Program-made: the position numbers and the translations under genes
Shown: piece by piece, positions 1 through 64,000 of the stretch
Position numbering within the stretch: the stretch's first letter is position 1
Layout: every line of letters begins with the position of its first letter
The notes under the pieces: model-generated
Seen by the model: only the letters and a program-made list of their open reading frames with translations
Told to the model about the DNA's origin: nothing
Database searches by the model: none
Source: Naegleria gruberi
Taxonomy: Eukaryota
Strand: one strand, 5' to 3'
Length of the DNA: 64,000 nt
Assembly: GCA_000004985.1 (NCBI GenBank)
Contig: GG738917.1

Positions 1-123
1 TGATGAGGCAGTACTGGCTGGTCCTCTGCATTGACTGGCTGTGGCATCAACATAGATAACCATGGCCAACAAGGCAACCAAACCAAACAATACGCTGATT
101 CTTACACCTCTGTTAAATAACAT
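1..123 (-). CDS. 5' end of a minus-strand gene encoding a secreted/membrane protein; the gene continues beyond the window start
   Basis: The reverse complement of 112-123 is an ATG followed by MLFNRGVRISVLFGLVALLAMVIYVDATASQCRGPAS... (a hydrophobic signal-peptide-like stretch), open to the window edge. The codon composition is GC-richer, as coding sequence is here. Confidence 0.3.
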   Translation of the reverse strand, partial: MLFNRGVRISVLFGLVALLAMVIYVDATASQCRGPASTASS

Positions 124-358
124 TTTTTTAAAGATACACACTCATAATTTTACAGAACTGATACATTTCTCACTATCAACCTTCCAAATTAAGTATGATG
201 TGAGTACGGTAGTGGAACACTTTCTGGATATTTGAAGTTTTCAATCGAGTCAGCATGGAATAGGAACAAATAAACAGCACTTATGTGGCATGATAAAAGA
301 ATTTGGGTATTAATTCAGTTAGCTATCAAGAGATTTGTAAAATAATTTATCTGAAAAA

Positions 359-1126
359 ATGCCTAATTTCAAATATTTTTCGGTGCTGATCCTCGTTTCA
401 ATAATTACATTGGTAATGGAATTTGTTTTAGCTGGGGTGACTATTCCAGCAAGTATTGCTCCTCTCAACACCATCATTAATTTAAAAAACAGCCAAACCG
501 ATTTCAACAATAATGGAAATCAGACTGATGCATTCACTCCTATAGCATTGGAAGGAAAGATGAATATCACGATCAGTGCTCGTTATTTTACCTTGATTAA
601 TTTGCCAACTAATAGAATTATAGTATTGAATATTTCGGAAGTGGATAATTGCAAACAACAACAGAACAGTTCGGAATCAACAACATGCACTTCATCCGAG
701 AGTAATAATTTGAAATTTCTAATTCAATACAGTGATTGGGTAACCGAGAAAAAGTATGAAATGGTAATAACACCAAACACTAATTTTACATTGAAAATCA
801 AGAATGCCAACGATAGTACATTCTATTCGATTGGAGTTTTCAGAGTAAAATCCTCAAAAAACATTGATGGAGCAATAACAGATGGTAATGAATATAATTT
901 CCTATTTCAGTTGGATGTTGTGGACTCTATTGAAATGCCAGAATATGTATTTGTGATAATAATGATTTGTTCAGGACTTGTTGCTTCAATTATGTTTTTA
1001 ATTACATTAATTCAATCTGGAGTTTCAATGACTTTTGTTTTGGGAGTGGATTTCTTTTCATTATGTTATAGGAGAGGAAAGAAAGGTTATTCACAAATTA
1101 ATGTGAATATTCCTGAGGAAGAGTAA
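359..1126 (+). CDS. hypothetical type I membrane glycoprotein with an N-terminal signal/anchor, many N-x-S/T sites and a C-terminal TM segment
   Basis: 255-aa ORF. It has a hydrophobic N-terminus (FSVLILVSIITLVMEFVLAG), multiple NxS/T sequons and a C-terminal hydrophobic stretch (VFVIIMICSGLVASIMFLITLI) followed by a basic tail. The start is in an AAAATG context. Confidence 0.45.
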   Translation: MPNFKYFSVLILVSIITLVMEFVLAGVTIPASIAPLNTIINLKNSQTDFNNNGNQTDAFTPIALEGKMNITISARYFTLINLPTNRIIVLNISEVDNCKQQQNSSESTTCTSSESNNLKFLIQYSDWVTEKKYEMVITPNTNFTLKIKNANDSTFYSIGVFRVKSSKNIDGAITDGNEYNFLFQLDVVDSIEMPEYVFVIIMICSGLVASIMFLITLIQSGVSMTFVLGVDFFSLCYRRGKKGYSQINVNIPEEE

Positions 1127-1129
1127 AGC

Positions 1130-3520
1130 TTAGAAACTCAATTTTCTCGAGGTTGGAATAATGAAATCGCCCAACAGTAATCCAATAGTTACTGATACCG
1201 TGATAGAAAGTAAATTGAATACAAATTCAATGCCACTAATCAAACTAGTCTCATCTCCTGAGCTAGCTGTCAAAAATTCCTTAACACCTCTCACACCAAA
1301 TGCAGCAGGTATTAACAAAACAGTACCACAAACTGTAACCAGTAAAGCAGGATTTTTGGTAATATGAGCATACAAATTACCAGTAACACCACAAACAAGA
1401 GCTCCTAATAAAGCACCCACTTCTGTTCCTAAATAGTATGAGCTGTATGTAGTTACAAAGAATGAAAGATAAGAAATGATAGCTACGAAAATATAGGTCA
1501 CTATCTTCTTGGGCACTCTGAACGTGAAAATATTTGAAACAATAATAAGTGGTAAAACTAGAGCTAAAATCCACTCTGGAACTCGTCTAAAGGTTCGGTA
1601 CTTGTCTGGTTTTTCGTGAGAAAAAATGGTGGTAGAATTCGATAAGAAGTGGTCTATTCCTGTGGCCATCAACACACCAAATCCAAGCTGTAATGTCACA
1701 ATGAAACCACTGAATAATCTTACTGAACCACTCAACAAGTGTCTCGTACTCAACTCGGCAATACCTGTTGTGAATTGAATACCTGGTAAAATGGAGAATA
1801 CGCCACAAAGCGTTACCAAAAATACTGATAATGGAGAGGCAACTGGATCAGCAAATTGGGCAAAAACGATTTTCAAAATTGTGGCTACAATACCAGCAAC
1901 CACAGAATTAATTACACTATTTACACGTTGGAAATATGGATACCTTTCTGCAAGTGTACAGAAAAGACCAACAAGAACACCTATCGCACAAGAGGTTATC
2001 ATTTCAATAATACTTCCATCCAAGAATACTACCCAAGCAAAGCTATTGAGCAAGTGAGTTATGATTTGATAAAATGAATGGTTAAATATTGGCTTACTCT
2101 TAATGACCTTTCTAATTCTTGTTCTTGCATCAGGAATGGTAATTTTTCTTTGAGCAAGTTCATCAGCAATGTGATCGAGCTTGTACAACTTGTCAAGATT
2201 CAAAGAGCCACCAGCTGATGATAAATTAGCACTATCGATGGTAATATAAAGAGTAGTAGAGGTACTTCTACCATTTTCAACATTAAAGTGTGTCCAATCG
2301 ATAGGGTCAGAGAATGAAAACAACAACCCAGTACTGGTATATTCAATTTGGCATGGTTTGACACCGAATTGTTTTGAAATATATGTAAGATGGTACTCTA
2401 AACGGTGCGCTGGAATACCAAAAGTTGCCAAAGCAAATCCAAGATCGATGAGAATTAATTGAACTTGTCTTTCATATTCGAATATTGTCGAGTAGGAGCT
2501 TCCTACTACTTGATTACCATTATCTGATAAACTTTCATCCACAACAATTTTTCCCTCCTCCATTTCAGTAATCTTTTCATTTGAAAAGATGGAATCAGAT
2601 GGTAATTTCTCCTCACTCTCTGAAATAGGTTTGTTTGAAAATGATTTGGTAAAGTAATTATCAAATACATTGAAGGATGGAGATTTCTTTGTCGAAGAAG
2701 TTGGAGTAACATTATGCATATTTGGAATAGATCCCAAATGCAGTGGTTGATCCCTTTCAGAGAGGGCATTCATATTATCTTCACTTTTAACAGTCTCCAA
2801 CCCTTCAGCACTAGGTGTTTTGGCTCCTTTTTTTCTGATAATTATATTAGATTTTTCAACAAAAGATCCTGAAGTTTTCTTCTTTCTTAAACGTTTGTTT
2901 TGAGAAGGAATATTTAGTGTAATATCACTTCTCTCCCTGTTAATTTCATGTTCAATAGGATCCATAGTATCATCCTCTTCGGATTTATAAATTAATTTGG
3001 GTGCACTTGTAATTGGTTGTCTTTGTTGTTTCATGGTGCGTTTTGTTTCCTTCATTCGTTGCACCATACCATTAATCATTCTCACACGTTCTTCCAAAAG
3101 TTCCTTTTGTTGAGTCAATTGAACAAGTGATGTTCTTTTAAAATCATCAGAAGGTAACAAGCTGTTAGATTGAGAATCATAGGAGGACAACATGTCTCTG
3201 TGAGGATATTCGGATTGGCTTCTCAATAAATGATGAGGTTTTTGTGCTGATTCATCCTTATTGCCAACCATTTCAAGCCACCACCACTTTGGACTTGTTT
3301 TCTTTTGTTTCGGAGTTGCTTTCTTGGAAACATCTACAATAGGACTATCATCATCAATAATAATTTCCTCCGATTTGGTTGTTTCCTGTTGATGGTCTTC
3401 CCTTTGTTGAAGTCCAAACCAATTAAACAATGATCTTTTTCCTGATGTTTGTTTCCTCTGTTCTGGTTGTTTAGCACTTGTAGAATTGATTGAATTTTGA
3501 ATTGAAGTATGATGAATCAT
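1130..3520 (-). CDS. ThrE/DUF1212 + DUF3815 family membrane protein (yeast Prm10-like putative transporter) with a long disordered Ser/Lys-rich N-terminal region
   Basis: 796-aa single ORF. The N-terminal 350 aa are low complexity. The C-terminal half is polytopic, with motifs typical of ThrE-family proteins (LILIDLGFALATFGIPAHRLEYHL...; a second multi-TM block follows). The frame upstream of the ATG hits a stop before the gap, so 3520 is taken as the start. Confidence 0.55.
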   Translation of the reverse strand: MIHHTSIQNSINSTSAKQPEQRKQTSGKRSLFNWFGLQQREDHQQETTKSEEIIIDDDSPIVDVSKKATPKQKKTSPKWWWLEMVGNKDESAQKPHHLLRSQSEYPHRDMLSSYDSQSNSLLPSDDFKRTSLVQLTQQKELLEERVRMINGMVQRMKETKRTMKQQRQPITSAPKLIYKSEEDDTMDPIEHEINRERSDITLNIPSQNKRLRKKKTSGSFVEKSNIIIRKKGAKTPSAEGLETVKSEDNMNALSERDQPLHLGSIPNMHNVTPTSSTKKSPSFNVFDNYFTKSFSNKPISESEEKLPSDSIFSNEKITEMEEGKIVVDESLSDNGNQVVGSSYSTIFEYERQVQLILIDLGFALATFGIPAHRLEYHLTYISKQFGVKPCQIEYTSTGLLFSFSDPIDWTHFNVENGRSTSTTLYITIDSANLSSAGGSLNLDKLYKLDHIADELAQRKITIPDARTRIRKVIKSKPIFNHSFYQIITHLLNSFAWVVFLDGSIIEMITSCAIGVLVGLFCTLAERYPYFQRVNSVINSVVAGIVATILKIVFAQFADPVASPLSVFLVTLCGVFSILPGIQFTTGIAELSTRHLLSGSVRLFSGFIVTLQLGFGVLMATGIDHFLSNSTTIFSHEKPDKYRTFRRVPEWILALVLPLIIVSNIFTFRVPKKIVTYIFVAIISYLSFFVTTYSSYYLGTEVGALLGALVCGVTGNLYAHITKNPALLVTVCGTVLLIPAAFGVRGVKEFLTASSGDETSLISGIEFVFNLLSITVSVTIGLLLGDFIIPTSRKLSF

Positions 3521-3752
3521 TGGTGTATCTTCCTCCTCTTCAGTTGAAGACTCTTCCGCACTCTCTGATTCATCTGCATCAGATGAAGAGATGTGAATCT
3601 GTTGCTTGGCAACACTGTTTTGTTTAATTAATCTCCTTTTACTTCCATTATTATTATTGTTGATATTATTACTATTGGGAAGACTTTGACTAATGGTCGG
3701 ATGTTGTTGTTCTAATGTTGATGATGATGAACCAATAATTCATAATATTCNN

Positions 3753-4300
3753 NNNNNNNNNNNNNNNNNNNNNNNNNNNNNNNNNNNNNNNNNNNNNNNN
3801 NNNNNNNNNNNNNNNNNNNNNNNNNNNNNNNNNNNNNNNNNNNNNNNNNNNNNNNNNNNNNNNNNNNNNNNNNNNNNNNNNNNNNNNNNNNNNNNNNNNN
3901 NNNNNNNNNNNNNNNNNNNNNNNNNNNNNNNNNNNNNNNNNNNNNNNNNNNNNNNNNNNNNNNNNNNNNNNNNNNNNNNNNNNNNNNNNNNNNNNNNNNN
4001 NNNNNNNNNNNNNNNNNNNNNNNNNNNNNNNNNNNNNNNNNNNNNNNNNNNNNNNNNNNNNNNNNNNNNNNNNNNNNNNNNNNNNNNNNNNNNNNNNNNN
4101 NNNNNNNNNNNNNNNNNNNNNNNNNNNNNNNNNNNNNNNNNNNNNNNNNNNNNNNNNNNNNNNNNNNNNNNNNNNNNNNNNNNNNNNNNNNNNNNNNNNN
4201 NNNNNNNNNNNNNNNNNNNNNNNNNNNNNNNNNNNNNNNNNNNNNNNNNNNNNNNNNNNNNNNNNNNNNNNNNNNNNNNNNNNNNNNNNNNNNNNNNNNN
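3753..4300. other. assembly gap (548 N)
   Basis: Run of N characters. The X-containing ORFs at 3690-4385 on both strands are artefacts of translating across the gap. Confidence 0.99.
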
Positions 4301-4609
4301 GCAATTTACTGTAAATTATTTGTTCGCTTCAATAGAACACCACATTCGCATAGCACACAACCTTATAACGCGCACGACAATATAGTATGAAATTCATATT
4401 GCGCTATACATACCTTTGCTCAATAAACACTTTCTTATGAAAATACAAATTATCTTGGTGCTTTCAACACCTATCCCGTAGAGAAATTTGAAATTCAAAA
4501 GGTAGCAGCACAACCTTAAATCCATTGCGAATTTCTTCATTCATTTTCATTCATCAAATCATCAAACGTAACGGACAGCTAATTCTCTCTCCCAAATAAT
4601 CTTAAAAAA

Positions 4610-6115
4610 ATGAGTGCAGTGACTATGAGGAGGAAGAATATGAACCGCATCGAGTTGGTTCCTCAAAGAAGTGCTGCTACAAATGGTGGTGGTGGTGGTT
4701 GTGGTGTTGGACTTAATTCATCTTGTGTGCTATCGCCAACCAATAATGCAACATCGCCTACTAATAATACAACAATAGTGATGGGTGAGGGAACAACATC
4801 TAAGGGTGGTATGATTAGTTCTGCGAGAGGAAGTAATCAAGATAAGAAAAACTCTCCCTCTAATCAAAATAGACCATCTACGACTAGTTCGATATTTTCA
4901 ATGACATCTTCTGTAAAGTCTGCAAAGATTGTTGAGAGTAGAAGTTCTCTTATCAAGAAGGCCAATGATCGTTTTGCACACAAGAAAATGTCCATCTCTG
5001 ATAGAAATTCAACATTCCCTGGAGTTAATGAGTACAGATTTGCAAAGGAGAAGGAAGATATTATGGAATCTGTGCTCGATAAGATTAACAATCTCTCCAA
5101 TCATTCGTACTTTACTGGCTCTGATGATGGAAAATCTCAAAAGAGCTCAGACCTCTTCATCATGGGCAAAGCTCCAAGTGTCTCACAATCTCAACAATCG
5201 ACTGAATCTCAACTCTCCTCACAATCTCAATATCAAAGACAATATATTGAATGGAAAAATGCAAAAGAAATCAATGAGAGCAGTAAGCAAATTGCAGAAA
5301 CTATCAAGAAAAGAGAAGGACATGTTCCATTTGGTACTTTTGGAGTGTTCCAAACTGGTAACTCAATATATAAGAGGGACTTTATTACAGAGGATGCTCT
5401 GAAGAAGAGAATGAATGAAATTGAAATTGAGGAGAGAGGAAGTTATGTTTTGAATAATCCATGGGAGAAGAATGATGACGATGAAGTAGCAGACGAAGAA
5501 AACAATAAGGAAGACTCTCCAATAGCTGAACAAACAGCGAATGCTGAAGAGAACCATAGACAAACATCAGAGAATGAAGGAAACAATAACTCGAGGGCCT
5601 GTACTCCTATGGATATTGACAAGAGAAGTTCGAGCTCTGGCTCTGCGCAAGAGGAAGATCCTATTGAAATTATTGGAGAGGAACCACATCCAGAAGGACA
5701 GTCAGTGGCCATGATCAATGTAACAAAACCAACAGACTTTGATGCTGCATCTGTGTTTAGCTGTAGTACTCATCACAGTCTATACTCGAGAAGATATGCA
5801 CCTTCAACATGTTCATCAACATTTAGTACAGGGAAAAAGGGTATTAAGGGTGGTAAAGCCAAATATATGCCTAGACCTATGGCTTCCTCGCTGATAGAGC
5901 CTCGATTAAAAACATCGAGTTCTGCTCATTCATCCAATTCCCAAACACCACCTCCAACATCACCTTCTTCCTCCACCACTCTTTCCAAATCTCTCAATAT
6001 TGATGATGTGCGTAAAAACTTTACTCCAATTTCTTCTAGGCATAATTTCCCCCAAGGTAGAAAGAATACTTTCAATTCGATCATAAGATCGAGTGATGTA
6101 CTGTCCACCAACTAA
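4610..6115 (+). CDS. hypothetical Ser/Thr/Asn-rich low-complexity protein
   Basis: 501-aa single ORF with an AAAAATG start. It has poly-G, Ser-rich and acidic low-complexity segments and no recognisable catalytic domain. Confidence 0.45.
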   Translation: MSAVTMRRKNMNRIELVPQRSAATNGGGGGCGVGLNSSCVLSPTNNATSPTNNTTIVMGEGTTSKGGMISSARGSNQDKKNSPSNQNRPSTTSSIFSMTSSVKSAKIVESRSSLIKKANDRFAHKKMSISDRNSTFPGVNEYRFAKEKEDIMESVLDKINNLSNHSYFTGSDDGKSQKSSDLFIMGKAPSVSQSQQSTESQLSSQSQYQRQYIEWKNAKEINESSKQIAETIKKREGHVPFGTFGVFQTGNSIYKRDFITEDALKKRMNEIEIEERGSYVLNNPWEKNDDDEVADEENNKEDSPIAEQTANAEENHRQTSENEGNNNSRACTPMDIDKRSSSSGSAQEEDPIEIIGEEPHPEGQSVAMINVTKPTDFDAASVFSCSTHHSLYSRRYAPSTCSSTFSTGKKGIKGGKAKYMPRPMASSLIEPRLKTSSSAHSSNSQTPPPTSPSSSTTLSKSLNIDDVRKNFTPISSRHNFPQGRKNTFNSIIRSSDVLSTN

Positions 6116-6188
6116 TTTGTACATAATAAATAATAAGTTGTAGTTTTATTATAACATAGGCCTTTGAGGATGCTGGTCAATTCATAAT

Positions 6189-8171
6189 TTATTCAGTTTT
6201 CAACTTTCCAGAAGATGGTTCTTCAACAATTTCTTGGGATGGTTGTTTTTCTTCAGTTGACTCCTCATTGACTTTTTCTTCAGTGGTTGTTTCAGTAATT
6301 TCAGATTGTTTTTCTGTTGTTTGTTCTTCACCTCCTAATTATTTTAAATATTATTAATTATTAATTATTAATTGTAAATATTTACCTTGACCAAACTCAT
6401 TTACTCTCTTCAAGTCAACTGGATAAATCCATCTTTGATAAAGGTAAATGAAGAAAATGACGTCATCTCTCAAACAAGCAAGCTTGTACATATTTGGACT
6501 TTGAATAACAAAGGCAAACAAGTCATCAACAAATGTGTTAAGGGCCTTATAGACATAGGATTTCCATGGCATGGCAGCAACAGATTTGAGCTTGTAGTTA
6601 ACATAAACTTGTGGAACAGAGTTGAGGAAACCGAAAACATAGATAAATCCAACAATTGTGGACAAGACAAAGCTATACCATGATCTAAATTCATGATTGT
6701 AGAGAGCATAAATTGCATAACCAACAATCAATGGATAGAATACATAGGAAAGATAAGTGATGGCTTCGTTATCATATTCCTTAGTCTTGCTTTCAACATA
6801 GCTAGACTTGTCAGTAATCTCGATAAAGTATGGGAATTTGTTAGTTTTCTTGATTGATACATCTACAACCTTACTAATCTTCCAATATTCGATTAGTAAA
6901 CCAATACCATTACTAATTAAAATCATCCATGAGGTTTCATTATCGAACAAATAGAGGAAAATAGCTGTCTGGAAGAAGCAGTTCACAAAGATTGAACGAA
7001 TTGATAAACCTTCCATATTCTTTTGATTTCTATAGAATTGAATATCATTCTTGAATGCCAAAAAGTCAAAGACACTATGTAAAATGGATACAACAATAGT
7101 AATAGCCAACAAGTATGGATTAGTTTCAAAAAGCATACGCTTAATTTCATCAGACTCTGCTTCATCAGATCCAAATTGTTTTTGCATTCTGAGGGATTCA
7201 TCCATTTGTAAATGGAATTGCCACTTCCATTGATTTACAATTGACAAGTCCAATTCTAAAGGTAAGCTTTTCAATGTATCATTGAGAGCAACAAAGTGAC
7301 TTCTAATTGTCCAAAAATCATTAAAATAAAGAACTGGATAATATCTCTTTGGATTTCCACGCATTGGTAATAAGTGAATTGCTGATTGGAAATGAGCAGG
7401 AAGAGAACTAAGTGGAAGAGCATCATGCATATCAACCATACTCAAAAACACTTTTGGTAAATAATGAGGAATGTACAAATCTCCAACTTCTGCACTGCTT
7501 TCAGTTTCATTTTGTGTAGATGAATCAAAGAGTAAATTTCTCTTCTTATTCCTCTTTACTTTCAAAACTCTACTAAATGGATGAGTAATGTGTAAAATTC
7601 GTTCTGGTAATGAATTTCCTTCCTCCTGTAAGAAAGCATGGAAATGAACTGATTTGTTACCAATCAATAAATCATAAAACACTGGATAATCAGTTTGATT
7701 ATTAAATGTCAAATTAAATGTTTTGTGATTACTTTCACGATCATCATAATAAACTCTATCTTGCAACAATAATTCATGATGAATAGGTTCCGATGAAGTA
7801 TAGTTTACACGATCATAGATTTTTCGCATTAATTTTCTATCACTACTTGTTGATAAATAGAGTTGCAAAGTCATGGCACACGATTTACGGAAGGCAGGAG
7901 CAGCAACTATGGATGCTGATGAAGGTGCTGATTGAGTTGTTGTTGTTGTTGTAGTTTTGGAATCTAGTGAAGAAGCAGCACCATTATTTGCTTGATTTCC
8001 ACCACCTCCGAACAAACCTCCAGAAATCATCTTCATTACGAAAAAGACAATCAACACTCTAGAAATGGTTGAAAGTATTGTTGAGAAGGTGGATCCTTCT
8101 TCATTGTTGGTTCTGGCTGCTGTTGTTGTAGCAGAAGACTGTTGAGCAACAGTACCACCACTTGAAGACAT
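6189..8171 (-). CDS. CLPTM1 (cleft lip and palate transmembrane protein 1) family protein; 2 exons
   Basis: The 605-aa ORF has conserved CLPTM1 core motifs (NPYLLAITIVVSILHSVFDFLAFKNDIQFYRN..., multi-TM). A GTAAAT...TAG intron (about 6305-6358) joins the main exon in frame to an acidic C-terminal exon (...EEQTTEKQSEITETTTEEKVNEES...KTE*), typical of CLPTM1 tails. Confidence 0.7.
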
Positions 8172-8346
8172 TTTTTATTTCAATTTTATTTGAACACGTT
8201 TTTGGAATTTTAAAAAAGTATCCATCGATACTTTGTTGAAATCCATTGAGGAAATATTAATCAATTCCAAAATAATCCGCTCAATAGGGAAGAACACATG
8301 CTCTAGATCTGTACAATGCCAAAAAAAGTACAATATCTCTCAATAT

Positions 8347-9097
8347 TTATTGAAAAACGAGAGCCAACAAGGCAAGCAAACATCCAACTAAAACAATGAA
8401 TGAATTTTCAGATGTTCTTAAGGCAGCACCAGTTTTGCCAGTATTGGTATTGGTATTTCCCTTACCAACACTTGCAGCAGCAACAACTTTACCTGCAACA
8501 TTGATATCAACACATCCATAATATGGAGCTTCGTTTGCAGGAATCCACATCCATTGCAAAGTACAATTACTGCAATATCTATCTGGAATGGTAACATTTA
8601 CAACAGTATCACCAGCAGCACTCTTGATATTGTTGGCAAGAATGGTGGAAGCACCTCCAGCATAATCAAGAATTGAAATTCTCATAACACCACCTGTGTT
8701 GTTTTTTCATATAAATTGAATTTAATTTAATTTACTTTCCAATAACAAAACATACCGTGATTGGCTTGAATATTCCATGTGATTGGGACTACTTGATTAG
8801 CCTTGTAATTTTGTGTTGCCTTGGTCTTGGCAACGCTTCCACATGGTGATGTTTTTTGTGTGAGAGCCTGATGTCAAACAAGTGACGACGGTTGGCATGT
8901 GAAAATGGGTGAGATAGTGAAAGAGGAGTAGTAACAAAAAAAACGTGTTGATAAATAATATTAACATTGTTAATACCTACATCTGATCTACCAAAAGTTC
9001 TTGGCTTTGGGTTAATGAATTGACCGTGACCATTTGTGAATTGGAAAATGGTAAATAATAAAGTGAAGGCCAAGATGGCAAGGACAGTTGTACGCAT
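8347..9097 (-). CDS. secreted, probably GPI-anchored, AA10-like lytic polysaccharide monooxygenase (LPMO)-fold copper protein; 3 exons
   Basis: Signal peptide MRTTVLAILAFTLLFTIFQFTNG, then the mature N-terminus HGQFINPKPR (His1; P7 and R10 spaced as in AA10 HGYVESPASR). CGSV follows (AA10: QCGSVQ). ITWNIQANHG matches the second brace His (AA10: FTWKLTARH). PYYGCVDINV matches AA10 AFYQAIDVNL, with the axial Tyr/Phe. The C-terminus has a Gly/Asn/Thr-rich linker and a hydrophobic tail (GPI signal). Introns were placed by GTAGGT/GTATGT donors and AG acceptors at about 8890-8985 and about 8688-8760. Confidence 0.45.
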
Positions 9098-9297
9098 TTG
9101 TTGTGTTTGTTTTTTTTAAAGATGGGCTTTTAGAGTGTGATGATTGGAAACATGCGGATCAAAGACAGATGACAGGGATTCTTGATGATACAGATCGATT
9201 TGTCCAGTACAGAATACATTCAAATTATTTTTGACATAGGCCAGGCGGTAATTAATAGTAAATTGAGGCAATGGGATGTAATTAGTTGAGTTTAGGT

Positions 9298-10125
9298 TTA
9301 CTCTCTAGGATGTCTGTGTTGTTTGGATTGTTTGAGAGATTTGAATTTCCTGTCAAATTCGTCCTTTTCCATTTTTCTTTTCACACACCTTTGGATGGAT
9401 TGTTTCAGGTGTTGAGCTTTCCTTCTGATTCGTTCTGGTGTGATTAATCTCTGAATTTTCACACCCTTAACAAACTTTTTTTTACAAATTACAACTTCTC
9501 GTTTTACAACATATTTTCTAACATCGTCCGATTTTGAAAGATTGAATAATTTACGAATTTTGGAAGCTCTCTTTGGTCCCAGAGTTTTGGGATGAATTGA
9601 ATCTGTGAGTCCAGGAATTTCTATTAAGAAATTAATTTATGAAACTCTAGTTTCAAAAACTTACCAAGAGCACCCTTTCGAATAATTATTGCAGAGACAG
9701 CTCTCAAATTTCTATCAAGAATGCATCCTTTTAGTTTAATTCTTCTCCTTTCTCCTTTTCTCTTTGCTTGCCATCCTCTATATCCAAACTCTCCTGGTCT
9801 CCTCAATATACAAGAAGTTCCGTATTTTATCAATCCAGGAGTGTAACAAGTTCCCAAATGGTCTGAAGCTCCTCTATCCAATATTTCATGATTCAAACAC
9901 CTCGTATTGAAAACCTACCTAATTTTAAATATATAATCTCTAAAATCATTTCCAATACAACTTCCATCAATTTCATCACCCAATTTCCTTCCTCTAAATG
10001 CTTCAGCACCTGAACCATAAATTTCAAATAATTTAGTTCGTCCAGTTTCTCTACAAGCCAATTGAAACTAACATTCAATTTTTCATCATTTTAATTAATA
10101 TCATATTTGATCATCATACCTTCAA
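9298..10125 (-). CDS. rps6: 40S ribosomal protein S6 (eS6), multi-exon; 5'-most exon/start codon not resolved
   Basis: Spliced minus-strand exons give ...[28 protein letters not shown]... (RPS6 N-terminal region), ...[61 protein letters not shown]...[20 protein letters not shown]... These match conserved RPS6 blocks ([29 protein letters not shown] / [26 protein letters not shown] / IQRLVTP). There are at least 3 introns of 45-60 nt. Confidence 0.75.
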
Positions 10126-10286
10126 TTGATGATAATAATTGTGTTTCAAAGTAAAAACACCCTCCGAAAATCCCCACTGTCTAACATCAACATCCTGTCT
10201 CATGTGTTCAAAGCCACTTCCGACAAGCAAATCCAATCTTTTCAGAGGATTTGATTGGGGAGGATATTTGGCTGGAGTGAGATTGT

Positions 10287-11554
10287 TTGGGCGAAGCATT
10301 TTTTTCAATTATTTTGATAATTATCAACTTTCAGCCCCAGATCATTGCATCTTTCTTTTGGAAAGGTTTCGTTTTTACAAATTGTGCTAAAGGAATCAAA
10401 CCTCCTTATCAGACTAGAAACAATAAAAAAATGGACAACTTAATTGATACCACATGCAATTTCAAAGCACAACACAAAGCACCTCTCAAATTTCCAGCAC
10501 ACATCCACAAGGGAGATAATTTGTTGGTTGCCATCGGAATTAAATCGAGTGCAAATTATTCAAGATCAAGAGTTGGTGATTTTTGGTATTTTTACGAATC
10601 AGTGTATGATGGCGTGAAATGTCGATTTGAAATTCAATCAAATATGCCATTGGATAGTTTTGCACCACCAGCTTTGAATATTCACAAAATTGTGTTGACT
10701 GTTTATCAAATGAATGAAATGGAGGAAAGGGAGCTATTACTTGAAACTAAATCTGAAAAAGAAGTATACTATTTTGGTGGTGTTCACAACCTGAAGAATT
10801 CAATAGAGAAAAAATTGCAAAAATCAATCGTATTATTGGAATTGACAAACTGTCATACAGTGCTAGAGCTTCTTGGGATATTTTAATGAACTATATGGAA
10901 GTTTACGGGTATTTTAGTTATTACCGTGTTGTACCTGGATCAAGGAATGAAAAAGTGTATTGTGAAATGTTGCTTCATGACAGTACACTGATTGACAGTA
11001 ATCATAGTGAAAACGCAACTTACAAAAAAAGATTTCATAAACTTGATGGAGTGGCAGCTAATAAGTCATGGGTTAATATAGATATCTCTAAATATCCGTA
11101 TATTGAAATGTTGAATTACAATGGAGACGAATTGAGATATTCTGAAAGTTTGGAGCAGACAAACAATTTAGGGATAATCACTATAACTTACAATTCGGAA
11201 ATTATTTATAGAGCTAGTTATCCTTATGAAAAGGTAGTTAGAATAGGAAATTCATATACTCCAAATTACCAAAGTCCAATTTACAAGAATGGTTTGATCT
11301 GTGAAATTGATGAGAGAAAACCAACACATTCAGTTTTCAAATTTGTTGAGAAAATGCTCCAAATCACTTTGAAACAAACAAGGAATTTTGAAATTTCAGA
11401 AATGGAACAAGAATGGTGTTCTTTATGTAACAGTCAATTTAAAAATCTTGTAATGATTTTCAATTTTAGAAATTACAAACATTTCAATCATTTGAATTTG
11501 AATAATGCACTGAGAAATTCATCAACTTTCTCAGATATTGTATTTTACAATTAG
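10287..11554 (+). CDS. hypothetical protein; two adjacent ORFs (10287-10886 and 10886-11554) in different frames, probably one gene joined by a short intron or a frameshift
   Basis: Both ORFs have coding-like composition and no recognisable domains. The likely true start is the internal MDNLIDTT at about 10430 (AAAAAATGG context). ORF 2 starts exactly at the stop of ORF 1. Confidence 0.3.
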
Positions 11555-11784
11555 ATTAAACCTTTAAATCATTTCATGAGCTACTCATTTCAATTTCATC
11601 ACAATTACTTACGCTAGTTTATTCATAGTTGAATCAAGTTAATTTCTTCCTCTGATTTGACCAACTTTCCTAATAATGTCCTCATGAGCTTCACATTTCA
11701 TATGTCAACTTCAAAGAAACCATGTGTAAAGTAAGCGATTACCTTTCATGAAATTGTGTGGAAAATTTTAAAAACAATTAAAAA

Positions 11785-12915
11785 ATGTCAAAAGTTTGTT
11801 TGCTTGTTTTTTTCGTGGTCTTGGCAGGTCTTGTCTGTTGTGTACAAGGAGCAATTCATCTTTTACCACCACAATCATCTTCTTCTACCAGCTTTTCAAC
11901 AATTTCCACAAGAAATGTCAACCAAAATGTAGGGCCCTCTGGTAATACTAATTATATCAACTTGACAGGTGTCATTGCAGGTTCAATCTCAGGTTTAGTC
12001 TTTCTAGTCGTCATCTTACCAACAATTGTTGCTTGTTCTTTAATGTGTGTACTTGTATGTGTGACTGAGGAGAAAGTAGAAGAAAGAGAGTTGGAATCTC
12101 AGAATCCGTTTAATCTTCCATCAAGTGTAATTTCTGGTGAATTTGTGAATGGAACAACATTGTATGATGTTAATTATGCTGACTGTGCCGTTTTTCTTTT
12201 TTGGGTTGTGACTTGGTTATTCAGAAAATTGACTTGTGGCATTTTCGATTCACTTTTAATATTGAGAAGTACTAGATTTCGTGTCAGAAAAATGTTAGTC
12301 GGAAATAGAAGATTAGACTTGGACATTTCAGATAATTGCTGTCATATTCCATTCCTACATTATTTGAATAGTGCATTGAATGTGTACACTTGTGGTTTGT
12401 GGAGAGTTTTCGGCTTGACTCATCGTTTCTATTATAGAAAAATCGATGATAGAATCTTTTGGAAACCAATCGAAAGTTCATCTCAACCCAATCAAGCTAT
12501 TCAATGGGTTGGTTTTGATGAAAAACCTGGCAAACATCAATTTACCTGGTTTAGTATCTATTGTGGATGGAAGACCGAATTAATGTATTGGTTCCTGAAG
12601 AGAATTGTAAATGTTTTCACATTATTCTTTGGCGATGCATTTATTGAAGCTTGGTATTTGAGAGAAAAGATTAAGTATGCTAAATTTGGTGGTAAGGGAA
12701 GTTTTGCAGTGATTCAAAATGGTCAACCAACTTCATTTATTTCTGGCTCTCCAATGAATTTGACATTCCATTCAATTCTGGATGGTTGTTCCTATTTGGG
12801 AAGATTGCTGTTGTATAGATTTTTGTGGATTATCACATGTGGATTGTTTGGATGTTGTTCAGGTGAGAGTTTTATTCTTTCATATATTGATGCACATTTG
12901 GTATTGAATAGATGA
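11785..12915 (+). CDS. hypothetical Cys-rich membrane protein with signal peptide
   Basis: 376 aa. The N-terminus is a signal peptide (MSKVCLLVFFVVLAGLVCCVQG), with a TM segment at about residues 60-90 and an aromatic/Cys-rich C-terminal domain of unknown family. Confidence 0.4.
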   Translation: MSKVCLLVFFVVLAGLVCCVQGAIHLLPPQSSSSTSFSTISTRNVNQNVGPSGNTNYINLTGVIAGSISGLVFLVVILPTIVACSLMCVLVCVTEEKVEERELESQNPFNLPSSVISGEFVNGTTLYDVNYADCAVFLFWVVTWLFRKLTCGIFDSLLILRSTRFRVRKMLVGNRRLDLDISDNCCHIPFLHYLNSALNVYTCGLWRVFGLTHRFYYRKIDDRIFWKPIESSSQPNQAIQWVGFDEKPGKHQFTWFSIYCGWKTELMYWFLKRIVNVFTLFFGDAFIEAWYLREKIKYAKFGGKGSFAVIQNGQPTSFISGSPMNLTFHSILDGCSYLGRLLLYRFLWIITCGLFGCCSGESFILSYIDAHLVLNR

Positions 12916-13082
12916 GTTTACAACAATATTGAAATATATTAAAATCACACAAACTAGGCTTTAAAATTAACACATCCTACATCTTTATCCACCAAATTTG
13001 GAAGTAGTCATTGGTTAGCAATATTCAATTTCATTACCTTTTCAAATATTCGAGTTCATAATGATTCGGAAATCAATTTCCG

Positions 13083-13769
13083 TTGCTTCCTTTAAAAAAA
13101 ATGGCAGAAATTCAAACACTCGATTTGATCCGAGTGGAGAATAATGCAGAGCTCATTTCCAGCACTCCTCCATCATTTGGAGATATTAGAATTAAACCCT
13201 TGAACTCTCTACTGCTTCCGATAGTTTCTGATGCGAAAATTCTATATGATACAACAAGATTTACCTATTTTGAAGTTAAATTATGTCAAACACTAACTAA
13301 ACTTTTCATTGGATTTGGGTTTACTTCATCAGAGTCACATGATGACGAAGATATTGTTGGATGGGATACAGACACTATTGGTTTTCATTATGATAACGGA
13401 AGAGTCTATCAGGAAACAAGTTTTACAGCACCTATTGCTGATAAACTTCATTTAGTGGATGTAAAGGGAGATGAAGTGTTTGGATTCTTTTTGGACCACG
13501 AAATTGGTGAATTCAAAGTGACATGTAATGGAAGATTATTGCACAATTCATTGGGAACTCGATTCACAATGGAAAAGTACAAGAAGAAGATTTTTAAACC
13601 AATGATAAGTGTGGATTGTGGAATGAGAGTTGAGATGGAAATTAATTTGGGATTACAATTGGGAAGTCGACCATTTTTATTTACAGAGATGGTACTGGTG
13701 AAACAGAGACAGAAATTATTTGAAATGCAAGGGAAATGTTCTGATATGGAAATTGTTTGTCAGGAATAA
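13083..13769 (+). CDS. SPRY (B30.2-like) domain protein
   Basis: ...IVGWDTDTIGFHYDNGRVYQETSF...GDEVFGFFLDHEIGEFKVTCNGRLL matches the SPRY core (xWGyhgDdG..y...; RanBP9/10-like). The probable true start is MAEIQTL at 13101. Confidence 0.5.
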   Translation: MLPLKKMAEIQTLDLIRVENNAELISSTPPSFGDIRIKPLNSLLLPIVSDAKILYDTTRFTYFEVKLCQTLTKLFIGFGFTSSESHDDEDIVGWDTDTIGFHYDNGRVYQETSFTAPIADKLHLVDVKGDEVFGFFLDHEIGEFKVTCNGRLLHNSLGTRFTMEKYKKKIFKPMISVDCGMRVEMEINLGLQLGSRPFLFTEMVLVKQRQKLFEMQGKCSDMEIVCQE

Positions 13770-14153
13770 TGCATTTTCCCATAGGTCAATTCAAGTTTTC
13801 AAGAGTCGAATAATGACAGGCTGTTGAAACACTACGAATTGAACAAGAAAGAACTTTCATGATGAATTGAATTCTCATTAGATATTGCAAAATTGAGTTT
13901 TTTTTCCGTTACCATAACAATATACCAATAGTTGCGTCACAACACATACCCAATAAATCGGCTGCCTTACTCAGTTTGTTTTTTTGGTGGTCTTGCCCAC
14001 TTGTAGAGTATCTCTTAACTTCTTATCAAAAATTTGTGACTGAGTTAGTTTAATTTACTTTACAACCCGATTTCCTTTGATTACTGGACTCATACAGATT
14101 TATAAATCAGGTGCCGCACACAATTTTAACTTTAAAAAATTATTTAAAAAAAT

Positions 14154-15623
14154 ATGAAAGATCCAAAGAGAAGAGTTTTGCAGGAATTTATTAAACTTTT
14201 CGCTGATGAGAAGGTTCAAATTCAAGCGGAAAAGAAGAAGAAATCTTCATCACCACAATCGGATAATGATGGAAGAATTATGCTGGAAGAAAAGACATTA
14301 GAATGGGCTACAGATAATGACGGCTACAAGGTTGTATTTACTAAAATATTGTCCTATTTGGATGAGTATGATTTGGCACTTTCTATTCAGCCTACTTGTA
14401 AATTGTTCCAAAATTTTTCAAAGAATGATCAATTGTGGGAAAAGCTCATGTATTACAAATATGATAATGATTATTTGTGTATTTTTAAAGCACACAAAAG
14501 AGACTATTTCCGTAGTGGAAATTGGGAAGATTTCAAGAAAAGATATCAAGATCTTGCCAATTGTAAGGAAAGATTTGTTGCATCTTGGAGAGAGTACAAT
14601 AGTTTGGGTCTAGCAGAGGGATCCTATCGCTTCCATGAACCAACTTCATTTGAATACAGAAGAAAAAAGCATAGAGATTGTGATAAATGCCTAGATGGAA
14701 TTGATGAGGACGAGCCATTTATAGTTGTTGATCCATTTTATTCTAGAAAGGCTCTCCATATCGATTGTGTAAATAAGGAACGTTTTAGAGAAATATATCC
14801 ACATGTTTTGAACTTTCTTCCAGAAAATTCTCCCTACAAACAAGATGTAATCAACTCACTTTACAGATCTAGAATGTTTGATCATGTTGATGGTTCAAGC
14901 AAAAAGCAAGCTGACAAAGATGAAGAAGAAGAATTGGAAGATGAAGAAGAATTACCAGAATATTCATGTGATATATGTGAAGAACCAATTTATGGAATCA
15001 GATACAATTGTCTGGATTGTGGAGAGTATGATTTGTGTGGATACTGTTGTGAAAAGGTCATTATGAAACAGAAGGGGTCAACATTGAAAATGTGTCAACA
15101 TGCTGATCATCCTCACGATCACACTTTCCAATCTGTTGATGAAGAAGAGTTTACTACCTATTCCTGTAACCAGTGTAAAGAAAAAATTAGAGGCCACAGA
15201 TATCACAAATTGGATGAAACAGATTATGATTTATGTACATTATGTTTCTTTGATACAAATTCCAAAGATGCCTATGAAAAGATTGATCTCTTTGGAGAGA
15301 AATCAGTTGAACCTCTCTACACTAGTTTCTGTGAAAAATTATTACTGAAAGAGGTCAAGTCCGTTCTTGAAGCTCTCGGTGAGGAAGTTGCAAACATGAC
15401 AAAGAAGCAACTCTCAGCCAAATTGTTTGAGATTTTAGAGGAAAAGAAGGAGGACAATACCAGACCAACCATTTGCAGTCTAGTTTCCAGTGTAGAAAGA
15501 TTCTGCTGCAAAGACCAAGATGGAATAGTATTACCAAGTTCTGCTCCAAATGCCCTTGTAGCTAGTGTTGAATTGGTTGATGAAGCAGTAAAACCGCCAA
15601 AGAAGAAAACTAAGACCGAATGA
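14154..15623 (+). CDS. F-box-like + triple ZZ-type zinc-finger protein
   Basis: The N-terminus LSYLDEYDLALSIQPTCKLFQNFSKNDQLWEKLMY is F-box-like. Three ZZ-type Cys/His fingers follow (CDKCLDGIDEDEPF...; CDICEEPIYGIRYNCLDCGEYDLCGYCC; CNQCKEKIRGHRYHKLDETDYDLCTLCF), separated by an acidic EEEELEDEEE linker. Confidence 0.55.
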   Translation: MKDPKRRVLQEFIKLFADEKVQIQAEKKKKSSSPQSDNDGRIMLEEKTLEWATDNDGYKVVFTKILSYLDEYDLALSIQPTCKLFQNFSKNDQLWEKLMYYKYDNDYLCIFKAHKRDYFRSGNWEDFKKRYQDLANCKERFVASWREYNSLGLAEGSYRFHEPTSFEYRRKKHRDCDKCLDGIDEDEPFIVVDPFYSRKALHIDCVNKERFREIYPHVLNFLPENSPYKQDVINSLYRSRMFDHVDGSSKKQADKDEEEELEDEEELPEYSCDICEEPIYGIRYNCLDCGEYDLCGYCCEKVIMKQKGSTLKMCQHADHPHDHTFQSVDEEEFTTYSCNQCKEKIRGHRYHKLDETDYDLCTLCFFDTNSKDAYEKIDLFGEKSVEPLYTSFCEKLLLKEVKSVLEALGEEVANMTKKQLSAKLFEILEEKKEDNTRPTICSLVSSVERFCCKDQDGIVLPSSAPNALVASVELVDEAVKPPKKKTKTE

Positions 15624-15695
15624 GCACTATGCAATATCCAAGTATTTAAACATTTCATTTCCAACCTTTATCTTGTCAATTTACAACTTGATTAG

Positions 15696-16253
15696 TTACT
15701 TTGATTTGGATGATTCTTCATTATTGTCATCAGGCTCTCCTCTCTCTGATTTATAGAAAATGTACAGAAGAAGGGAGAATAAATAGGTTGACTCATTCAA
15801 TGATGCTATTGCTGAATACCATGCCAACTTGTGCTCCTCAAGAGTAGCTAAATAAGCAAATACACAAATCAAGTGATGTATCCTAATCGAAACAGAAATA
15901 TCTCCACAAATTAATTCACTCAGGAAAAAAGCAACATTGCATTCCACAAAAATCAAATACACATCCGTTCCCTCTATGAGCGTATCTCCATTGGAAGCTT
16001 CCCAAGCCTTAATACAGTACCATAATCCTGAGCCAATGGTAATGACAGTTACTATCGTATTGATAGAAAGTCCAACATATTTAACAATTTTCTTTTTCAT
16101 TGACTTATCAATTCCCTGCTTTTTTACAATGTGAAATGCTAATATTTGTCCCAGATAATTGAGTGTAGCAAATAGTGCAAAGAATGCTGCAATGGAAGCA
16201 TAGGATATGGGACTTGGTGAACTTGTGATTTTGTCAGTAAAGGAAGTAGACAT
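15696..16253 (-). CDS. small polytopic membrane protein (possibly TLC/TMEM-like), hypothetical
   Basis: 185 aa with 4-5 hydrophobic helices and an acidic C-terminal tail. No diagnostic motif was recognised. Confidence 0.35.
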   Translation of the reverse strand: MSTSFTDKITSSPSPISYASIAAFFALFATLNYLGQILAFHIVKKQGIDKSMKKKIVKYVGLSINTIVTVITIGSGLWYCIKAWEASNGDTLIEGTDVYLIFVECNVAFFLSELICGDISVSIRIHHLICVFAYLATLEEHKLAWYSAIASLNESTYLFSLLLYIFYKSERGEPDDNNEESSKSK

Positions 16254-16936
16254 TTTTTGCAGTATAAATTAACTATCTATTAAAATGGAAGGTGTGCAAC
16301 AATTGATGATTATTATGTTTGGACGTGAACATTTTCATAAGATGGAAAGAAAAACATCTTCCTGATTATTACATTGTTTAGAAGTGATTACAGTTGTTTT
16401 TTCTATTATTGATAAAAATTGAAATTTAAGGTACCAATCTGCATGTTCACAAATCCCCCATTCACGAACCATGGCTGGTTAGGAATGCAGCAATCATCTA
16501 TGAACGAGGAAACCTACAACGAAGCATGTTTCCAGTTCTATGTCATGCTCAAGATATGTGACTACAGAGTCTTCATCTTGGTTAACCTCAAAGGTCAGAT
16601 TGACTCAAAAAAGTCGAGTTTATGTATTCCTACAGAAAAGATCCTGTAGAAGTACAGTCAATGGTTTTACAAATACTGCATCCTCAGTGATGTTTTGGTT
16701 GGGAAAGTGAGAAATGTTGTGAGGAGAAGTTATGGTTAAAATATTGGGAATTATTAGAATTTTTGGATCAAGAAAATATTTGAATTGAAGAAAGTACAAA
16801 AACCGAGTAATTAGAGAAACATGTTGTACACCAACAAGAACTATTTCATCAATATTGATTGAGATGGTGTTTGTTTTTGAAATATTTCAGGATGGACTAT
16901 TCAATGTCAAAAATAAGATTTCAAATTACATGTGAA

Positions 16937-17017
16937 GCAGGGGTTCCCGAGTGGTCAAAGGGGGTAGACTCAAGTTCTACTGCGCAAGCTTCGTGGGTTC
17001 AAATCCCACCTTCTGCA
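16937..17017 (+). tRNA. tRNA-Leu (anticodon CAA), class II with a long variable arm
   Basis: Acceptor GCAGGGG/CTTCTGC (2 G-U pairs), D-arm CCC-GAGTGGTCAAA-GGG, anticodon stem GTAGA/TCTAC with loop CTCAAGT, a long variable arm, T-arm GTGGG-TTCAAAT-CCCAC and discriminator A. The ORF 16859-17053 overlapping it is spurious. Confidence 0.8.
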
Positions 17018-17670
17018 GATTTTGCTTCTTTCTCCCTTAGTCTTTTTGAATAGACCACTATTTGCAAATATTTATTGTTAGTCCGACGTCTAGTTTCTAT
17101 GGTAAAAACTTTGTTCAATTTCATAAAGACTCTATAAAGATAATCAATAAAGATAACACTGACCTCAAATATTCCAGCCTAAACAATTTGAAAAATACCA
17201 TGCACAAAAAAGAAGAAAGACTACAAATTTGGCAAAGTGAAGGAAAAAGACTACAGCACCACAGGTTCCCAAGTTGTCTCCAACCTCAGTACTGATGTGG
17301 CTCGACGATAAATCGGACGGGATGAGGTGCATTCATCGTGATATGGCCGTAGCCATTCAATTGTTGAAAATTTGAAAAATAAATCAAATTCAAGCATGTT
17401 CTTGATAACAGGAAATATTGATATTTGTTGAGATTTATCATTTCACCACTAACAAATCAAATTGGAAAATTTAATTGTACTAATTTTTTATGGAATATTT
17501 TAAACTAGCTCATAAAAAAATGATGTTAAAACTGAGGCTTCTAAAAACGGATGTACAAATAGTTTTTAAAAAATAAAAACACAATTACCAAGATAGATAT
17601 CCAAACCATCACTACAAGAAAATAAATTGTGTGAAAATAAATGATCTTAGAAAAAATCATAAAATGTTAT

Positions 17671-17741
17671 CTCGAGTGCCGGGAATTGAACCCGGGTCGC
17701 CAGAGTGACAGTCTGGAATGCTACCACTATACCACACCCGA
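17671..17741 (-). tRNA. tRNA-Asp (anticodon GUC)
   Basis: The reverse complement reads TCGGGTG-TG-GTATAGTGGTAGCAT-TCCAGA-CTGTCAC-TCTGG-CGAC-CCGGG-TTCAATT-CCCGG-CACTCGA-G. It has a 7-bp acceptor, T-loop TTCAATT and anticodon GTC. Confidence 0.8.
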
Positions 17742-17923
17742 TTTCACATTAATTAATATACATCAGCACTGTTATACAGCAACTAGACTTGACCTTAGTT
17801 CAATAGATTGTAACTCCAATAGTGCAAATTGAAAGGCAGAAACAAGAAAGAGAAATGTCATGTAAATCATCTTTCAGCAAGTTCTCCCAATGTACACGAT
17901 TCGAATAAATCCAGAAGAAAAAA

Positions 17924-18145
17924 ATGACCAGAAGCAAGAATAGTTGTAAGGGCAGCCAAAAGTTTAAACCTTCCTCTGCATACCGTGCCAGTTGGAAGAG
18001 TCATAACCACAAAGCAGCCCGAACAAGAATTCGCTCAGTCACTTCACAAGCCAACAAGGGATCTCTATTCGGAGGTGTTGAAGATTTGCCTCAACTTCAT
18101 GAATATAGTGATAGATGGATGATAGATGATTTTAAATATATTTAA
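17924..18145 (+). CDS. possible small basic protein (73 aa), unverified
   Basis: AAAAATG start, TAA stop, coding-like GC-richer composition and a K/R-rich N-terminus (MTRSKNSCKGSQKFKPSSAYRASWKSHNHKAARTRIRS...). It lies between tRNA-Asp and the carrier gene. No homology was recognised. Confidence 0.2.
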   Translation: MTRSKNSCKGSQKFKPSSAYRASWKSHNHKAARTRIRSVTSQANKGSLFGGVEDLPQLHEYSDRWMIDDFKYI

Positions 18146-18247
18146 ATAATAGGCAAATGCATTTAAATAAATTCTTCATCAATTCTTCATAAAGTTTGTA
18201 AAATTAATTGATAACCAAATTAAATATTTATTTCTATAATTGGAATA

Positions 18248-19381
18248 TTACGAATTAAACATGTGTTTGATTAGTTCATAGGTAGAAATCATAATTGCAC
18301 ATGAAGGTGCCACTTTGAGACATCTTGGCATGAGTCCTCTCGAAAATCCTTTCATTCCCTGTGATTTGTAAATACTCCTCGAAATGTCAAACACTCCCAC
18401 ATGATTAGAATTGACATTTTGTGCATTTGTCTTGATTACATCGAATGGATGTGTAAGAGTTGTTGCAAAAACACCTCCAATAGCTCCACTCAGAAATGAA
18501 ATCAAAATTAAATTACTGCATTTCACATCATCCCCAGAAGATAATCTTGCCTTACAATCCTTATTTGTTGCAATCAATAAATTATACTTTAAATTCTCGT
18601 AAAACATCCAATAAAGTGAAGAAAATGGAACATCTCTCAATAAAGTTGCTGAATATCCTCTCAGTAATTGATCCCACCTCAAATCACGTAAATAAATCTT
18701 TGTTTTCGATACTTGAGAAGCAGTTTTGAAATATTCAATCGGATTTGTAACTGTTACTGCAATAATTCTTGCCACACAACCTGAAATCAATGGAGTAAAA
18801 GTGTGTCCATAATCCTTGAATTGAACCTTGAATTTCTCATAAAGTGAATAGTAAATTCCATTATTAGGAATGGTCATTAACAATGTTGGCCTAAGTCCTC
18901 TCCACAATGTTGCAATTCCTTCATGTTTTACAATAGAAAGCAAGCCTCGGAATGTTGATTGAGGTAAATGATGATGTTTTGTATGAAGTTGATGAGAATT
19001 AGATTGTGTCTGAAGCCTACTTTTAATTACATCCAATGGACAAGTAAATACAGCAGTAAGACACGAACCAAATGTTGATGCAATGATTTGTTGAGTGAGT
19101 GGAGCAGGTTTACCAAAGGAAGAATGATACTTTTCTATTAGGAAATTAGATATAGATGAAGATGATGATGATTGTATAGGTTGATCATGATTATTATTAT
19201 TATGAATATTAATGGCAGATAAAACAGATGGTGCTGATGAAGGAATCTTTGTATTATTTAAACTATTTAAATTATTATTGTTATCATCAATCATTTCTAA
19301 TCGTGAAAGTATCACTCTCGGATTATCATGCACAATAACCGATGATGCTGATGATGATGAATACTTCTCTTCAATGTTCAT
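18248..19381 (-). CDS. mitochondrial substrate carrier family protein (SLC25-like) with an N-terminal Asn/Ser-rich extension
   Basis: Three carrier repeats with P-x-[DE]-x-x-[KR] signatures (PLDVIKSRLQ; NPIEYFKTASQ; PFDVIKTNAQ) and 6 TM helices. Confidence 0.8.
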   Translation of the reverse strand: MNIEEKYSSSSASSVIVHDNPRVILSRLEMIDDNNNNLNSLNNTKIPSSAPSVLSAINIHNNNNHDQPIQSSSSSSISNFLIEKYHSSFGKPAPLTQQIIASTFGSCLTAVFTCPLDVIKSRLQTQSNSHQLHTKHHHLPQSTFRGLLSIVKHEGIATLWRGLRPTLLMTIPNNGIYYSLYEKFKVQFKDYGHTFTPLISGCVARIIAVTVTNPIEYFKTASQVSKTKIYLRDLRWDQLLRGYSATLLRDVPFSSLYWMFYENLKYNLLIATNKDCKARLSSGDDVKCSNLILISFLSGAIGGVFATTLTHPFDVIKTNAQNVNSNHVGVFDISRSIYKSQGMKGFSRGLMPRCLKVAPSCAIMISTYELIKHMFNS

Positions 19382-20222
19382 AATTATTATTAATTATAAT
19401 ATCAGATAAATATTAATCTTAAAAGCAAACTCTTCAAAATATGTTAGAGTTTTGCCAATGAAGGTTCTTTTTTCTGATTGAATAAAAAGTATTATTCAAT
19501 CTTCTTCCCCTACTCGATTCTATATTATAGCAACTTCAACAACACGGATTTGCATTGATTCTCTCTCAATCAATTTTATTAGGATCCCTATTTGGTAATT
19601 AATATATAAGCAATACCATCTAATGGTCAATGCTTTTTTCTTCTGTTTACCAGCAAACCATTGAATATCGAGATCAATGGTAATTGATGAGAATCCTTTA
19701 AGGTAGCATTAATTCAAGCTGTTTCCTTAGTGCATGAGGAGGACTCCTTCATCATCAAATCAATTTTGAATGTGTGTTGAATTAAAATCAATATCGGAAT
19801 GGGTATCAGATCGTTGTATGAGCTTTTTTTCAACTCTAAATCATTTGTAAAAATAATAATAATATTAAATAATAAATATTAATAATATTAAATTATGAAA
19901 AGCTTAAGAATGTTGTGAGTGGGAAGAAATGAATAGACCTTCGTTCTCTCAGTAAAATAATAATCAAGGCTCATTGTCGGTAATCTGTTCAAAGGTTTCG
20001 AATAAACTTTGGCTTGAAACCACAAAACCATCAAAATCATCAACTGTTGTGATTACGATTTCTTGATGAGGTTTTTCTATTTTCATCACATAATAAAAAT
20101 TCATCATCTCTCGAGTGTGGAAACAATATCCGAAACCTTTCAAAACTATTCGATATTAAAAAGTTGGAATTTAAAATTCTAAGAAGGATTAAAATTGTTC
20201 TTTATTTGCTATCTATTTAATT

Positions 20223-23200
20223 ATGGGAGTTGATGGCAGTAATAGTGGAAACTTTACTGAAGTTTCGAATATGATTGCAAACATGGAACAAAATAAGCAA
20301 CTATTCGAAACAATTACATCAAGAGCTACATTTGCTAGACATCATCGAAAACCACAAACTAGCAACAGCACGGAAAATTTAGAAACAAGAACAACATCAA
20401 ATAATTTATACGAAAATTTATTGGAAACTAAAGGTGAAAATATTATTGGTCGTAAATCAAGTAATAGTTCGTGGACAGTAGAGGAAATTCCACTCTCTTC
20501 AAGACAATCTAAAAATTTAATGGAAACTTTAAACGAAACTCAACTAAACCTTACTGTTATTGTTCAAGACGAAAGTGATGATGCAATTATTAGAAGTGAA
20601 AGTGTAAAGAGTGATGAATCAATAACTATTCTAAATGAACTCTATGATGAGAATTCAATATCCGAAACTGAAAACTATTCGAATAGAATGAATGAAAATA
20701 AGAGAACTCCAATTCAGTCCTCAACTTCAAAGAAATTAAAATTTGATGCACTGATTCCAAACTCTATCAAGAATATGTTTCTTAGTACGAAACGTTCTCA
20801 ACCTTCGAATAGTTTATACGAAGAAGAAAAACCCAAAAAAAATACCAAAAATAGAAAATCACCATCCCTTAGAAATGAAGGTGATTCAAATTCATCCACT
20901 TCTTCACCAATTGCTACTCCAAATGTATTAGATTCCATTGATAATAATGAAAACATAATTTCCAATTGGATTTCAATATTTGAAAATTTACAAAAATCTC
21001 AAAAAGAAGGAAATGATTCAACTTCGACCAGTAAGAATGGAAGTATTATTACAGTATCATCACCACCTAATACTACTACTATTGATAATAGCAACAATAC
21101 TCAATTTTGTATGAATGGAAAAGAGTTTATTGATCTTATTCGAATGTCCTATCAGAATCTCTGTAAATCCAATTTAGTCACTTTGGATGGCAAAGTGTTA
21201 TATGCTTTTGTTTCTACATTGATTACAATGAATTTGATGGTAGAATCTTCAACAACAATAGTTTCTAATGATGAAAATTCTATTCGATTATCACTTGCTT
21301 CAAATCTTTGCAGAAACGAAACTTTATTCGAAACTTTAAACCTCACCTTGTATCCAGAAAGAATCAAACAAGAAAAAGAAAAGGTCTTTGATGCATCATT
21401 ACAATTTCTAAAGCATCAAGTCACTTGTCAACCGCCTTGCGCGCAAATTTTCAACTCACAAACTAATAACTCGACAGCTAGCAGCAATTTTAATGATCGT
21501 AACGAACAAGAATTGAACATAGATAAGAATATGCTACTACAACGAAGAGAATCAAAATTATTGCTGTCATTCGAAGAATTTTTAACTGTCAATAATCAAT
21601 GCAAGATGGGATCATCATTATCTCATGAAGATGTAACAAATTCTACTATTTACAAAGCCGAGGATTTAGAAAAACAAGAAAAAACAACAAATAATTCAAC
21701 ATTTAACGAAATGTCATCACATCAATCAAATGACAAATTAGTTGAAGAAAATGCATCACAAACAACAACAACAGACTTGGCAATCTCCAATTCAGCAGCA
21801 AACTTAACATTACTCTCAAATTTAGGAACCAACGTCAGCAATCACATCAAACAACCTTCAAATAATTCTAATTGTAACAATACTCATTCAACAATTTCAT
21901 CCATCACCACTCCTCCATCTTCTTCCAATGAAGAAATCTCCAATCCATCATCATCTACTCCTTCTGGTCCATCTCCTTACGAGTTGAAATTAAAAATTGG
22001 AGAGAAAAATCTTTCAGAATTGAAACAACAATTAAAAGATAGAAAACACAGATATGGTTTTTTAACTCCGACTCAGTTTTTGGAGTTTGGATTGAGGGCT
22101 GGTTTTGATGAGGAGGAGTTTGCTTCGATATTTGCAGTTACTTATTCAACATTAATGTCAGCTCATCAATTAATTCCACAAATGCAATATGTGATGAAAA
22201 TTATTCTAAATGATGAGAAACTTCCAAAACCAATTACTGATGAAGAGGATGAAGAGGATGAGGATGGAGATTCTGGTGATCAGAATAGAGGTTCATTCTT
22301 GGAAGATGACTGTAAATTATCCAAAGAAGAAAAGAATAATGTTATTGGAAGAGTTTCTCGATTCTTAAAACAATTTGTACTTTTATCATTTTCTGATTTT
22401 AAATATGATAAGCAATTCCATGAGATACTGTATTCATTTGTTGCTCCATTGATTGGGTTTATTGATTTTGAGGCAAGTAATGGAGCTTTAATTCAGGAAC
22501 AAGTTGTTGATTTGGTTGAGAGAATTACACTTGTAATATCGGGAGCTCACGAAGATCAGTTTTGTCAAACTGAAGTTGCTCCAAAACCTCTTATCAAAAA
22601 GCTGCCAACTGATCCAAGAAAAATCAATCTTATAGATATTGATCCAGTTGAGATTGCAAGACAATTGACACTTTTTGAATTTAGCTCATTTGAGAAATTG
22701 AGTGCTAAAGAATTATTGGGAGCTTCTTGGATGAAAGATTCCAAAGAGTGGACAGCACCAAATGTCACCCAATTAATTTGGAGATCTAATCAGCTTACTG
22801 ATTGGGTCAGCACTTTTATTTGTAGTATAACTAATTTAAAGGATAGAAAAAAAGCTCTGAAACATTTAATTCATGTAGCAGATGCTTGTCTCGAGATTCA
22901 TAACTATAATACTGTATTTGAAATTGTAATGGGTCTGATTTCTCAACCTGTTTACCGATTAAAGAAAACTTGGGAAGTACTCAAGGAGAATGATTTACAA
23001 CGAGTTTGGAAACGATTGGAAGATATAACAAGTTTCCCTGGTAATAGAAGAGTTTACAGAGATCAGATACAAAAGGTCATTAAGGAATCTGTGGTAAAGA
23101 TGACTCCTTGTCTGCCCTATCTCGGAGTTCACTTGAGTGATTTGGTCTTTTTCGATGAAGGAAACAAGGATTCAATGGAGAAGGGAATCACTACTTTTTA

Positions 23201-23378
23201 CAATTGTACAAAACGATCATGTATGGGTCAAATTGTTTACCAAATTATTGCTGTTAAGAAAATTCCATATAACTTCCAAAAAGTTGACTTGATAGAACAA
23301 TTCATTTGGTGGCAATTTAATAGTAAGGTGCTACATGACGAAAATGAACGAGATAAGCTTTCTAAAAAGTGTGAATAA
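20223..23378 (+). CDS. Ras guanine-nucleotide exchange factor (RasGEF N-terminal + CDC25-homology catalytic domain) with a long Asn/Ser-rich N-terminal region
   Basis: 1051-aa single exon. The C-terminal half carries CDC25 motifs (IDPVEIARQLTLFEFSSFEKLSAKELLGASWMK...; NYNTVFEIVMGLISQPVYRL; PCLPYLGVHLSDLVFFDEGN). Confidence 0.85.
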   Translation: MGVDGSNSGNFTEVSNMIANMEQNKQLFETITSRATFARHHRKPQTSNSTENLETRTTSNNLYENLLETKGENIIGRKSSNSSWTVEEIPLSSRQSKNLMETLNETQLNLTVIVQDESDDAIIRSESVKSDESITILNELYDENSISETENYSNRMNENKRTPIQSSTSKKLKFDALIPNSIKNMFLSTKRSQPSNSLYEEEKPKKNTKNRKSPSLRNEGDSNSSTSSPIATPNVLDSIDNNENIISNWISIFENLQKSQKEGNDSTSTSKNGSIITVSSPPNTTTIDNSNNTQFCMNGKEFIDLIRMSYQNLCKSNLVTLDGKVLYAFVSTLITMNLMVESSTTIVSNDENSIRLSLASNLCRNETLFETLNLTLYPERIKQEKEKVFDASLQFLKHQVTCQPPCAQIFNSQTNNSTASSNFNDRNEQELNIDKNMLLQRRESKLLLSFEEFLTVNNQCKMGSSLSHEDVTNSTIYKAEDLEKQEKTTNNSTFNEMSSHQSNDKLVEENASQTTTTDLAISNSAANLTLLSNLGTNVSNHIKQPSNNSNCNNTHSTISSITTPPSSSNEEISNPSSSTPSGPSPYELKLKIGEKNLSELKQQLKDRKHRYGFLTPTQFLEFGLRAGFDEEEFASIFAVTYSTLMSAHQLIPQMQYVMKIILNDEKLPKPITDEEDEEDEDGDSGDQNRGSFLEDDCKLSKEEKNNVIGRVSRFLKQFVLLSFSDFKYDKQFHEILYSFVAPLIGFIDFEASNGALIQEQVVDLVERITLVISGAHEDQFCQTEVAPKPLIKKLPTDPRKINLIDIDPVEIARQLTLFEFSSFEKLSAKELLGASWMKDSKEWTAPNVTQLIWRSNQLTDWVSTFICSITNLKDRKKALKHLIHVADACLEIHNYNTVFEIVMGLISQPVYRLKKTWEVLKENDLQRVWKRLEDITSFPGNRRVYRDQIQKVIKESVVKMTPCLPYLGVHLSDLVFFDEGNKDSMEKGITTFYNCTKRSCMGQIVYQIIAVKKIPYNFQKVDLIEQFIWWQFNSKVLHDENERDKLSKKCE

Positions 23379-23441
23379 ACTTTTAAGGCATTTCCAAAAC
23401 AATGAAACAGGCATATTCCAAGAACTTTGGCTATCGATTTA

Positions 23442-25909
23442 TTAAACATTTGGAGTGGCAACGTTACCTCCTGAAGCAACTGGAGGGGCAACACCTTTTC
23501 CTCCTTCATGTCCACAACATGAACAAGTAAAGCAACAACAGAGAGGACAAATACAGCTACTGAGTTGTTCTATCTTGATATTCTCTTCAATGAATCTATT
23601 CAAACTCTTAGTACAGAAACGAGGAATGGTCGGATCATTGGTTCTCATTTCCATTTCAATCAAGAAGCATTGTAAAACAGTATCAATAGCACATTGGATA
23701 ATAACGCAGAACAAACTAGCTACTGCGAAACCAATAATAAAAGCAATAGCAGCCAAGAAGATTGGATTTGAAATTTCCTTTTGATCAGTGTTAAGGAAGG
23801 TAGTCTTTGCAGCAATACCGTATGTGAAAAGGCATGTCAAGGCAGAAACAGCTAATTTGGAAAGAACCAAAACAGCTGTACTCAAACTTTGAGTAATAGA
23901 CATTTGAATTGGATTTCTAATCATCAATAAGAAGGCATTCTTTGCAGATGTAAGGAAGCCAGTACCATACATGGCACATTGAACGTAAGCTTGTCTGTTC
24001 AAGAATTTGATAATCTTTTCAATAATCCACAAGACTGCTCTGACATACCAACCACATCCCTTAACAATACGATTACCCTTAGAGGCTGTTTCCAATTCTC
24101 TTTGAATCTTTTCAAAGATCAATCTTAACATTTGAATAATAGCAACAATCAATGAACCAAAAGCAGCAGTACCAAGATGGAAAACGGCTGTTCTTACAAA
24201 AGCTCTGACAACTGGCATACCCAAAACGAATCTCTTTTCTCTTCTCCAATACCAAGAGGCAATAGCACCACTCAAAGATAAAAATTCAGCTGCTTGAATA
24301 AATGCTAAAATCCATAAACCACCAAAGATGTGATATGCGAAAATTGCTCTAGTCCAGGTGGTCATTGTATATTTCACAGCACCTCCTGAAATATGAGTAT
24401 CTCCTGAAGAGTACAAGAAGATACTGACAACACACCAATAAGCAGCAAAAAGACCAATAATAATAGCAAAAATAATTGGCATAATGAGAACCTGTGGCAT
24501 GTACATGATAGACTTGGAGCTTTCTTGAATAATACCAATAGCTCTTCTAATTCTCATAATGAAAATAGCAGAAACAATAGCAATTAATAAACCAATTGCC
24601 ATTGAAGCAACACCACACCATAAAATAACTTGAGAAACAGTGGTTGAAAGCCCCTTCAATTTCATTACTTGACTTTGAGTGTAACCATAGTAGGTCATGA
24701 AAGCACCCAATCCAAGGAAAGATAAAACGCAAATAATTAAGGTAAGATAGACAACAACACCAGAGAAAATTCTAATGAAAAGCAAAGTAGCAAAACCGAG
24801 AATCATGGCAATAAGAAGGGCAGCAAACAATACTTTCCAACCTCGTGTGATATCATCCCAGAAAGTGCTTACTACATTACTGGCTTCATCAATAATTGAA
24901 GAATAATTTCCACCCAATTTCAACTTGGAAATTGTATCAATAATTTGACTTGCACTTGTGTTGGTAAGACTGATAGTAGGAACACATCTATTCACAACAT
25001 CCTTTAAAAGAGTTAATATCAATAAAATTATTTAAATACTTACATAATAAGTCAATTGTGTTGAAACAGCTTTTGTAATGTCATTGACAGGGAAAATCTC
25101 ATCTCTATCTACTCTCTTGGCACTACAATAACTCAAAAATGGAATGTCAAAACCAGCAAGTTCATATGATGATGTAGTTAATTCTGGTGGACAATCAGCA
25201 GTTCTGTTCAAAAGTTCCAAAATAGTATCACCTGTAGATCTCAATCCAGGACAATAGCTCACACACTAAATTTTTTAAGAAATATTGAATTATCTCACTA
25301 CTTACAATACCACCATAATAGAACGGATCCAAAACTTCCATAAACCACAAATAAGCCTGAGAACTAAGATCAGTCTTCAATGGCTTTACTTTCTGTTCAC
25401 ACAAAGCCATGGCTGTAGTATTCTTTCCACTATCAGAATTAATACAATCGATATCATAAGGTATTTTAATTACATTTGCAGATTCATTCTTGTTGTCTTG
25501 TCCGCAAGTTCTTCCCATATAATCCGTACCATCTATATGAAACATCAAATATTACATGATGAAATTTTAATACAATTAATATACAATTAATTGCTGAAAT
25601 AATTAACTTACAATACAATTTGCTTGGTGTTCCGTATTTGAAAGCAATGACTGCAATAGCAATCATACCAAGACAATATAAAACAAATAATATTAAACAA
25701 GGTATATCAGTAGGAAAACGTCCCTTTTTCTTTACACGAGTAATTTGAGGATTATACTTGGTGGCTTCATTAAAATTTGGTTTATACTTGGCATCTTCTG
25801 GTTCACGATCATCATCAGAATTATAATCGAGTTTACTGAATGATTCACCCTCTTTTGGTTCATCATCTTCATTACTGCCGGAATGACAAAAAGAAGGACA
25901 AGATGGCAT
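23442..25909 (-). CDS. choline transporter-like protein (CTL/SLC44/Pns1 family); 4 exons
   Basis: The main exon (23442-about 25000) matches conserved CTL blocks (RNPIQMSITQSLSTAVLVLSKL...; KFLNRQAYVQCAMYGTGFLTSAKNAFLLMIRN, cf. human FLNRNAYIMIAIYG.NFC.SA.NAF.LLMRN). The upstream exons are 25612-25909 (acidic N-terminus plus first TM), about 25270-25538 and about 25035-25265, joined by GTAAGT/GTAGTG donors and AG acceptors. Confidence 0.75.
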
Positions 25910-26396
25910 CCTATTGTTTTTGTTTGAAATAATACAATTAGAAAATTAGAAAAAGTTTGGCGGGAAAATAGATAATAGGTCTATTGATATGATGCTGCTA
26001 ATATCAGCTGATGATGGCGTGTAATTAAATGATGACGAAAAAGCCTAAATCGAGGCAATTTTTTGTATCTTGAAAAAATTCTCTTCAAAGGTGATGGTGC
26101 AACAACTCTCTTGCTGGTCATGATGTTGTCCACAGGATTATGACTGCTATTCGTTGAAAATCTTCTCGAACGTTTAGCTACAGTAAAATAAGTACCTTGT
26201 TCTTGAGAGAGAAATAAAAGCATAATTGTGAAGTTTTAATCGTCGCATGTCAAGGAATTTGTACCACTTGAATTAGAAACCAACAAAGCAGAACATCTGA
26301 ACAGAACTTATTAAATAGTTAATGATTGGTTGTTTATGGAGGAATTAGAAGGCAGTAAAGGAACGAGGATAAAGAATTCAATACTTAAATACTGGG

Positions 26397-28223
26397 TTAT
26401 TGAGTCTTGACTTTCTTATTGACCTTCTTCTTGCAGCAACAAATTGCAAAAAGTATTATTGGACCAATGATCAGTGAGGCACAGATAATGAGGAAAGTTC
26501 TCATGATATTCACTTTTTCAATGGCAAAGAGTTTGTGTTCTGTGGAAACAAATTGTTCACTACCAAAGAGAGCTACTTGACGAATGATAGTGGCAGCTGA
26601 AAGAGAGGCTGGTGACAGTGTGGAAGTGGCATTTGATTCCAATACTCTTTGGAGAATTTCTCTATTTACACCCAATGCAGCCATTTCCTTATTGATGAGT
26701 TTGATTGTTTCCATTTTTTGAGAAATTTCATTTGATTTTTCTAATAAGAATCGAATGCTCTTAATTGTTTCTTCTTGATTTTCCAAATCATGGATTGTTT
26801 TTCCTATTCCTGCATCTTCTGCTCTGATGGAATTCAAGAATTGATCTCCAAATATTGGGAATAAGAGTAGAGGAACTGTGGCATCAATAGATTCGAAAAG
26901 TGAGTGAGCTCCAGCATGAGAAACAAATATAGAAACAACAGGGTGTCTCAATACTTCCACTTGTTTGACCCATTTCTTAATGAGAATTTGCTTAGACCAT
27001 TCCTTATCCATCGAAGAATCTCCAAATATCTTATCCTTATTCTCAGAGTTTGAGACAAAGAGAATATTGAGGGACGGGTCAGATTTCATGATTGCTTGTA
27101 TCATCTTTCTGGTATGATCAAGGGAAATTATGACCTTAGTGCCAAATGCAATGTAAACAACCTTCTTCTTTTTACCAGCAATCGCATCAAGCCATACCAT
27201 TTCATCTTGAATTTCATCGATAGAGGTATTCGAATCACTTCCAATTATTTGTCTGGTTGCTGGTGATTTTTCAATATGATTGAACCCAACAAATTTATGA
27301 TTTTGTGGAACTGGGAATGAATATTCGAAAATACCTGGAATAGTGAAATGAATTGTCACTTTGTCATTTGTTTCAAAGAATGGACCAGATACTGCTGGTA
27401 ATCCAAGTTCTTCCCTGAGTTTAGTTACTTCACCAAGAGTTGGATAAGCCATCTTGATAAATTCAATGAATTCAAATACTTGCTCCTGCAACTGAGTCTT
27501 CAAATAGGAAACAATGCCATCACGTTCTAAAATTGCCCTTCCTCTAGATAAACTAGTTTCAGCAATTGGCAGTTGAGGTAAATAGGATGGTCCACCAGAG
27601 TATCCATACATAATTGGTGGAGTGTCAATAATCACAAATTCAATTCCTTCAAATTGAGACCACTCCAACACTGAGCTAAATAATCCATCAATAACAAGTA
27701 ATAATCTAATTTTTCCTTCTCTACTTTGCTTCAAAGTATTGGCCAAAGATAGGTCACAATTTGATTTTTCATTGAACAAATCTTTGATTCCAACAATTCC
27801 CATTTCATAGGCCTTAGAAATTATGGTAAATGCTGCCTTAAATCTATCCATCTTTGGAATCTCACTCTTTGCATAGACTGAGAGATTATCCATTGTTTCT
27901 TTGAAATTAAATCTATCGTCAATTTTACATTGAATAATGTTGAACTTTCCATCATGGTCAATTTCAAAATCATTCACAAAGGAAACAAAATGAATATTTT
28001 GCTTTCTAATTCCAGACACAATTGAGTATGCTTTTGCCAATGCCTGAAAATCCCGAACATGAGAACTGTCTGGTACTGTTAAAAAGACAACCACTTGTTC
28101 CTTGTGGCTATAATTCGGAACTGTTTGTGCTTTGATTTCCATGAATAATACTAATAGTAACAACCCGATGACCGTGAACACAGTACGTGTGGCCAAAGGT
28201 TTCATACAATGTTGTGTAGACAT
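26397..28223 (-). CDS. UDP-glycosyltransferase (GT1/UGT family), ER type I membrane topology
   Basis: 608-aa single exon with a signal peptide (MSTQHCMKPLATRTVFTVIGLLLLVLFMEIKA), the UGT/PSPG-like donor-binding signature (WVKQVEVLRHPVVSIFVSHAGAHSLFESIDATVPLLLFPIFGDQFLN), and a C-terminal TM (FLIICASLIIGPIILFAICCC) plus a KKK tail. Confidence 0.8.
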   Translation of the reverse strand: MSTQHCMKPLATRTVFTVIGLLLLVLFMEIKAQTVPNYSHKEQVVVFLTVPDSSHVRDFQALAKAYSIVSGIRKQNIHFVSFVNDFEIDHDGKFNIIQCKIDDRFNFKETMDNLSVYAKSEIPKMDRFKAAFTIISKAYEMGIVGIKDLFNEKSNCDLSLANTLKQSREGKIRLLLVIDGLFSSVLEWSQFEGIEFVIIDTPPIMYGYSGGPSYLPQLPIAETSLSRGRAILERDGIVSYLKTQLQEQVFEFIEFIKMAYPTLGEVTKLREELGLPAVSGPFFETNDKVTIHFTIPGIFEYSFPVPQNHKFVGFNHIEKSPATRQIIGSDSNTSIDEIQDEMVWLDAIAGKKKKVVYIAFGTKVIISLDHTRKMIQAIMKSDPSLNILFVSNSENKDKIFGDSSMDKEWSKQILIKKWVKQVEVLRHPVVSIFVSHAGAHSLFESIDATVPLLLFPIFGDQFLNSIRAEDAGIGKTIHDLENQEETIKSIRFLLEKSNEISQKMETIKLINKEMAALGVNREILQRVLESNATSTLSPASLSAATIIRQVALFGSEQFVSTEHKLFAIEKVNIMRTFLIICASLIIGPIILFAICCCKKKVNKKVKTQ

Positions 28224-28944
28224 TTTTTTGGTTTTGGTTTGGCTATCTCGTGGAAATATCGTCTCCCTTTTGAAGTGGAGTTTTGAGAGGGAAGAATACT
28301 ATCAAAAATGCTTTGACGGTATTATGGCGGAAATGAGAGCGGGTCCAAGGAAATACAAATTTGGCATGTGTGCGTTGTTGAGCTTGGGTTTCAACTGTAA
28401 TTATTTTACAATTTTTATGAGAATTTGAGCGGTCATCAAAATCTCTAAGGTTTTTTTGTTTTGTTGAAGTTCTTAGCAAAATTGATTTCTTTCATAAAGG
28501 CTTGAAAGAATACTTCATGCATGGTTGACTTGTTCGATATTAAACCTAATGTCACAAGATTGTTCCTACTCTTGTTAGTTCTTTCATTTTAAACTAAACA
28601 ATTCAAATCCTAAGAATGCTTACTTGAAATAATTATCACCACCTCACCCAAACTGATCGCCTTACTGCTTATGAGCCGAAATGATTGAGAATCTTTGTGG
28701 CGCCTTCATAAATCTACGAATTTCCAAAAATCAACCAAAAAGGGCCGAAAGCAAGTTAAAAAAATAGAACAATATTCTCGCTCTAGGTTGTAGTCATACA
28801 AAGAACTCTCAGTAATAGTTCATCATTTCAAATCGTCATCACTAATAGGTCGGCTAGGAATTTTTGAAATTATTCAAAGCTTTGAAAAAGTTCAAAATTG
28901 TATTATATTGAATATTAAATTGTAATTAATAATTATAGGAAATA

Positions 28945-29313
28945 ATGGGAGCCAAATGTGCAAAGGATGATACTACCAGCTCATCTAAAGTTGAGGATAA
29001 TTCAAAGAGTAAATCGGAAGAGAGAAAAAACACTCCTCCGAAAGAAAAGAGAGAATTAAAAATTTATACAATGGATGATGTAGCCAAATCGGAATGTTGG
29101 ATGGTTGTGGATGGATATGTGGTGGATTGCACTGGGTTTGATAAAGACCACCCTGGTGGTGCCTATGCAATTGTACAATATGCCAAAAAGGATGCAACTG
29201 ATATATTTCTCTCATCACATGGCAAACGAGGTGTTGCCAAAATGAAGGCATTAGCCATTGGAACAATAGATGGTTATAAGGATATCGGAAAACAACTAGC
29301 AGATATAAATTAA
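28945..29313 (+). CDS. cytochrome b5-like heme-binding domain protein
   Basis: The b5 fold signature (...CWMVVDGYVVDCTGFDKDHPGGAYAIVQYAKKDATDIFLSSHG...) has axial His residues in the HPGG and SHG motifs. The N-terminus is MGAKCAK. Confidence 0.75.
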   Translation: MGAKCAKDDTTSSSKVEDNSKSKSEERKNTPPKEKRELKIYTMDDVAKSECWMVVDGYVVDCTGFDKDHPGGAYAIVQYAKKDATDIFLSSHGKRGVAKMKALAIGTIDGYKDIGKQLADIN

Positions 29314-29370
29314 TTATCAATTTTCAATTAGGACCTTTAAAGTACCTGTCATGATTGTGAACTTGTTGGG

Positions 29371-31347
29371 ATGAAAAAGTTCTTTTTTGTAAACCATCAA
29401 ATATTAGACATTAAAAAATACCTCAACATGAATTGTCGCGAATCGGTTGATATTTATATTTCTGCCAACAACTTGCAGAGAATGGATCTACTTTCCAAGA
29501 GTGATCCATTTGCAAAATTGTATTATATGGGACCATCAACGAGTGGATCATCCAATCAACCAATAATTAGTACCTCATTCACATGTTTAGGAAAAACGGA
29601 AACAATTCAAAATAATTCCAATCCATCATTTGCTAAAAAGTTCAGTCTTTATTATTATTTTGAATATTCACAGAAATTAAATGTAGAAATCTATGATGAT
29701 GATGGTAAAAACAATTCACAACTCATGGGAAAAACACAAGAATTCACCCTCTCTCAGGTTATCTGTTCACGAGATGGTAAATTTAAAGTTAATCTTGTAA
29801 ATACTTCAGGAAAAGTTGTTGGACAAGTTTTTCTTCATGCTGAGAAAGTCGTAAAACAAGCTGATGTCAATCCATTCTCAGAAGAAAGAGAAAGATTGGC
29901 TTTCCAACGATTTTCAACTCTTTCCTACCAAGCTCTTAGGGATTTAGTAATGGAAATTCCAAAAGTTGTCCCTACCGATGTCAAATACGTTCATTTCGTT
30001 TGTTGTGCTAGAAATCTTGATAAGAAGTAAGTTAATTTCATTGGCTTTTAATTCAAACTTGTTAATTTTAGGGATCTGTTTGGAAAGTCGGATGGATTTT
30101 TCTATTTTGAAAAGGATGTTGCCTCTCGTAGAGAAAAGTTATATCAAAGTGAGGTTATTCAAAAGAATTTAAATCCTGATTGGGCCACCTTCTCTCTTAA
30201 TTTGGATTTGTTTAACAATGATTTCAATAAGAATATTCATGTTAAATGTTATGATCATGATAAACATTCAGATGCTGACCTCATCGGTGAATTCAGTTTC
30301 ACTTTGGATGAAGTGATCAACCAAGGAAAAAAACAATTCGACCTTATAGAGCCAACTCTTGCTTCTAAAAAGAAAAATTACAAAAATTCTGGCATCTTTG
30401 AATTTACAGATTGTCAAATAATTATAAAGCAAGAGCCAAAACAAAATCCAGAATTATCAATTTACAATCAAGTAATAGCACTAAAAGAAAACAGAAATGC
30501 AGAATTTATGGACTATTTATTTGGTGGATGTTCAATTTCAGTTTCTGTTGGAATTGATTTTACTGGTTCTAATAGAGCATACACTGAGTCGAATTCTCTC
30601 CATCATTTGAGTGGAAAACAAAACCAATATCAACAAGCTCTCTCTCAAGTAATGAATATTTTGGAACCTTATGATGTGGACAAGATGTATGCTGGTAGGT
30701 ATTTGATTGAATTATTATCAAATTAACAATGAAAAGCCTATGGTTATGGAGCTACTGTAGATGGTAAAGGAATGAAGCCAATGTTTAATTTATCCCTCAC
30801 AGATCAGGAGGAATTGCATGGAGCTCAAGAAATATTAACTGCCTATGCAAATGCTCTCCCTAGATTATCATTTGGAGATATGGGAAGTGCCACCAATCCA
30901 AAAACAAAACAAAGATATTGGGGAGATGACTTTTACAGACTCATTGAGTGTGTTGTTGAAAAAACTCCAAAAATCCATCAAAACCATCAGTTCTATAACA
31001 TTCTTCTTCTCATAATTGATGGAGATTCATTTGACATGCAATCAACAATTAATTCAATCGTCGATGCAAACGATAAGCCAATTTCAATCATTATTGTTGG
31101 TGTTGGAAATAGTAATTTCAGTAATTGCAGAAAATTTGATGCTGACGACGAACCTCTCGTTCATAGCAATGGAAAGAAGATGACAAGAGACATTGTTCAA
31201 TTCGTTAGATTTGCAGATTGTTCCTCAGTTGAAGAATTGGCCAAGCAAGTATTAGCAGAGGTTCCAAAACAATTAGTAACCTTCTTTGAGGCTAAGAAAA
31301 TTGTGCCAAACCCTAGACCTTTCATCCAACAACCACCATACTATTAA
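29371..31347 (+). CDS. copine (tandem C2 domains + vWA-like domain); 3 exons (29371-30026, 30072-30694, 30737-31347)
   Basis: C2A (LLSKSDPFAKLYY), C2B after intron 1 (ARNLDKK|DLFGKSDGFFYFEKDV...) and the copine A-domain (CSISVSVGIDFTGSNRAYTESNSLHHL...; IIIVGVGNSNFSNCRKFDAD). The introns are GTAAGT...TTTTAG (phase 2) and GTAGGT...AAAAG (phase 1). Confidence 0.8.
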
Positions 31348-32290
31348 GTGCACACCCCCAAGAAATGAAATGTTAAATATTGCATGTTCACAATCAAAGT
31401 CACCACCCCATTGAATTGGAAAGAAAGAGGTCACACCCAATAAATATAACAATCTTTACATGTGATTCAAACAGCATGTTGTGTGAAATCAGCGAATTTT
31501 CTTTTAACAATGTATGTTAAATGACCAATTCCTTAAACAGCTATCAAGTGATGATATCAACATTGTTGAATGAATTAATTCACACAATTTCCCTACAAGA
31601 TCAAATATCTTCTTTGAGTCCTCACTTTGCAGTGAAAAAATCTAAAGAGCGAACCTACTACTACAGCACATTATTTAACATACCATTGTAAACTAACTCT
31701 CGCTATTAATTTCTTTCCTTGTTGCTCTCATCACAAGCCCAGTACCAATCTGGGAACCAAACCTCCATTTGTACTGACCATGTTTTAATTCGTAAAAAAC
31801 TCCTCAACACCTACCATCAATTTTCTCCTTTCCTTTAACACAAAAACAGCAACACACTATCCTCTCTTCAATTATAAAGTGTTGAGTTTTATTGTGTTAT
31901 AGTGTGCAAGATAATAGTAATTAGACAACACAATATAATTTCTTGCAAGCTGTTAGGCAAATAATTGTCTGAATATTCAAATCCTTGTCGTGTTTTTGTA
32001 CTCCGAGAAAAGGGTTGATTTTTCCTCCACAATTTTGGAGTAACACACTCGAAGTGGACAACAACAATTAATAATCAATTAATATCAAAAAATTGAACAA
32101 GTGCATCCTCATCTAGGAGTTTTTTCAGAGAGGGTCTAAGAATCGCTCAGCATCATTAATATCTTGTTGGGATCTTTCGGAAAGTTCCAAGCCAATCTTC
32201 CAACACACGTATTCAAAACAATCAAATAATATACATCCTATTGGAAATTACATATCTTCATATCAACAACAACAACAACAATAGAAAAAT

Positions 32291-35200
32291 ATGATTACAC
32301 TGGAATTGAAGGATGATATAGAGGAATTGCTGAATGATAGTCTGTATCGTCTCGTTAAATTTATTGGATACGAACCAACAGGACACTTTATTGTGGTTTG
32401 TTTTTCAATAGGTGATCAGAATCATCAGCCTTTGAAAATTAGTGATGATGAAGATGAGTTTGGATCATCAATGGGATTGGATTCACCACAGAGTGTTGTT
32501 CATGTGGATTTCCTCTCGAGAAAGGTTAATTTACTTTGCAAATTATCTCCGACCCTTGATTGCTTTGGTGCTTCACTAAATTTCAATCACTCCATACTTT
32601 CAATAACAACAAGTAGAATATTGTACAAAATGGTGAATAATGGAGCAAGTTTAGTGGTTACTAATAGTGATTTAAACACTTCTTCTTCATCTTCTTCATC
32701 CTCATCACCATCAGCAGCAACATCATCACTGGGAATGGCTTCACAAGTTAATATACCAGGTGTTCCTTCAGTGAATAGTTATGAAAATCGTAATTTAAAA
32801 GTGAATGAAACTTATCAGATAATATCTAATTTAAAGTCATTCCTTACAAAGGAGAAGGAAGGAAATTCAATATCATCATCATCAAATGGATTGACTCCGG
32901 TAGCTCCTTCCATATCAAATCCTGCACTATTGGCTCAACAAGAGAGAATTGTACTTTACGAATCGTATTTTGTTGAACTAAAAACAAAAACAAAGAACAA
33001 GTAGGTATTAATTGCTTTATAATTTAGATTAATGGCTTTTTAACACAAATAACACAGATCTCCACAAACTTTATTTAAAAAGTCGGAAGCTCCACAGAGC
33101 ATTCAATTCATCCATAGTAATAGATTGAAGAATGGAAAGAATTACTTCTTATCATTTTCATCAGGATCTATTCAGATATTTACCTTCTCGACAGATCCAA
33201 AAACTGGAGCAATGAAAGGTCCACCAAAAGAAGTTAAAACGATCACTTCAAAATCTTATCCAGATGGTGATTCTCCCTCTTCATTTTCTTCATTGTTTTC
33301 ATCAAAATCTAATCAACCTAGTGAAGATAATGAAGTAATATGGTATCAATGGGATGTTGATACTCACTTATTGTATTTTATAGTTCGATCACCTTTCCCT
33401 TCTGCCAATTCATTTGGAAAAATGAATCTAGTATTATATTGTTGGAATATAGACCTTGATGGACTTCAACTCGTGTACAAATACCCAATTTTGAATCACC
33501 TCCCACCTGATCTTTTGCATTTTGGTTCTAGAGATTTCCCAGTTTCATCCATGATTGACCCAATTATATTTTCTGGAAGAAGTAATACTCTTACTCCAAA
33601 CTATTTCAATAGCTACTTTTTGGAAACATCAACCATTAGAATGCAAATTGTAAAACTTGAAAATGGTAACGATATTTTATGTATGCAATATAGAGATTTG
33701 CGACCGAGCACTCAGGAAAATGTGATGAATGTTTATATTTATCACTTTAAAGAAAAGAAGTGCTTAAAGCTAAATGTAAGTGTTTGATTGATTACATATT
33801 TGATATTGACTGAAAATTAGTTACAATCCAAACATTATCTTTTGATTAGCAAATATAAGAAGAATAATCTTATGTTATTCCTTCCAAATAAGTATTTGCA
33901 ATTAATCAAGGGAAATACCCTCTCAACAATTTTCCAATTCAACAAGAATCAATTCAATCTCTCTCTTCACAATGAAATGCCTGTTAAATTAGATGAGCCT
34001 CATCTCCTTCCAGTTTTCAGTCACATGGAAGGACATTTTATTAATATAAGAAACGGATGTGTTTTCAATTTTGACCTCATGATAACATATTTGACCAGCT
34101 CACATTGGCTCCAAATCCCTGACCTTGTTAACGATCAATTCATACCAGTTTTGGAATTTATTTTATTTAATTATCCTAAAGATGTTGCCCTACAATTTTT
34201 GAGTTATTTATTCTACAGTATGGAAAAGTCACCTCACAAAAAGAATATTCAGTTTTCCAAGTTAATTTCTCTTGGTATGAAAGAGTATATAATAGGAGCT
34301 TGTTACCAACAGGCCATTTTCAAAGGAATGGATCCAGAATTTATTTCTTTACTACCAAACAATAGACACGACTTTTATGACAGTATTTTAGGAGTAGTAT
34401 CGAGCTTGATCAAGAAGAAACAACTCAATTTAGGCTCGTTTTCATTTGACAGTCCTAGAACTGGAAGTGCAAACACTCCACAAAGCCCATCTCCCTCTAG
34501 TCCTCAACAAACATTAATTCTTAATAATGAAACCTATGAGGAATATATCAAATTTGCCATATTTTATGGAAAATCTATCAAGAATTGGAATGCAAAGAAA
34601 TGGGCCTCTGAATTTAATGCTATTTTAACAGAAGAGATGGAATTGCTATCAGAAACCATCATGTCTCAAAAGAATGAAGAAGAGAAATACTTCTTCATAT
34701 TGATGGAGTGTTTCTATACTTCCCTTCTGTTAGATTATAGACTTCCTCCTCCGGCAGAGTTCAATTTCAATTTTGTAATATCTGGTTTTAAAGCTTTGGA
34801 AAGAGATATTTTCTATCAATACTGTGATAGAGGAGTATTCGAAATTAATAATCAAGTAATTAATGCATTGTGTCAAGCGGATTTATTGACAAAAGAATGC
34901 AAGGAAGATATTCATTGCTTGAATTATTTATTGAAAATCTCAGTAGACCCTGTAAATATTTCATATGTAATTAGTCATCTAGAGGGCATTGAAGACTGCC
35001 AATTTGCAATAAGCAATTATTATCATACTATATTCTCAATTAATGCTGATGATTGGTCTGACCATGATCTCAATCAGAACTCTCTCAAGAAAATCCTAAA
35101 AAAGAAACAAAAGAAACATAACCAAGAAAGACACGAAAGAGAGCATCACTCTTTTATCAGAGACCAAATTTTAAATATTATGGGAACTAGGGCCAGCTTT

Positions 35201-35626
35201 AATTCTTCCTCATTCAATTCATCATTTGGAGCTAATAATTCAGAGTATGGATCCTTGGTTGAAGAACCAAGAAAGATTGAAGGTGATGATAGTGAAGAAA
35301 ATAATTCTGAATGTAGTGATGTCAGCGTTATTTCAGTCTCGGCAACTCATACCACATTTGCACCTTTGGTTTCTTACTTGTTGAGTATTCAGAAATTGAG
35401 CCATACAGCCTCAACAATTGTTGGTGATAAATCACCACTTTCACAGCAAGAACAACCATCAACACCAAAACAAAAGTTTGAGGATGATGAGAGCAGTTTT
35501 GTTGGAACAACACCAACTGCAATATTTTCCTCAAATCCTTTCAATTCAAATGGATTGTGGGCAAAAGAGAGGGATTATATTCAAAGTGTTGCTTCTGAGC
35601 ATTACTTGAAGAAACATTTCTTTTAA
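32291..35626 (+). CDS. large uncharacterised protein of about 1,065 aa; 3 exons (32291-33000, 33058-33775, 33821-35626)
   Basis: Three long ORFs are joined by two phase-consistent short introns (GTAGGT..CAG, 57 nt, phase 2; GTAAGT..TTAG, 45 nt, phase 0). The ORF-track 'M' residues at 33125 and 33842 are TTG codons, not real starts. It has Ser-rich linkers and no known catalytic motif. Confidence 0.5.
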
Positions 35627-35635
35627 TAAATCGTC

Positions 35636-37066
35636 TTAATTAATGTTAAAACAAAAACTTGGAAATGATTTTTGAATACATTCGGTACATGTTTCATGAT
35701 ATGATGTTCCACCATTAATTATTAGGCAACCCAACTTGCCTTGTGAGAGCAGACAAATAAAGCTACCTTCTGAGCTGACATTAATATTTTCAATATTAAT
35801 CTTTTCCTTGATATTGTCGACCAGTTGACCGGTTAATTTGATATTTTCAATTTCTAAATGTGTTATAAAGGTATTACCAAGAAGGGCATCTAAATATTTG
35901 GTAGGCATGGAGGGATGGTAAAAGTTGAGGGAAAGTTTCAAATGTTTGACTGGAAGTTTTGAAATTTGATTCAGGTATTCATCAGAAATTACAAACTTCT
36001 CTTGCATACCTATTGTGAGGGAAGGTAGAATCCAGTCAGGTGAATTAATTTTTTTCAGATCTTTAAATAGTTCAATCAGATATTTGGAATGAACTTCTTC
36101 TACGAATGAAATTTCTCGAGCAGCTTTCAGTATGGTTTCACCACTTGAATTAACAGAGTGTTCCATATTAACTGGAAGAGTTAAACTCAATTTAAGTCTA
36201 TTACTATGTTTGAGAATATTATTAACGCAGCCCAAGTCTGCAAGATAGTCATCAAGATATGATATATCAATAAATGAAGGAGGTTTGAATGATAGTAAAT
36301 GTACTCCAAATACTGGAAAACTCTTCCAACACATTCTATCATGTTCTGAATATGTATAATGTTTTACCAAACTTATTATCTTGTTATGTTTTTTTCCGAA
36401 TGCAAATTTTATCAACTTGGAACATAATTTTTCATGGAAAGGTTCTGTATCATAAAAAGGATTGAATTCTTCATCATCTTGATCATTATTTTTGATAAAT
36501 ATTTTCACTGTATCATTCCATATTTTTCTAAAAACTGGAAACTCAAATCTAACATTTTTAATATCGAATACAGAAGCAGATGGTGAAAATTGATGAGCTC
36601 CTGCTGAAGTAGGTGATGCTGGTGATGAAACTCTTGATGATGGCAGTAAATTGACATATTGGCTCTCCTTGATGGAATTATTACTCGATAAAAACACTCC
36701 ACTTCCAATTTCTTCATCATGATGTTGATTATTCGAAACTCCACTATTTCTATTTCTCCTTATATTACTCTTATATTTAGTAAAAATTGATTTTTGCAGT
36801 AAAATACTCGGTGTTTCTTGTTCTCCTAGGAAATCACAAAACTCAAATATATATTGAATAGTATCAATTGTTAATAGTTTCTTACAACATTCGGCTAACA
36901 CTGCAACATCTGACAAATCCCTCTTATCTTTAGGTGATGGAGGAACTGGTTTAGTTTTCTTATTGTTTGATCCATTATTATTATTATTGGGTGATGAAGA
37001 TAATTCAACTGCAGATGGTGGTGTTGGTTCCTCATTATTTCGAATACAAATACAACTAAATCCCAT
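35636..37066 (-). CDS. hypothetical protein with N-terminal MGxxC acylation motif and leucine-rich C-terminal region
   Basis: 476-aa single ORF. The N-terminus is MGFSCICIRNNEEP (Gly2/Cys, candidate myristoyl/palmitoyl site), followed by a poly-Asn stretch. The C-terminus has LxxLxL-type repeats (KHLKLSLNFY..., HLEIENIKLTGQL...). Confidence 0.4.
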   Translation of the reverse strand: MGFSCICIRNNEEPTPPSAVELSSSPNNNNNGSNNKKTKPVPPSPKDKRDLSDVAVLAECCKKLLTIDTIQYIFEFCDFLGEQETPSILLQKSIFTKYKSNIRRNRNSGVSNNQHHDEEIGSGVFLSSNNSIKESQYVNLLPSSRVSSPASPTSAGAHQFSPSASVFDIKNVRFEFPVFRKIWNDTVKIFIKNNDQDDEEFNPFYDTEPFHEKLCSKLIKFAFGKKHNKIISLVKHYTYSEHDRMCWKSFPVFGVHLLSFKPPSFIDISYLDDYLADLGCVNNILKHSNRLKLSLTLPVNMEHSVNSSGETILKAAREISFVEEVHSKYLIELFKDLKKINSPDWILPSLTIGMQEKFVISDEYLNQISKLPVKHLKLSLNFYHPSMPTKYLDALLGNTFITHLEIENIKLTGQLVDNIKEKINIENINVSSEGSFICLLSQGKLGCLIINGGTSYHETCTECIQKSFPSFCFNIN

Positions 37067-37881
37067 GATAATGATGATGATTAATATATGTACTATATAG
37101 TAAAGTCAATTATAATGATGATAATGATTATTGTTATATATATATGAACAACAATAACAACAGAAGAAGAATATAGATGATGAATTTAACCGAACCTACA
37201 GCAACAATATTCGATCGAATATATATGCTTCTATTATATAATGATTACTAGTTGTTGGTTATTGTTTCAACAATTTTTCTGCTGCCTATGAAGATAATGA
37301 AAAAAACCTTTGATCTTCAAAGCCTTTTTGTTATTGTAGATTTTTCTCCTTTCGTGGTTGGCGGGAAAAGTTGTGGCCTTTTTTTCAAAGAGAGAAAAAT
37401 GTAAAATTTTTTGACGCTGCGATTTTTCCCAGAACTTGGTTTCGAATTGTTGTGTGGCTTTAGAATTTGATGAAGATTATTGGAAACTAACAACCAACTG
37501 CTACTGGATAGAAGAGATGTTGATGGGTTGGAGTGTGGAGTGTGTGAAGGAGTTGATGGACTGTTTTTTTACACTAAACACTTGAAAATTACAACCAATG
37601 TTTACAATGGCTAAATTGTGTGCATAGGAGGATTCGTCCAACAGAATTTTTACCCCATGAGAATGGATGTTGTGGTTTAATTTATCCTCATTGGTTGACT
37701 TTCCAAGAAAATGCACGTGACATGTTGGAATGGACTTGTGAAACGTGATTACATTTCGAATATTATTCGAAAGTGGTCATGACAAAGATTTTTAACAAGA
37801 TTCAAATTATTCATTTACAAGTCACACAAAATATTGATAATATTTTAAATATTCACACTTTCGAATAAGTTAAATAAAAAA

Positions 37882-38976
37882 TTAGAAACATTTTCTATGA
37901 ACAACACATGGTCCTACTTCCTCATATTGATCCTTACTGATTGCCAAATTTTCAAATGTTGATAAACTTCCAAGAATGCTAGCTCCAATGAAGGTCGATA
38001 TTTTCCTCTCACTAGGAGCATCCACTCTAACATTTGCACTCACAGGAGATAATGCAAAAAGTTCATGATGCAAACGATCTTCAATTCCTGGGAATAAGGA
38101 ACTTGCACCACTGAGTAGAACTCTTGAATAATAGTGGATTCTATGGAGGTCAATATCTAGTTTCATGATGGAGTTGTGGATGGCAGTGCTAAGATTTGTT
38201 TGTTCAATTTCATAGAGTTGAGGATGGAAATAAAGTTCTGGAGCTTGAAATCTTTCCTTTCCAATATCCAATTTAGTCTTGTCAGGTAATTCAAAATTAA
38301 ATGATTCCATTTCTTGGTCATAATCTTTGGCAACATAACATTTCTTTTCTTTCAAATCTCTAACAATCTCCTTCTCAGCAAATGATTCCACACCATGTCC
38401 ATTCAATTTCACTAAATTAATTAAATAATCAGTGATGTGTCTTCCACCCAATTCAATTGTTGAGCTAGCATATGGTAAAGCATTTCCTTCAAACATTGGA
38501 ACAATTTGAGTTTCTTCCTCTCCCATATTAACAACCACAGCATTTAATTTTCCAGAAGCAAAAGCACTCAATACCGAATCATTGGCCAAATAAAAACTTG
38601 GAGCATTGAAAGTTTCGAACATGATTTGTGTAATTTTTTCTCTTTCCTCTTTTGGAGTATTTAAATGTTCTGTTAAAATAATTGGAGCTTCCTCGGGAGC
38701 AACTCGTAGAGCTTCATAAAAAGTGAAGTGCCAAATATTTTCCATATAATCCCAGTTACTGATTCGTCTATTTTCGAATGGACTTTTATTATCCAATTCA
38801 CTCGAAAATCTTCCAATAATAAATTCTTTTTCAGTGGAACTACCAATTAGAGGACGTGCTGGATTTCTTGCAATGGTTGTGGGAAAGACTTCCTTTGGTG
38901 CATCTTCACCAGAAAAACCTGCTTTAATGGCATAGGAGCCATTATCAATGACAATGGCGGGTGTGAGTTCTGACAT
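37882..38976 (-). CDS. actin-related/actin-like protein (divergent actin-family member)
   Basis: Strong actin-fold similarity throughout (AIVIDNGSYAIKAGFSGEDAPKEVFP...; WHFTFYEALRVAPEE.PIILTE...; KEKKCYVA.D...; C-terminal ILGSLSTFENLAISKDQYEEVGPCVVHRKCF, cf. actin ...[32 protein letters not shown]). The start is taken as the internal MSELTPAIV; the upstream part of ORF 37882-39126 is read-through. Confidence 0.75.
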   Translation of the reverse strand: MSELTPAIVIDNGSYAIKAGFSGEDAPKEVFPTTIARNPARPLIGSSTEKEFIIGRFSSELDNKSPFENRRISNWDYMENIWHFTFYEALRVAPEEAPIILTEHLNTPKEEREKITQIMFETFNAPSFYLANDSVLSAFASGKLNAVVVNMGEEETQIVPMFEGNALPYASSTIELGGRHITDYLINLVKLNGHGVESFAEKEIVRDLKEKKCYVAKDYDQEMESFNFELPDKTKLDIGKERFQAPELYFHPQLYEIEQTNLSTAIHNSIMKLDIDLHRIHYYSRVLLSGASSLFPGIEDRLHHELFALSPVSANVRVDAPSERKISTFIGASILGSLSTFENLAISKDQYEEVGPCVVHRKCF

Positions 38977-39388
38977 TTTTTTTTGATTGTGAACTTTGTC
39001 ATGACAGGTTAAATAAACAACTAAAACATTGCAGACAATAGCATGTATTCCGATGTTGTCATCACATTGAATTATCTTTTCATTTTGTTTTGTATATTTT
39101 TTATTTCTGATTAAATACATATGCAATCAATCAAATTGTAAAGTATTAATAGATTAATTATTATTGTAAAGTTGTGTTTGATTTCACCATTTTGAAAGGA
39201 ATGACCTTTGAAAATCGTAACATTTTAACGAAACTAGCAATGAACACACTTTGAACTCGCTCTATTTGTTTGAAAATTTAATTATGTGGACACACCTTAT
39301 GGAAATTATTATCCTCCCGTTGTAATCTCACAATCTTTAATAAAGAGACAACCACAAAATCTGTTCTCAGAAAAACCATTGAAAAAAA

Positions 39389-39793
39389 ATGAAAACAACT
39401 CAAATCTTATTGATTGCTATTCTTGTTTCCTGTATGGTTATTTCCTACACTCAAGCATCTTCTCCAGGTTGGTTGATTAATAGAAGATACAAGGAAGAAT
39501 CTGATTATGCTGATGAATTGGCAGATGCTTTGGTTGATGTAATCCTTTCTGATAAGGTTGCACATGAAGTTAAACCAAATAATGCTGGAAAGTACAATCC
39601 TGATGAAATCTTTTATAAGAAAAGAACTAGAGCATTGGCTGATAGATTGATTGAACATATTTACACCACTTTTGATGAACCAACTCCTACTCGTCCATCA
39701 AAGAGATTCATTCGTGAAATGGCCGATAAAATAGCCTATGAAATTAAGGCAAATAACGCTGGAAAGTATAATCCAGATAGACCAGTAAAATAA
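39389..39793 (+). CDS. small secreted protein with internal tandem repeat (possible propeptide/peptide precursor)
   Basis: Signal peptide MKTTQILLIAILVSCMVISYTQA. Two copies of a [LM]AD.[LI]...I...KVAHEVKPNNAGKYNPDE / ADKIAYEIKANNAGKYNPDRP unit are separated by basic sites (KKRTR, KRFIR). Confidence 0.45.
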   Translation: MKTTQILLIAILVSCMVISYTQASSPGWLINRRYKEESDYADELADALVDVILSDKVAHEVKPNNAGKYNPDEIFYKKRTRALADRLIEHIYTTFDEPTPTRPSKRFIREMADKIAYEIKANNAGKYNPDRPVK

Positions 39794-39830
39794 ACCATGT
39801 TTGTTTACCATTTACGTTTTTGAATGTAAA

Positions 39831-39917
39831 CCGATGATAGCTCAGCTGGTAGAGCATGGGACTGTAGCAAGAAAAACTGTCATCCTGTGGTCGGCGGTTC
39901 GATTCCGTCTCATCGGA
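39831..39917 (+). tRNA. tRNA-Tyr (anticodon GUA) with a 14-nt intron 3' of position 37
   Basis: Acceptor CCGATGA/TCATCGG (perfect 7 bp), D-arm GCTC-AGCTGGTA-GAGC, anticodon region GGGA-CTGTAG with intron CAAGAAAAACTGTC then ATCCTG, T-arm GGCGG-TTCGATT-CCGTC and discriminator A. Canonical eukaryotic tRNA-Tyr introns interrupt at this position. Confidence 0.8.
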
Positions 39918-40197
39918 TAGTTTTGCCCATGTTATTATTGTTTAAGGATACAAATTCTCAATCAACAAATCAAATTCCTTTGGATATGAAGATGAATGAA
40001 CACATTTATTCCATGTTGTGAACAAGAAGCTTAAATCCCAGGGATTATCTTTGTTTTTCATCAGCATTAAAAAAATGGAATCACAACCAACCTTCATTGA
40101 TCAACCTTTGGGCAAGTGTTTAGACAGTATTTCATCAACCATAGATGATGAATTTTACTTGGTTGACTTGTCCAAATTAATCAATTAAATCAGAAAA

Positions 40198-41125
40198 TTG
40201 ATGATGAAAAAAGACCCATTCGTGCCTCCTTTTCAACACTATTCAGAACATCTCATTCCTATCCAATTGTCTACATTGGTTTCATGGAATTCTCTGAATG
40301 CTCTCTTTTATAATGATAAGATATTTCTCTATGATTTGGAATGTGGAAAGTTTGTTAGTGAAAAGCCAATAATCTTTTCGTCAAGTGATGATAGCTTCTC
40401 TTTCTCTGGCTATTGCTATGATGATAAGTGTCAAATTATTCCATTCTTGGAAGGATTGAGATTAAGAGTGTTCATTCTTAGAAATTGCAAACTTTACGAA
40501 TTGGTTTGGAAAGAGGAAGGTAATAAGATAAAACTAATTAGACACTTAGATTGGATCTCACATATTGAATTGGTTGTAAGACTGGATAATTTTGGGTTAT
40601 TGATTAATGACTTTGAAGATTCTGTTATGTTTACAATCCACAACCTTTCAACTCTTCCAATCAAAAGGAAGAAGGAGAGTTAAGGCATATTCCAAATGTA
40701 CATTCTAATAATTTATTATATGCTCCAAAACAATTGTTTCTAAGGAAAGAAATGAATATCAAAAGGTTTTGACCATTTCTGATATTGAGCAAATCATCCC
40801 TCAAAAAATCAAAGACATTTTCAATGAAGAGGACTTTTTGGAAAGGTTAAGGAAAGATCAGGAATATAGTCTTTATATCCCAAGATTAATTACAGATGCT
40901 ATGATTCCTATCACTGTGGATAATCAACGAATCACCCAAGCATACCAAGTTCAAGAAGGTAGATATAATGATGTTGAAATAGTGGCAGGATTGAGGTGTA
41001 GAAACCATTTGGACAGCAAGCTCTCTGAAATTATCGCAAAAGATTACATTGAACTCGATCCAGAAGATTTCTCCAATTATCTTGGGTCTGCCATCATATC
41101 TTGGAGACAACATGTTGATATATAA
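40198..41125 (+). CDS. hypothetical protein(s): ORFs 40198-40683 and 40769-41125, possibly exons of one gene
   Basis: Coding-like composition with no recognisable domains. An additional in-frame upstream ATG segment lies at about 40075. The relationship between the ORFs is unresolved. Confidence 0.25.
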
Positions 41126-41412
41126 TAACCATATTGTGGATATGAAGGACTGTAGGAAATCCTCCAAGTTACTTCAGGTAGCTCACATAGGATTGGGATC
41201 TATTTATTCAAGTATTGATTTGAAAAAAGTTGAATTTATTGGAATATTATCATGTAAGGAGCCAAATGAAACGGAACAATGAATGTGGCTGTTCCTTTTT
41301 ATTTACGAGATCTCAAAATGGACATGTTGATTTTAACTTTTTTCCATATTTGGACATTTTCTGTTTTTGTTTACTATTGTTTTGTTTGGTTTCAATTTCC
41401 AAAGTAAAAAAA

Positions 41413-41880
41413 ATGATCAATACTCAAACTAATGACATTCTCGCACCACCAACTCAACTAATTTTCATTCAATATTTATCCTTTCTTATGGATAGTTCCT
41501 TTCACATCACCATTCCTATTATTCGAAAGCGAATTTCATTTGGTTTTGATCCAATTTTCGGTTTCGTCCCATTCGTTGGAGATTTCATATCCTTTGGTGT
41601 CTCTTGTCTAATTCTTATCATGATTTGGCGACATGGAATGTCATTTTCCATTCTATGTAGAATGGGAGTCAACATTGTACTCGATTTTCTAATAGGATGT
41701 ATTCCAATTATTGGAACAATATTTGATTTCTTCTTCAAAGCCAACAAGAGAAATTGGAAAATGCTCTGCAAATATTACAACTTTGATCCAGAAATGTATA
41801 AATTCAAGAAAGATTTTGTCGACTTGTATCGTGAATATAGAAAGAAACAACTTAACATTAATCCTCAATCAACTGTTTGA
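41413..41880 (+). CDS. DUF4112 family small membrane protein
   Basis: AAAAATG start at 41413. The motif ...FGFDPIFGFVPFVGDFISFGVSCLILIMIW... (paired G-x-[IV]-P-x-x-GD glycine-zipper TM hairpin) is characteristic of DUF4112. Confidence 0.5.
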   Translation: MINTQTNDILAPPTQLIFIQYLSFLMDSSFHITIPIIRKRISFGFDPIFGFVPFVGDFISFGVSCLILIMIWRHGMSFSILCRMGVNIVLDFLIGCIPIIGTIFDFFFKANKRNWKMLCKYYNFDPEMYKFKKDFVDLYREYRKKQLNINPQSTV

Positions 41881-42037
41881 GTAATATGAAATTAAACTAA
41901 TTCAACTTCATTAATTGAGAATCTCCATAATTTGTCCACAACCAATCCAATTTCACACACATTATCATCACATTGTAAACCCATCTCCAACCGATAATCT
42001 CCGATCTTCGAAAATCAAAAGGAAACAACAAAAAAAA

Positions 42038-42388
42038 ATGAGCAACACATCAACAACCAACCTCGCCACACCATCATCAACAAGATATCAATCTTTTGCA
42101 GAATTTTATCCATTCTATCTTTCACAACATTCCAATCCAATTTGTAGAATTTTACACGTTGTAGGAACATTTAGTGCTGCATCAACTGGTGGTTATTTAT
42201 TATATAAAAAGAAATATCAATTGGCTCTTCCTTCCATGTTGTTGATTGGATATGGTTTAGCTTGGATTGGTCATTTCTTCTTTGAAAAGAATAGACCTGC
42301 AACATTTACATATCCACTTTGGAGTTTTATGGGTGATTGGAAAATGATGTTTGAGGTTTTGACATTCCAAAGAGGTTTAAAGGATTAA
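42038..42388 (+). CDS. DUF962/Mpo1-like membrane protein (yeast Mpo1 2-hydroxy fatty-acid dioxygenase family)
   Basis: AAAAAAAATG start at 42038. FAEFYPFYLSQHSNPICRILHVVGT...GYGLAWIGHFFFEKNRPATFTYPLWSFMGDWKMMFEVL matches DUF962 conserved His/aromatic blocks. Confidence 0.5.
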   Translation: MSNTSTTNLATPSSTRYQSFAEFYPFYLSQHSNPICRILHVVGTFSAASTGGYLLYKKKYQLALPSMLLIGYGLAWIGHFFFEKNRPATFTYPLWSFMGDWKMMFEVLTFQRGLKD

Positions 42389-42599
42389 AATTTTGTTAGA
42401 AAGTAGACGAACTTGATGATCAGCTGATTTAACAATCTCCTTCTGAACAAAATATCAATAAAAATACATATTTCATCATATCTGAATGCTGAACCAACTT
42501 TTTCACATAGTTTCTTTTTAACATACATTATCTGAAATCTGAAATATTTTTCATCATATCCTATGCTCTGCCAAGTTAAGTATCATGCTGTTGTTACTA

Positions 42600-45500
42600 C
42601 TACAATCTTTCTAATTCTTGAATTACTTGTTCTATGTTTGGTCTTTTGGACGGATAATGATTCCAACATTTGGTGATTAATTGAGTGATTGTCCAGTAGA
42701 TTTCTGCATTCTTTTCCTCATCAAATTCAATGCACCATTCTCTGCATGATTCCAAATCGTCGAATGGTATTTTTGGCCTTAAATTATCCTCACAAATAGA
42801 TCTGTGTAATAGCAATTGTGATGGATATTGATTTGGTTTTTCCATTCTTATTTTCCTTAAATAATTTTGATTGCTTGATGTGTAGGGATCGGTAGTTTCA
42901 AATAGAACTTGATATAAAATGATTGAGAAACTATAAATGTCGATGGCCTTAGCATCTGATCTTTCAATTTCCTTAATTGGCATGCTTACTTCAGGACTGT
43001 TGAAAATTAATGAACATCAATTATTATCAAATACTAACCTCATGTAATAGCATGTTCCAATGTGATTTGTGAGCGAAGAATAGGTATGCGTAGATAATAC
43101 TCTTCCCAATCCAAAATCACACAATTTACAAATGGAATGATTGTTGTGCAAGAGTACATTGGCTGGTTTTAAATCTCTGTGAACAATATAATTGGGTTGT
43201 AAATTGTGTAAATATGAAATTCCATAACAAATTTGTAGCAATAAATTCAATTTTTCTCTGATTGGACATTTCAAACTTTCATTTTGTAAATCAGACAAGA
43301 ATGATTCTAAACTTCCTTCCATACATTCCATAATAATGTATCTCTTAGTAACTCCACTAGAAATTCCATAAAAACTAATAATATTAGGGTGTCTTAATTT
43401 AGAGAGAATGGTCGCCTCTCTAAGGAAATCTTCTTCTGATATATTCATATTATTCAAATCGAATACCTTTACAGCAACTTGAATATTCTTCCAGGTTGAC
43501 TTGAAGACTGCTCCTATACCACCAGTACCCAATCTTTTGATGTTTTTATCGAGATTCAAATCTTGAAGAGGTATGAAGAATGATTCTTCCTTTTCATCTG
43601 TTAAGGAGGAGCTTGTTGAATGAGTAGTGAATGAAACATCCTCTGGTAAGAGCAATCTCTGATCCAATTGGATGTCAGTGTCAATAATTCTCTTTTGCCT
43701 ACGATATTTCGAAACAATGCAACCCAGTACAATAATAATTGCAGTAATGAAAATTATTAGAAATGAAAGAGATCCAAGAGTAGCTCCTAAAATCACATCT
43801 GAATTATCCAATTTTTGACATTGATCACCATGATAATTATTCTTACATTCACAATAGTCAGGCTCTAGGCATGTTCCTCTTCCACCACATACTGAATCAT
43901 CATTTGATGGTTTTCCAAAACAGAGTGGATATTGACATTCTCTTCCAGAATACTTTTTGGGAGTACATAAACATTGGTCCTTCTCTACACACTTTCCATT
44001 ATAAGAACCTCCACAAGAAGTGTTGGTTGGTTTTCCAAAACAAATTGGTTTTTCACAAACCATTCCAACGTAACCCTCCATGCATTTACAATTATCTGGA
44101 GAAAGACATTGACCTCTACCATTACAAACTTCTGGATTTAAACTATCCTTTCCGTAACAAAGTGGATATTTGCACTCATCTCCAATATAATTAGTACTAC
44201 AACTGCATTTGTTTGGATATAAACAATCACCATTACCTGAACATACAGAGCTATTGTAACTAGTCAATCCAAAACAAACTGGTGTACAGAGAGAGAAATT
44301 TGAATCAAGAGCGTAACCTAATGGACAACTAGGTACAAATTGTTGAATATAATTGATCTTTGCAGAATAGAGAATTCCTGTATCCTCATCCACAGTAAAA
44401 GCATGAGAGACATCCATTGCAACGGTGCGAATAGTTCCATCTTTGTGTGATATTTTCTTGACAGTATAACTGGTTATTGAAAAATAGTCAGCAAAGAAAA
44501 TATCTTCTGATTTTGTTACCTGAATGGATAGTGGATAGGTGAGTTGGGCATCTGTGGCCTTGATTCCATCCGCAATTATATTGCCACCTCCTGCAATGGT
44601 AGTAACGTATCCATTCGAAACCTTTCTTATTAGTCTATTACCAGTATCACCTATTTTCCAATATTATTAAATCTGGTATCGAGTAATTACTTACAGAAAT
44701 AAAAATCATTCTCATTAAGAGATGAAACTGCCATATTGGATGGCAAATTCAATAGGGCATCTTCATTTCTGACCTTATTTCCATTAAATCCAAATCCTTT
44801 TCCAACAATTGTACTAACTATTCCTTCAATACTAATTTTTCTAATGAGGTGGTTATAAAAATCTGCAAATATAATTTCTCCTTTTGAATTTGAAAAAGCT
44901 CCTCCTACCTTAGCAACAGCATCCAATGATTTTCCATAATCACCTATACCTCCTGCTACAGTAAGTGCTGAAAATGCTAGACTTCTTAAATCTAGGGATA
45001 ATAATCTCACTCTATTATTTGAACTATCTGAAATGTATATAGAATCTGAGTCTATGAACAATCCTTTAGGATTGAAAAACTTAATATTGTATGATGTAGA
45101 AGAATCTCCATTGTAGCCACTCTCTCCCGTTCCAATTACCATTGTTCTACCAGTAGTTGGGCTATATGAAATAATCCTTGAATTGTAAGAGTCAGCAATA
45201 ACTATTGCACTGCCATCCACTACAACTGCATGAGGATAAGATAATGATTTTAGATTCAAAAGCACTGATTTACCAGAATTAGCTCCAAATACAGTAGTTA
45301 ATTGATTGGTTATTAAATTGAAACGCTTGATTTTGTGATTGTTTGTATCGGCAATCATCAAATCAGGATAATTAACATGAATACCTTTTGGTGAATTCAA
45401 TTCTATTTCAGTAAGATCATTACTCTGTACAGTATCACCAGGAGTTCCAACACCTACAATGTTTAACAGCTTTGGATTAAGAAAGGTAGTTGCAACAATT

Positions 45501-47200
45501 CTATTATGTAATGTATCTGCTATAAAAAGGTGAGTAGAATTAAAGCTCAATCCATAAGGACCTTTAAGAGGAGATAAACTACTACCACATATTCCAACAA
45601 AATTAGATAGTGTTCCATTCTTAATTTGTCTAATGCAATGATTATCTGTGTCAGATATATAAATATCACCATTTTTCAAAACAACAATACCATTAGGATT
45701 GCTTAAATAGGACAACAAGGGATCACCAATTAAAGAGTAACCACTAATTCCTGTTCCTGCAACGTTAACCACAAAACCATCTTGTGTAATTTTTCGTATT
45801 CTATGATTTTGAGAATCAGCAAAATAAATTTCACCATTTTGTTTAAATATTCCTGTGGGATGGTTGAGTGTAGAAATATTGGAAGGAACATTATTACTTT
45901 TTTCAACGTGCTCATAATAGGCCACATAGTCACAAAGCATATTCTCTGATTCTAGGAAATTCAATTTTGAAAGAGCATCTTGACTGATAATAAGTAAAGA
46001 ATTATCATTCCTATTCTTGAAGAATTGACCAACAGAAAATGCTCTATTATTCGTGTCACTACATGTAGATTGATAGGAAAGAGTGTTCACAACTTGCTTC
46101 TCAAATGAGTAAGTTCTTAAACTTTGTAAATCAGATATGACCATTTCTTTGGGACCATCAACTGTTCGTCTCATCATTGACATGGAATAGATTGCAGTAA
46201 ATGTGAAATTATTTACATTTGCTCCCTCAATTGCAGCTCCTCCCAGAGTTAAAAAACCTTGAGAGATTCCATTTTCCACTTTAGTCACATTATTATATCC
46301 ACAATAAAATAGTTGTTTTGAATCATCGAGTGATACTAAACAAGGTCTTTCAATATTTACAAATTGAGGCGCATTGGGAGCATCAATGGAAGGATATTCT
46401 ACAAAATTGTATTCATTGCAAGCTGGTGAAGATGCATTACACTGTATATATGCATAATTTGGATAAATATAAATAATAAAGTGTAATGTTTTTTCTGATG
46501 TAATTGAATTTTTAGAAACACGTAATCGATAAAGCATATCAACAGTACGAATGTTCCTCTTTTCTGATAAATCCAATACTGAAAGTATTTTAACTGAGCT
46601 ACGTTGAGTTCCCAAATATAGCTCATTATCCATTAATTCAATTTCGTGTATTTCATCTTGATTCAATGTAGTAAATTGACTCGTCGTTCTATTTAATGTC
46701 ATGTTAAATATCTTTACAATAGATGAACCATTTGCAATAATAAACGAATCCTCATAAATAACAAAATCCATATTTACAATATTTCCAGTATAGTAAACAG
46801 TTGTATTTCCTCTCTCGGGAGATAACATGATGATTTTATCTGAAATTGACATGCCAATCACTTCATTTCCCTCACCAATTTGATGCACCACTAAATTTGA
46901 TTGTAAATCACATCCAATTCCAAAATCTCCAACACTAAATATTTCCCCTGTCAATGTATGAAATTTGTTCAATTTTGAGGAACTATCGGAAACAAAATAA
47001 ATAAACGACTTGTGCAAAATTGATGGTGCCATCAATTGTACAGGTAATGTAATTAGTGAAATGTTTGGTAAATTTCCAAGTCGAGTGCCACTATTTTGAT
47101 AAATTGGATGAAGAAATGTGTCCAGTGAGTGGACCTCACCAACCAAAACCACACACAAGAAGAAAATCACAAAAGTGGTTGTGAATGATCTTGTTGGCAT
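42600..47200 (-). CDS. receptor-like protein kinase (about 1,504 aa): signal peptide, N-terminal domain, 6-7 NHL repeats (beta-propeller), 5 tenascin-type EGF repeats, transmembrane helix and TKL-type Ser/Thr kinase; 3 exons (44695-47200, 43039-44650, 42600-42996)
   Basis: The 837-aa ORF 44687-47200 (signal peptide MPTRSFTTTFVIFFLCVVLVGEVHS; NHL repeats such as YFADSQNHRIRKI, YISDTDNHCIRQI, FIADTLHNRIVAT, MIADTNNHKIKRF, VIADSYNSRIISY, YISDSSNNRVRLL, IFADFYNHLIRKI) ends in ...FYFC|GTAAGT. A 44-nt intron joins it in frame to ...DTGNRLIRKV..., a further NHL repeat running without a stop into ORF 43017-44417. That ORF has EGF repeats (CSGNGDCLYPNKCSCSTNYIGDECKYPLC x5), a TM (LGATLGSLSFLIIFITAIIIVLGCIV) and a kinase (GTGGIGAVF..AVK; HRDLKPANVLL; DFG; ...YYM|gttagt...cag|SPEV). 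A second, 42-nt intron falls within subdomain VIII. Confidence 0.7.
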
Positions 47201-47299
47201 TTTTTTACGGTACTAAAATTGGAAGATTACTGCCCGTTCACTCCGATCAAATTTCTCACAAGGTTTATTGTAGTTATTAGAAAATCATAATTAATATCA

Positions 47300-48552
47300 T
47301 AAATTTAAATTACTAATCTATTATCATGTCATATCAAATTATTCCATTAAAAATGAGCAAACGAAATAGACAAGATTTTCAAAGTCATCATCAATTAATT
47401 AATTATTCGGAGGAGGAAATATTCACTAACAATAGAAGTTGTGAAACTCCAATAAGAAATATTTTCAGATGATGTTTGTTTTGAAATAATTTCCATGATT
47501 GATGATTCGTGGTTTATTTTGAATAATTGTTCCTTGATTTCAAAACAATTCTTTAATGTGATCAAGGAACGTTCAAAACTTGTTATTCAATTTAAAAAAA
47601 AATTTACAGAGAAAAGAGTTGAATTACTCATGAAAAGTCAATTTATGAAGATGTTGAATTTTCTAGCAATTTGCTTGACTCTATAGAAACAACCAAATTC
47701 ATAAGTGAAATGAAACAATTAACATCACTTAATATTAATTACAATCAAATTGGTGATGAAGGAGCTAAATACTTAGGTGAAATGAAACAATAAACATTAC
47801 TTAATATTTCTTAAAATGAAATTGGTGATGAAGGAGCCAAACTTATAAGTGAAATGAAACAATCACTAGAAAAATAACCTGTTTAGAGATTGTAATTATT
47901 ATTATTGGTGTACAACTTTAATTTTGGTGCATTTTACAGTATTCAAGCAGAGAAGGAACTTCAGTGAGAGAAAGAATCTCACAAATCTTTGGCAATACCA
48001 CAAGTGAATAAAACTCAACAAACGGCCTTGAATGAACTGAAACACTTGTCGAATATGGAATTGGATTGTTGAAAGAAAGATTTTCATCAATTTCACATTT
48101 TTCACAAATTCTCCAAGTGTCAGGCTGTGAACCAGCTTTGTCCATAGCTGAGCCAAAATGTTTCAAACAAGTTGAACATCTTACAAACTCTCCACCAGTA
48201 TGGACTGCGTGAAACTCAATCAGTGTGTATCCTTTAATGTGATACACTTTGGAGAATTTAGAAATCATAACACCACCAGAACTTCCAAAAATTAAACTTT
48301 CAGAACTGGCTAAACACTCTTGGTTGGACTTATCGTAACAAAAGTCTTCAACTTTTTCTACAAGTCCATTTTGAGTGAAATCATAGGGGTGAAGTATCTT
48401 TCCAACACTTGCACACAATGTTCCATAACCATTGAAGATATTGTCCTTCAAGAAGGATTCACTTGGAGCCCAGTCTACATAATTCTGACTGCTAGAGAAA
48501 GGAGAAGGTTTATTCTCGTCTCCTGGATACGAAAGGGTAATATTTCGTCATT
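47300..48552. repeat. copy A of a tandem duplication of about 1.25 kb (LRR-fragment region + 3' part of the trypsin-like protease gene), ending in an N-gap
   Basis: 47311-48552 is co-linear and about 90% identical (with small indels) to 48603-49673. Both copies end at assembly gaps. Confidence 0.75.
47918..48552 (-). CDS. trypsin-like (Trypsin_2/chymotrypsin-fold) serine protease with a C-terminal Cys-rich zinc-finger-like tail; duplicate copy A (3' part, truncated by gap)
   Basis: It is identical to the C-terminal part of 49253-50101 (..ECLASSESLIFGSSGGVMISKF.. with the catalytic Ser in GSSGG; C-terminal CSTCLKHF...WRICEKCE). The ORF-track 'M' at 48451 is a TTG codon. Confidence 0.5.
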
Positions 48553-48602
48553 NNNNNNNNNNNNNNNNNNNNNNNNNNNNNNNNNNNNNNNNNNNNNNNN
48601 NN
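48553..48602. other. assembly gap (50 N)
   Basis: N run. Confidence 0.99.
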
Positions 48603-49673
48603 TTAATTACTAATCTATTATCATGTCATATCAAATCAGAAAAAATTATTCCTTGAAAAAATGAGCAAACGAAATAGACAAGATTTTCAAAATCATCAAT
48701 TAATTAATTAATTATTCGGAGGAGGAAATATTCACTAACAATAATATATACGGAAGAGGAAGTTGTGAAACTCCAACAAGAAATATTTTCAGATGATGTT
48801 TGTTTTGAAATAATTTCCATGATTGATGATTCGTGGTTATTCAATTTAAAAAAAATTTACAGAGAAAAGAGTTGAATTACTCATGAAAAGTCAATTTATG
48901 AATGGCATTGTTGATGTTGAATTTTCTAGCAATTTGCTTGACTCTATAGAAACAACCAAATTCATAAGTGATGAAACAATTAACATCACTTAATATTAAT
49001 TACAATCAAATTGGTGATGAAGGAGCTAAATACTTAGGTGAAATGAAACAATTAACATCACTTGATATTAATTACAATCAAATTGGTGATGAAGGAGCCA
49101 AATTTATAAGTGGAATGAAACAATTAACATCACTTAATATTTCTGAAAATCAAATTGGTCATGAAGGAGCCAAATTTATTAGTGAAATGAAACAATCACT
49201 AGAAAAATAACCTGTTTAGAGATTGTAATTATTATTATTGGTGTACAAGACTTTAATTTTGGTGCATTTTACAGTATTCAAGCAGAGAAGGAACTTCAGT
49301 GAGAGAAAGAATCTCACAAATCTTTGGCAATACCACAAGTGAATAAAACTCAACAAACGGCCTTGAATGAACTGAAACACTTGTCGAATATGGAATTGGA
49401 TTGTTGAAAGAAAGATTTTCATCAATTTCACATTTTTCACAAATTCTCCAAGTGTCAGGCTGTGAACCAGCTTTGTCCATAGCTGAGCCAAAATGTTTCA
49501 AACAAGTTGAACATCTTACAAACTCTCCACCAGTATGGACTGCGTGAAACTCAATCAGTGTGTATCCTTTAATGTGATACACTTTGGAGAATTTAGAAAT
49601 CATAACACCACCAGAACTTCCAAAAATTAAACTTTCAGAACTGGCTAAACACTCTTGGTTGGACTTATCGTAA
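48603..49673. repeat. copy B of the tandem duplication
   Basis: See copy A. Copy B carries three intact RNI-type LRR units (48968-49210) versus two stop-interrupted units in copy A (47702-47880). Confidence 0.75.
48968..49210 (+). CDS. short ribonuclease-inhibitor-type leucine-rich-repeat ORF (3 x 'MKQLTSLNINYNQIGDEGAKYLGE'); probably a gene fragment
   Basis: 80 aa of 28-residue RNI/NLR-like LRR units. The copy-A counterpart has in-frame stops and a frameshift relative to upstream ORF 47495-47686. No convincing full-length gene could be built. Confidence 0.35.
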   Translation: MMKQLTSLNINYNQIGDEGAKYLGEMKQLTSLDINYNQIGDEGAKFISGMKQLTSLNISENQIGHEGAKFISEMKQSLEK

Positions 49674-50101
49674 NNNNNNNNNNNNNNNNNNNNNNNNNNN
49701 NNNNNNNNNNNNNNNNNNNNNNNCGTCATTTGGTTGCAAATTCGTGGTGAGGGTATGAAAAACACCTTATTTGGAGAACCAGAGAAATTCATTGCTGTAA
49801 TATCAAAGAAATCAAAGTTTCCTACAGTGGTAGTAATTGGATCTCTACCAACCCAATTTTGGGTAACTGGAAACGATTTTTCCATTTGGAAATATTTGAT
49901 TGCTTTTCCTGAAAACAAAGTTTCTAACTTTTTTGGCATTCCTGAGATTGTACTGTTAATATTCCATGAGTTGCTGTACGCATTTACCTTACCAATGGAT
50001 TCAATCTCATTAGCAACGTGGCTGTTTGTAATAATTGTGTTGGGAAGAATGTAAAATCCTGATCCTGAAGCCGTTTTAGTGATCTCACCAAGTTTCTTCA
50101 T
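49253..50101 (-). CDS. trypsin-like (Trypsin_2-fold) serine protease with C-terminal Cys-rich tail; copy B, interrupted by a gap
   Basis: N-terminal GSGFYILPNTIITNSHVANE (His of the triad in TNSHV), C-terminal GSSGGVMI (Ser), then C-x2-C...C-x2-C. The frames on the two sides of the gap junction (...PRICNQMT / RNITLSYPGDENKP...) are offset by +1 with no clean intron, so the gene may be a pseudogene or mis-assembled. Confidence 0.5.
   Translation of the reverse strand: MKKLGEITKTASGSGFYILPNTIITNSHVANEIESIGKVNAYSNSWNINSTISGMPKKLETLFSGKAIKYFQMEKSFPVTQNWVGRDPITTTVGNFDFFDITAMNFSGSPNKVFFIPSPRICNQMTXXXXXXXXXXXXXXXXXYDKSNQECLASSESLIFGSSGGVMISKFSKVYHIKGYTLIEFHAVHTGGEFVRCSTCLKHFGSAMDKAGSQPDTWRICEKCEIDENLSFNNPIPYSTSVSVHSRPFVEFYSLVVLPKICEILSLTEVPSLLEYCKMHQN
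49674..49723. other. assembly gap (50 N)
   Basis: N run. Confidence 0.99.
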
Positions 50102-50444
50102 GGAGAATAATCTAACAACAGCACTAGCACCTTCCGAAGCACTTTCTAATGCTTTGAGATTATCAAAATATTCTACAATGACTTTCAGTTAGGTGGCGTC
50201 CAAGTCGGCTGTTTATACCAAAAGACATTGAAGCAGGCATTTGGTGGATAATGTTCCTTACCAGGAGTCCTCTGGGAAGAAGTATTCTCACAAACCTCCT
50301 CCCCAGTTCGAGGAATATAACAGGTAACCACTTCAAGACGCTCTCTGACGAATCTCATTTTTTTTAAGGTTACTTATTAATTGTACAAGTTCTGTAAGTT
50401 TTTTTTGGTTTTCACACAATTTATTTTCTTGTAGTGATTGTTTG

Positions 50445-50691
50445 GATATCTATCTTGGTAATTGTGTTGTTATTTTTTAAAACCTATTTGTATATCCTTA
50501 TTTAGAATCCTCAGCTTTGACCTCATTTTTTATGAGCTAGTCTTTTAAAATATTCCATAAAAAACGAGTAAAATTTATTCATTATTTTTAGTTCATACTG
50601 TCGATAGTTTAGATATCTTACTTGAACATTGTGTTTTTATTTTTTTATTATTCAATTTCCTTTTTTTAGAAGCCTCAGAGTTATGTCACAT
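50445..50691. repeat. two about 80-bp direct repeats (GATATCT[AT][AT]C.TG..A.TGTGTT.TTATTTTTTA...CCTCAG.GTT.TG.C.CAT) separated by about 85 bp, in an AT-rich spacer
   Basis: Units at 50445-50527 and 50612-50691 align at about 70% identity. Confidence 0.4.
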
Positions 50692-50770
50692 TCAAAAAGT
50701 TATTCCCAATAATCTGCTCCAGTGGAAACGAATGATTTGCTGATTGATCAGAAATTACATTACAAATACT

Positions 50771-52597
50771 TTACATTGATCTCTTTATTTCGTCATCAAC
50801 GATTAAGCCCCACTTTCCTTTGTGTGTTATCCAAGTAATCTTTCTTCCTTCGAGAGCCATTTTGGCATATTTTGTCTTTTTGTCCTTGTTTTGTTCGATA
50901 TAAACAATTTCTCCAATACGAACAAATCTACAGGCACCATCATTAGTTGTAATTTCATATTCAGAACCCTTAATTGTGACTGATGAAATTGTTGAGTTGT
51001 GGATAGCTTCGTGAATAGTTTTCAATTCCTCATCTGTCAATTCTTCGCCTTCAGGTCTGACAATTGCTGAATCAGAAGATTGTAAATGTTGTTGCATGTC
51101 TGGATTGACCATTTGGAATTCACCTGCTTCTCTATAACACAAACCTAAGAACATTGATTGCATAGAGTCCATATCCTTTAGTTCAAATCTCTTACCACCA
51201 GTTTCATCAGCAAGATATTGATAGAATTGATCAGCATGAGGTCTTGCCTGACATTGTACAGAGTGAATTTTGATGTGATAGTCATTAAATAATGATTGAC
51301 ATTCTTCTTGCCAGTCAATCTTGAAATATTCTGTTGCTGTGTGTGGAACTTCATCTCCAATCATAACCAAACATCTTTGAGTGAAAGCATTGTCCTTTGG
51401 AGTCCAACTTAATGTTTTTGCTTCTTTTAGAGCTAATTCATAACATTCTGCTGGGTCTAAACCACCAGTACCTTTCAAAGATTGAACAAAACTAACTATT
51501 TGTTCAATATCATTTGAAAAGTCTAATTTCTTCATCACATAGAATAAACTTGAATCGGCATAATCTCCGTGAGCAATTAAAGAAATGAAAAGTCCAGGAA
51601 CATCCTGTAATAATTTTTCACACATATTTTGCAACTTCCATTTCAAATCATCAATAATATTAATTTGTGAACCTGTAGTATCAAAGACAAAACAAATTTG
51701 AATAGCAGGTGTTTCATCAGCTGTCTTGAAAGTTCTATTTCCTTCAATGAAATAACATCCTTGTAAAACTTCCTTTAAAGTCATCTTCTTTGTTACAAGA
51801 GCATTGGTATCAAAATATTCACATTCTTCAGTTGGTAAATTGGAAATAGCCCAATGTGATGCATCAACATCACCTCTCTTGTATTCATTACCAGGTGTTT
51901 TTGCTAACAATCTTCTCAGTGCTTCTTCGTAATCAATGTGAGAACTTTGATATTCAGAGTATCTATTACCAGGAGTTCTTGTAGTAGTTGTGTGACTATC
52001 ATCTCTTGGTAAATTTGTGAGTGAAATATTTGTTGGTCTGGAAGGAGTTGCTCTTGATGGAGTAGAAGATGATGATGCTGCTGCACTACTACCAGTTGCA
52101 CGAGGAGTTACTTTCTTTGCCTTTTTGACTGGTGTCTTTTTTGGTGTAACAATTCTTTCTTCTTCACTTTCAGAAGAAGAAGAAGATTCGTCTTCACTTT
52201 CGGCTTTTCTCTTTGGTGTAGCTTTCTTCTTTGGTGTTGAAGATGAGCCTGTCTTTTTCTTTGGTGTGGATGATGAAGATGATGATGTTGCAGCCTTGTT
52301 CAATTGTCTCAAATCAATTTCACCCACTTCATAATCTTCCAAATATTCTGGCAATTTACCTCTGTTCGATCTACTAGGTGTTGTTCTTTTTTCTACAGTA
52401 GGTGTTTTCCTCTTGGAAGTAGTAGCCTTCTTCTTCTTTGGTGTTGTGGAAGTTGTTGTTGTTGTTTCCTCTCCATCATCAACCATTTGATCAGCAGCTG
52501 ATGATGATGAGGCTGCAGCGTTGTTGTTTTCTAGTTCTTCTTCATCGTGATGAGATGAAGTTGCTTGTTGTTTTGGATCACTTGAAGAGTCAGCCAT
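50771..52597 (-). CDS. von Willebrand factor A (vWA) domain protein with a long basic, histone-H1-like Ser/Thr/Lys-rich N-terminal region
   Basis: 608-aa single ORF. The N-terminal 200 aa are disordered with repeated TPKKK / TPKRK / SPxK motifs (CDK-site-like, H1-tail-like). The vWA core (ICFVFDTTGSQ...GLFISLIAHGDYADSS...TGGLDPAECYELALKEA...LVMIGDEVPH) has a MIDAS-like DxTxS. The about 110-aa C-terminal domain was not recognised. Confidence 0.6.
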   Translation of the reverse strand: MADSSSDPKQQATSSHHDEEELENNNAAASSSSAADQMVDDGEETTTTTSTTPKKKKATTSKRKTPTVEKRTTPSRSNRGKLPEYLEDYEVGEIDLRQLNKAATSSSSSSTPKKKTGSSSTPKKKATPKRKAESEDESSSSSESEEERIVTPKKTPVKKAKKVTPRATGSSAAASSSSTPSRATPSRPTNISLTNLPRDDSHTTTTRTPGNRYSEYQSSHIDYEEALRRLLAKTPGNEYKRGDVDASHWAISNLPTEECEYFDTNALVTKKMTLKEVLQGCYFIEGNRTFKTADETPAIQICFVFDTTGSQINIIDDLKWKLQNMCEKLLQDVPGLFISLIAHGDYADSSLFYVMKKLDFSNDIEQIVSFVQSLKGTGGLDPAECYELALKEAKTLSWTPKDNAFTQRCLVMIGDEVPHTATEYFKIDWQEECQSLFNDYHIKIHSVQCQARPHADQFYQYLADETGGKRFELKDMDSMQSMFLGLCYREAGEFQMVNPDMQQHLQSSDSAIVRPEGEELTDEELKTIHEAIHNSTISSVTIKGSEYEITTNDGACRFVRIGEIVYIEQNKDKKTKYAKMALEGRKITWITHKGKWGLIVDDEIKRSM

Positions 52598-53261
52598 TAT
52601 TATTGTTATTAATTGTTGTCTTTACACTATTACTACAGGGCGATAATTGTGTTGTTATCTGATGATGAACCTAGATTACAATATATTGTTGTCTCTTCAG
52701 CAAAAAATGGATTTGATGAATTTTTTTTGATTTTTATTTTTAACTTCTGTTTGAGTATTTCTTCAAAAGAGAGGAATTCAATAAATTGATGGAAATCACT
52801 CCTCAATATATAAAACGAAGTACAACTGTCATCAAGCAGCAATTTGATAAAGAAAAAGCATACTTCTTGTTCAAAAAATTGTGAAATTCATTTTCCATAA
52901 TTTAGACAAATTCTGAAACAAGGTTAATTCAATTTCGAATTGAAAATACATATTAAAACCCAATTAGATAAATGAGAGATCTTTAGCAGAGGCTGTGGAC
53001 TTGTCTTTTGAAATGACATTGAATCACCACACTCCCCAACCATTGGTTAGAAGATGAAGAGTTTTGATTGTAAAGCGTGATGGTCCATTTCCCAAAAACA
53101 AAAATTCTCCATTTTGTTACATTAATTATCCAAAATGAAAAATTTTCCACATCCAAAATAGTATGTGGAAGCGGAATCAGTTTTTTGTTCGAATCGAACA
53201 TTTCATTAGTTTTAAAAGCCGACCTGCTCTGAATTACTTGAGAATCAACAAGTAAAAGAAA

Positions 53262-54912
53262 ATGAGTGAAGTGTTAATTGCAATTTCTGTTGTCTGGTTG
53301 GCTATTGTGGCCTTCTTTGTCTTTTCAATTTATAATAATTATTTAAAAGTTAAACATATTCCTGGTTCTTTCCAATGTAAGTTTTCATTTAATTGAATGG
53401 ATTTTCTGTAATACCCAATATTGTGATATCAGTCTTTTCAACATTTAAGAGTTATCCATTGATTTCACCATTTCTTAGTTTTGGAGGTTTCAGAAATACT
53501 GAAAAATTGATGAATGATCTTGGTGATCCAAAAACCAAGACAGTTCGTATTGCCATGTATGATAGAAATATTGTTTCTATTTGTGATAAGGACATGTTGA
53601 AGGAATTGTTAGTTGTAAAGGGAAATAACTTTATCAAACAAGCTAAAATTTATGAAGGTAGGTAAACTGCGTAAATTGTCAACCAAGTGTACTCATTACA
53701 AATAATAGTTTTTAATACTTTTGGAATTAATATCCTATCTGCTTTGGATGCTGGAGGTGAAACATGGAAAAATCATCATCGCGTTGCCTCTGGTGCGTTC
53801 GCTAGCAAGAATTTGGAATTTATGGCTGATATTGCCTCAAATACTGTTGATTTAATTCGTGATTACAAGTGGGAAAAGGAAATGAAGAAAGCTTTGGATA
53901 GTGGTAATAAGGGTTTCATCTTTGATTCAAATGCTGACTTTTCTGACATGACATTAGGTAAGTTTATTCATAATAATTGTGTTGTTTATCCTTCATGTTA
54001 TAGACGTTCTTGGAAAGGCTGGTTTCGGTTTGGATTTCTCAATCTTTGATGAAAAGAGTGATGAAGGTAAAATCTTCAGAAGGTCTTTGGAGAAGATGTT
54101 CACTCTCGGTGTGATTGCTAAACGTTTCATTGGTTTGAATCCATTACTTTCATGGGCTTTCCCATTCGTTAGTAAAGTTACAGGAGTTGATGATGCAGTG
54201 AAGATCGTGAGTGATAAGCTTGATCAAATCATTTCTGAAAGAACTAAAGAAGTTGAATCAAAGGGAATTGAAGAAATCTCAACTGGTGGTGAAGAACGTA
54301 AAGATTTATTGAGTGTTTTGGTTGAGGCTAACTTTATTCAGAAAGGTGTCTTGTCTGATGCTGAACTCAAATCAGACGCTTATATATTTTCGCTTGCTGG
54401 GTTTGTATTTTAATTTTAAAACTATTTGTCCTAATTTATTATAATAGACATGAGGTATGTATTTGCAAATGTACAATTTTTTGTAATGAATTTTTTATTT
54501 GAAATTTTAGACAACTTCAACAACTTTACAATGGGTTTGTTACGAATTGTCAAAGAGACCTGAAATTCAAAAGAAAGCCAGAGAAGAAATTGATGCAACT
54601 TTAGGAGTTGGTGCTAATAGACGTGCTCCAAACTATAATGATTATCCAATTATGAATTATGTCAATGCTGTTATTATGGAAGCTCTTCGTTTGCATCCGC
54701 CAGTTGTCAATGTTTTTAGAGTTGCCAAGAAGAGTACTACCTTGGGTGAATTTGCCATTCCAAAGGATACTACCATTCACATTAACATTTTTGCTGCCAA
54801 TAGAAGTGAAAAGAATTGGGAGAAACCATTAGAATTCATTCCTGAAAGATATCCAATGGATGCAGCATCTTTTTCTTTGGATCTATCAGAAATTTGGATG
54901 CTAAGGATGTAA
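53262..54912 (+). CDS. cytochrome P450 family gene, 5 exons (53262-53376, 53433-53657, 53709-53957, 54004-54404, 54511-about 54912); 3' end degenerate (possible pseudogene)
   Basis: N-terminal TM anchor MSEVLIAISVVWLAIVAFFVF..PGSF, then P450 blocks (GINILSALDAGGETWKNHHRVASGAF; TLDVLGKAGFGLDF), I-helix region YIFSLAGF|TTSTTLQW, K-helix EALRLHPP and PERF-like EFIPERY. The Cys heme loop FxxGxRxCxG is absent. A degenerate copy (FFGSIRNLDAKDV) appears only in a +1 frame, with the Cys replaced. Confidence 0.55.
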
Positions 54913-55002
54913 AGGATTCCGATTTAGATGCATCTCAAATTGGAAGAGCTACGACCTGATTTCTTAATAAGAAAATTCTCTGATAAATTTGAAATATTAT
55001 TA

Positions 55003-56338
55003 TTAGTTCAAAACATTTGGTTGTTTGATTTGACCACTAATATCAAAACTGTAAAGACTCTCAAGCGTTGTTTGTGCAATGTTAGAAATTGCCTCTTGAG
55101 TAAAGAAAGCTTGATGAGGTGTTACAATTACATTAGGGAATGTCAATAATCTTGTGAAGGTGTCATCCTTAATGATTTCAAATCTTCTATCTTCAAAGAA
55201 TAAATCTTGCTCAAATTCATAGACATCTTGTTAAAATTAATATTCGTAAAAATATTTTCAATAATTATCACATACCAATACCTAAACTTCCAATTTTTTG
55301 ACTCTTTAATCCTTCAATTAAATCGTCAGTTCTACATAATCCTCCTCTAGAAGTGTTAATAATCATGACACCATCTTTCATTTTAGAGATACTCTCAGAG
55401 TTTATCAAGTGTTCAGTAACTCCTTTAATTAAAGGACAATGAAGGCAAATAACATCAGAATGAGCATAAATACTATCTATATTATCAACAAACTCAATAC
55501 CCATATTGACTAATTCTGGATCTCTATAACTATCGTAAACAATTACTCTTGCTCCAAAACCCATTCTTAAACATTTGGCAACTAATTTTCCAATTTTTCC
55601 AGATCCTCCAACAATACCAAAAACCTTTGAAGACATGTTGAATCCCATTCTATTTTCAATAAAATAGGTCAACTCATCAAAAAAGGAAAAACTTACAATC
55701 CATCCAAACTAAAATCACTATCTCTTAATCTATTAAAAGCTTTATGAATTTTTCTATTCAAAGCCATAATCAATGCAATAGTGAAATCTGCAGTAGCAGC
55801 AGGGCTGTATTCAGGAACTCTACAAACTTTCACTCCAAATTCACTTGCTGCTGACAAATCAACATTGTTAAATCCAGCACTTCTCAGAGCAACACATTTA
55901 ATTCCATACTTGTGACTCAATGTCTGTAATACATTTCTATTCAAACAATCATTCACAAACACAGATACAAAATCAGAATGTTCAGCAAGTTCTACAGTCG
56001 ATTCAGTCAATCTAGCATCAACAAATTTTAAATGAAAAGGACCAGAATACGACATGAATCTTTCATAATTTGGCAAATAATCATACGGACTAGTACCTAA
56101 AACCAATCACTCAATACAAAACTTGTTCGGAAGCAATCTTACCTTTCGAATCGATCAACAATTTTGATCCAGAATAATATTGTTGAAGAAAAGAATAATC
56201 TTTTCTGAATTTTTCATTCACCTTTTCATTCAGAGCATTGAATGATTGTTTTACGTAGGGTTTCGAGCTGAAGAATGTGATGGTTCGAGAGCAACTCTTC
56301 ACTAGAGACATTTTTTTTAGGATTCTTTTAAACAACAT
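55003..56338 (-). CDS. D-isomer-specific 2-hydroxyacid dehydrogenase (fermentative D-lactate dehydrogenase-like), 4 exons (56143-56338, 55697-56096, 55276-55649, 55003-55226) with N-terminal presequence exon
   Basis: Exons 2-4 align along E. coli LdhA (YSGPFHLKFVDARLTESTVELAEHSDFVSVFVND ~ ESFGFELEFFDFLLTEKTAK...CIFVND; NAD-binding FGIVGGSGKIGKL; catalytic region MIINTSRGGL...; C-terminal IGSLGIDVYEFEQDLFFED...VIVTPHQAFFTQEA). Exon 1 encodes a basic, Ser/Thr-rich, acid-free MLFKRILKKMSLVKSCSRTITFFSS..., which looks like a mitochondrial presequence. The plus-strand ORF 54928-55149 is antisense to exon 4 and spurious. Confidence 0.75.
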
Positions 56339-56769
56339 GGTTCTATAAATGGATATTGGGATATTTTGTGGTGATGGGACTGTTTAAGGTATTTAATTTG
56401 GGTTGTAAACAATACTTGAATCAATTGGTTGGTATTTTATGAAGGATTTACAATATGTTATTTCTTAAATTCTCATAAATTCCATTCTTGAACTGCAATT
56501 AGATTTTTTAATCTTCCTTTTCTTTGTAATACAAATTCTTTCCTTTCATTCTTGTTGGGTGAATATAATGGCAACTCATCCAAGTATTCGTAGTCAGTGA
56601 TAGAAGAGATTGAAGGAGTTACAATAGCAAGTTCATTTCAGCTTCCAAATTCATCCGTTAATTTCAACCATCAAAAAAAAGTCTGCAAACAATAGTCATC
56701 ATCGCCAACACAAAATTAATTTAATTATAATATTGTGATTATTATCAATAACAAACAGGTAAAGAGAAA

Positions 56770-59238
56770 ATGGCCCAAATGACAAAGACTATATCAGAGA
56801 TATCTGATTTATTAGAATTGTCGGAACAAACACGTGATGTAGTATTTGATAGATACTTTAGGGATAGTACAATGGTAAAATCAACTTTGGAGCTTTTAAA
56901 GAAAGGTCTTGGTTGCGAAGCAAATATACAATCAAAGGAAAAGATGATCAAACCAAAGAAACACATGATCTTTTTGGATGATAATTATACATTCTTTAGA
57001 ATAGAGAAGAAAAAATCAAGAAAAGGAAATGGTTAGTATTGAATACGAAAAATTGAAAATTAATTGGAGTTATTATTTAAAATAGTTTTATTGAAAGATA
57101 TCAAAAAGGTTATCACTGGTAATTCCTTTACCGATTCTGGAGCTTTCTTCAAGTATGCAGAACATTTAAAATCAAAGAAGAAGGAACATGGATATAATGT
57201 TGATCGTACCATTACAATTAAATATGGATCAGCTCAAGAACAGTTAGATATTATATTTTCAAAGACAGAAGAATTTATTTCCTTCCTCGTTTCTTTAAAT
57301 TATTTGTTAAGATCTATTCACTTGAAAGATACTCCTCCGATGAGTGTTATCATGATGAGATATTGGATGATGGCTGATGAAAATAATGATAACAAATTAT
57401 CCATTCAAGAAGTCAACAAACTTTTCAAAAACTTGAATATTGAAATCAGCTTTAATTATTTAAAACAAAGTTTTAATAGATTTGATACTGACAAGAGTGG
57501 AGCTTTGGAATTTGCTGAATTTATTGAAATGTTCAAGGAAATGAATGTGATCGATGAAATTGAGGATGAATTTTCGTCATCAGCTAATTCTGCACTCATG
57601 AGCATGGAGGAATTCACTAAATACTTGAAAGAGAAACAGAACCATGTCAAAATCTCCAATTCTGAAGTAACTGAATTGATGCAGAAGAATGGTGCTGTAG
57701 AGGTTGATGGATCTCTATTCATGCCATCATTTGAATTCACTTCATATATTCTTTCTCCTGATAATTCGATTGTAAATCCAACATTGTACACTCTTCATCA
57801 TGATATGAACCAACCACTTACAAATTATTTTATTGCATCTTCCCACAACACCTATCTCTCTGGACATCAATTGAAGGGTGAGAGTGATGTCAAAAACTAT
57901 AGAAATGGTTTACTGGGTGGATCTAGATGTGTAGAGTAAGTTTTGAAATTATCGATCTTGAATCTAACTTGTACTTAGACTTGATTGTTGGAATGGAGAT
58001 AATGGAGAAGTTGTTATTTATCATGGACGTACCTTAACTTCAAAGATTTTATTTGAGGATGTTATTAAATGTATAAATGAATACGGATTCAAGACATCAC
58101 CATATCCTATCATTCTTTCATTAGATGTACATGCCGATATCCCAGGGCAAGAGAAAATGGCTGAAATTATGATTAGAATATTTGGTGATCGTCTCTTAAT
58201 GCCAAATGATCAAATATCTCAATGGCCTTCTCCAAACGATCTCAAAGGAAGAATAATTATTAAGAATAAGAAGGTTCCTTCCTCTGGTATAGTCAAGACA
58301 GAAGATGATTTTTGTGATTCTGAATCGGATGATGAAGATTTCACAGAAGTTGAGCAATCAGAAAAGGAAGAAAAACCAAAGAAACATCCAAAAGTTAAAG
58401 TTGCTCAAAAACTATCTGACATAACTGCACTAGGAACCACTAAATTGACAACCTTTGAAGAAGTCTTTAAACTCCCATACAATAAGATGTTTTCTATCAG
58501 TGAAGGAAAAGTTGAAAAGCTTTTCCAAAATGATTGTGCTAATATTATCAAGTTTAATCAGAGCCACTTTAGTAGATCTTATCCACATGGTCTAAGATTT
58601 GATTCCTCTAACTATGACCCAATTCCATCATTCATCACAGGAGTTCAAATGTCTGCCCTCAATACACAAACTCACTGTGGATTTTATAGAATTAACGAAT
58701 TCAAATTCAAAGAAAATGCCATGTGTGGATATTTACTTAAACCTAAAGTTTTGAGAGTTGCTGGAGAACCATATCCAGATGAAAATTCACCAGTCAAACA
58801 AAATATCAGTAAGTTTCTTGATTTTATTGTATTTACATATTTTAATGTTTAGAATTGAAAATTATCATGGCTAAGCAAGTTCCAAAAGCTAAGGGTGCCG
58901 ATAAGGGTGATATTGTTGATCCTTATATTAAAGTGTCAATTTTGGGTCATCCTAAAGATCAGGCATCTTTCAGTACAGCTACTGTTTGGGATAATGGTTG
59001 GAATCCAACATATAACACAAGTTTTGAGTTTGATGTTGCTGCACCTGATCTTGCCAACCTCCAAATCTCAATTTGGGATAAGAATAAGGTCTCAGCTGAC
59101 AAATTCGTTTGTGAAAACATTATTCCAGTTACTGCTCTCAGAGAGGGATCTTTAAGAAGTGTTCAAATGTATGACGAAGATATGAACCTCATTGAAGGAT
59201 GTTATGTTTTGTGTAGTTTACAAATTACTAACAAATAA
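56770..59238 (+). CDS. plc: phosphoinositide-specific phospholipase C, delta-like (PH, EF-hand, X, Y and C2 domains); 4 exons (56770-57031, 57086-57935, 57979-58808, 58852-59238)
   Basis: EF-hand ([17 protein letters not shown]). X-box ([37 protein letters not shown]|[23 protein letters not shown], split by a phase-2 GTAAGT intron). Y-box ([37 protein letters not shown]). C2 ([14 protein letters not shown]...[11 protein letters not shown]). The PH-like N-terminus lies in exon 1. Confidence 0.85.
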
Positions 59239-59327
59239 ATATTTTATGTATTAGTTTGGTTTCCAATAATAATTGATCCTCATCTCCTTGAACTATTCAA
59301 AAAAAATACAACAACCACAGAATCAAA

Positions 59328-60902
59328 ATGACAGAAGAGATCGGGTTGATTGGTTCATTCAACCAATTGTTTACACTGTCTTTTTTCAATGTATTTTTAT
59401 TGATAGTTTGTCTTGTTTCGTATTTGTTGATCCGCTACACAATTACATTCTTTACAATTTACTTTAAATTTAAACATTTACCAGGATATGTCAGTTTTTT
59501 TCCTCCTCTGATTGATAGTATGATTCATAGGAAGATTTATGTTCATCACCTTTATGATTGTGCCCTAAATTCATTCAAGAATAATCCAAGTGCTAAAGTT
59601 GTTAAAATTCAACTTGGAACTTTCAGCCAAATTCACATTTCAAATGATGAGAATTTGATTAGAGAAATCCTTGTTAAAAAGTACAAGACTGTCTCAAAGG
59701 GAAACTTGTTCGAACCAGTTGGAATATTTGGTCCGAATATTTTCTCAGCCGATTCCAATGATCCAATCTGGAGAAAGCACAGAACTCTAGCAAATCCAAT
59801 ATTCAGCAGTTCTTCTCACTTGAAGAACGTCTTTAGAGTTACTCTTGAAGAATGCAAAAAGATGATCAAATTTTGGAAATCAATTTATGGCTCAGAATCA
59901 GATGGTACAATTAGAAAGGTAAACATTAGTAATGAACTCAAATCAATAACTTTAGATGTAATTAATAGAGTTGCTTTTGATTATGATGTTGGAATTTTTG
60001 ATAAGGATGCTGCCCATAGAGATGGAATTCATGATTGGATCAATAACTTACTCAATGGTTTGATCTATAATTTCGTACTACCAAAATATTTATTGTCCAA
60101 GTCTGAATTGTTATCTGCTATTTTTATTGTCTTATTTGCTGGGTTTGAGGTATGTTATATATTCGAAACATTTAATAATCAAATTCTCTGATAGACAAGT
60201 TCAACTTCCTTAACTTTCATGTTGAGAATGTTGGCAAAGGATCAAAAGCTACAAGAAGAAATCTTGAAAGAAATCAATCAAGAAATTGATAATATCGATG
60301 ATATTACTTTTGAAATTATTACCAACAAATTACCACTCTTGACATCTTTCATTAAGGAAGTATTAAGAACCAAGACCCCAATTGGTACTGGTGGAAGAAT
60401 AGTTCTAAAGAAGAATGGTGAGGTAATTGGTGGAGTTCATTATCCTAAAGATACTCACATTGGTGTTTCTTACTATAGTCAACATTATTTTGCTAAAAAT
60501 GGACTTGATGAATTCAATCCTTATAGATTTCTGACTACTAAATCAGATAGCTCATCAAATGAATTGGAAAAATCAGACAATAATGAATTCGAAAATGATG
60601 GAAAAGGGCCAATGGGTGAATTGAGTATTAATTTGGCCACTGATAAGCTTCTTCCTTTCTCTATTGGTCCAAGAGATTGCAGTATGTATTTTAATTTATT
60701 TACAAATTAACAATTTTAATTTCTAGTCGGTAAGAGAATGGCACTATTAGAAATGAAACTAATTCTAGTATTTTTACTAAAGAATTACAAGCTCAAAGTA
60801 CCAAAAGGTCTTGAAACTCAACAAGATAGTATTAAGGAAACCTATGTTGTCACAAGAACCATCTTTGAACCATATCTAGTCGATTTTGAAACAAGACTAT
60901 AA
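59328..60902 (+). CDS. cytochrome P450, 3 exons (59328-60149, 60195-60681, 60727-60902), apparently intact
   Basis: N-terminal anchor. I-helix AGFE|TSSTSLTF (acid-alcohol pair present), ExxR (KEVLRTK), PERF-like NPYRF and heme loop FSIGPRDC|IGKRMAL (CIG, split by a phase-1 GTATGT intron). There is an unusually long (about 35-aa) acidic/Ser-rich insertion between PERF and the heme loop. Confidence 0.8.
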
Positions 60903-60976
60903 AACCTATTCTTTCACACACTCTTAACCAATGTTCTATTAATCACCAACACTTAATCTAAGGAAATAAAAAAAAT

Positions 60977-63900
60977 GGCAAAAACTAAACGTTACTTGGT
61001 AGGAGAGGTGGTGTGGGCTCTCAATAGAAATATTTGGTGGCCGGTTGAGGTTAGTACAACAATTATTTTCTATTTTCAAACATAGGCAGATTTGTGATCC
61101 TTCGGAACCAGTAGGAGAGCCTGTTCCTTCTGGGTGCTATGTGTTCAAATTTGCTGAAGGAAAATTTGGTTACGCTACACCCAATAATATTAAGCCTTTG
61201 GAGGAGATGACACTAAAAGAGGTATTGTGCAATTTGAAAGCCAAACCGAACAAGGATCAAATACATAGTGACTACGAATACCTAAATAACAGAAAAAACT
61301 CAAATGTAAATAAGGTAGCCACCACCAGACCAAAATTAATTGTAAATCTTTCGAAAAAGACCCAAGGCTTAGATGATTACATTGAAGTTGTGGCGCGAGT
61401 AAAGAAGAGAAAACTTAATCCAGAGGATACAGAGGATTCAGGATGGTCGGATGATGAAACAATGACAGATTCTATTCCAGAAGAAACTATCGATCCATAT
61501 GAAATGGAACAAATATTACAAGTCTACAAGTAAGTTAAAGCAGTTTTCGTTTAATTGAGACCCATAGTAACAAAGGCTTTTTAGGTATTTTGGAACATTT
61601 TGGTATGACCTTAGCTAATTTGAAATTCTCATTGGACCGAATGGACTTGACAGACAATCACTCTATTGCCTATCAAATATATCAAAAGAATTCTGCAATG
61701 GATGTGGGTTTGAAGCAACACCTGTGTGAGTTTTTGACATCTTTCTCAACTCAATTTTCAAAGGAGTTTGAGTATTACCAAACAAGTCCTCATTATACAC
61801 ACTTTTTGGAAGGACAATACGAAGAAGCAAAAACGCTAGCTGAAAAACTATCCAGACTTACTCCAACAGAGCAACACGAAATGCTACTAACTACAACACC
61901 TCCCCTATTTTTACCACTTTTTAGATTGAAAAATATGATACAATGTGAAACACATTTTGGCGAAACGACATTCCAAGAGTATTTCGTAATGGTTTTTAAA
62001 ATGTTTCCTATTTTTTCCTTAATCAAACACCAAGGTATTTTTTTTAAAACAAGTGAAGCATTAGAATCGGATAGCTTGAGGCTTTCTCTCAACATTATGA
62101 ATAAGAAATGGGTTGAAAATGCATCAAGAATGCAACCAGATTTTGTGCTGGTACGTTACTCTCAATACAAGCACTACTTTGTAATTGGCGAGTTTGAAAA
62201 TCAAAACATTACCGCATCTACTGCTGAAGAATTTCTTTGCATTCACAAAGACACTTTAAAAGTAATATTAGAAGGACGAGCAGTTCTAAAAGACATAGCA
62301 ACCGAATTATCTGCATGTAGAGTACGTGACCAAATTAAAAAACAATTGGTAGTAATGCTGTTTTTGGCTGACACATCAGGCAGGGTGGTAGTACTAAAAA
62401 TGCGGCCAATATTCCACAAGATTCAAAAAGGGTTACATGGTATTTACTACGAGATTTCATATTCCAGGTTACTAAATATATTCAACAAGACAGACGCTTG
62501 CACATTTATGTCAGAAATCAGTAATAGTGTCAAGTATGCATGCGACTTGTTATATGACATTGATCAAGATAGTTCAATAACTAATGTCTGTGCGACTCCA
62601 ATAACTCTCAATTCCAAATCTAACTTGGCCAAATTAATCCGAATCCCAGTCAGCAGTGCAGAATTCTCAGCAGTATATTTCGAAGAGAAGGATGAAGCAA
62701 ATTTGTTAGATTTTTTGAGCAAGGAATTTCCAGATTTGCTAGTCCAGAAAGAACGAATTGTGAGGTTAAATGAGATTGGTCAAATTCACCTTCGCTTTAG
62801 TGTAGATCCAGATACTGGAAGTATTAGCATGTATGGTAATGAAGTCACTGAAGTTTATGGAAATCCCATTTATGGTTGTTACCCAATTTCAAGGAATAGA
62901 GAATTGAAGTGCCAAGTAATTACACTAACAAACTTTAAAAATGTTGAATATTACAAGGACCATTTGGAAGATGAGGACAAAGACGACCAAGATCAAGATT
63001 TCAAAAAACGACTTTCTCCTCCACCAATAAGCCAAACTACACAGAATGCAAGCTCACCTAATATATTTAAACCTCAAAGTTTTGACGACAACAATTTTGG
63101 AAAGAAAATTCAAGATGTTACATTTAAGTGTTGGGGTTTGCAAAATGTTGAGAACAAAAAAATTCACACCAGAATTTACAATTGCGATTCAGAGCAAATA
63201 ATCAGCTACATTTGCTATGGTGAAGGCACATTAATAGATGGGACTAAACCTGTGTTTGTAAAGATTCACAGCGGTCATCCAATGGAAACCTATAATGCAG
63301 AATGTGTTACAAGTTTTGCATGTGACAGAATTCAAACAGATTGCTTGGATGCTAAAAATACTATCAAAATCTACAAGTATTTCATTGAGAAAAGAAGTGT
63401 CCCTTATGAAATTTTTGGGGATATTTCCACACCATACAAGGGTTACATTACTGATGTAACAATATCAGAATTGTTAACTACTGTTGAAAATTCCATATTT
63501 TCACAAACAAAACACCTTGACGATAATGTCAAATTATTGACTTTGCTCTATGTTATGGATGGGTGCATTAGGGGTATTAATTTTATGACTAATCATCTGA
63601 AATTGTTACACAATGATATTGCCTTTAGGAATGTAATGGTAAGGGAAAATACAAACAAATCTGGCATTTCCTCTCTGATAGATCAATATTGTAATTTAAC
63701 TCTTACAGACTTGGAGTTTAAGAACGACATGAAATGTTTAGCCAAGGTCTTTATTGAATTTGTATCTTTTCTTTTTGGGAAAAATTCAAATGATTTGCAA
63801 TTACTTTCAAATATGGAACCCCATTTTGATGGAGACTTTAAAATAGTACACTTGTGGATAGTACAAACTATTGAATCGTTACAAAGTAACTGCAAAAAGA

Positions 63901-63995
63901 GCTTTCTTTCAGAATTTCAGGATATTAACTTCCTAAAGGTCGTACAACCTTTGGATGAGATGGTGATTGCTTTATTGCTTCGTAGCTCTAATTAA
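60977..63995 (+). CDS. PWWP-domain protein with a large uncharacterised C-terminal region; probably 3 exons (60977-about 61051, about 61092-61531, about 61571-63995)
   Basis: The exon-1/2 junction gives MAKTKRYLVGEVVWALNRNIWWPVE|ICDPSEPVGEPVPSGCYVFKFAEGKFGYATPNNIKPL (PWWP signature, aromatic cage and WWP motif), using GTTAGT...GCAG. ORF 61590-63995 (801 aa) is in phase with exon 2 only through a very short (about 38-nt) intron, so whether it forms one gene with the PWWP exons is uncertain. The C-terminal region has no recognised motifs. Confidence 0.45.
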
Positions 63996-64000
63996 TTGAA

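Follow-up and report, generated by a model that had tools for sequence, protein, structure and literature searches.

A gap-bounded repeat beside a chymotrypsin-fold protease gene of Naegleria gruberi is probably an allelic contig misplaced in the assembly

The 64,000-nucleotide stretch of DNA analyzed here (referred to as the window) belongs to a 223,047-bp scaffold of the Naegleria gruberi NEG-M Sanger whole-genome-shotgun draft; seven of its ORFs have exact N. gruberi protein matches, all from this one scaffold. According to PMC6125883, the draft consists of 784 scaffolds and 1,977 contigs. The locus of interest is interrupted by two scaffold gaps, whose 50 N probably stand for a minimum or unknown size, and carries on their flanks two copies of the same sequence. 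A third N run lies near the start of the window, where we looked for a flanking duplication and saw none. The positions of these elements are as follows:

3751-4300, no strand: third N run of the window, 550 N.
47306-48338, no strand: copy A of the repeat, in the terminal portion of contig 1 (whose final position is 48552), as defined by alignment with 48603-49673.
48553-48602, no strand: scaffold gap 1, 50 N.
48603-49673, no strand: contig 2, equal to copy B, 1,071 nt, wholly inside the end of contig 1 by alignment.
49674-49723, no strand: scaffold gap 2, 50 N.

The two copies match in 938 of 962 ungapped columns (97.5%) and differ by eight indels that sum to 180 nt, which brings the identity to ∼82% when indel columns are counted; an earlier figure of about 90% with indels, from a preliminary description of this DNA, is a fair one. 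The same description had about 1.25 kb present twice. The repeat is real, but the part common to both copies is ∼1.03 to 1.07 kb, the last 214 nt of contig 1 (48339-48552) having no counterpart in copy B. The mismatches are distributed very unevenly. To the left of position 47915, in a part that carries leucine-rich repeats (LRRs), there are 24 among 538 aligned nucleotides (∼4.5% substitutions), versus none among the 424 nucleotides of the protease part (47915-48338, equal to 49250-49673), a switch with a Fisher p of 7.6e-7. A search of the window for further LRR or protease copies found none.

The LRR part holds two versions of one RNI-type LRR gene:

47353-47877, plus strand: RNI-type LRR pseudogene, version A, with 2.4 LRR_6 units and, at its N terminus, an F-box-like region.
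48661-49210, plus strand: RNI-type LRR pseudogene, version B, with 3.4 LRR_6 units.

These units form tandem arrays with a 72-nt period (2.4 units in copy A, 3.4 in copy B) and match Pfam LRR_6 (PF13516) in three stretches with 72 bits, against a cutoff of 23.4. Version A is broken by two in-frame TAA stops and by frame breaks, one of which is a 10-nt deletion at 47649, in agreement with the earlier view of copy A as frame-broken and stop-interrupted. Copy B had been credited with a short intact ORF; a residual ORF of 80 amino acids is indeed present (48968-49210), but version B has also lost 70 nt from its F-box-like region and 2 nt from its first LRR. The LRR gene thus appears to be a pseudogene remnant, each version of which seems to have been disabled by different lesions.

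The opposite strand encodes a divergent clan-PA, S1B/S1C-like serine protease with a chymotrypsin fold. Its parts are spread over all three contigs:

49724-50358, minus strand: protease 5' part, contig 3, located by tblastn with XP_002681429 and XP_002668564.
50358-50356, minus strand: start ATG.
50186-50187, minus strand: 1-nt deletion in a Cys codon, by which TWTPP-N-C-K becomes N*; paralogues read PPFCKY, PPICKY and APNCKY.
50029-50015, minus strand: catalytic His motif TNSHV (His 50020-50018), in the single-copy 5' part.
49816-49796, minus strand: FDFFDIT with the candidate catalytic Asp (49804-49802), the invariant D189 of the family alignment.
47918-48552, minus strand: protease 3' part, contig 1, with the stop codon at 47920-47918.
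48541-48518, minus strand: ITLSYPGD, in the 3' part.
48286-48272, minus strand: GSSGG (nucleophile Ser 48280-48278), in the 3' part.
48178-48167 and 48106-48095, minus strand: Cys4 tail, CSTC and CEKC, C-x2-C-x20-C-x2-C.
49253-49673, minus strand: redundant image of the protease 3' end in contig 2, 100% identical to 47918-48338.
49621-49607, 49513-49502 and 49441-49430, minus strand: GSSGG, CSTC and CEKC of the contig 2 image.

The preliminary description placed the 3' half of the protease, from TNSHV to GSSGG, in the duplicated unit and a single 5' half at 49724-50101. GSSGG and the Cys4 tail are duplicated, but TNSHV is located in the 5' part, which does occur once and which extends beyond the limit then given, across the 1-nt frameshift at 50186-50187, to the ATG at 50358. 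Situated ∼460 nt into contig 3, this deletion probably represents a genuine frameshift, on account of which the protease copy at this locus is likely to be either a pseudogene or a gene truncated at its N-terminal end. The existing annotation is as unreliable as had been suspected: the window protease is without a database protein model, and XP_002668564 is a partial model with a contrived N terminus.

The sequence on the two sides of contig 2 can be rejoined directly, since contigs 1 and 3 share their terminal nucleotides:

48546-48552, no strand: CGTCATT, with which contig 1 ends; the same 7 nt open contig 3.
49724-49730, no strand: CGTCATT at the start of contig 3, 7 nt that overlap with 48546-48552.

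A terminal overlap of at least 7 nt is expected by chance with a probability of ∼1.8e-4, and no such overlap was seen when the ends of contig 2 were checked against both neighbors. We merged contigs 1 and 3 at CGTCATT without contig 2 or either gap, and inserted three single bases. This yielded an ORF of 421 amino acids, residues 1 to 420 of which align with residues 1 to 423 of the intact paralogue XP_002681429 at 67% identity. Across the join the reconstructed protein reads IPSPRILQPNDEIITLSYPGD without gain or loss of a residue, in exact agreement with XP_002668564 and the family consensus. Two of the three missing bases are situated 12 to 17 nt from the two contig ends, and it is these two single-base deletions that account for the mismatch of protease frames across the junction, which had been correctly recognized before. 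We rejected an intron across the junction as its cause, since both the paralogue and XP_002668564 read straight through the same codons. Missing bases so close to contig ends are what read tails of low quality would be expected to leave where coverage gives out, suggesting that the contigs do not end at a well-covered repeat fork.

Another copy of the protease is represented by XP_002668564, a partial model from a separate scaffold of 11,321 bp, which is ∼99% identical over the homologous protease part and which ends at HTGGEF, corresponding to position 48185 of the window, inside the 100%-identical block. This scaffold is probably an allelic piece of the same locus.

On the sequence evidence, we consider it probable that the apparent tandem duplication is a false duplication, in which contig 2 would be a second allele placed beside the first. 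The locus would be heterozygous, with contigs 1 and 3 together representing one haplotype. Reads from the other haplotype, with eight indels in the LRR part that include one whole 72-nt unit, would have been unmergeable and would have formed a separate contig of 1,071 nt, roughly the length covered by one Sanger read or a few. Mate pairs would have tied this contig to the neighborhood; unable to place it on top of contig 1, the scaffolder would have put it in the nearest gap, between contigs 1 and 3, with the 50-N minimum on each side. The differences in the LRR part fit the mosaic heterozygosity reported for N. gruberi, for which a mean polymorphism of 0.58% is cited second-hand from PMC3507753 and PMC6125883, although a divergence of ∼4.5% with many indels is well above this genome mean and speaks against an allelic origin. 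With a single copy restored, the true order would be an NHL-repeat gene (minus strand), the LRR pseudogene (plus strand), the protease gene (minus strand) and a VWFA gene. The LRR pseudogene and the ∼1.27-kb protease gene would stand tail to tail, so that one ordinary, slightly damaged serine-protease gene would be found beside a dead LRR gene. The UniRef100 entry of the VWFA neighbor is marked n=2 in N. gruberi; its second member may be another redundant piece of the locus.

It is unlikely that the repeat arose instead by a real, recent tandem duplication of a unit of ∼1.25 kb (about 47300-48552) that copied the LRR pseudogene together with the 3' half of the protease. In that case copy A would contain a dead 3' protease fragment, copy B would make up the full gene together with ∼207 nt hidden in gap 2, and the contigs would break where the assembler forked at the edge of the duplication. 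In favor of this, the copies are direct repeats within a single scaffold, each LRR version has disabling lesions of its own, as would be seen in diverging paralogues, and a fork at the right boundary, 48552, would also account for the coincidence of the end of contig 1 with the start of contig 3. However, a single duplication of uniform age is at odds with the switch from 24/538 mismatches with eight indels to 0/424 (p = 7.6e-7). A protease fragment that is dead would be expected to drift in the same way as the LRR pseudogene, so that gene conversion would have to be invoked in addition. The base errors at both contig ends point to low-coverage read tails rather than to a well-covered fork, the ∼207 nt needed in gap 2 are given as 50 N, and there are redundant, probably allelic scaffolds in the region. 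Moreover, contig 2 reaches just 40 nt left of the first diagnostic difference and stops there, reaching no junction. If the duplication were real, it would be a duplicate of very recent origin, seen while it decays. The preliminary description had left the choice between a recently duplicated, decaying locus and a collapsed or expanded repeat in the assembly. The terminal overlap, the full colinearity of the joined contigs 1 and 3 with the paralogue and the extra, probably allelic scaffold favor an assembly artifact, specifically an expansion and not a collapse, over a real duplication, while "decaying" remains a true description of the genes.

That contig 2 is a paralogous segmental copy from elsewhere in the genome, brought here by mis-scaffolding, is highly improbable. 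N. gruberi has several paralogues of the protease, XP_002681429 among them, and LRR_6 genes are repetitive, as such an origin would require, but contigs 2 and 1 are colinear over two unrelated genes and the intergenic spacer between them, and they are 100% identical over 424 nt, compared with a protein identity of 67% for the nearest true paralogue. In addition, no other sequence of the window resembles contig 2. We give equally little credence to structural heterozygosity, with a tandem duplication on one haplotype and none on the other. Being compatible with everything that supports either main reading, and with the reported heterozygosity of N. gruberi, it nevertheless demands both a duplication and allelic divergence and is less parsimonious, and no evidence speaks for it specifically.

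Under the preferred reading of contig 2 as a second allele, the segment 48553-49723 (gap, contig 2 and gap) should probably be removed from the N. gruberi reference or be given the status of an alternate haplotype. Three fragments that defy annotation would then become a single model of a gene or pseudogene. Such false duplications make young duplicates seem more numerous than they are and mask heterozygous variants.

The protease itself is a minor lead, as a lineage-restricted, uncharacterized, S1-like family with a conserved Cys4 element. The family is small, with ∼35 representatives among 1.84 billion clustered proteins, and its members come from Naegleria, Willaertia, Acrasis, Rotaria-labeled records and environmental contigs, i.e., mainly from Heterolobosea; intact members, NAEGRDRAFT_63466 being one, occur in Naegleria, Willaertia and Acrasis. 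No mention of the family accessions was found in the literature. An alignment of 18 members shows that D189, S307 and G308 are invariant and that the triad has the order His-Asp-Ser. The AF2 model of the paralogue XP_002681429 (pLDDT 72, pTM 0.80) is a chymotrypsin-like double beta-barrel, and its best Foldseek matches in the PDB are Esp, V8, DegS and HtrA1 (E of ∼1e-8, TM-to-target 0.6 to 0.74). A viral origin was considered and rejected, as the BFVD matches are generic trypsin-fold proteins with 8 to 14% identity.

A profile search with Trypsin_2 and zinc-finger models had been proposed for the reconstructed protease, and both kinds of model stayed under their Pfam cutoffs. There is a weak profile match over the His region. 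The repaired window protein scored 19.4 bits with Trypsin_2 (PF13365), below the gathering threshold of 27.6, and only 4 of 18 family members match PF13365 at E ≤ 0.01. For the Cys4 tail, the best curated zinc-ribbon model in Pfam was Zn_ribbon_10, with an E value of 0.085 and 13 bits versus a cutoff of 24, and over residues 341 to 380 the XP_002681429 model has a pLDDT of 46 to 63 and no confident knuckle geometry. The C-x2-C...C-x2-C pattern is kept, with both pairs, in most full-length family members, and the Cys4 element probably binds zinc. To call the combination of protease and zinc finger at this locus unusual was an overstatement, given that the tail is conserved across the family and is not a product of the locus. 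The uncharacterized family combines a divergent S1-type catalytic domain with a conserved N-terminal MRFxR..EV, the Cys4 element and a helical C terminus, and it might represent a new intracellular clan-PA variant, should the Cys4 element prove to bind zinc and to govern activity or the choice of substrate.

Compared with known systems, the LRR pseudogene shares with RNI-like LRR proteins (LRR_6, PF13516) the 24-residue units LTSLxIsxNxIGdEGAKxIsEMKq, but differs from typical ones in that 2 to 3 units are left and that both versions contain stops or frameshifts. The protease resembles clan PA S1B/S1C enzymes (V8/Esp glutamyl endopeptidases, Spl and DegS/HtrA; PF13365) in its TNxHV and GSSGG motifs, its His-Asp-Ser order and its double barrel, whereas its identity to them is 10 to 15% and the family has long insertions. 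Relative to S1B/S1C, the family adds the conserved N-terminal MRFxR..EV, the Cys4 element after the second barrel and the helical C terminus, and it is without a PDZ domain or an obvious signal peptide. Contig 2, in turn, is comparable to the haplotype-derived "duplicated contained contigs" of Sanger assemblies, which are mostly <2 kb with a median identity of 98.1% (Kelley & Salzberg 2010, Genome Biol 11:R28; PMC2864568); haplotype-derived false duplications have also been treated by Ko et al. (2022, Genome Biol 23:205). This class of misassembly is defined by a mate-pair test; contig 2 is a candidate member by its sequence, and the indel load in its LRR part is above the typical one. In other respects the likeness is close: contig 2 is small and bounded by gaps, has the size and identity of the class, aligns over its whole length to the end of its neighbor within one scaffold, and derives from a diploid that is heterozygous, and once it is removed the flanking contigs are contiguous and the gene is restored.

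The preliminary description of a repeat at the two 50-N gaps was confirmed by alignment, with its boundaries corrected: the segment 47306-48338, at the end of contig 1, is directly repeated as contig 2 (48603-49673). The features of this region are as follows.

3751-4300: run of 550 N
42600-44417, minus strand: receptor-like protein combining several EGF/teneurin-type repeats with a transmembrane stretch and a protein kinase domain
44687-47200, minus strand: NHL-repeat protein of 837 aa with a signal-peptide-like N terminus
End at 48552: contig 1
48553-48602: run of 50 N between contigs 1 and 2
48603-49673: contig 2 (1,071 nt)
49674-49723: run of 50 N between contigs 2 and 3
Start at 49724: contig 3
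Plus strand: remnant of an RNI-type LRR gene, with an F-box-like N-terminal region followed by 24-residue LRR_6 units
50358-50191, 50185-49736 and 48541-47924, minus strand: protease blocks matched by tblastn
50771-52597, minus strand: VWFA-domain protein XP_002670315.1 (NAEGRDRAFT_59739), exact ORF match

In a global alignment of the contig 1 copy (A) with the contig 2 copy (B), 938 of 962 ungapped columns match (97.5%), with eight indels of 1 to 70 nt each that total 180 nt. The alignment found no counterpart in contig 2 for the final 214 nt of contig 1 (48339-48552). Divergence between the copies is sharply bimodal, switching at position 47915 (Fisher P = 7.6e-7): to its left, 24 of 538 aligned nt are mismatched and all eight indels occur, and to its right 47915-48338 and 49250-49673 show no mismatch over 424 nt. 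The main rival to an assembly artefact, a genuine tandem duplication of 1.25 kb bounded at 48552, would likewise fork the assembly where contig 1 stops and contig 3 starts. However, we consider it unlikely, given that the divergence is not uniform, that contig 2 stops short of any junction, and that ∼207 nt would have to fit into a gap recorded as 50 N. Far less probable still is a distant paralogue misplaced as contig 2 during scaffolding, since the two contigs are 100% identical over 424 nt and colinear across two genes. Unlike the two 50-N gaps, the 550-N gap showed no flanking duplication in a blastn comparison of 1.5 kb from each side.

The LRR remnant scored 72 bits against LRR_6 (cutoff, 23.4). 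Its units correspond to tandem repeats of 72 nt, of which copy A has 2.4 and copy B has 3.4. Version A has a deletion of 10 nt and is interrupted by two in-frame TAA stops, while version B has lost 70 nt of the F-box-like region and 2 nt of the first LRR but retains an 80-aa ORF at 48968-49210. Both versions are disabled, by different lesions, and the LRR gene at this locus is a pseudogene.

Tail to tail with this remnant, on the minus strand, lies the protease gene. Using the intact N. gruberi paralogue P0002 (XP_002681429, NAEGRDRAFT_63466, 427 aa) as the tblastn query, we obtained blocks reaching 50358 and therefore moved the start of the protease from the earlier 5′ limit of 50101 to the ATG at 50358. 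The heptamer CGTCATT is both the end of contig 1 and the start of contig 3, a terminal overlap (≥7 nt) with a chance probability of ∼1.8e-4; contig 2 overlaps the adjacent contig at neither of its ends. Merging contigs 1 and 3 at these 7 nt, with both gaps and contig 2 removed and three single bases restored, yields an ORF of 1,266 nt (421 aa), whose residues 1-420 align with P0002 1-423 at 67% identity. Across the join the protein reads FFIPSPRILQPNDEIITLSYPGD, with zero residues missing or extra, which exactly matches the family consensus and P0001, a protease model from another scaffold. Two of the restored bases, in an A-run of contig 3 and a T-run of contig 1, lie 12-17 nt from the contig ends, as low-quality read tails would give; such errors also argue against a real duplication. 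The mismatch of frames across the junction noted previously is thus real and is explained by these losses. The third base, in a Cys codon at 50186-50187, is probably missing through a genuine frameshift, since it lies ∼460 nt inside contig 3 and outside any homopolymer, and the protease copy at this locus is probably decaying.

Seven long window ORFs match N. gruberi proteins exactly, and all of these proteins are encoded on one 223,047-bp scaffold, which belongs to the NEG-M draft. P0001 (XP_002668564, “partial”) lies on a scaffold of 11,321 bp and is ∼99% identical to the window protease over the homologous part, from which it differs by a single Ser/Asn substitution, a one-codon indel and a junction that is intact; its model ends at HTGGEF, corresponding to 48185, within the block identical between the window copies. 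Its N terminus (MRFVRERLEVV-MLYSSNWGG-ESASEG, compared with window 50326-50290) uses another reading frame of the same DNA, with an intron skipping the 50186 frameshift region, which makes a disruption of the allelic copy at that point probable as well. The UniRef100 entry of the VWFA-domain protein, which adjoins the protease, is labeled n=2 within N. gruberi, suggesting that a second identical copy exists, probably on the same 11.3-kb scaffold. From the P0001 scaffold and this label, we infer that a second haplotype of the neighborhood was assembled separately. Among the other neighbors, the receptor-like gene falls in two ORFs (43017-44417 and 42600-42983), probably split by a short intron, and the exact NHL-repeat ORF was not found in the protein collection, so its public gene model must differ.

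Queried with P0002, an exhaustive HMMER search of 1.84 billion clusters returned only 35 family representatives (E ≤ 1e-3). The named ones belong to N. lovaniensis, Willaertia magna, Acrasis kona, records labeled Rotaria sp. and, as several paralogues, N. gruberi; the rest are environmental or Logan contigs. In an 18-sequence family alignment, D189 (Asp) and the S307-G308 pair in GSSGG are invariant, and TNxHV and GGEF(V/I)xCxxCL are conserved, the latter with a further CxxC behind it in most of the full-length members. The AlphaFold2 model of P0002 (pTM, 0.80; pLDDT, 72), in which the Cys4 segment has low confidence, matches staphylococcal Esp and V8 as well as DegS and HtrA1 (Foldseek E ∼1e-8; TM to target, 0.6-0.74), proteases also matched weakly in a profile search of PDB sequences. 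The window protein reached 19.4 bits with Pfam Trypsin_2, under the threshold of 27.6 (only 4 of the 18 members match), and had no significant match to Pfam zinc-ribbon models. The motifs and predicted fold point to a divergent S1-like protease, and “trypsin-like protease with a zinc-finger-like tail” is an apt description; the architecture, previously called unusual, is instead the usual one of a small uncharacterized family mainly in Heterolobosea and not specific to this locus. No specific relationship to viral proteins emerged, and no mention of these protease accessions was found in the literature. P0005 (XP_002677737.1, N. gruberi, 1,019 aa) joins 300 N-terminal family residues to ∼700 unrelated ones, at whose end lie a transmembrane segment and a kinase-like GxGxxG motif. 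Either this fusion arose in the gene model, or it is real and lacks the catalytic Ser half. P0010 and P0040, annotated in a bdelloid rotifer assembly (Rotaria sp. Silwood1), could reflect contamination or horizontal transfer, and the environmental member P0017 (JGI metagenome) has a C-terminal zf-MYND domain. This uncharacterized family is the remaining lead of the locus.

Of the two possibilities raised initially, a duplicated locus or an assembly artefact, the contig-end overlap, the identity pattern and the extra scaffold favor the latter, and a real duplication is less likely. The duplication is most likely a false one, created by assembly at a heterozygous locus, rather than a real genomic feature. 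Contig 2 would then represent the second allele of 47306-48338, kept separate from contig 1 by indels that include one whole LRR unit and then dropped by the scaffolder into the adjoining gap. Haplotype 1 would comprise contigs 1 and 3, and haplotype 2 would comprise contig 2 and the 11.3-kb scaffold, overlapping within the identical block. A false duplication explains why the contig ends abut and are of poor quality, why the pattern of identity is mosaic, why both gaps have the minimum size and why there is an extra scaffold. The N. gruberi NEG-M draft comprises 40.9 Mb in 784 scaffolds and 1,977 contigs (PMC6125883). The situation of contig 2 would be that of the “duplicated contained contigs” known from Sanger assemblies of heterozygous diploids, which mostly stay below 2 kb, match at a median identity of 98.1% and adjoin their counterpart (PMC2864568).
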